NCBI GenBank assembly: GCA_034665605.1
Contig: JAXDJM010000138.1
Coordinates: 1-31,067 of the forward strand
Origin: Actinomycetota bacterium
GTDB taxonomy: Bacteria; Actinomycetota; CADDZG01; WHSQ01
Direction: 5' to 3'
DNA length: 31,067 bases
The translations under genes were made by a program, and so were the position numbers. Positions 1 to 31,067 of the stretch are shown here, piece by piece. The notes under the pieces are model-generated. The model saw only the letters and a list, made by a program, of their open reading frames with translations. It did not search any database and was not told the origin of the DNA. Numbering within the stretch: position 1 is the stretch's first letter; each line of letters opens with the position of its first letter.

Positions 1-2
1 CT

Positions 3-797
3 GCAGATCTCGACGAGCTGTCGGGCGGCCGGTTCCTGTTGGGGCTCGGCTCGCAGGTGAAACGCGTGAACGAGAACCGGTTCTCGGTGAAGTTCGAGCA
101 TCCGGCACCCAAACTCAAGGAGTACGCGCAGGCGATGCGCGTGGTGTGGGCCGCGAATAGGGGAGACGACGTCGTTCACGAAGGACGTTTCTATACGGTG
201 ACCCAGCCGGTTTTCGGTGGTCGCCGCGAACCGCCTCCCGATGACGTTCCCGTTTACTTCGCCGCCGTCGGGCCCGTGATGGCCCGCACGTGCGGCGAGG
301 TGGCCGACGGTTTGCTCGGGCATCCGCTGGCCTCCGTCAAATACCTCGAAGAGGTCGTGAGACCGGCGATCGCCGAGGGGGCCGAGCGGGCAGGACGACG
401 GCCCGAGGAATGCAACCTCACTGCCTCGCCGCTCATCTCGATATCGAACGATGTCGACGCCGCGCGGCGCGAGGTCAAGCTTCAGATCGCGTTCTACTCG
501 ACCACCCGGACCTACAGCGGGATCCTCGAACGACACGGCAAGGAGTCGATCGTCCCCGAACTGCGCGAGGCATTCGGGAAGAAGGACAAAGAGCGCATGA
601 TCGAGTTGATCGACGACGATCTGTGCGACGCGATCGCCGCAGCCGGAACCAAAGACGAAGTGGCCGATCGGGTCAAGGAGTGGCACCGGGTCGCAGATCG
701 ATTGCTCGTCGCGGGTCCGTGGTACGGGGTGACCTCGGGCCGGTTGATGGAGAACTACCAGGCGATAGTTGAGACGTTCGGGTCGAGCGCGGCCTGA
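3..797 (+). CDS. LLM-class (luciferase-like), probably F420-dependent oxidoreductase; 5' end outside window
   Basis: Frame is open from base 3 (ADLDELSGGRFLLGLGSQ). Later motifs PVYFAAVGPVM and GEVADGLLGHP are typical of LLM-family proteins and resemble the MSMEG_2256-type subfamily as recalled. Confidence 0.85.
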   Translation, partial: ADLDELSGGRFLLGLGSQVKRVNENRFSVKFEHPAPKLKEYAQAMRVVWAANRGDDVVHEGRFYTVTQPVFGGRREPPPDDVPVYFAAVGPVMARTCGEVADGLLGHPLASVKYLEEVVRPAIAEGAERAGRRPEECNLTASPLISISNDVDAARREVKLQIAFYSTTRTYSGILERHGKESIVPELREAFGKKDKERMIELIDDDLCDAIAAAGTKDEVADRVKEWHRVADRLLVAGPWYGVTSGRLMENYQAIVETFGSSAA

Positions 798-798
798 T

Positions 799-1458
799 TC
801 AGGCGCCGGGCAGACCGCTCGTGTCGGCCTGGCTCAGAACCTCGACGTTGTCTGCCTTCCATCCTTCCGGGGTTGAAACGAGACTGATCTTAAGGAAGTA
901 GCTCACGGTGCGGCCCCCGGGAAGAGCCGACGATTGAACGGTCTGGGTCACGCGCAGCAGCGCCACGGCCTCACCGGCGCTCGAGAACGACACATCGGGA
1001 CCCTGCAATATCTGTCCGCGGGAGGACGCCGATGATTTCTGAAGGGCGCTTCCCAATCCTTTGCCACTCGTGACGATCTTCTGATACTGATCGGCGAAAT
1101 TCCCCGTCGCCAGTGCCAGCATTTGCTTTCCGACGTCCTCGATGTTCGTCGATGAGTAATTGAGGAGCAGCGAACCGACGTCCGTGGAGACCTTTTCGAC
1201 GGCGGGGGATTGATCCGATAGATAGTTCCCAACTTCGTCCGGAGAGGTCTTTGATCCCGTGATCCACAGGATGGCGAACGTTCCGGCCAGGGCTATCGCA
1301 ACGACCAGCAAGCCGATCAGAACCACATTGGGACGGCGCCACAGAGGGCGTTTGCGCTCCGACTCGGCCGATGTTTCGGGAGATCCCTTCGTGGAATCTT
1401 CCGGGATCCCCAAGCCGGGTAGCGACGCCGCGCGCGCGTCTGAACTATCGGAAACCAT
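799..1458 (-). CDS. Mce-associated membrane protein (Mam-like)
   Basis: Last gene of the mce operon. Disordered N-terminus, one TM helix (VVLIGLLVVAIALAGTFAILWI), then a domain with LLLNYSST...ATGNFADQY...GWKADNV, the pattern seen in Mam proteins. Confidence 0.75.
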   Translation of the reverse strand: MVSDSSDARAASLPGLGIPEDSTKGSPETSAESERKRPLWRRPNVVLIGLLVVAIALAGTFAILWITGSKTSPDEVGNYLSDQSPAVEKVSTDVGSLLLNYSSTNIEDVGKQMLALATGNFADQYQKIVTSGKGLGSALQKSSASSRGQILQGPDVSFSSAGEAVALLRVTQTVQSSALPGGRTVSYFLKISLVSTPEGWKADNVEVLSQADTSGLPGA

Positions 1459-1495
1459 GACTGCACATCCTAGGGGTCGACGGATCTTGTGAGCT

Positions 1496-2713
1496 CTAGA
1501 TCCCGTTCAGGTAAAAGAGGGTCCACGACAAAGACGACAAACGCGACGGGATCGACTTGCCTTCCGATGCGCCCGCCAGTCCTCCGGCCGATCCCCCGAC
1601 GATCTGGCTGAGGGCCGAAGACGCGCTGTCGGTGCTCTGCGGTGTGCCGGCGAGCGGGGCGGAAGCGCTCGTCTTCTTACAGTGGGCGTGTTTCGGCGGT
1701 GCGTAGGGTTTGCGATTACCCGGCGGGCGACGCGGCGTCCCGTAGCTGCAGGGCGGGCCACCCGTGTCCGTGACCAGACCGAATCGGACCAGCCCCGTCT
1801 TGGACTCGAACGCCTTGTTCACCTTGGCGAGAGTGCCGGGCAAGATCGCCAGTAGGCGATTCAGATCGTCGTGATGAGCCGCTTGCAGCGCGTTGACCGC
1901 CGCGAACTTCGGGAGGAACTGATCGATCTGCTTCTTGTAGCGCGTGAGGAGCGCGACCACCTGGTCGGAGCTCAAGTTGGCATTCGTCAGCAGCTCATGG
2001 ATCGCCGGTTCGTCGCCCGCAAGCTCGGCGCTGACGAGGGCGAGCTCGCGGATCGCCCTTTCGAAATCGGCTTTCGAAGCAAGGAACGCGCCACCCAACT
2101 TCGTGCCGTTGGCGAGAAGGCCGTGGGTGTTGCCGGACCTTTGCGCAAACGTCTGCGCGAGGTCGGCAGAGGATTCGATGATCGTCGCGATGTCCGGCCC
2201 CCGTCCACCGAGCCCGCCGCCGAGCGAGTTGACCGCGCCTTTGAGCGCGCCCGGTGGCACGCCCTTCAAGACGGCTTGGAGCGTCGTCAACAGACCTTGC
2301 GTGCTCACGGGTATCGACGTCTGGCTCAGCGGGATCACCGAACCTTGGTGCAGGTACGGCGCAGAGTTCGATTGAGGTTCGAGCTCGATGAACTGCTCGC
2401 CCACGGCACTCTTGAACATGACCCGTGCTTGGACGCCCTGCGCGGGGATCTGGTCGCTTCCGTTTATGAGCATCTGGATCTTCACACCGTCGGGCACGAC
2501 CTCGAGCGTTCCAACCTGGCCGACCGTGATCCCTCGATACGTGACTTCCTGGCTTGTGAAGACGCCTCCCGCGTCGGGGAAGATCCCGTAGATCGCGAAG
2601 TGCCTGTGCAGGACGCTCAGCACTTGCGTTGCCATAGCGAAAGAAAGACCGAGCGCCAGAACCAGGAACGCGATGAGGTTGATCTTGACGCGGGTGCTTG
2701 GCGATAGCGCCAT
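1496..2713 (-). CDS. mceF: MCE family protein, sixth in operon (MceF-like)
   Basis: TM followed by an MCE domain (DAGGVFTSQEVTYRGITVGQV; KSAVGEQFIEL). Start moved to ATG 2713, which overlaps the upstream TGA (TGATG). The ORF-track start at 2857 lies inside the upstream gene. Confidence 0.88.
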   Translation of the reverse strand: MALSPSTRVKINLIAFLVLALGLSFAMATQVLSVLHRHFAIYGIFPDAGGVFTSQEVTYRGITVGQVGTLEVVPDGVKIQMLINGSDQIPAQGVQARVMFKSAVGEQFIELEPQSNSAPYLHQGSVIPLSQTSIPVSTQGLLTTLQAVLKGVPPGALKGAVNSLGGGLGGRGPDIATIIESSADLAQTFAQRSGNTHGLLANGTKLGGAFLASKADFERAIRELALVSAELAGDEPAIHELLTNANLSSDQVVALLTRYKKQIDQFLPKFAAVNALQAAHHDDLNRLLAILPGTLAKVNKAFESKTGLVRFGLVTDTGGPPCSYGTPRRPPGNRKPYAPPKHAHCKKTSASAPLAGTPQSTDSASSALSQIVGGSAGGLAGASEGKSIPSRLSSLSWTLFYLNGI

Positions 2714-3780
2714 CAGCCACCACCTCGCAGTGGTTGCTGAAGGATGAGCTGAACCCCGTTCGAGGGGTCGGAACCCGAGCTCGAGTGAGGGTTGTCCGTG
2801 TGGATGTTCTGGGGACATGTAGTGCCCTGTGCGGTGACGTTTGGCAGGGCTTGACATACGTCGAGCTGCAGGTACGAGCCGGGCATCGACAAGGGGAAGC
2901 GAGTCGAGAACACCGCGAGGGTTTGAAGTGTGGTCTGCAGATTGGCACTGCTCGCGACCAAGGTGCGCAATATCGGGCGGAGATCGCGGAATTGTTTGTT
3001 CAGTCCGCCCGCGGTCGAGTTGAGCAACTGGACCGAGATCGACGAGAAGCGATCGAGCGAGAAGAGCAGCCTTTGCAATGCGTGGCGTTGTGCCGACAGG
3101 ACGCTCGAGGACCCGGCGAAGGATTTCAGGAAGTTCTGAAGTACCGGAGAGTTGCTCAAGATCGAGTGCGCGACATTGTCCAGGTGGTCGACGGCCGAGG
3201 CGATCTGTCCTCGTCGTTGCGCGAGCGTTCCCGTGAACCGATCGAGCTCCGTAAGCAAGGTACGGACGTCTTTGACGTGACCCTTGAAGATCACAGCTTG
3301 CGAGTGGGTGAAACGGTTGATGTCCTCAAGGTCGCCCGTCCCCAGGATCGAGGCCAGCTTAGCGAAGACGTCTTCGAGCTCTGCGGACTTACCGGTTTGG
3401 CTGAGCGAGAGGACGTCACCTTGTTGCAGATAGGGGGGGCCGGGAGCTTGCTGCTGAAGGTCGACGAACTTCTCACCCAACAGCGAGGTCGTTCGGATCA
3501 CGGCGCGAACGTTGGAGGAAACGTGCTCTCCTTGGTCGATACACATCGTCACGTCCGCGTGGTACCCGTCGGTCGGCGACCCGACCAGCTTGATGTCGTC
3601 GATGTTCCCGATCCTCACGTCGGACGCTTGAACGTTCGCGTTCTTCACGAGGTCGCCAACCTGTTTGAACTGGCCGATGATCGTCATCCCGTTGCACGAT
3701 GCCGATAGTCCGATCAGCGCGCAGGACGACGTCATGCACGCGACGGCGACGAGGAGCGCCAGCTTCCTCAACTTCCCCAC
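2713..3780 (-). CDS. mceE: MCE family lipoprotein, fifth in operon (MceE/LprK-like)
   Basis: Signal peptide with a lipobox-like TSSC. MCE domain VGDLVKNANVQASDVRIG...RTTSLLGEKFVDL. Position in the operon matches MceE. Confidence 0.88.
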   Translation of the reverse strand: MGKLRKLALLVAVACMTSSCALIGLSASCNGMTIIGQFKQVGDLVKNANVQASDVRIGNIDDIKLVGSPTDGYHADVTMCIDQGEHVSSNVRAVIRTTSLLGEKFVDLQQQAPGPPYLQQGDVLSLSQTGKSAELEDVFAKLASILGTGDLEDINRFTHSQAVIFKGHVKDVRTLLTELDRFTGTLAQRRGQIASAVDHLDNVAHSILSNSPVLQNFLKSFAGSSSVLSAQRHALQRLLFSLDRFSSISVQLLNSTAGGLNKQFRDLRPILRTLVASSANLQTTLQTLAVFSTRFPLSMPGSYLQLDVCQALPNVTAQGTTCPQNIHTDNPHSSSGSDPSNGVQLILQQPLRGGG

Positions 3781-5258
3781 CCCAAGAAGCCCAGAACGTT
3801 TCCGAAGAATGATCCGACGCGATGGATCAGCGAAGGCGAGTGGGCGATCGTCGGGACTGCGGGACCGGCAAGTGCGTTACCGGTCACGCCCGGTATATCC
3901 GGAACCTGATTCGCGGGCAGGTTGGGGATATTTCCAACCGCTTTCTTGATCTTGTCGATCAGGCCACCCGGGTGCTTGATCTTCTGCTCGATCGACTTGC
4001 ACTTCTTTGCGATCTTCTTGATGTTCTTAGCGAGCGGTTTCAGTACTTGCTTCTTGATAGGAGGCGGGAGCCCGAGCTTGTTCAGTCGGTGGATCTCGTG
4101 CTTCACCTTCTTGACGGCCTTATGGCAATTGAACGGAAGGCTCGGCAGCTGCGGGAGCGTAGGTGCCGGCGCGGTCCCTGTGGGCAGCGGCGTGGGAAGC
4201 GGTGGCGGAGTCGGCCCCGGCCCGGTCACCTGCTTGCAGAGTTTCTCGAGCTGATCCTTCACGGGACCCGGCGGAACGGCGTCGACGATCGTGCATTCGA
4301 GCCGCTGGGTGTTCGAGTCACGCACGTCGACGTCGTGGTTCGCACCTCCGTGGAACGCCTTGCCGAGGCCGACGGCCACAACCGGCAGCCACGACAGGGA
4401 TTCAGATACCGACGCTCGATGCTTCAACACCTTTGCCAGGACCCGAGCGGCAAGGCCGAGATCGCCGCCGAGCTGGTTGCCTTGTTGCCTTACGAGACTG
4501 CCGACCTCGCCTGTAACGCCCGCCAGATTCTGCAACGTGCCCCTTAGATCTGCGCGGCTCACGTGGAGCGCGGTCAAGACGTTTGCAAAGTTGCTGTTGA
4601 GCGACCCGATCTCGCCGGCCCTCGTCGCGATCTTCGTGAACAGCTGGTCGAGATTGACGAGCAACCCGGAGAGGTGTCCCCGGGCGCCGGCAAGTGTCTG
4701 CGTGAGGTCGGATGCGGAGACCAGAGTGCTCTGCAGTTGCCCCTCCCGATCGTGGAGCGCAAGGTTCAGCTGCTTGACGAGAGTGCCTAGTGGCCCGGGC
4801 GCGCCGGGGCGTCCCGGCTTAACGGTGTCGAGGAGCTTCTTAAGCTGCGCGTAAACGTCGTCGAGCTCCGCCGGGATCTGAGTCCGATCGGTGTGCAAGA
4901 CCGCGCCGTCGGCGAGGGCCGGTCCACTTTGGTACGCGGGCGTGAGCTGCACGTAACGATCCGAGATCAGAGAAGGAGGAACGATCTGCGCATTCGCATT
5001 CGCCGGGACCTTGTACCTATCTTCGATCTGAAGCACGACTTTCACCTGGCTCCCGACTGGCGTGATCTCCGAGACTTTCCCGATCGGAACACCCAAGACG
5101 TCCACATCTGAGTGCGGATATAGACCGATCGTCTTCACGAAGTACGCAGTGACCTGGTATGTGCTCGGCTTGCGATGCGCGTTGTAGTAGAGGCCTGCGG
5201 CGCCCGCGAGAAGCAACAGGACGATGGTGGTCGACAGGGGCTTGATAAAGCGCTTCAT
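3768..5258 (-). CDS. mceD: MCE family protein, fourth in operon (MceD-like), with a Pro-rich and Lys-rich C-terminal extension
   Basis: TIGLYPHSDVDVLGVPIGKV and PPSLISDRYVQL are MceD-type motifs. Start ATG 5258 forms an ATGA overlap with the upstream stop. Confidence 0.88.
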   Translation of the reverse strand: MKRFIKPLSTTIVLLLLAGAAGLYYNAHRKPSTYQVTAYFVKTIGLYPHSDVDVLGVPIGKVSEITPVGSQVKVVLQIEDRYKVPANANAQIVPPSLISDRYVQLTPAYQSGPALADGAVLHTDRTQIPAELDDVYAQLKKLLDTVKPGRPGAPGPLGTLVKQLNLALHDREGQLQSTLVSASDLTQTLAGARGHLSGLLVNLDQLFTKIATRAGEIGSLNSNFANVLTALHVSRADLRGTLQNLAGVTGEVGSLVRQQGNQLGGDLGLAARVLAKVLKHRASVSESLSWLPVVAVGLGKAFHGGANHDVDVRDSNTQRLECTIVDAVPPGPVKDQLEKLCKQVTGPGPTPPPLPTPLPTGTAPAPTLPQLPSLPFNCHKAVKKVKHEIHRLNKLGLPPPIKKQVLKPLAKNIKKIAKKCKSIEQKIKHPGGLIDKIKKAVGNIPNLPANQVPDIPGVTGNALAGPAVPTIAHSPSLIHRVGSFFGNVLGFLGWGS

Positions 5259-6241
5259 GGTGTCTTCTGCTCGCATCCTTTAGAGACCACCAGCGCGCAC
5301 GAGTAGATGTCGCCCCACCGGCCTTGCTGGAAGATCGAGCCGAAGTAGCGCGACGAGGGCCCGGCGAACTCAAGAGCTACGTCGAGGTTCGACACGTTGT
5401 TATCGAGTACGACGAGAGCGTTGTGCAAGTGGTTGAGGATGTTCGTCAGATTGCTGTGATTGGTGCGGAGCACGTCGAATAGATCTGCTGCCATCAGATT
5501 CGTGCGATGCAGCAAGCTCTGGAGGCCGGCCCTCTTCTGGTCCAGCGTCGTCAGCACCTGGTTCGACGAATCGATCAGCCGGTTGATGTTGCTGCCTTGA
5601 CCCGACAGAAGGGCAGTCAAGCTGTCGGCGTTGGACAGCAGTTCGGTGAGATCGCGCTTCTTCGAGTTGAGACCTTCGCCGAGCTTGCTGAGGCCGGTCA
5701 GTGCGGAGCCGAGCTTGGTGCGCGACTTCTTCACGACCTTCGTCAATTCGCGCAGCGCGAGGTTCAACTGGTTGCCGTTCAGGCCCTGTAGGACTTTTGT
5801 TCCCTGGTTGGCGGCTTGGAAGATCTCATATGGAACCGTCGTGCGGGACAACGGGATCGTGTCCCCGTCTGTCATATACGGCGCTCCGCCGGTTCCATCG
5901 AGGTTGATGTACTTCGTACCGAGCAACGTAGCGAGCTTCAGGTCGGCAGAGGTCGACTTCGGGATCTTGGTTCCGTTGTCGATCTCCATGGTGACGAGCA
6001 CGTGGTCGCCTTTGAGCTCGATCCCGGTGACCTGGCCAACCTTGATGCCTGCGACGCGCACTTGATTCGAAGTGGTCAGCCCAACCGCATCGGAGAATTC
6101 GGCCTTGATCACGTACGCCTGGTTCAACGCAGGGATCTTGTTGATCGAGAACGCAAAGAGCGTGCCGGCGGCGATGGCAAGGATCGACAGGAGGCCGATG
6201 ATGACGGGGTTGCGCTCGCGGAAGTTCTTGACGGCCATCAT
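5255..6241 (-). CDS. mceC: MCE family protein, third in operon (MceC-like)
   Basis: FRERNPVIIG N-terminus, AEFSDAVGL..VRVAGIKVGQV and TLLGTKYI. ATGATG at 6241-6236 overlaps the upstream TGA, so the start is 6241 or 6238. Confidence 0.88.
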   Translation of the reverse strand: MMAVKNFRERNPVIIGLLSILAIAAGTLFAFSINKIPALNQAYVIKAEFSDAVGLTTSNQVRVAGIKVGQVTGIELKGDHVLVTMEIDNGTKIPKSTSADLKLATLLGTKYINLDGTGGAPYMTDGDTIPLSRTTVPYEIFQAANQGTKVLQGLNGNQLNLALRELTKVVKKSRTKLGSALTGLSKLGEGLNSKKRDLTELLSNADSLTALLSGQGSNINRLIDSSNQVLTTLDQKRAGLQSLLHRTNLMAADLFDVLRTNHSNLTNILNHLHNALVVLDNNVSNLDVALEFAGPSSRYFGSIFQQGRWGDIYSCALVVSKGCEQKTP

Positions 6242-7227
6242 CCACCCCCGCTCGTGAGGGCGGTGCACTGACCGGTCCCGAGCTCGGGGCACAACGAAAC
6301 GATGTAGAGGTTCCACCACGTCCCGTAGGACTGCGAGCGCGCGCTGGCGAGGAGGATCTCTTTCAGGTTTGCCGCAACCGTATTGAGTGGTCCCAAGTTG
6401 TTGTTCACGACGTTCAGGACGGTGTTCAGATCTGCGAGCTCTTGATCCAGGTTCGCCTTGTTGTGGGCAAGGAGACTTCCGAACTTCCCGGAAGCGGCGT
6501 TGAGGCGATCCACCACGCTACGGATGGTCGGCGTCACGCGTGCCAGGGATTGCATGACGAGCCCGAACTTCTGGATCCCCGTCGATATCGATCCGCCTTG
6601 CTGGTTCAGGATGCGCGTCACCTTATTGATGTCGGTGACGAGGCGGGCCAGTCGCTGATCATGGCCGGCGAGCGTCTTCGTGAGTGATCCCACGTTCCCG
6701 AGGATCCCGGCGAGTGCGTCCTCTTTGCCGCTGAACACTTTGACGACCGCGCGCGTAACGGTATTGATGTCGTCTGGGTTGGTGGACTGGATCAGTGGGC
6801 GAAGATTGTTGAACACGGCCGACAGATCCAGTGCCGGGTGCGTGTTCGTGTCGGGGATCGTGTCCCCGTCTCTCAGCAGCTCGGACGAGGGATCCGCCGG
6901 AACGAACAGGTCTACGACTCGCTGACCCAGCAGGTTGCGGTATTTGATGTCGGCTTGGACATTTGAGGGCAGCTTCGTGTCACCGTTTATCTGGAGGTCC
7001 AGTTCGGCTTCGCCGTGCAACACCTGGAAGTGCGTGACCTTGCCGACCAGAACCCCGGCGATCTTCACGGGGTCGCCGTTCAGCACGCCCGTAGCATCCG
7101 AGTAAACGGCGTGAACCTGATACGTGTTCGCGAACGGTGTGATGTTTCCGATGATCGTCGCTAAGTAGAACGTGATGATGATCGTGAATACCGTAAAGAC
7201 GCCGAGTTTGATCGCTGTGCTTTTCAT
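6238..7227 (-). CDS. mceB: MCE family protein, second in operon (MceB-like)
   Basis: SDATGVLNGDPVKIAGVLVGKV and KYRNLLGQR are MceB-type motifs. Start ATG 7227 forms an ATGA overlap. Confidence 0.88.
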   Translation of the reverse strand: MKSTAIKLGVFTVFTIIITFYLATIIGNITPFANTYQVHAVYSDATGVLNGDPVKIAGVLVGKVTHFQVLHGEAELDLQINGDTKLPSNVQADIKYRNLLGQRVVDLFVPADPSSELLRDGDTIPDTNTHPALDLSAVFNNLRPLIQSTNPDDINTVTRAVVKVFSGKEDALAGILGNVGSLTKTLAGHDQRLARLVTDINKVTRILNQQGGSISTGIQKFGLVMQSLARVTPTIRSVVDRLNAASGKFGSLLAHNKANLDQELADLNTVLNVVNNNLGPLNTVAANLKEILLASARSQSYGTWWNLYIVSLCPELGTGQCTALTSGGG

Positions 7228-8336
7228 GGTTGCGCTCCAAGCGAGGGCGCGTACAGAACTTGCCTGAGGCTCCCGGGCGCAGCCGCGTGAGGCTTCGGTT
7301 GGGTGCCCGGGGCGTAGGGCCCGCGGCTCTGCGAGATGAGGTTGTGGACCCGCCAGCACTTACCCGGCACGACATCGCCCTGCGCTTTTCCGGGTTCCGT
7401 TGTGGGCTGCCGGAACCGGCACACATCGTTCAGGTTTGCGTTCCATTTGGCATTGAAGATCGGAAGCGACGTCAACAAGTGATCGACGTCGACGGCGCGC
7501 GACGCAAGGACGCCGATAACGGTGGCGCCGCGATCGACGATGCGCGTTAGGTCGTTGAAGTGAACCTCGAACAAGGTCGACAGTTGATCCAGTAGCACTG
7601 GTGTCTTCCGCAGGTTCGAAGCGATAAGAGAGCTGTTGGAGATCGTGAACCTGTTGAGCGAATCCAAACTCCGCAAAGAGGAGATCAGGTCCCCCCGTAC
7701 GTTGTCCAAGACCGCCGCCGATCCCGCCAGCTGATCGATGCCCTTCTTCACGAGGCCGGTGTCCTGGTTGAGTGGGATGAGGGCGCGGTTGCCTTCGACC
7801 AAACCGCGGACGGCCGCGCTTTCGTGGCCCCCGAAGCCTTCCGCGAGAGCCGTGAGGAAACCTGCGAGCTTGTCCGGGTTGATGGCCTTCAAGAGCGGGA
7901 GGGCTTCGTTGAGGATCGATTCGACCTCGATCGGATTGATCGTGCGGTCGAGACCGATCTCATCGCCTGCGGCGATCGTTCCCTGGGGATCTTGCGGGTA
8001 GAGCAGCTCGACCCACTTCTCGCCGAACAGCGTTTTGGCGTTTATCTCGGCTCCGACGTTCGCGGGTATCACGTGAAGCTGGTCGGGTTGAAGATCGAGC
8101 GCCACTCGACAGTGCCCGTCGATGAGCTGTAGGTCGCCGACCGAGCCGACGAGAACCCCACGCTCCTTCACGTCGCCCCCAACCCTCAGGCCCTCGCCGC
8201 AAACGTCGAAGGTGGCGTAGGCGCGTTCGTAGCGCGAATGGATCCGGCCGGTGAGCACCAACCCGGTCAGCACGACCATGCCCCCCGCTATCACGAGGGT
8301 CAGTAGACCTATCAGAGATAACCGCAGCCTCTTTAT
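7224..8336 (-). CDS. mceA: MCE family protein, first in operon (MceA-like); start uncertain (ATA 8336 or GTG 8294)
   Basis: GEGLRVGGDVKERGVLVGSV and AKTLFGEKWVEL. The frame upstream of GTG 8294 reads IKRLRLSLIGLLTL back to an in-frame TAA at 8342-8340. An AGGGGG SD-like motif sits 7 nt before ATA 8336. Confidence 0.85.
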   Translation of the reverse strand: MKRLRLSLIGLLTLVIAGGMVVLTGLVLTGRIHSRYERAYATFDVCGEGLRVGGDVKERGVLVGSVGDLQLIDGHCRVALDLQPDQLHVIPANVGAEINAKTLFGEKWVELLYPQDPQGTIAAGDEIGLDRTINPIEVESILNEALPLLKAINPDKLAGFLTALAEGFGGHESAAVRGLVEGNRALIPLNQDTGLVKKGIDQLAGSAAVLDNVRGDLISSLRSLDSLNRFTISNSSLIASNLRKTPVLLDQLSTLFEVHFNDLTRIVDRGATVIGVLASRAVDVDHLLTSLPIFNAKWNANLNDVCRFRQPTTEPGKAQGDVVPGKCWRVHNLISQSRGPYAPGTQPKPHAAAPGSLRQVLYAPSLGAQP

Positions 8337-8370
8337 CTTTTATCCCCCTGTGGCTCCCGCCGCCCGCGGG

Positions 8371-9228
8371 TTAGCCGGCTATACGCACTGTGTCGTGCAC
8401 ACCCCACATGACCGCAGACATCATCAGGTTCAAGACGTTTACCGCGACGATCGAGGCACGGATCGCCTTACCGACGGCGACGCCGACTCCTGCCGGCCCT
8501 CCCGATGCGTTGAACCCGTAGTAACAGTGGATCAGTGCGACGGCTAGCGCGAACACGATCACTTTGATCAATGAATACAGAACGTCGGTCGGCGGCAAGA
8601 ACAGCGTGAAGTAGTGGTTGTAGGTGCCGCCCGACAACCCTAGGAACTTGGTCACGACGATCGATGTCGCGAGATACGACGAGAACAGCGAGATGAGATA
8701 GAGCGGGATGATCGCCGTGAGGGCTGCGATGACCCGCGTCGACACGAGGTAGGGGATCGGCCGCACGGCCATCACTTCGAGCGCGTCGATCTCTTCGTTG
8801 ACGCGCATGGCGCCGAGCTCGGCGGTGAACCCTGCTCCCACTTGGGCGGCGAGCGTTACGCCGGCGATCAACGGAGTGATCTCTCGGGTGTTAGCGAACG
8901 CCGACACGAAACCAGTGAAGGCCTCGGCTCCGATGAGCTGCAGCCCCTTGAAGCCCTCGAGTCCGACCTGCGTGCCGGTGAAGAACGCCATAAAGAAGAT
9001 GACGCCTGCCGTACCGGCGCCGACGATCAGTGCCCCAGCTCCCAGCGTGATCTCGGATACGAGCCGGGCGACCTCGCCGCCGTGCCTGATCGCTACCACC
9101 GTGTCGGCCAGCGACTTGCCCATGAACGAGATCTCTTCGCCGATCGACGCGAGCCCATCGATGCCCCGATTGACGATGCGGCCGGGGATCCCCAGCGTTT
9201 GTCTCAGCGTTCCCGCTTGAACGGCCAC
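8371..9228 (-). CDS. yrbEB: YrbE/MlaE-family ABC permease (YrbEB-like)
   Basis: ANTREITPLIAG..LAAQVGAGFTAELGAMRVNEEIDALEVM. GTG start preceded by AGGAG. Confidence 0.93.
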   Translation of the reverse strand: MAVQAGTLRQTLGIPGRIVNRGIDGLASIGEEISFMGKSLADTVVAIRHGGEVARLVSEITLGAGALIVGAGTAGVIFFMAFFTGTQVGLEGFKGLQLIGAEAFTGFVSAFANTREITPLIAGVTLAAQVGAGFTAELGAMRVNEEIDALEVMAVRPIPYLVSTRVIAALTAIIPLYLISLFSSYLATSIVVTKFLGLSGGTYNHYFTLFLPPTDVLYSLIKVIVFALAVALIHCYYGFNASGGPAGVGVAVGKAIRASIVAVNVLNLMMSAVMWGVHDTVRIAG

Positions 9229-9235
9229 GGCTCTC

Positions 9236-10006
9236 CTATCCGAATTTCTGAGGAACGATCGCGAAGTAAAGGGACGTGAGGATGAAGTTGATGAAGAAGA
9301 TGAGCATGAACGTCACAACGACGGCTCGGTTCACGGCGTCGCCGACGCCCTTCGGCCCGCCCTTCGCGTAGAAGCCGAAGTAGACGGCAACCATCGCGGC
9401 GGCCAGCCCGAAGATCCCGGCCTTCAGCACGGCGACGAACAGGTCGGCGGTCTGAGCGAGGAGGCTGAACGAAGCCAGATACGCCCCCGGGGTACCGCCT
9501 TGGATGATCACGTTGAAGAAGTAGCCGCCTGCGATACCGGCCACCGACACGAAGCCGTCGAGCAGCATGGCCACGAAAACGGCAGCCCAGATGCGGGGCA
9601 CCACGAGGGTGGCAACGGGGTTGACCGCCAGCACCTCCATGGCGGCGATCTCGTCGCGGATCTTGCGGCTTCCGATGTCGGCGCACATCGCCGACCCGCC
9701 GGCCCCCGCGATCAACAAGGCGGCAACGATGGGGGCCGCCTCTCTGACCACCGCCAGGACCATCGCCGCTCCCGTCTGAGATTCCGCACCGAGTTGCCTC
9801 GCGACGTTGCCCACTTGGAGCGCGATCGTCGCTCCGAACGCGATCGAAACCAACACGGCTGGGAACATCGAGACGCTGGCGATGAACCACGACTGACGAA
9901 TGAACTCGCGCCAGGGGTACGGAGGCTTCCACATGATCCGGAAGGCCTCCAGAGTGATGGCAAACATGTTGCCGGTCTCCGTTAGGAGATTTCGAAGACC
10001 TTTCAT
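9236..10006 (-). CDS. yrbEA: YrbE/MlaE-family ABC permease (YrbEA-like)
   Basis: VVREAAPIVAALLIAGAGGSAMCADIGSRKIRDEIAAMEVLAVNP and KGGPKGVGDAVNRAVV. Confidence 0.93.
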   Translation of the reverse strand: MKGLRNLLTETGNMFAITLEAFRIMWKPPYPWREFIRQSWFIASVSMFPAVLVSIAFGATIALQVGNVARQLGAESQTGAAMVLAVVREAAPIVAALLIAGAGGSAMCADIGSRKIRDEIAAMEVLAVNPVATLVVPRIWAAVFVAMLLDGFVSVAGIAGGYFFNVIIQGGTPGAYLASFSLLAQTADLFVAVLKAGIFGLAAAMVAVYFGFYAKGGPKGVGDAVNRAVVVTFMLIFFINFILTSLYFAIVPQKFG

Positions 10007-10009
10007 CTT

Positions 10010-10924
10010 TTACGCCGTGGCCTTCTTCCTTCTAGGCGTTGTGTCCTGGCTGTCGGAGTCGTCGGGAGCTCCTGCGGCTCGCTCCAACTCCTCGGTTTCT
10101 TCAGCGGTAAGGCCCGAGGTGCTTTGTGGCTCGGCGCCTTCCTCCGGCTTGACCTGGTCCTTCTCCTCGGACATCCCGATGGGGCCCTCCGTGTCGCCCG
10201 CAAGGAATTGGCGAACGACGGGGATGTCCGACTCGAACATCTCTCTGGCGGGCCCGAAGCGGACGAGGTTGCGGCGATAAAGCATCCCGATGAAGTCCGC
10301 CACTTTCTTTGCCGTGGCGATGTCGTGCGTGACGACGATGAAGGTTGCGCCGAGCTGCTTGTTGAGGTCCATGGTCAGCTCGTTCAGGAAAGCTGTTCGC
10401 ACGGGATCGAGCCCCGAGTCGGGCTCATCGAAGAGGACGATCTGTGGATCCAGCACGAGAGCGCGCGCCAGTCCGGCCCGCTTCTTCATCCCACCCGAGA
10501 TCTCGCCGGGAAGTTTCTTCTCGGCCCCCGTCAAGCCCACCATCTTCAGTTTCTCGGAGACGATGTCGTTGATCTCGCTCTCCTTCTTCTTCGTGTGCTC
10601 GCGAAGAGGAAAGGCGACGTTGTCGTAGATGTTCATCGAGCCGAACAGGGCACCATCCTGGAACAACACGCCGAACTTGCGGCGAACCTCGTAGAGCTCT
10701 TTCTCGTTGAGGGCCGGGACGTTCTTACCGTCGATCCAAATCTCGCCGCGGTCAGGCTTCAGCAGGCCGACGAGGTGCTTGAGAAAGACCGACTTGCCCG
10801 TCCCGGAGGGACCGAGCATCAACGTGATCTTTCCTTGCGGGATATCGCAAGTTATGTCCTCCAGGACCGTTTGTGGTCCGAAGGACTTGGTGAGCCCTTT
10901 GATGCTGATCTCGGTCTCGAGCAT
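10010..10924 (-). CDS. mceG: Mce-system ABC ATPase (MceG/Mkl, MlaF family)
   Basis: Walker A GPSGTGKS, signature ISGGMKKR, Walker B IVLFDEPDSGLDP, H-loop VTHD and the MceG-type tail GPIGMSEEKD. Start set at ATG 10924 after a G-rich SD; the ORF-track start at 11674 overlaps the ACAD on the other strand. Confidence 0.93.
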   Translation of the reverse strand: MLETEISIKGLTKSFGPQTVLEDITCDIPQGKITLMLGPSGTGKSVFLKHLVGLLKPDRGEIWIDGKNVPALNEKELYEVRRKFGVLFQDGALFGSMNIYDNVAFPLREHTKKKESEINDIVSEKLKMVGLTGAEKKLPGEISGGMKKRAGLARALVLDPQIVLFDEPDSGLDPVRTAFLNELTMDLNKQLGATFIVVTHDIATAKKVADFIGMLYRRNLVRFGPAREMFESDIPVVRQFLAGDTEGPIGMSEEKDQVKPEEGAEPQSTSGLTAEETEELERAAGAPDDSDSQDTTPRRKKATA

Positions 10925-10943
10925 TTCCCCCCACCCGAGCGAT

Positions 10944-11026
10944 AAAAAAGTGCCGGACCCACAACCCTGTGGAGCCTCGACAAAAACGTCGCCGCAGTCT
11001 ATCTGCCTCAGAAACGAAGTGGCAGA
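10944..11026 (-). promoter_or_regulatory. Candidate mce-operon control region: -10 TAGACT, inverted repeat TCTGCC-N13-GGCAGA, leader hairpin plus U6 tract
   Basis: Minus-strand TAGACT at 11001-10996. Inverted repeat arms at 11002-11007 and 11021-11026. CCACA-N4-TGTGG at 10959-10972, followed on the minus strand by T6 (10949-10944). Arms are short, so the call is tentative. Confidence 0.3.
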
Positions 11027-11079
11027 CCTTTCCTGTAAGTACCCGTTCGACCGATGTGCGTCACGCCGCGGGAGCGGAC

Positions 11080-11085
11080 TACTAT
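11080..11085 (+). promoter_or_regulatory. Probable -10 element of a leaderless transcript (ACAD pair)
   Basis: TACTAT, 7 nt, then GTG 11093. No SD in between. Confidence 0.6.
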
Positions 11086-11092
11086 CCCCGTC

Positions 11093-12271
11093 GTGGATTT
11101 CAGAGACACCCCCGAAGAAGCCTCGTTCAGGGCGGAACTCCGTTCCTGGATAGAGCAGAACCTTCCTCCCGGCTGGGTGGACAAGGATCCCGCCGCCGGC
11201 CGCATGGACGAGAAGGTCTCTCGCGAGTGGAGCCGCAAGCTCTACGAAGCCGGCTATGCGGGCTTGACGTGGCCCAAGGACTTCGGGGGAGCCGGTGCCC
11301 CGTACAGCTTCCAAGCGATCTTCTTGGAAGAGACGGCCCGTTCGGAGGCGCCCGACCACATCGGGGTGATCGGTCTCGGCATGGCGGGGCCGACGATCAC
11401 CGTCCACGGGACCGATGAGCAGAAGAACCGGTACCTCGGAAAGATCCTGTCCGGCGAAGAGGTGTGGTGCCAGGGATTCTCCGAGCCCGGATCGGGTTCG
11501 GATCTTGCATCCTTGAAGACGAAAGCCGTCGACGACGGTGACAGCTTCGTGGTGAACGGACAGAAGGTGTGGTCGTCGTTCGCTCACATCGCGGATTTCT
11601 GCATCTTGCTCGTGAGGACGGATCCCGCTGCCGACAAGCACAAGGGCATCACGTATCTGTTGGTCGACATGCATTCGCCCGGCGTCGAGGTTCGACCGTT
11701 ACGTCAGATCACCGGGGATCCCGAGTTCAACGAGATCTTCTTCTCGGACGTGCGCGTGCCCAAAGAGAACATCCTGGGTGAGGTCAACGACGGTTGGCGC
11801 GTTGCGATGACGACACTCCTGCACGAGCGCGGGACGCTCGGTTTCGCCTTGACCGCGCGCTTGGAAGTTTTGTTCCGCAAACTCGTGCAACTTGCGAAAG
11901 AGCGATCCAACGGCGAGGGTCCCGCTACCGACGCGCTGATCCGCGATCGGATCGCGCAACATTGGATCGATCTCCAGGCGCTTCGATTCACGAATTACCG
12001 CGCGCTGACGAAGCTGATGCAAACCGGCGTTCCGGGACCTGAGGGCTCCGTGGCGAAGCTGCATTGGTCCGAAACCAATCAACGATTGACGAAGCTTGCG
12101 CTGGAAGTTCAGGGATCTGCCTCTCGTCTCGACGACAACGACGCGGTGTGGAACGGGTTCTGGCAGTACCAGCAGCTGCGCAGCCGCGGCAACACCATCG
12201 AGGCGGGAACGTCGGAGATCCTGCGGAACATCATCGCCGAGCGCGTCCTCGGCCTCCCCAGGAGTCGCTGA
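11093..12271 (+). CDS. Acyl-CoA dehydrogenase, catalytic subunit of a probable alpha2beta2 heterotetramer
   Basis: WCQGFSEPGSGSDLASL, NGQKVWSS, LLHERGTL (Glu position used by heteromeric FadE enzymes) and GNTIEAGTSEILRNIIAERVLGLP. Start moved to GTG 11093 (MDFRDTPEE). Confidence 0.92.
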   Translation: MDFRDTPEEASFRAELRSWIEQNLPPGWVDKDPAAGRMDEKVSREWSRKLYEAGYAGLTWPKDFGGAGAPYSFQAIFLEETARSEAPDHIGVIGLGMAGPTITVHGTDEQKNRYLGKILSGEEVWCQGFSEPGSGSDLASLKTKAVDDGDSFVVNGQKVWSSFAHIADFCILLVRTDPAADKHKGITYLLVDMHSPGVEVRPLRQITGDPEFNEIFFSDVRVPKENILGEVNDGWRVAMTTLLHERGTLGFALTARLEVLFRKLVQLAKERSNGEGPATDALIRDRIAQHWIDLQALRFTNYRALTKLMQTGVPGPEGSVAKLHWSETNQRLTKLALEVQGSASRLDDNDAVWNGFWQYQQLRSRGNTIEAGTSEILRNIIAERVLGLPRSR

Positions 12272-13362
12272 TGGACTTTGCATTCACGTCCGAACAGGAG
12301 ATGCTGCGAGATCAAGCGCGTTCCTATCTTGCCGACCGCTTCCCGATCGAGCGCGTGATCGAGCTCGCCGAGTCGGAAGATGGCTGGGACGAGAAATCGT
12401 GGCGCGAGATCGCCGAGCTCGGTTGGACGGGACTTTCGATCGCGGAAGAGAGCGGCGGCTCCGAGATGGGTTTTCTCGAAGAAGCCGTGATCCTGGAAGA
12501 GATGGGACGCGCACTGTATCCGGGGCCGTACGCGGCCACGGTCGGTTTCTGTATGCCTGCACTGGCGCGATCGGCCGAGTTGTCGAGAGGCATCGCGACC
12601 GGCGAGCTGAGTGCCACGGGTGCGTGGGCAGAAGCCGGGAGCGCCGACGGGTGGGATGGGATCGCGACGTCGGCGTCGGAGCGCGACGGGACATGGTCGG
12701 TGTCCGGTGTCAAGGAATTGGTGCCCGATGCGCATGCCGCTCAGGTCTTCGTCGTCACTGCCGTCGTAAACCGCGGTCCGGGGTTATTCGCGGTTCGTGC
12801 GGGCGATTCGACGCAGGTCGAGATGCTGCGAACGGTCGACCGGACGCGTCGGCTGGCCCGCGTGCGCTTCGAAGATGCCACGGCCGTATCGCTTGCGAGC
12901 GGGGACGAAGCCCGCGCTCTGTGGGATCAGATCGGTATGCGATCGGCAGCCTCACTTGCGCTCGAAGCGGTGGGCATCGCTCAGCGTGCCCTGGAGATGG
13001 CGATCGAGCATGCGAGCTCGCGCGAACAGTTCGGAAAGAAGATCGGGAGCTACGAAGCGGTCTCACACAACGTGTCGAACATCTACGTGGCAACCGAGCT
13101 TGCACGGTCGCTTGCCTACTGGGCCGCGTGGTGTGTCGCCGAGTCGGACGATCAAGCTGCCGTCGCGGTGGCTGCTGCAAAGAGCGCGGCGGGTGAGGCT
13201 GCGGTTCTTGCCTGCGAGAACGCGATCCAGGTTCACGGAGGCATGGGTTTCACGTGGGAGAGCCCGCTGCATCGCTACTACAAGCGTGCGGAGTGGATCT
13301 CCTCTTACGGGGGCTCCGGGGCGAGTCAGCGGAAGGTCATCGCAGCCGCGCTTTTCGACTGA
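12271..13362 (+). CDS. Acyl-CoA dehydrogenase, partner (non-catalytic-type) subunit
   Basis: TGATG-coupled to the upstream ACAD. MDFAFTSEQEML, REQFGKKIGSYEAV and IQVHGGMGFTWE are present. The FSEP motif is degenerate (AWAEAGS) and the protein is shorter, as in ChsE-type partner subunits. Confidence 0.9.
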   Translation: MDFAFTSEQEMLRDQARSYLADRFPIERVIELAESEDGWDEKSWREIAELGWTGLSIAEESGGSEMGFLEEAVILEEMGRALYPGPYAATVGFCMPALARSAELSRGIATGELSATGAWAEAGSADGWDGIATSASERDGTWSVSGVKELVPDAHAAQVFVVTAVVNRGPGLFAVRAGDSTQVEMLRTVDRTRRLARVRFEDATAVSLASGDEARALWDQIGMRSAASLALEAVGIAQRALEMAIEHASSREQFGKKIGSYEAVSHNVSNIYVATELARSLAYWAAWCVAESDDQAAVAVAAAKSAAGEAAVLACENAIQVHGGMGFTWESPLHRYYKRAEWISSYGGSGASQRKVIAAALFD

Positions 13363-13425
13363 AGTCGGGTTTTGTGGGTAGAGATGCGCAGCACCGCGTC
13401 GTATGCCCTCTATATTTGAGGACGG

Positions 13426-14631
13426 ATGGGCCACAGCATCGCCGCTAGGCTGATCGAATCTCTACGGGATCGTTTCCGGGGACCGGCGCCCAAAGAGGCT
13501 GCCGGTCGTTACCGCATCTCTATCGGTCGTACTTCTCGTGACGTCGTCGTCAAGGGTGGCGGGATCCGGGTGGATCGGATCCAGGGGCGACCCGACGTCG
13601 AGATCAGATGTGACCTCGAGACGTGGACGGCGATCGAGGACGGGCATATCTCCGGCATCGAGGCATTCGCCAACGGCCGCTTGAACGTCCGCGGCAGTAT
13701 CGATCGGTCGCTGTGGTTCGAGACTCTGTTCGAGCGCCCGGCAGCTGGCGCCATGCACTACGACCTCGAGCGCGTGTCGTTGGGCAGAACGAAGATCTCG
13801 ACATTGATCGCCGGACCCCCAGACGCGACCCCCCTCGTCTTGTTACATGGCCTGGGCGCGACCAAGTCGTCGTGGCTCCCGATAGTGCCCCAGCTGGCAC
13901 GCGAGCATCGTGTCTATGCGCTCGATCTCCCCGGTTTCGGCTCGTCATCCAAGCCACCGGGTCGCTACAACGCTCCTTGGTTCGCGGAACGTGTCGTGTC
14001 GTTCATGGACAAGCTCGGCATAGAGAACGCCTGCGTCGCCGGCAATTCGATGGGGGGCCGGATCGCGATGGAAGTCGCGATGACTAACCCCGAACGCGTC
14101 GCTGCGATCGCCTGCCTGTGTCCTGCGACCGCGTTCAGCTATCGGCCCGCCGCGTGGCTCGCTCGTCTCGCCCGACCCGAGTTGGGGATCGCCGCCGCTC
14201 GGCTGCCGCGGCAGCGCGTGGTCGCCGGTTTGAAGGAGCTCTTCGCCGACCCGAAAGCGGTGTCGCCGGACTGGTACGACGCCGCGGTGGACGATTTCCT
14301 CACGATCTGGCGTAGTCCCTCGGCGCGCATCGCGTTCTTCGCCTCGTTGCGCTCGATCTATCTCGAAGAACCGTACGGCGAAGCGGGATTCTGGGGCCGG
14401 CTCTCATCGATGAGAACGCCGGCTCTCTATCTGTATGGGCGCAAGGACCATCTCATCACTCCGAGGTTCGGTCCGAAGGTCGCGGCCGCGTTGCCTTCCG
14501 CACGCGTGATCGTCTGGGACGACTGCGGTCATGTGCCTCAGATAGAGCATCCAGATCGCACCGTCGACGAGATGCTTGGGTTCTTTGCATTCGCCCGTGG
14601 CGGGCTCAAGGCCGACGCCGCGGCGATCTAG
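13426..14631 (+). CDS. SCP2 lipid-binding domain fused to an alpha/beta hydrolase
   Basis: The N-terminal ~105 aa end in GIEAFANGRLNVRGSI (SCP2 pattern). The hydrolase has HGLG, GNSMGG (nucleophile), GRKD and CGHVPQIE, giving an intact Ser-Asp-His triad. Confidence 0.85.
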   Translation: MGHSIAARLIESLRDRFRGPAPKEAAGRYRISIGRTSRDVVVKGGGIRVDRIQGRPDVEIRCDLETWTAIEDGHISGIEAFANGRLNVRGSIDRSLWFETLFERPAAGAMHYDLERVSLGRTKISTLIAGPPDATPLVLLHGLGATKSSWLPIVPQLAREHRVYALDLPGFGSSSKPPGRYNAPWFAERVVSFMDKLGIENACVAGNSMGGRIAMEVAMTNPERVAAIACLCPATAFSYRPAAWLARLARPELGIAAARLPRQRVVAGLKELFADPKAVSPDWYDAAVDDFLTIWRSPSARIAFFASLRSIYLEEPYGEAGFWGRLSSMRTPALYLYGRKDHLITPRFGPKVAAALPSARVIVWDDCGHVPQIEHPDRTVDEMLGFFAFARGGLKADAAAI

Positions 14632-15071
14632 CTTTCTGGTTCCGACTGGCTGGGTGTCGGCGTCGTCGCGGGCAGCGCGGACAGAACGATCACAGCTACG
14701 GGTACCGCGATCTCGAGGGCCAGAGTCTCGAGGCTCAGGAGGTTCTGCCCCGTGGACAACGTTCCCCGGTTCATCAGGTGATAGAGAAAGTGCGGAAGCG
14801 CGAAGAACAGCCACGACACGCACGCGACGATCCGCAATCGGCGTTCGGCCACCCAGATGGATATCGCAAACAACGCGCCGAACGCGATGAAGAAGTAAGC
14901 GACGTCTCTGATGAGGTGCTCGTCGTAGACGCTCGAGGCTTGCACCCAGCCTGTGCCGAGCCCGGGGAAATGCAGGTACCAGCCCTTGGGGTCGACGGCC
15001 GCCCAGATGCCCGTGAACAGTTGCGAGAAAGCGAGGAACAACAAACCGATCCTCGTCAGTAGCTCTTTCAT
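14628..15071 (-). CDS. Hypothetical membrane protein (about 4 TM)
   Basis: ATGA-coupled to the upstream ACAD. Four hydrophobic segments and WYLHFPG...YDEHLIRDV, which I recall from conserved actinobacterial hypothetical proteins. Confidence 0.7.
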   Translation of the reverse strand: MKELLTRIGLLFLAFSQLFTGIWAAVDPKGWYLHFPGLGTGWVQASSVYDEHLIRDVAYFFIAFGALFAISIWVAERRLRIVACVSWLFFALPHFLYHLMNRGTLSTGQNLLSLETLALEIAVPVAVIVLSALPATTPTPSQSEPES

Positions 15072-16207
15072 CGAAGACCCAGCTCTCGGGCAATAACTCG
15101 TTGATGGATCTCCTGGGTGCCTTCGACGATCGCGAAATACCGAGCATCTCTGTAGTAACGCTCGATCGGGTATTCGCGCATGTATCCGTAGCCGCCGAAG
15201 ACACGTATCGCCTTGTCCGTGATGTCGATCACCGCCTCGCCGGCCAGTAGCTTCGCTATCGAAGTCTCGATGACCGGAGACTTGTCTTCGTCGAACATCC
15301 AGGCTGCTCTGTGCACGGCCAGCCGAGCGGCATCGAGCGTCGCGCGCGCCTTGGCAAGACGAAACGAAACTCCTTGATAGCTCGATATCGCGCTGCCGAA
15401 CGCGCTTCGATCGCGCGCGTAGGCGACGGCACCGTCGAGAGCCGAGCGCGCGATACCGAGCGCACCGCCCGAAACGATCACACGTCCGACATTGAGCGTT
15501 TGCATGACTTTCTTGAAAGCGCCACGCTCGCCGCCGAGGCACGCATCGTCCGGCACGAACACGTCGTCCAAGGCGACCTCGCCGATCTCCGAGGACAGGT
15601 TGCCCATCTTCTGGATCCGGGTTACCTCGACGCTCTCCGACGGCAGGTCGACGACGAACAACCCCATCCCGTCGATACCGGCACCAGGGTCGGTGTACGC
15701 GACCACGATCACGAAGTCGGCGATCGGGGCATTCGTGATGAAGGTCTTTCGACCGGAAAGGATCCAGCCGCCATCACCTTTGACGGCTTTGCATTGGATG
15801 CCGCGCACGTCCGATCCCGCGTTCGGCTCGGTCAAGCCAAACGCGCTCACCTTGTCGCCGACGAGTGCGGGCTTCAGGTACTCGTGCTTCTGCTCGTCGG
15901 ACCCGAACGCGTAGATCGGGAACGTTCCGAGATGTGAAGAAACCGACAGGGCGGCCGCTATGCCGGAGCAGACCGCTGCGAACTCCTCTCTGAGGATCGC
16001 TTCGGCGAGCACGCCGGCGCCGGAGCCACCCAGCTCTTCTGGGTATCGAACGCCGAGGAATCCTGCCCGCCCCGCCGTGTTGAAGATCTCGCGAGGCGTG
16101 CGCTCGGTTCGTTCTGCCTCATCGACCAGCGGTGCGATCTCGCGCGCGGCGAAGTCTCGTGCCGCGGAGCGGAACATCTCGAGGTCCTCGCCGAGGTCGA
16201 AGTCCAT
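15068..16207 (-). CDS. Acyl-CoA dehydrogenase (conventional homotetrameric type)
   Basis: AFGLTEPNAGSD, GRKTFITNA, FGGYGYMREYPIERYYRDA and IVEGTQEIH. Start ATG 16207 (MDFDLGED). Confidence 0.92.
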   Translation of the reverse strand: MDFDLGEDLEMFRSAARDFAAREIAPLVDEAERTERTPREIFNTAGRAGFLGVRYPEELGGSGAGVLAEAILREEFAAVCSGIAAALSVSSHLGTFPIYAFGSDEQKHEYLKPALVGDKVSAFGLTEPNAGSDVRGIQCKAVKGDGGWILSGRKTFITNAPIADFVIVVAYTDPGAGIDGMGLFVVDLPSESVEVTRIQKMGNLSSEIGEVALDDVFVPDDACLGGERGAFKKVMQTLNVGRVIVSGGALGIARSALDGAVAYARDRSAFGSAISSYQGVSFRLAKARATLDAARLAVHRAAWMFDEDKSPVIETSIAKLLAGEAVIDITDKAIRVFGGYGYMREYPIERYYRDARYFAIVEGTQEIHQRVIARELGLR

Positions 16208-16214
16208 GTTGCGG

Positions 16215-16220
16215 AGGATA
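16215..16220 (-). promoter_or_regulatory. Probable -10 element of a leaderless transcript (third ACAD)
   Basis: Minus-strand TATCCT, 7 nt, then ATG 16207. It lies inside the 25-bp gap between divergent genes. Confidence 0.55.
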
Positions 16221-16232
16221 GAAGATAGGGAC

Positions 16233-17081
16233 ATGACGATCGCCGAGAGGTTCTTTGCAGACCGCTCAGAGCGGGGGAAGTTGCGGTTCACCGGCCCCCA
16301 GAGAGCCTGGTTCTTGCACCAGATCCTGACCCAGTCGTTCGAGGACATTCAGCCCGGAGAAGAACGCGATGCCGCGCTACTGACGCCACACGGACGCATG
16401 ATCGGGTACCTAGAAGCTTGCGCCACCGACGAGGCCATCCTGTGTCACTTCGAGTCGTCGCTCATCGACACGCTCCCGGACGCGATCCGCAAGTACGTGC
16501 TCGCCACCGACATTCGTATCGATGACGTGACGGACGAGATGGGGCTGCTGCTCGTTGGCGGATCGAGCTGGCGCGCCGCAGAAGAGGAAGTCGACGGCGT
16601 TCACGTTCTTCAACCCACGCGTTCGGTCGGTGCAGATGCCGCCTATGTCTGGACCCAAAGAGATGAGATCGAGGGCCTCATCGACCGCCTTCAGAAGCGA
16701 GGTTTCGAACGAGCCTCGGAAAGCGATCTCGAGGCGAGTCGGGTGGCCGCCGGTGTTGCCCGTTGGGGATTCGACATGGACGAGAAAACGATCCCCCAAG
16801 AAGCGGGTATCGACGAATGGGCGATCCACTACTCAAAAGGTTGTTACGTCGGACAAGAGGCGATGTCGAAGATCCATTTCCGCGGCAAGCCGAATCGCAG
16901 GCTCGCGCGCGTGGAAGCAGACTCCGAGTTGCAACGAGGGGCAGAGGTCTTGATCGAAGGAAAGAAGATCGGCTCGGTGACTTCGGTCGCCGGCACGAGC
17001 GGGCTCGCGATCGTTCGGCACGACATCGAAGCAGGGGTGACCGTGGAGATCGACCACACCCGCGCTCGGGTGGTTGCCTGA
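16233..17081 (+). CDS. ygfZ: YgfZ/GcvT-family folate-binding protein
   Basis: Signature KGCYVGQE, plus LLTPHGRM and the N-terminal DRSERGKLRFTG. Start ATG 16233. Confidence 0.9.
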   Translation: MTIAERFFADRSERGKLRFTGPQRAWFLHQILTQSFEDIQPGEERDAALLTPHGRMIGYLEACATDEAILCHFESSLIDTLPDAIRKYVLATDIRIDDVTDEMGLLLVGGSSWRAAEEEVDGVHVLQPTRSVGADAAYVWTQRDEIEGLIDRLQKRGFERASESDLEASRVAAGVARWGFDMDEKTIPQEAGIDEWAIHYSKGCYVGQEAMSKIHFRGKPNRRLARVEADSELQRGAEVLIEGKKIGSVTSVAGTSGLAIVRHDIEAGVTVEIDHTRARVVA

Positions 17082-17084
17082 TCG

Positions 17085-17684
17085 ATGGCGCACCACTACG
17101 AGGGGGACGATCTGATCGTCAGGAAGATCGAGGTCGGCGACCTCGAGAACAACACCTACATCATCGAATGTCCCGAGACTCACGACGCGTTCATCGTGGA
17201 CGGCTCATTCGAAGCGAAGAAGATCGTCGAGGCAAGCAATGGCGCGAACATCGTTGCGATTCTTCAAACGCACGGCCACTACGACCACGTCCAGGCTCTT
17301 GCCGCTTTGAAAGAGAACTTCGACGTGCCCGTGCTCGCCCACGATGGAGACGAATATCCGGTCCCTATCGACCGGATCCTGTCGGACGGCGAGCGACTCG
17401 AACTCGGTAAACGGACGGTCACCGTTCTGCACACACCGGGCCACACACCCGGAAGCGTTTGTTTCGTTTCGGGAAGCCATCTCATCTCGGGCGACACCCT
17501 GTTTCCCGGTGGACCCGGTAATACGTGGGGGGACCGCGGGGCATTCGAGCAGATCATCGGATCGATCGAATCGAAGTTGTTCGTTTTGGACGATGCGACG
17601 GCCGTTTACCCCGGACACGGTGACGACACGACGATCGGAAACGAGAAACCACATCTGCAGGAGTGGATCGATCGCGGTTGGTGA
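17085..17684 (+). CDS. MBL-fold metallo-hydrolase (glyoxalase II-like)
   Basis: THGHYDH, HTPGHTPGS, SGDTLF and YPGHG metal-binding motifs. Confidence 0.9.
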   Translation: MAHHYEGDDLIVRKIEVGDLENNTYIIECPETHDAFIVDGSFEAKKIVEASNGANIVAILQTHGHYDHVQALAALKENFDVPVLAHDGDEYPVPIDRILSDGERLELGKRTVTVLHTPGHTPGSVCFVSGSHLISGDTLFPGGPGNTWGDRGAFEQIIGSIESKLFVLDDATAVYPGHGDDTTIGNEKPHLQEWIDRGW

Positions 17685-18354
17685 CATCGATCTCGAACCG
17701 TTTCTCGCGGCTCGCGCTCGGGAAGCCATCGGGTTCATGCCGGAAGAAGAAGGCATCGCGTTGTTCCGCGCGGCGTGCTCGGCGGGGGCCGTTGGCGGCC
17801 CTCTCTTGGAGATCGGGACATTCTGTGGGAAGTCGGCGATCTATCTAGGTGCCGCAGCGCGCGTGGCGCGCACTGTCTTGTTCACCATCGATCACCACCG
17901 CGGGTCGGAAGAACATCAGCCCGGCGAGGGTTATCACGACGAGAGATTGGAAGACGAGAAGGGTCGCATCGACACCTTGCCGGAATTTCGCAGGACGATC
18001 GACGGCGCGGGCCTGTGGGACGTGGTGATCGCGGTCGTCGGCGAATCTGCATCTGTGGCTCAACGATGGGCGATTCCACTCGCGATGGTGTTCGTGGACG
18101 GTGGTCACTCACGCGAGGCGGCCCACACGGACTTCACCTCGTGGGCCCCTCACATCGCGCCCGGTGGGCTGCTGGTGATCCACGACGTCTTCCCCGACCC
18201 GGATGACGGTGGCCGTCCCCCGTTCGAGATCTACGAACGGGCACTCGACTCTGACCGTTTCACTGAGATCAACTCTTGCGGGAGCTTGCGCGTGCTGCGC
18301 AAGCACGCTCCGCTAGCGCGGGCCGAACAGCGACAAGGTGACACCTTCGGATAG
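17620..18354 (+). CDS. meT1: Class I SAM methyltransferase, homologue of the MMP 1-O-methyltransferase MeT1; start uncertain (GTG 17620, ATG 17593 or ATG 17737)
   Basis: GFMP.EEG, LEIGTFCGKS, TIDHHRGSEEHQPG..YHD, DTLPEFRRT, FVDGGHS and IHDVFPDPDDGG.PP match mycobacterial MeT1 as recalled. It lies next to mmpH- and manT-like genes. Confidence 0.78.
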   Translation: MTTRRSETRNHICRSGSIAVGDIDLEPFLAARAREAIGFMPEEEGIALFRAACSAGAVGGPLLEIGTFCGKSAIYLGAAARVARTVLFTIDHHRGSEEHQPGEGYHDERLEDEKGRIDTLPEFRRTIDGAGLWDVVIAVVGESASVAQRWAIPLAMVFVDGGHSREAAHTDFTSWAPHIAPGGLLVIHDVFPDPDDGGRPPFEIYERALDSDRFTEINSCGSLRVLRKHAPLARAEQRQGDTFG

Positions 18355-19311
18355 GGCATCGCACGCAAGTAAGGCGGCTCCCGCCGTCCACGCCGTCTTC
18401 TCACGCGGCCACACCGTTCCGTCGGGCCACGTCGCGCCCGTCCAGTACGCGCCTTCGCAGCGAAGGTGCTGAGCCCACGCGAAGAGTTCGGAGGCTCGGT
18501 CATGGGCACCCAACGCCATCAGGCATATGACGAGCTCGAAAGTCTCCGCGGCCGTGACCCAAGGGCGGTCGGCTACGCAGCGGCAACCGCGACCCGCGAT
18601 CACGAATTCGTTCCACCTATGTGCAAGGCGCTGGGTGGCCCCGTCTGCGTCCAACACGCCGCTCAGGATCGGGTAGTACCAGTCCATAGCAAAACGGTGC
18701 TTGTCGACGAAGCCAACCTCGCCCGCGACCGCGGCCACGAGTCGTCTCCGAGCCAGGTGCCATGAAGGTCGTTCGTGTCCGAGGATGTCGGCGATCTGAA
18801 GGGCCGAGGCAAGGCTGTGTGCGACACACGCGCATGAAGTCAACAGTGCTTCGGAAACGACCCGGCCGCGGAGATCCTTGGCCCACCAGACCCTCCCGTC
18901 CGGAACCTGAAGCCCGAGGACGAACCTCATCGCTCGCTCCACGACGGGCCACATCTCTTCGAGAAAGGCCCGATCGGAAGTCATGAGCCAGTGATGGAGA
19001 ACGCCCGTCGCGGCATAAGCGCAGAAATTCGTATCGGCCCCGGCATCGTGAGGAACGCCGCCCCGGTATTCGATGGCCCATGAACCATCGGTTCGCTGGG
19101 AGCTCATCAACCAGCCATAGGCGTTCGCTGCGTCCGAGTGATGGCCCACGGCGTCGAGACCCATCGCCGCTTCCACGTGATTCCACGGATCGGCGGGGGC
19201 TCCCGGCCACCACGCTATGCAACCGTCGCTTCGTTGTGCTTCGAGTATGGATTGCGCGGTGTGACGCGCGTCCGATGTTGTCAGGGCCGGAGCTACTTCA
19301 GGCGCGCGCAT
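18313..19311 (-). CDS. mmpH: (alpha/alpha)6-barrel protein, homologue of the MMP alpha-endomannosidase MmpH (often auto-annotated prenyltransferase)
   Basis: DPWNHVEAAM, NFCAYAATGVLHH, ALLTSCA, MDWYYPILSG, RCVADRPWVTAAET.ELV and GAYWTG...WP.EKTAWT match recalled MmpH-family motifs. Cluster context agrees. Confidence 0.72.
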   Translation of the reverse strand: MRAPEVAPALTTSDARHTAQSILEAQRSDGCIAWWPGAPADPWNHVEAAMGLDAVGHHSDAANAYGWLMSSQRTDGSWAIEYRGGVPHDAGADTNFCAYAATGVLHHWLMTSDRAFLEEMWPVVERAMRFVLGLQVPDGRVWWAKDLRGRVVSEALLTSCACVAHSLASALQIADILGHERPSWHLARRRLVAAVAGEVGFVDKHRFAMDWYYPILSGVLDADGATQRLAHRWNEFVIAGRGCRCVADRPWVTAAETFELVICLMALGAHDRASELFAWAQHLRCEGAYWTGATWPDGTVWPREKTAWTAGAALLACDALSEGVTLSLFGPR

Positions 19312-20026
19312 CCGACATCCTTCTGAATGATCGTTTGCGCGCGTAGAGAACGACGCTCTTACCCATCACTGGATCGAGAGCACGCTCCAGCGCGCGCGTC
19401 GCCAGCGGCCGGCGGGTGAGATCCCAAACCAAAAAGCCGTGATACATGCGGACCGGAAGGATGTCGTCCTTGCGGGGACCGACCGCGGATTTGAGCCACC
19501 AGAAAGGCGAGTGCAGCGCGTGGGCGAAATGGCGGTCGAATGCATCGAGCCCTGCTTCACCGAGGCCGGCACGAAGCGTTGACTCTTTGTAGATGCGAAC
19601 GTGACCCCCTTCGTTCTGGTGATATTCGTCCGAGAGAGCCCAGCACACCCGTTCGGGCCAGTACCGCGGCACCGTCACGGCCACGATGCCTTCGGGCGCA
19701 AGCACGCGCGCGATCTCCCGCATCACCGCCTGATCATTCGGGATGTGCTCGAGAACTTCAGAAACGATGATGCGGTCGAACGTGCCGTCGGCAAACGGAA
19801 GCTGCAGAGCGTCGGCTCGAAGGGCTCCGGCATTGCCGCCTTCCTCTTCGGCCACCGCGGCAAGCATCACTGCCGTGTCCTTTAGAACGACATCGTCGAG
19901 ATCCATGGCGACAACCTGCGCCCCTCGCCGCATCGCTTCGAAGGAGTGGCGCCCACCCCCGCATCCGAGGTCGAGTAAATGCATCCCTGGTTCGACGGCA
20001 AGTCGCTCGTAGTCGACGGTCAACAT
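19298..20026 (-). CDS. Class I SAM methyltransferase, homologue of the putative MMP 3-O-methyltransferase
   Basis: MLTVDYERL, LDLGCGGGRHSFEA, SEVLEHIP, VTVPRYWPERVCWALSDEYH..EGGHVRIY and HALHSPFWWLK. It sits between manT-like and mmpH-like genes. Confidence 0.78.
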   Translation of the reverse strand: MLTVDYERLAVEPGMHLLDLGCGGGRHSFEAMRRGAQVVAMDLDDVVLKDTAVMLAAVAEEEGGNAGALRADALQLPFADGTFDRIIVSEVLEHIPNDQAVMREIARVLAPEGIVAVTVPRYWPERVCWALSDEYHQNEGGHVRIYKESTLRAGLGEAGLDAFDRHFAHALHSPFWWLKSAVGPRKDDILPVRMYHGFLVWDLTRRPLATRALERALDPVMGKSVVLYARKRSFRRMSDARA

Positions 20027-21252
20027 GGGGCCATCGCCTTGCGGTATTCGGCCACGGTCAACTCCGCGGTGTTACGCCACGTGAAGTGGTCGAGGACACG
20101 CTGTCTTGCGCGTTCCCCGATCGATCGGCGGAGCTCTGGGTCGTCGAGCAGACTTTTTATCGCCGTTGCAAGTGCGCCCGCGTCGGCGGGGGGCACGAGA
20201 ATGCCGGTCCGTTCGGTGCCGATCACTTCCGGAAGCGCGCCTGCCGTCGTTGCGACGACCGGAACCGCGCACGCCATCGCTTCCACCGCCGGCAAGGAGA
20301 ATCCTTCGTAAAGCGAAGGAACGACGGCCACCTCTGAAGTGGCGTACAACTCGACTAGCTCGAGACGATCGATCCCCGTACGGAACGTCACATGACGCTC
20401 CATCCCGTAGCGCTCGAGCGCCGTGGTGATTCGGGAGCCCGGGGGCGCGCCGACCACGATCAAGTGAGCGTCCGTCTCGGTCCTCAGCTTCGCGAGCGCC
20501 TCGATCAAGTGTGGGAGGCCCTTAAGGGGCACGTCCGCACTCGCGGTGGTCACGATCCGCCCCGCAACTTTGCCGACTTCGGGGAGCGGCCTGAATAGAT
20601 CGGTGTCGACGCCGTTCGGAACCACCGCGACGTTGTTGTCGATGAGCTTCATCTCGGCCTCGACATCGGATGCCGCGACCGTCGACGGCGAGATGATCGG
20701 GAGGCGACGCGCTACGCGTGCCTGCATCCGCGTGAACGCGTACCACCGACGGATCGCCATCCGCCTCGTGACGCCGGCCGCTTGCAACTCGAGCCGGCGG
20801 TCGATCTGGATGGGGTGATGGATCGTCGCGACGACGGGCAGTCCGGTGCGGGCGATCCGCAGCAATCCGTACCCGAGGCACTGGTTGTCGTGAACCACGT
20901 CGAAGTCTGCTCTTCTCTCGGCGAGCATCCGGGCGGCTCGCAGGCTGAAGGTGAGCGGCTCGGGGAAACCCGCCCCGCACATCGACGCGTACTCGAGGAT
21001 GTCGATCCAATCCTTGAACTCCGATCGAGCCGGCCGCCGGAAGGGGTCATCGGGACGGTAGAGATCGAGGCTGGGGACGCGGGTGAGGCCCACGCCGTCG
21101 ACGAGCTCCGGATACGGCGGCCCCGAGAAGACTTCTACGTGATGGCCGAGCGCGCTCAGCGCAGCGCTGAGGTAACGCACGTAAACTCCCTGACCGCCGG
21201 ATAGCGGGTTGCCTCGGTAGGTGAGTAGCGCCACGCGCAAGGGTTCGGTCAT
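20020..21252 (-). CDS. manT: GT4 glycosyltransferase, homologue of the MMP alpha-1,4-mannosyltransferase ManT
   Basis: GT4 motif PSLYEGFSLPAVEAMA. N-terminal RVALLTYR...GGQGVYVR.LS..L..LGH.VEVFSGPPYP, LTFSLRAAR and VHDNQCLGYG match ManT-type proteins as recalled. Confidence 0.78.
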   Translation of the reverse strand: MTEPLRVALLTYRGNPLSGGQGVYVRYLSAALSALGHHVEVFSGPPYPELVDGVGLTRVPSLDLYRPDDPFRRPARSEFKDWIDILEYASMCGAGFPEPLTFSLRAARMLAERRADFDVVHDNQCLGYGLLRIARTGLPVVATIHHPIQIDRRLELQAAGVTRRMAIRRWYAFTRMQARVARRLPIISPSTVAASDVEAEMKLIDNNVAVVPNGVDTDLFRPLPEVGKVAGRIVTTASADVPLKGLPHLIEALAKLRTETDAHLIVVGAPPGSRITTALERYGMERHVTFRTGIDRLELVELYATSEVAVVPSLYEGFSLPAVEAMACAVPVVATTAGALPEVIGTERTGILVPPADAGALATAIKSLLDDPELRRSIGERARQRVLDHFTWRNTAELTVAEYRKAMAPC

Positions 21253-21260
21253 GACGGGGA

Positions 21261-21266
21261 ACCTTA
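21261..21266 (-). promoter_or_regulatory. Probable -10 element of a leaderless manT-like transcript
   Basis: Minus-strand TAAGGT, 8 nt, then ATG 21252. No SD. Confidence 0.5.
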
Positions 21267-21327
21267 AGGGCCGGGACTCTCACTCCGATCTCGGTGCCTA
21301 GCGTGACCCAAGGCGGACAATGGACGC

Positions 21328-22887
21328 GTGAGCGCGACGGTGGAGTCTTCTGATATCGCCTCAGCAAGGCGCGATGCGCGGATGGCGGGCCTGATCGCCG
21401 TCGCCCTGGCGGGTGCATTCCTGTGGCTCGTCTCGGGCTTTTTCACCGGCGTTCCGTTCGCTCCAACCTCCGTTGCAGACGCGTCCGTCAGGGTCCTCCC
21501 CGGAGGCATGGAGACGTTCTTCATCGAGCTCTTGCATCACTGGGCTCAACGGCTGTTCGAGATCGGTGTCGTCATCGGATCCCTGTTGTTCGGTGCCGAG
21601 GTCCTGGCCCGAACTCTTGTGTTCGACGGCTCTTCCGTGCGAGTGCGCGCCGGTGTCGCGGGAGCGATCGTCGGAGTCGTCGCGTTCGCGGGGGCTCTTG
21701 TAGATCCCACGTCGAATCCGAACCCGGTCATCGTTGCAGGGGTCACGATCTTTGCAGTTGCGATCTACACCTTTGCAGCATCGGGGCTCTTCAAGTCGAT
21801 GTACGGAGCGCGCGCCGACGCGGACTCGGGGCGCAGGCAGGTCTTGCGATTGGCGATCGCGGGCGGCGGGATCCTGGCAGTGGGCGGAGGCTTGTTGGGA
21901 TGGATCGCACGTCGCATCTCGGGGCCCGACACGAACGTAGCGCTGGTGGCTCCCGCAAGTCCGGCGAAGATCCCATCGCGGGCTCCATTTCCAGAGATCG
22001 CGGGTCTCTCGCCTGAGGTCACGAGCGCGTCCGATCACTACATCGTCGACATCGACATCGTCGCTCCGTCGGTTGAAGCGTCTTCGTGGGACTTGCGAGT
22101 TCATGGGCTCGTCGACAAGCCGGCGCAGTATGGGTTCCAACAACTTCAACATTCTTTCGACATCGTCGACGAATACGCCGTGCTCACCTGCATCTCCAAC
22201 CGGGTAGGCGGCGGATTGATCGGAAATTCGAAGTGGGGCGGTGTGAAGCTCGGCGACGTACTCGATGTGGCCGGCGTTCACAGCGACGCGGTCGACGTCG
22301 TGTTCCGTGCGGCCGACGGATATGCGGACTCGATCCCGATCGAGGTTGCGAAGCATCCATCGACGATCCTTGCGGTGTCACAGAACGACAAGCCTCTTAC
22401 TCAAGACCACGGCTTCCCATGCCGGGTACGCGTCCCGATGATCTACGGCATGAAGAACGTGAAGTGGTTGACGGAGATCGAGGTGGTTAACAAGGACTTC
22501 CTCGGCTTCTGGCAATCGCGCGGGTGGAACGATCGCGCGGTCGTCCATACCGAGTCTCGGATCGATGTCGCGGGAGACCATCTCAACGCATCCGCCGGAA
22601 ACGCAACGTGGATAGCCGGCGTCGCGTGGGCGGGCGATCGCGAGATCTCGAAGGTCGAAGTGAGCACCGACGGCGGCCAAACGTGGAACGAAGCCATGCT
22701 CAAGGACGCGCTCGGCCCCCTGGCATGGAGGCTTTGGGCGTACCGATGGACGCCGGAGCAGCGCGGTGCGGTGCGTGTCGAGTGCCGGGCCACCGACGGA
22801 ACCGGTGCGGTGCAAACGACTCATCAAGCCGCGCCCTATCCATCGGGATCGTCGGGCCTGAACGTCGTCGAGGTAACGGTCTCTTAG
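21328..22887 (+). CDS. Polytopic membrane molybdopterin oxidoreductase (sulfite oxidase/MsrP-YedY family) with Mo-co dimerisation domain
   Basis: LTCISN..GGGLIGN..WGGV (Mo-ligating Cys), HGFP.RV.VP.IYGMKNVKWL and GVAWAGDREISKVEVS. About 5 TM segments, with GRRQVL before the last. Confidence 0.88.
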   Translation: MSATVESSDIASARRDARMAGLIAVALAGAFLWLVSGFFTGVPFAPTSVADASVRVLPGGMETFFIELLHHWAQRLFEIGVVIGSLLFGAEVLARTLVFDGSSVRVRAGVAGAIVGVVAFAGALVDPTSNPNPVIVAGVTIFAVAIYTFAASGLFKSMYGARADADSGRRQVLRLAIAGGGILAVGGGLLGWIARRISGPDTNVALVAPASPAKIPSRAPFPEIAGLSPEVTSASDHYIVDIDIVAPSVEASSWDLRVHGLVDKPAQYGFQQLQHSFDIVDEYAVLTCISNRVGGGLIGNSKWGGVKLGDVLDVAGVHSDAVDVVFRAADGYADSIPIEVAKHPSTILAVSQNDKPLTQDHGFPCRVRVPMIYGMKNVKWLTEIEVVNKDFLGFWQSRGWNDRAVVHTESRIDVAGDHLNASAGNATWIAGVAWAGDREISKVEVSTDGGQTWNEAMLKDALGPLAWRLWAYRWTPEQRGAVRVECRATDGTGAVQTTHQAAPYPSGSSGLNVVEVTVS

Positions 22888-22895
22888 GCCGTCTA

Positions 22896-24272
22896 CTACG
22901 CGGGCTCGAAGTGGATCAGCACCGATCCGATCTCGGGACACTGCGCCCGCAATGCGTTCTCTATCCGCTCCGATGCATCGTGGATGCGCGCCAGCGGCAG
23001 GTCGTCTCGGCCCCGGACGTGCGCGACGACCGACAACTCCTCTCCGGATGAAGTGACGAGAACCTCGTGACAATCGATGATGTCGATCTCATCGCGCGCC
23101 AGCCTACGAACTAGATCGACGACGTCCCGGCGTGTGGCGGTGACGTCCTTCCCGAAAGTGGTCTGCTCCATCGGTTCCAGGTGAGTGTCGACTCGGGTGT
23201 CGGGCCCGAGCTCGGCGCGGACCGCGCTCTCAACGTCCTCCGACAAACGGTGAGCGTTTGCTACCGAGATATCGGGCTCGACCTTCGCGTGAAGCGTTGC
23301 ATGAAGCGACGATCGGCCGCTCTCGTTGAGGGCGTGCACTAGAACGTTGTGGACCTCCTGGATGCCGTCGACCCGGCTGGCTGCGGCCTGTGCGCGCTCG
23401 ACCAATCCACTATCGGAGTCGGCGGGTTCCACGTGGACGACAACGTCGGCATCCGGGATCACCGCGTGGATCTCGTTCTCGACGCTTTCCGCGATGTCGT
23501 GGGCGCGCTCCAAAGACGCGGTCCTGCCTGCGGCAACGGTGACGTCGGCGAAGAGTTTGGAGCGACCCCCGCTTCTGACGCGAACCCGGCGCGCTTCGGC
23601 GACACCCGGTGCCCGGGCTGCTGCGGCTTCGATCGCCTCGACCGGCGCGCCCGGCGCGCGGTCCATCAACACGTCGATCGATCGGTTGGCGGTGCGAGTG
23701 GTAGCGGCGAGCACGGCCACCGAAACGACGAGAGCGCCGATGGCATCGGCCTTGTCGAATCCCGAGCGGATCATCAACAAGCTGACCAGTGCCACCGCGG
23801 ACGTCGCGACGTCGATCATCAGGTTCAACGCACCCGCTTGAAGAGCGGCCGAGCTCTCGGATCGCGCAGCCCGGAGCATTAATCGAGCCCGGGCTCCATC
23901 GATGACGATCGACACGCCGAATAAAACGAGTGCGTACCAGGGTGCGTCGGCCTGATGTGTCCCGGTGAGCTCGACCACGGCCTCGGCCGCGATCCACAGG
24001 GCAAGCCCGGCCAGCACGAGCGTCTCGGCGAACGCGATCAGGTTCTCGGCCTTCGCGTGACCATAGTGATGTGTCTCATCTGCCGGTTTGCCGGCAAGAC
24101 GAACCGCGAAGAACACGAGGGCCAGGGCGACGACGTCGAGAACAGAGTCGAGTGTCTGGGACAGAACCGCGAGGCTGCCGGTTGCCCCCCACACGGCGAG
24201 CTTTGCCCCGGCCAGTACGAAAGTTACGAAGAGTGCGACGGCAGCAGTTCGCTCCGCCGAGGTGCGGGCCAT
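22896..24272 (-). CDS. Cation diffusion facilitator (FieF-like) with three C-terminal ZT_dimer-type domains
   Basis: TM2 DSVLD, KPADETHHYGHAKAE and TM5 NLMID. Three repeats each end in H(V/L/F)EP. Start ATG 24272 (MARTSAE). Confidence 0.9.
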   Translation of the reverse strand: MARTSAERTAAVALFVTFVLAGAKLAVWGATGSLAVLSQTLDSVLDVVALALVFFAVRLAGKPADETHHYGHAKAENLIAFAETLVLAGLALWIAAEAVVELTGTHQADAPWYALVLFGVSIVIDGARARLMLRAARSESSAALQAGALNLMIDVATSAVALVSLLMIRSGFDKADAIGALVVSVAVLAATTRTANRSIDVLMDRAPGAPVEAIEAAAARAPGVAEARRVRVRSGGRSKLFADVTVAAGRTASLERAHDIAESVENEIHAVIPDADVVVHVEPADSDSGLVERAQAAASRVDGIQEVHNVLVHALNESGRSSLHATLHAKVEPDISVANAHRLSEDVESAVRAELGPDTRVDTHLEPMEQTTFGKDVTATRRDVVDLVRRLARDEIDIIDCHEVLVTSSGEELSVVAHVRGRDDLPLARIHDASERIENALRAQCPEIGSVLIHFEPA

Positions 24273-24278
24273 CCTCGA

Positions 24279-24284
24279 AGCGTA
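24279..24284 (-). promoter_or_regulatory. Possible -10 element of a leaderless CDF transcript
   Basis: Minus-strand TACGCT, 6 nt, then ATG 24272. Confidence 0.45.
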
Positions 24285-24298
24285 GAGCCGGACTTCTT

Positions 24299-24649
24299 CT
24301 AGGCGGCGAGGCTTTCTACGACGCCGGTCAGCTCGTCGATGTGGGTTTTCAGAAGGAACGTGTCGGCCCAGTCCGGGGCCTCGGTCAGCACGGCGGAGAA
24401 GGCGATGATCTTCGTATTGGGACAGTGCTGCCTGATGAACTCGGCGGCCCTCGAGCCGTCCCAGCGCGGCATGAAGAAGTCGAGCACGACGACGTCGGGG
24501 TTGACGTCGGCCGCAAGCAGCGCCCCCTCGAGCCCGTCGCCGGCCACCCCGCCGATCCGAAAGCCGCCGTGCACGTCGAAGATCGTGCACAGAAGCGTGC
24601 GCATGGCCGCGTCGTCGTCGACGAGCATCACCACCGGTCTGTGAGCCAT
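24299..24649 (-). CDS. Single-domain response regulator (receiver only)
   Basis: LVDDD acidic pocket, VVLDFFMP phosphoacceptor, FSA and LLKT. No output domain. Confidence 0.88.
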   Translation of the reverse strand: MAHRPVVMLVDDDAAMRTLLCTIFDVHGGFRIGGVAGDGLEGALLAADVNPDVVVLDFFMPRWDGSRAAEFIRQHCPNTKIIAFSAVLTEAPDWADTFLLKTHIDELTGVVESLAA

Positions 24650-24733
24650 ACCAAGAATGTGGCGGTCCGGCGAGGCGCCCGCAATAGCTCGAAAGAGCTA
24701 CTTCGCTCGCTCCGGCCTCTGTCTGGTACCTGC

Positions 24734-24762
24734 TTGAAAATATATTTAGTCGCGACTAAATT
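24734..24762 (+). promoter_or_regulatory. Housekeeping-sigma promoter of mntR, leaderless
   Basis: TTGAAA (24734-24739), 17 nt, TAAATT (24757-24762), 6 nt, GTG 24769. Confidence 0.8.
24744..24761. promoter_or_regulatory. Perfect 18-bp palindrome, probable DtxR/MntR-family operator
   Basis: ATTTAGTCGCGACTAAAT is its own reverse complement. It covers the spacer and -10 of the promoter of a DtxR-family regulator gene. Confidence 0.85.
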
Positions 24763-24768
24763 GCGGCG

Positions 24769-25455
24769 GTGACGTCGACCTCTGCTGCCGTCGAGGACTA
24801 CCTCAAAGCCGTTTATGTCCTCGGAGAGGAGGAGCGAGACGCCGATGGGCGCTCGCGCGTCGTAGCGACCACGGCCCTCGCCCGCAGGCTCGGTGTATCG
24901 CCCCCGTCTGCGACGAACATGTTGAAGAAGCTCGATGCGCTCGGGCTGATCGTCCACTCGCGCTACCGGGGCGCCGAGCTCACGCCGGCCGGCCGCGCCC
25001 TTGCGCTAGAGGTGATCAGGCACCACCGACTGCTCGAGACATACCTGGCCACCGCGCTTGGAGTTCCGTGGGACGAGGTCCACGAAGAAGCCGAGGTTCT
25101 GGAGCACGTGTTGTCCGAAGGGCTCGAGGACCGCATCGCCGCGCAGCTCGGCGATCCCACAGCCGACCCACACGGTCATCCCATCCCGCGCCGGGACGGC
25201 CGCGTCCCCGATGCAGAGCAATCGAGATTGTGGGACCTGCCCGTGGGGGCGACCGCCACGGTGGCGCGGGTCCCCGACTCGGACGCGCGGACGCTTCGGT
25301 ACCTCGATGCGACCGGTATCCGTCCCGGAACTGAGGTGCGCGTCGTCGCCGTCGGCCCGGTCGACGGGCCGTTATTCGTGACGGCGATCGGCTCGGCTGA
25401 GGAACCATGCGCGCTGTCCAAATGTCTTGCCGAGTCGATATGGGTGACACGGTGA
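24769..25455 (+). CDS. mntR: DtxR/MntR-family metal-dependent repressor with C-terminal FeoA/SH3-like domain
   Basis: EDYLKAVY, VSPPSATNMLKKL, RHHRLLETYL, EEAEVLEH and DPHGHPIP. Directly upstream of mntH. Confidence 0.9.
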   Translation: MTSTSAAVEDYLKAVYVLGEEERDADGRSRVVATTALARRLGVSPPSATNMLKKLDALGLIVHSRYRGAELTPAGRALALEVIRHHRLLETYLATALGVPWDEVHEEAEVLEHVLSEGLEDRIAAQLGDPTADPHGHPIPRRDGRVPDAEQSRLWDLPVGATATVARVPDSDARTLRYLDATGIRPGTEVRVVAVGPVDGPLFVTAIGSAEEPCALSKCLAESIWVTR

Positions 25456-26750
25456 AGTCGGAGAGCGGACGGTCGCCTTCCGCCGCTGACATCAAGGCTC
25501 AATCCGCCGCGGAGCAAGCGCTGGCCGGACGCGGACGGGGATTTCGCGCTCGGATCCTTCCGTTTTTGGGCCCGGCTTTCATCGCGTGCGTCGCGTACGT
25601 CGACCCCGGCAACTTCGCAACGAACATCCAGGGCGGGTCGGAGTTCGGCTATCTCTTGGTGTGGGTCGTTGTCGCCGCGAACCTGATGGCGGTGTTGATC
25701 CAATTCCTGTCGGCCAAGCTCGGGATCGCGACGGGAAAGAACCTGCCCGAGTTGATGAGGGATCGGTTCCCGCGGCCGGTCGTCTACGGCCTCTGGACCC
25801 TCGCCGAGATCGTTGCGATGGCAACGGACCTCGCCGAGTTCCTGGGGGCCGCGCTCGGCTTCAACCTCTTGTTCGGCATCCCCTTGTTCGTTGCGGGCCT
25901 GCTGACCGGGCTTACGACTTTCCTCATCCTCGGTCTTCAACAACGCGGATTCCGGCCCCTCGAGGCCGTCATCACGGCTTTGGTTGGTGTCATCGCGGTT
26001 TGCTACCTGGTCGAGACGGTGATGGGCAAGCCAGATCTCGGCGCCGCGGCGAAGAGTTTCTTGCCGCCGGGGTTCGCCGGAACGAACAGCGTTCTTCTCG
26101 CCACCGGGATCCTGGGGGCAACCGTCATGCCCCACGTGATCTACCTGCACTCGGCGTTGACTCAGGATCGGATCGTCGTGCACGACGAAACGCGTCTCAA
26201 GCGGTTGATGCGTTTTCAGCTTGTCGATGTGGTGATCGCGATGGGACTTGCGGGGCTGGTGAACGTCGCTATGTTGATGATGGCCGCCGCCACCTTTCAC
26301 ACCTCCGGCCACACGCACGTAGCGAGCATCGAGCAAGCACATCGAACCTTGACCCCGTTGCTTGGACGAGCTTCGAGCATCGTGTTCGCGATCTCACTTC
26401 TCGCTTCGGGTCTCTCGTCGTCGACCGTGGGAACGATGGCGGGACAGGTCATCATGCAAGGGTTCCTGCACTGGCACATACCGCTGTGGGTGAGGCGTTT
26501 GGTCACGATGGCTCCGGCCCTCGTGATCATCGCGATAGGCCTCGATCCCACCCGAACGCTCGTGCTCAGTCAGGTGGTGCTGTCGTTCGGCATCCCGTTC
26601 GCTCTCATCCCGCTGGTCGCCTTTACGGCTAAGGGGTCCCTGATGGGCGTGTTGAGGAACCGATGGCCGACCACCGTGACTGCGGCCGGCCTTGCGGCCT
26701 TGATCAGCGCATTGAATGTTTTGCTGCTCTATAAGACCTTTGTGTCATGA
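25452..26750 (+). CDS. mntH: Nramp-family divalent metal (Mn2+) importer
   Basis: YVDPGNFATN, MATDLAEFLG, GATVMPHVIYLHS and SQVVLS. GTGA overlap with the mntR stop. Confidence 0.95.
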   Translation: MKSESGRSPSAADIKAQSAAEQALAGRGRGFRARILPFLGPAFIACVAYVDPGNFATNIQGGSEFGYLLVWVVVAANLMAVLIQFLSAKLGIATGKNLPELMRDRFPRPVVYGLWTLAEIVAMATDLAEFLGAALGFNLLFGIPLFVAGLLTGLTTFLILGLQQRGFRPLEAVITALVGVIAVCYLVETVMGKPDLGAAAKSFLPPGFAGTNSVLLATGILGATVMPHVIYLHSALTQDRIVVHDETRLKRLMRFQLVDVVIAMGLAGLVNVAMLMMAAATFHTSGHTHVASIEQAHRTLTPLLGRASSIVFAISLLASGLSSSTVGTMAGQVIMQGFLHWHIPLWVRRLVTMAPALVIIAIGLDPTRTLVLSQVVLSFGIPFALIPLVAFTAKGSLMGVLRNRWPTTVTAAGLAALISALNVLLLYKTFVS

Positions 26751-27652
26751 CCGACTTCGATCACGTCCTGGTTCCGCTCGACGGCTCGCACCTGGCCGAG
26801 GACATCCTCGGACCGGCTGCCTATTTCTGTCTGCGTTTAGGCGCGCGCATGACGCTTCTCCACGTCGTCGAGGAATATGCCCCGCAGACCGTTCACGGTG
26901 AACGACATCTCGCAACATCTGCCGAAGCGGGCGCTTACCTAGATGCGATCGCCGCCGGCCTCAGGTCGACGGGGGTGGACGTCGACGCACACGTGCACCA
27001 GCGTTCGGTCGGAGACGTAGCGGCCGCGATCGACACGCATGCGCACGAGTTCGACGCGGACCTGATCGCCATGTGTAAGCACGGTCGTACCGGCTTGCGC
27101 CAAAGACTCGTCGTGGGATCCATTGCCCAGCAGATCCTCCGTGCGGGCGGAACGCCGATCCTCTTGCGGATGCCGCGGGTGACTAGGGAACCCGAGTCTT
27201 TCTCCGTGGCTCGGGTCCTCATACCTCTCGATGCTCACCACGACGCGGGGGCCGCGCTCGCGGCCGCTCGCGATCTTTGTTTGTCTTTCGGTGCCACGGC
27301 CGACCTTTTGACCGTGGTGCCGTCTCTTGCCGAGGCGCGCAAGGCGACCCCTGCGGTTCGGCTCCTGCCAAGCGCCGCGGCCGCGCAGCTGCAGATGGAA
27401 CGTGACGACGCGACGCTGACGCTCTTGGAACATTCTCGTGGATTGGAGAGCGCGGGGATCAGTACTCGAGTTGCGACGCGCGTCGAGGAGCCCGCCGAAG
27501 CCATACTTAAAGAAGCCGACGATGTGAACGCGGACCTGATCGTCCTCAGCACTCACGCTCGTACCGGGTTCGGTGCCTGGTACACGGGGAGCACCGGATA
27601 TCGAGTGATAACGGAAGCGAAGCAGACCTTGCTCTTACTAAGAGAGTTGTAG
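26747..27652 (+). CDS. Tandem-domain universal stress protein
   Basis: Two USP repeats: VLVPLDGS...HGRTG..RLVVGSIA and VLIPLDA...THARTG...GSTG. ATGA-coupled to mntH. Confidence 0.88.
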   Translation: MTDFDHVLVPLDGSHLAEDILGPAAYFCLRLGARMTLLHVVEEYAPQTVHGERHLATSAEAGAYLDAIAAGLRSTGVDVDAHVHQRSVGDVAAAIDTHAHEFDADLIAMCKHGRTGLRQRLVVGSIAQQILRAGGTPILLRMPRVTREPESFSVARVLIPLDAHHDAGAALAAARDLCLSFGATADLLTVVPSLAEARKATPAVRLLPSAAAAQLQMERDDATLTLLEHSRGLESAGISTRVATRVEEPAEAILKEADDVNADLIVLSTHARTGFGAWYTGSTGYRVITEAKQTLLLLREL

Positions 27653-28389
27653 TGGAAGAACTGACCCTGGTCGCGACCTGCGACGGCAATGCCCTCGCGG
27701 TCGGTGCGTGGCGTGTCGCGGATCCGAAAGGCACCGTGGTTTTGTTCCACGGGATCCCATCCGCCACACCGGACGCCCCCGGCACTCCGGGATATCGCGA
27801 GTTCGCTCGAACGATCGCGGACGCGGGATGGAATGCGGTGTGGGCGGATATGCGCGCGGTTCGTAACTCCCCCGGTTTCTTCACGATCGAGGGTTGGGTG
27901 CGCGACGTTGGTGCCGTCGCCGATGTCGCGCGCGGGCTGGGAGCCGCCAAGTTGATCCTTGTGGGATCCTCGGCGGGCGGCGCGGTCGCTGCCAAGGCGA
28001 TAGCGCGCGGCGTCGCCGCCGACGGACTCGCGTTATTGGGGACGCCTGCCGCGTGGGTTTCCTTCGCGTCTTCTCCAGACCTCGCTGCGATGCTGATAAC
28101 TCGTGAGGCCGGGATGGCGCTGTCCGAAGAGGTTCTTGCCGATCCCCGTGCATGGGCCGCTGAGTTCGCCGATGTCGAAACCGAGCGAGCGGTAGTGGAT
28201 CTGGAGATCCCCATCCTGATCGTGCATGGCACGGCCGACGACGTCGTCCCCGTCGAGCACGCAGATCGCATCGCGAAGAACGCACGCGATGTCGAGACCG
28301 CGATCATTCCGGGCGCATCCCATCGGCTACGTCACGAGCCCGAAGCCGTCGACATCCTGCTCGAGTGGCTGGAGAGACAAGCGTCGTGA
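27652..28389 (+). CDS. Alpha/beta hydrolase
   Basis: FHGIP, GSSAGG, HGTADDVVP and GASH give a Ser-Asp-His triad. TAGTG overlap with the usp stop. Confidence 0.85.
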   Translation: MEELTLVATCDGNALAVGAWRVADPKGTVVLFHGIPSATPDAPGTPGYREFARTIADAGWNAVWADMRAVRNSPGFFTIEGWVRDVGAVADVARGLGAAKLILVGSSAGGAVAAKAIARGVAADGLALLGTPAAWVSFASSPDLAAMLITREAGMALSEEVLADPRAWAAEFADVETERAVVDLEIPILIVHGTADDVVPVEHADRIAKNARDVETAIIPGASHRLRHEPEAVDILLEWLERQAS

Positions 28390-28631
28390 TCAAGATCGTC
28401 TACGCCATAGTCGTTGCGGGCATCCTTCTGGTCATCGCGGGAGGTCTTGCCAACGGCTTCGACTCGACGACAGTCGTCATCCTGTGCCTTGCCGTGGCTT
28501 TCGGGATCCTCGCGATCGGGGTGTCCCGTCGCTTTGCCACCGGCGTCGTTGGGCCCGCTACCTGTGCGGAATGCGGCAAAGCGATCGCACCGAGCTCTCC
28601 GTACTGCAAGCACTGCGGCGCGCTGCGCTGA
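28386..28631 (+). CDS. Small two-TM protein with C-terminal zinc ribbon
   Basis: GTGA-coupled. Two hydrophobic helices, then CAECGKAIAPSSPYCKHCG (CxxC-x10-CxxC). Confidence 0.78.
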   Translation: MIKIVYAIVVAGILLVIAGGLANGFDSTTVVILCLAVAFGILAIGVSRRFATGVVGPATCAECGKAIAPSSPYCKHCGALR

Positions 28632-28652
28632 GTTGCTCTGCCGCGTGAACCG

Positions 28653-28919
28653 CTACAACAAGGACGCTTGGTTCTTCGCGCGCTTGCGGGACGGCGCCTT
28701 CTGTTCGTCTTCCGCCGGGTGTTCGATCACCGCGACGACGCGCGTTGCCATGAAGCGACCACTCCGGACGATGACCCCGGTGCGCGTGACTTCGGAAACC
28801 TCGATCGTGCCGCGCACGTTTGAGATCTCGACCCTCCGTCCCGCCTTCGACGCGACGATCTCGTAGGTCTTCGTGGCGTCGCCAACGTCCACGACGATCT
28901 CGACCCGATCACCTTTCAT
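28653..28919 (-). CDS. Hypothetical small beta-rich protein
   Basis: 88 aa from ATG 28919 that fill the gap between operons. Plausible beta-strand pattern and basic tail; family not recognised. Confidence 0.6.
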   Translation of the reverse strand: MKGDRVEIVVDVGDATKTYEIVASKAGRRVEISNVRGTIEVSEVTRTGVIVRSGRFMATRVVAVIEHPAEDEQKAPSRKRAKNQASLL

Positions 28920-29027
28920 AGCTTCATGCTCGCACGCGCGCCCGCTTGCGACCAATCGAGCTTGGGGCAGGCGATAGGGTCGATCTTTGGAGATGGGACG
29001 GGCGTCAAGCTAGCGGGAGGTACGGAA

Positions 29028-30452
29028 GTGGCAGAAGGCGGCGACGCTTTCGATGTAGTGATCCTCGGGGGAGGGAACGCCGGCTACTCGGCCGCGTTTC
29101 GGGCCGTCGAGCTAGGCCTTTCCGTCGCCATGGTCGAAAAAGACAAGGTTGGCGGCACCTGTTTGCACAGGGGCTGCATCCCGACGAAGGCTCTGCTCCA
29201 CTCGGCCGATCTGGTCGACGAGATCTCGAGCGCGGGCGAGTTCGGGCTCATCGTCGGCGAGCCGGAGGTCGACTGGGGCAAGGTTCTGAGCTTCAAAGAT
29301 TCGGTTGTCGGCCGCATGTACAAGGGCCTGTCCGGGTTGGTGAGGAAGCACAAGATCGAGCTCGTCGAGGGCGTCGGCAAACTCGTGGATAACAAGACCG
29401 TGTCTGTCGAGACCAAGGAGGGTAGCCGTCGCCTAACGGCGTCAAAAGGCCTGATCCTCGCGACCGGTTCCTACCCGCGAGACCTGCCCTTCATAAAGGC
29501 GGACGGCGACAAGGTCCACAACTCGAACCACGGCCTGGTTGCGCAGGACATCCCGTCTTCGATCATCATCGCCGGCGGCAACTACATCGGACTCGAGTTC
29601 GCGAGCGTCTATCGCAGCTTTGGAGCCAAGGTCGACGTCGTCGAGATGCTGCCCAAGATCGCACCGGCCGAGGATGACGACATCTCCGAGGCTCTGGCAA
29701 AGCTGTTGCAGAAACGGGGCATCAAGTTCCACCTCGGCACTTCCGTCTCGGCTGCAACACCGACCGACAGTGGGATCGATGTCGAGATCGAGAAGGATGG
29801 GACCAAAGAGACGCTCAGTGCCGACCGCCTGTTCGTCGCGATCGGACGCGGCCCCCGCACCGACGACATGGGCTTCGAAGAGGCCGGCGTAAAACTCGAC
29901 AAGGGCTACATCGTCGTGGACGAAGGATTCAGAACTTCAGTCGACGGGGTCTACGCGATCGGCGACGCGATCTACATGCCGGATGCCAACTGGCCGCACC
30001 CGCAACTCGCGCACGTAGCTTTCGCCGAGGGCCAGAAGGTCGCCGAGCGCATCGCGGGCCAGGATCCAGCGGCGGTCGATTACAAGAACATCCCCCACGT
30101 CATCTACTGCCAGCCCGAGGTTGCAGCCGTCGGACTCACGCAGAAGAAAGCTGAAGAGCTCGGCATGGAAGTGCAGACCACGCGCTATCCGTTCTCGGCA
30201 AATGCCCGAGCGCTGATGCTTGGTGGCGGTCAGGGCTTCGTGAAGAGCGTTGCCGAGAAAGGCGGAGCGGTCGTCGGCGTGCACATCATCGGCCCCCGTG
30301 CCTCGGACATCATCACCGAGGCTCAACTCGTTACTTCGTGGGAGGCGTATCCGGACGAGCTGGCCGAGCTCATGCATCCCCACCCGACTCTGTCCGAAGT
30401 CATCGGCGAGACGTTCCTCGAGCTCGCCGGCAAACCTCTCCACGGGGCGTAG
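29028..30452 (+). CDS. lpdA: Dihydrolipoyl dehydrogenase
   Basis: GGGNAG FAD-binding motif, redox disulfide GGTCLHRGCIPTK and C-terminal HPTLSE. GTG 29028 is preceded by GGGAGG. Confidence 0.95.
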   Translation: MAEGGDAFDVVILGGGNAGYSAAFRAVELGLSVAMVEKDKVGGTCLHRGCIPTKALLHSADLVDEISSAGEFGLIVGEPEVDWGKVLSFKDSVVGRMYKGLSGLVRKHKIELVEGVGKLVDNKTVSVETKEGSRRLTASKGLILATGSYPRDLPFIKADGDKVHNSNHGLVAQDIPSSIIIAGGNYIGLEFASVYRSFGAKVDVVEMLPKIAPAEDDDISEALAKLLQKRGIKFHLGTSVSAATPTDSGIDVEIEKDGTKETLSADRLFVAIGRGPRTDDMGFEEAGVKLDKGYIVVDEGFRTSVDGVYAIGDAIYMPDANWPHPQLAHVAFAEGQKVAERIAGQDPAAVDYKNIPHVIYCQPEVAAVGLTQKKAEELGMEVQTTRYPFSANARALMLGGGQGFVKSVAEKGGAVVGVHIIGPRASDIITEAQLVTSWEAYPDELAELMHPHPTLSEVIGETFLELAGKPLHGA

Positions 30453-30454
30453 AT

Positions 30455-30730
30455 ATGGACCGGACCGACCTCGACCAGCTTTCATCCCACGAGCTCCACG
30501 ATCGCGCCGTGTCCCACGCGACGCATCACCTCGATATCGCATTCTTGTGGCGTCTCATCAAGTCGATCCCTGCAGCGGAAGCCGCGGCAGGTGACATCGG
30601 TGAGGCAGAGGTCGACGTCGTCAGCGCGGCGAACGTACTGAACGACGTGGTCCACTCCGGCGAAGGGGACCTCGCCGACTCGCTCCGTCCGCTCTACATC
30701 GACTACCTCGCAGAGCACACCGACGCTTAA
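30455..30730 (+). CDS. Hypothetical helical protein
   Basis: ATG follows the lpdA stop after a 2-nt gap. 91 aa; LSSHELHDRAV...HLDIAFLW.L resembles conserved actinobacterial hypothetical proteins as recalled. Confidence 0.7.
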   Translation: MDRTDLDQLSSHELHDRAVSHATHHLDIAFLWRLIKSIPAAEAAAGDIGEAEVDVVSAANVLNDVVHSGEGDLADSLRPLYIDYLAEHTDA

Positions 30731-30740
30731 GCATTCACCG

Positions 30741-31067
30741 GCGGCCGGCTACTCGGGGACTCCGCTCCTGCAGAAGCTCGGCATCAAACAAGGTGCCCGC
30801 GTCGCCTTCGTGAACGCACCCGATGGGTTCGACAAGACCCTCGGCCCCCTTCCGGACGCGGTCCAGGTGCTCAAAAAGCCCGGCAAAGAGATGGACGTGC
30901 TCGTCTTCTTCACGGCCTCGAAAACCGAGCTCCGCCGGCGATTCGGGAGCCTCGCCCAAGCCCTCGCGCCGAACGGCGGTCTGTGGATCGGCTGGCCCAA
31001 GAAGGCGTCGAAGATCGCCACCGATCTGTCCGAGCAGGACGTCCGAGACATTGGGCTGGACGAGGGC
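30741..31067 (+). CDS. DUF3052-like protein, 3'-truncated by window; no canonical start codon visible
   Basis: Frame reads AAGYSGTPLLQKLGIK...GGLWIGWPKKASKIATDLSEQDVR, typical of this family. It is missing from the supplied ORF track. Confidence 0.75.

Follow-up and report, generated by a model that had tools for sequence, protein, structure and literature searches.

A probable orthologue of the mycobacterial methylmannose polysaccharide gene cluster in an uncultured family of Actinomycetota

Gene content and layout of the locus

The window analysed here is a 31,067-nt stretch of DNA (contig JAXDJM010000138.1) from a metagenome-assembled genome (MAG) of an uncultured member of the Actinomycetota. 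It holds four genes resembling those for methylmannose polysaccharide (MMP) in mycobacteria, and a divergent intergenic region beside them. These features, with domains assigned by Pfam, are as follows.

20020..21252, minus strand: manT-like gene, encoding a GT4/GT-B alpha-(1->4)-mannosyltransferase homologue of 410 aa
19298..20026, minus strand: pmeT3-like gene, encoding a Methyltransf_11 SAM methyltransferase of 242 aa
18313..19311, minus strand: mmpH-like gene, encoding an (alpha/alpha)6-barrel MMP endo-alpha-(1->4)-mannosidase homologue of 332 aa
17620..18354, plus strand: meT1-like gene, encoding a Methyltransf_24 1-O-methyltransferase homologue, with an uncertain start
21253..21327: 75-nt divergent intergenic region upstream of manT, presumed solely from the layout of the genes to be the promoter region of the operon

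By their ORF coordinates, manT and meT3 overlap by 7 nt and meT3 and mmpH by 14 nt, which implies translational coupling, and meT1 converges on mmpH from the opposite strand, the two 3' ends overlapping by 42 nt. The first-pass annotation had described this arrangement, an overlapping operon of a GT4, a methyltransferase and an (alpha/alpha)6 protein with a second methyltransferase convergent on it, and the ORFs lie where it had placed them; the motifs that it quoted (GGQGVYVR, EVFSGPPYP, GSEEHQPG, HDVFPDP, DPWNHVE, MDWYYP and RPWVTAAET) all occur in the translations. All four reading frames are open, and of the 225 columns with 95% or more conservation in a phylum-wide sample, the four proteins together keep 222. 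In mycobacteria, the MMP cluster manT-pmeT3-mmpH-meT1 corresponds to MHAS_04402-04405 of M. hassiacum and MSMEG_6481-6484 of M. smegmatis (Maranha 2023, PMC9883506). The order in the window, manT-meT3-mmpH-meT1, is that of MHAS_04402-04405, in agreement with the four-gene MMP-like cluster proposed earlier, and all four proteins are 48-56% identical to their counterparts from mycobacterial loci.

The 5' end of meT1 is the least regular part of the locus. The nearest canonical in-frame start is the GTG at 17620, with an ATG at 17593 as a further candidate; homologues begin at the equivalent of about 17683-17689, a stretch in which the window offers a non-canonical ATC (17686) and no canonical start. 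This ATC lies one base past the stop codon that ends the MBL-fold gene upstream.

Similarity to characterised enzymes and conservation of their active sites

The likeness to ManT, MeT1 and MmpH was borne out by comparison with solved structures: the top matches were the M. hassiacum entries 7qsg, 7qsj and 6g7d, and whatever came next lay far below. The ManT-like protein matched 7qsg (M. hassiacum ManT) at E 1.5e-123 and 416 bits, with a runner-up at 112 bits, and is 52% identical to ManT from mycobacterial loci. Its residues G19, H145, K244, E316, G317, F318, L320 and E324 align with Gly15, His142, Lys240, Glu313, Gly314, Phe315, Leu317 and Glu321 of M. hassiacum, columns that are invariant among 65 ManT homologues. 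The mutation-tested residues Lys240, Glu313 and Glu321 are thus all kept, as are all of the mannosyl-contact residues. For GDP recognition the picture is mixed, with I294 at the position of Leu291 and R296 at that of Asp293, and an aspartate (D295) one position earlier. Asp293 is proposed to contact the guanine N2 (PMC9883506), and its column holds D or E in 60 of the 65 homologues; the one-residue shift is confined, among these, to the window's genus and a few others. Because Asp293 is displaced to D295, the donor base is not secure.

The pMeT3-like protein carries the Methyltransf_11 domain (PF08241, E 1e-21); its gene, like MHAS_04403, has manT on one side and mmpH on the other, and the protein is 52-55% identical to the gene products of the same position in mycobacterial loci. 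To our knowledge, no member of the pMeT3 subfamily has demonstrated activity, and the 3-O-methyltransferase role is putative in every organism. Natural MeT3-MmpH fusion proteins were found, which suggests that the putative methyltransferase is functionally coupled to the hydrolase. The MeT1-like protein matched 6g7d (M. hassiacum MeT1) at E 1.2e-66 over 205 residues, the next match being at E 0.004, and keeps every one of the 49 columns with 95% or more conservation in the phylum sample. A 2019 publication by Ripoll-Rozada is said to be a source on the mycobacterial cluster and MeT1.

For the MmpH-like protein, 7qsj (M. hassiacum MmpH) was the sole solved-structure match (E 5e-98), and the AF2 model (pLDDT 95.6) superimposes on it with a TM-score of 0.96 and an rmsd of 1.3 Å. 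D41 and E256 align with the acid candidate Asp47 and the catalytic base Glu262, both of them mutation-tested, and W43, N95, F96, T158, M209, Y213, E259 and W308 with the sugar-subsite residues Trp49, Asn101, Phe102, Thr163, Met215, Tyr219, Glu265 and Trp315. The first-pass annotation had called for a comparison of this ORF with MmpH in fold and catalytic acids; the fold, Asp47 and Glu262 stood, and the second acid candidate, Asp50, did not, its place being taken by asparagine (N44). In M. hassiacum the D50A variant loses most of its activity and is nearly inactive (PMC9883506). Across 201 MmpH homologues, this column holds N in 140 and D in 50, so that Asp50 is not family-defining and the asparagine is no oddity of the window's organism. 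Such natural variation is informative for MmpH catalysis and favours Asp47 as the catalytic acid.

Host lineage and distribution of the cluster

The host MAG comprises 2.1 Mb in 294 contigs and is 84% complete, with 0.16% estimated contamination; a search for a 16S rRNA gene among its contigs gave nothing. The same protein is also present in JGI samples 3300048987 and 3300044717, which represent the source community. It belongs to a small, uncultured class within the Actinomycetota (113 species genomes in four families) that is known from MAGs alone. The FAS-I domain PF08354 was not found in any of 86 genomes from the host's family, and the Emb domain PF04602 was not found in the host MAG at its 84% completeness; as controls, both domains were detected in C. 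glutamicum, and PF08354 in mycobacterial genomes. A non-mycobacterial host had been suspected from the letters of the DNA, and the placement in a class other than Actinomycetes, with no FAS-I found in the family and no Emb in the MAG, agrees with it. The Rv3264c-type mannose-1-phosphate guanylyltransferase model NF052502 matched an ORF truncated at a contig end, at 225 bits against a full-length cut-off of 440 bits, a tentative sign that GDP-mannose may be supplied in the host. Since the MAG is 84% complete, the absences of FAS-I and of a full manC are provisional for the host MAG itself.

The rarity that the first-pass annotation implied for such a cluster did not hold. An MmpH homologue is present in 65 of 401 evenly sampled Actinomycetota genomes (about one in six), and the three-gene core manT-meT3-mmpH is kept in all 40 retrieved loci; the four-gene order of the window is also that of loci with 7qsj scores of 619-632 bits. 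As the gene set is common across the phylum, the window's copy is a sound but ordinary example, and it adds no new mechanism. Homologues of MMP genes have already been named in Streptomyces, Nocardia, Rhodococcus and Corynebacterium (PMC9883506), and the literature searched gave no account of it from uncultured classes or from Acidimicrobiia; the window places a further deep uncultured lineage in the MMP-gene distribution of the Actinomycetota.

In a tree of concatenated ManT, MeT3 and MmpH, the window and a second member of its genus fall within the clade formed by their family (SH-aLRT 99), and the mycobacterial and Acidimicrobiia sequences form separate clades. The tree resolves an Actinomycetes group, the window's class and the Acidimicrobiia, following class-level taxonomy, and among genera the cluster is kept or lost whole. 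A plasmid search with MmpH gave a single match, a Nonomuraea record of chromosome size, and hence no sign of plasmid carriage. Across 80 related loci there is no general fifth conserved gene; 27 have lnt, and 20 have an acyl-CoA dehydrogenase no more than about 4 kb away, with the single-linkage ORF clustering muddied by antisense ORFs in GC-rich DNA. For the window, these counts speak neither for nor against a lipid-related neighbourhood. Neither the window nor these 80 loci show a conserved acyltransferase or other tailoring gene beside the cluster, and the window's own flanking genes are conserved solely within its genus.

Proposed pathway, alternative readings and known systems

We consider the locus to be orthologous to the mycobacterial cluster for MMP biosynthesis and recycling, and vertically inherited within an uncultured family of Actinomycetota, with a probability of about 0.8. 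On the model of M. hassiacum and M. smegmatis, ManT would extend alpha-(1->4)-oligomannoside primers using GDP-mannose, pMeT3 would methylate the 3-OH of the added mannoses, MeT1 would cap the reducing end by 1-O-methylation, and MmpH would cleave mature chains at internal sites, giving 4-8-mers as primers for new ones. If MmpH fragments prime new chains, the polymer would be copied in a partly conservative manner, a pre-existing chain being needed; this is put forward as a proposal. The donor, linkage, methylation pattern, chain length and physiological role in the host are what we infer from this analogy.

Three other readings were weighed. The suggestion that the barrel protein is prenyltransferase-like or terpene-cyclase-like, and that what the locus modifies is not a glycan but an isoprenoid, draws on a weak SQHop_cyclase_N match in Pfam (E 8e-4, under the cut-off) and on the name 'prenyltransferase' that NCBI gives to MmpH homologues. 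It is scarcely credible against the E 5e-98 match and TM-score of 0.96 to solved MmpH and the conserved glycosidase acid and base; the next structural neighbours of the model after MmpH are glycoside hydrolases and phosphorylases, with terpene cyclases much lower. Some JGI records already say MMP endomannosidase. The NCBI label is what the first-pass annotation had foreseen, automatic naming that hides the pathway; for thousands of metagenomic proteins it masks a pathway that can be recognised.

Mis-binning of the contig or decay of the genes, which would make the host assignment or the function an artefact, might be argued from the fragmented, 84% complete MAG (294 contigs) and the odd start region of meT1. 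We judge this very improbable: estimated contamination is 0.16%, in two further genomes of the host's genus the cluster recurs at 73-77% identity, flanked by the same genes, the cluster tree puts the window with its own family, and the four frames are open with 222 of 225 conserved columns kept. An altered product made by orthologous enzymes, one that is acylated, differs in chain length or methylation, or is built from another nucleotide sugar, is also unlikely, though less easily dismissed. The identity to characterised enzymes is only 48-56%, the base-contact aspartate of ManT is displaced by one residue in the window's genus, MmpH has asparagine at the position of Asp50, and an acetylated variant has been reported from S. 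griseus (PMC9883506). However, the asparagine is the family majority (140 of 201), the listed MmpH sugar-site residues and the ManT mannosyl contacts are all kept, and no tailoring or acyltransferase neighbour is conserved in the window or the 80 related loci.

On the reading as an MMP cluster, the question of function follows. Until now MMP has been regarded as special to nontuberculous mycobacteria and linked to their type I fatty acid synthase; the role proposed for it in mycobacteria is the sequestration of FAS-I products. In a host family that lacks FAS-I, the role cannot be this, and the finding of a FAS-I domain in 0 of 86 family genomes weakens the FAS-I-centred view of the purpose of MMP. 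A general buffer of long-chain acyl-CoA or fatty acids, or cold adaptation, would be the likeliest function. More broadly, MMP may be an ancestral, vertically inherited trait of the Actinomycetota and no speciality of mycobacteria, with a FAS-I-independent role in lineages without FAS-I, and the widespread asparagine at Asp50 would then settle Asp47 as the catalytic acid of MmpH; we put this forward tentatively, at slightly worse than even odds. The decoupling of the cluster from FAS-I and the Asp50-to-Asn variation pointing to Asp47 are by-products of the analysis.

Compared with the mycobacterial MMP cluster, the window shares gene order, folds, 48-56% identity per protein, and the residues Asp47 and Glu262 of MmpH and Lys240, Glu313 and Glu321 of ManT. 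It differs in its host, an uncultured small-genome lineage of another class in which FAS-I and Emb genes were not found, in the asparagine at MmpH Asp50, in the shifted guanine-contact aspartate of ManT, and in a meT1 that converges on mmpH with a 42-nt overlap and lacks a canonical start codon where homologues begin; the window's system is known from its genes. Like Streptomyces and the other genera named above, the window's host is a non-mycobacterial actinobacterium with ManT and MmpH homologues at about 50% identity, and the one Streptomyces-sized, cluster-carrying genome tested was also without a FAS-I domain. Those other hosts (S. griseus and other Streptomyces, Nocardia, Rhodococcus, Corynebacterium) are cultured members of the class Actinomycetes, in contrast to the MAG-only class of the window, and no acetyltransferase is linked to the window's cluster to match the acetylated MMP of S. 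griseus. Clusters in Acidimicrobiia MAGs, also from uncultured lineages, have the identical four-gene architecture at 44-60% identity; in the concatenated tree they stand apart as their own clade, and many have lnt upstream of manT, which the window does not. The other known cytoplasmic polymethylated polysaccharide for which acyl-chain binding has been proposed is the 6-O-methylglucose lipopolysaccharide, MGLP (PMC9883506); by description, the MGLP of mycobacteria is set apart by its glucose backbone, acyl decorations and unrelated gene set.

Gene layout and protein identities

The first-pass annotation described a four-gene cluster like that for methylmannose polysaccharide (MMP) at 17620–21252, and four open reading frames were confirmed in that region, laid out as claimed and with every quoted motif found in the translations.

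20020–21252, minus strand: GT4 glycosyltransferase, manT-like, 410 aa (ORF, Pfam)
19298–20026, minus strand: Methyltransf_11 enzyme, meT3-like, 242 aa (ORF, Pfam)
18313–19311, minus strand: mmpH-like (alpha/alpha)6 barrel protein, 332 aa (Pfam: sub-threshold squalene-cyclase-like match only)
ending at 18354, plus strand: Methyltransf_24 enzyme, meT1-like (ORF, Pfam)

The successive minus-strand genes manT, meT3 and mmpH overlap by 7 and 14 nt, mmpH and meT1 converge with a 42-nt overlap, and the order manT, meT3, mmpH, meT1 is that of M. hassiacum MHAS_04402 to MHAS_04405 (gene order from the methods of PMC9883506). None of the NCBIfam models matched the four proteins at cut-off. Against all solved structures, the sole match of the barrel protein was M. 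hassiacum MmpH (7qsj, E 5e-98), the GT4 protein matched ManT (7qsg, E 1.5e-123, 416 bits; runner-up 112 bits), the Methyltransf_24 protein matched MeT1 (6g7d, E 1.2e-66; runner-up E 0.004), and the Methyltransf_11 protein had no close relative. The likeness of the barrel protein to MmpH was also borne out by structure prediction, as its AlphaFold2 model (pLDDT 95.6) superposes on 7qsj with TM 0.96 and rmsd 1.3 Å, with unrelated glycoside hydrolases next, near E 1e-8. As proxies for the mycobacterial genes, we used loci of family f39 from the phylum-wide genome sample, which score 619–632 bits against 7qsj and whose genomes carry a FAS-I frame of 3,159–3,179 aa; f39 is therefore mycobacterial. 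The four window proteins are 48–56% identical to their f39 counterparts, and keep 222 of the 225 columns whose conservation across the phylum sample reaches 95% or more.

The meT1 start is unusual: 17682–17688, where homologues begin, holds no ATG, GTG or TTG, and an in-frame ATC lies at that position, one base past the TGA that ends the MBL-fold gene upstream. Were GTG 17620, the closest canonical start, used instead, meT1 would overlap that gene by 65 nt. Two JGI contigs (L087, L088) encode an MmpH identical to the window's. The public call of a window-identical MmpH (P0005, 287 aa) begins 45 codons downstream of ATG 19311, leaving out DPWNHVE, a conserved segment that includes the catalytic Asp; alignment of the longer frame to MmpH starts at residue 4. 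Three metagenomic proteins (P0137, P0167, P0250) are candidate natural fusions of an N-terminal MeT3-type methyltransferase to a C-terminal MmpH, P0137 being 48% identical to the window's MeT3 across its whole length. Such fusions would link the putative methyltransferase to the hydrolase, and may instead be read-through from an assembly frameshift.

Catalytic residues

Residue lists were taken from Maranha et al. 2023 and positions transferred by alignment. The expectation that the MmpH catalytic acids would be present holds for Asp47 (D41) and Glu262 (E256), which are kept along with Glu265 and each of the eight subsite residues listed there, and fails for Asp50, replaced by Asn (N44); the latter is one difference from the M. 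hassiacum cluster, whose gene order the window shares. Maranha et al. 2023 left the choice of acid between Asp47 and Asp50 undecided. Of 201 full-length MmpH homologues, 140 have Asn and 50 have Asp at the Asp50 position, and 178 have Asp at the Asp47 position. Because most of the family naturally has Asn at position 50, this alignment argues for Asp47 as the probable catalytic acid. Nine of the 201 have Asn at both positions (motif TNPWNHVEA), and would lack both candidates.

The ManT-like protein keeps Gly15, His142, Lys240, Glu313-Gly-Phe, Leu317 and Glu321, invariant in 65 homologues. Asp293, the proposed guanine contact, aligns with Arg296, and an Asp sits one residue earlier, a displacement seen among the 65 only in the window's genus and a few others.

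Host, distribution and inheritance

The window's MAG is 2.09 Mb long over 294 contigs, with 84% completeness and 0.16% contamination, and the public record JBHELU01 belongs to the same genus. In GTDB, the host's class counts no more than 113 species genomes, spread over four families, and the host is therefore neither one of the Actinomycetes nor one of the Acidimicrobiia. The FAS-I central domain (PF08354) was found in none of 86 genomes of the window's family, the window's MAG included (46 of them at least 90% complete), and was present in the controls, C. glutamicum and both mycobacterial genomes tested; no Emb arabinosyltransferase domain was detected in the 84%-complete MAG. Class and missing domains together uphold the earlier suggestion of a non-mycobacterial host. 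A contig-end fragment in the host resembles an Rv3264c-type mannose-1-phosphate guanylyltransferase.

MmpH homologues were found in 43 of 85 genomes of the window's own family (36 of 78 public genomes alone) and in none of 27 from the class's other three families; an evenly drawn phylum sample has them in 65 of its 401 genomes, or 41 of 249 genera. The family, phylum and FAS-I tallies include seven unpublished genomes (G002, G006, G013, G052, G053, G073, G087), all of which have an MmpH match. Five family genomes (G012, G085, G086, G087, G088) have one in-frame TGA or TAG in the MmpH match, which may reflect pseudogenes, sequencing errors or alignment run-over. A pattern scan of species-representative genomes gave at least 590 relatives among the first 600 candidates, the best 80 being mainly Acidimicrobiia MAGs, plus Actinomadura. 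All four genes stand in the same layout in 70 of 86 loci, most others being interrupted by contig ends. Among 40 loci fetched from phylum-sample positives (at least 16 family codes), manT-meT3-mmpH is colinear in every one, and meT1 lies inside the fetched stretch in 34; in one phylum-sample genome (L130, G420:C1:449200-459100), meT1 follows mmpH on the same strand rather than converging on it. Protein databases hold at least 1,864 clusters at 90% identity among scored candidates, and 242 at 50% identity at or below E 1e-30.

A concatenated ManT+MeT3+MmpH tree of 54 loci and 974 columns (LG+C20, quick search, unrooted, with SH-aLRT as the only support measure) was built omitting one locus with a truncated ManT and using none of the seven unpublished genomes. 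The window pairs with its genus-mate (support 100) within a clade that unites the 12 family rows with one further Actinomycetota MAG (support 99). A split with support 95 groups this clade with a Bacillota-labelled MAG and the mycobacteria, Actinomadura and Streptomyces-sized-genome rows, all rows named Acidimicrobiia falling across it, and labelled families mostly form single clades. The topology of this unrooted tree is compatible with an old, mainly vertical inheritance with losses.

Probable product and neighbouring genes

Structure matches, gene order, residues and fold support the MMP-like polysaccharide proposed in the first-pass annotation, and we consider the locus a true MMP-cluster orthologue whose most probable role is to make and recycle an MMP-type polymer (probability about 0.8). 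The main rival, a chemically different relative of MMP, is improbable by comparison; S. griseus is reported to make an acetylated MMP (PMC9883506), and in the window the Asp50 and guanine-contact Asp positions depart from M. hassiacum. The annotation had predicted that automated labels, 'prenyltransferase' among them, would probably hide the pathway, and NCBI gives exactly that name to homologues of the barrel protein, some JGI records reading 'MMP endo-(1,4)-3-O-methyl-alpha-D-mannosidase'; given the barrel protein's sole structure match, a real prenyltransferase is very unlikely. An artefact of cluster or host assignment is likewise very unlikely, the layout recurring across loci.

The MMP cluster has been described in many mycobacteria, with homologues of its genes noted in Corynebacterium, Rhodococcus, Streptomyces and Nocardia (PMC9883506). 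Locus comparison places the four-gene set in Acidimicrobiia MAGs, and our literature search found no paper on an MMP cluster in Acidimicrobiia or uncultured classes. The window's cluster is ordinary for Actinomycetota, and its worth is modest: an additional lineage, the cluster's clean separation from FAS-I, and the evidence drawn from the change of Asp50 to Asn.

Identities of 78–79% for the YgfZ-like and MBL-fold genes neighbouring the cluster, like some locus identities, rest partly on the unpublished G002 and G013. In 27 of 80 related loci (L074:1973-3454 and 26 more from Acidimicrobiia), the gene directly upstream of manT encodes an apolipoprotein N-acyltransferase (LNT_N + CN_hydrolase); the window lacks it. 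Twenty of the 80 have acyl-CoA dehydrogenase genes within ~4 kb of manT, and the window has them near manT too (11054–16348); with genes of this kind so numerous in these genomes, the proximity may be chance.
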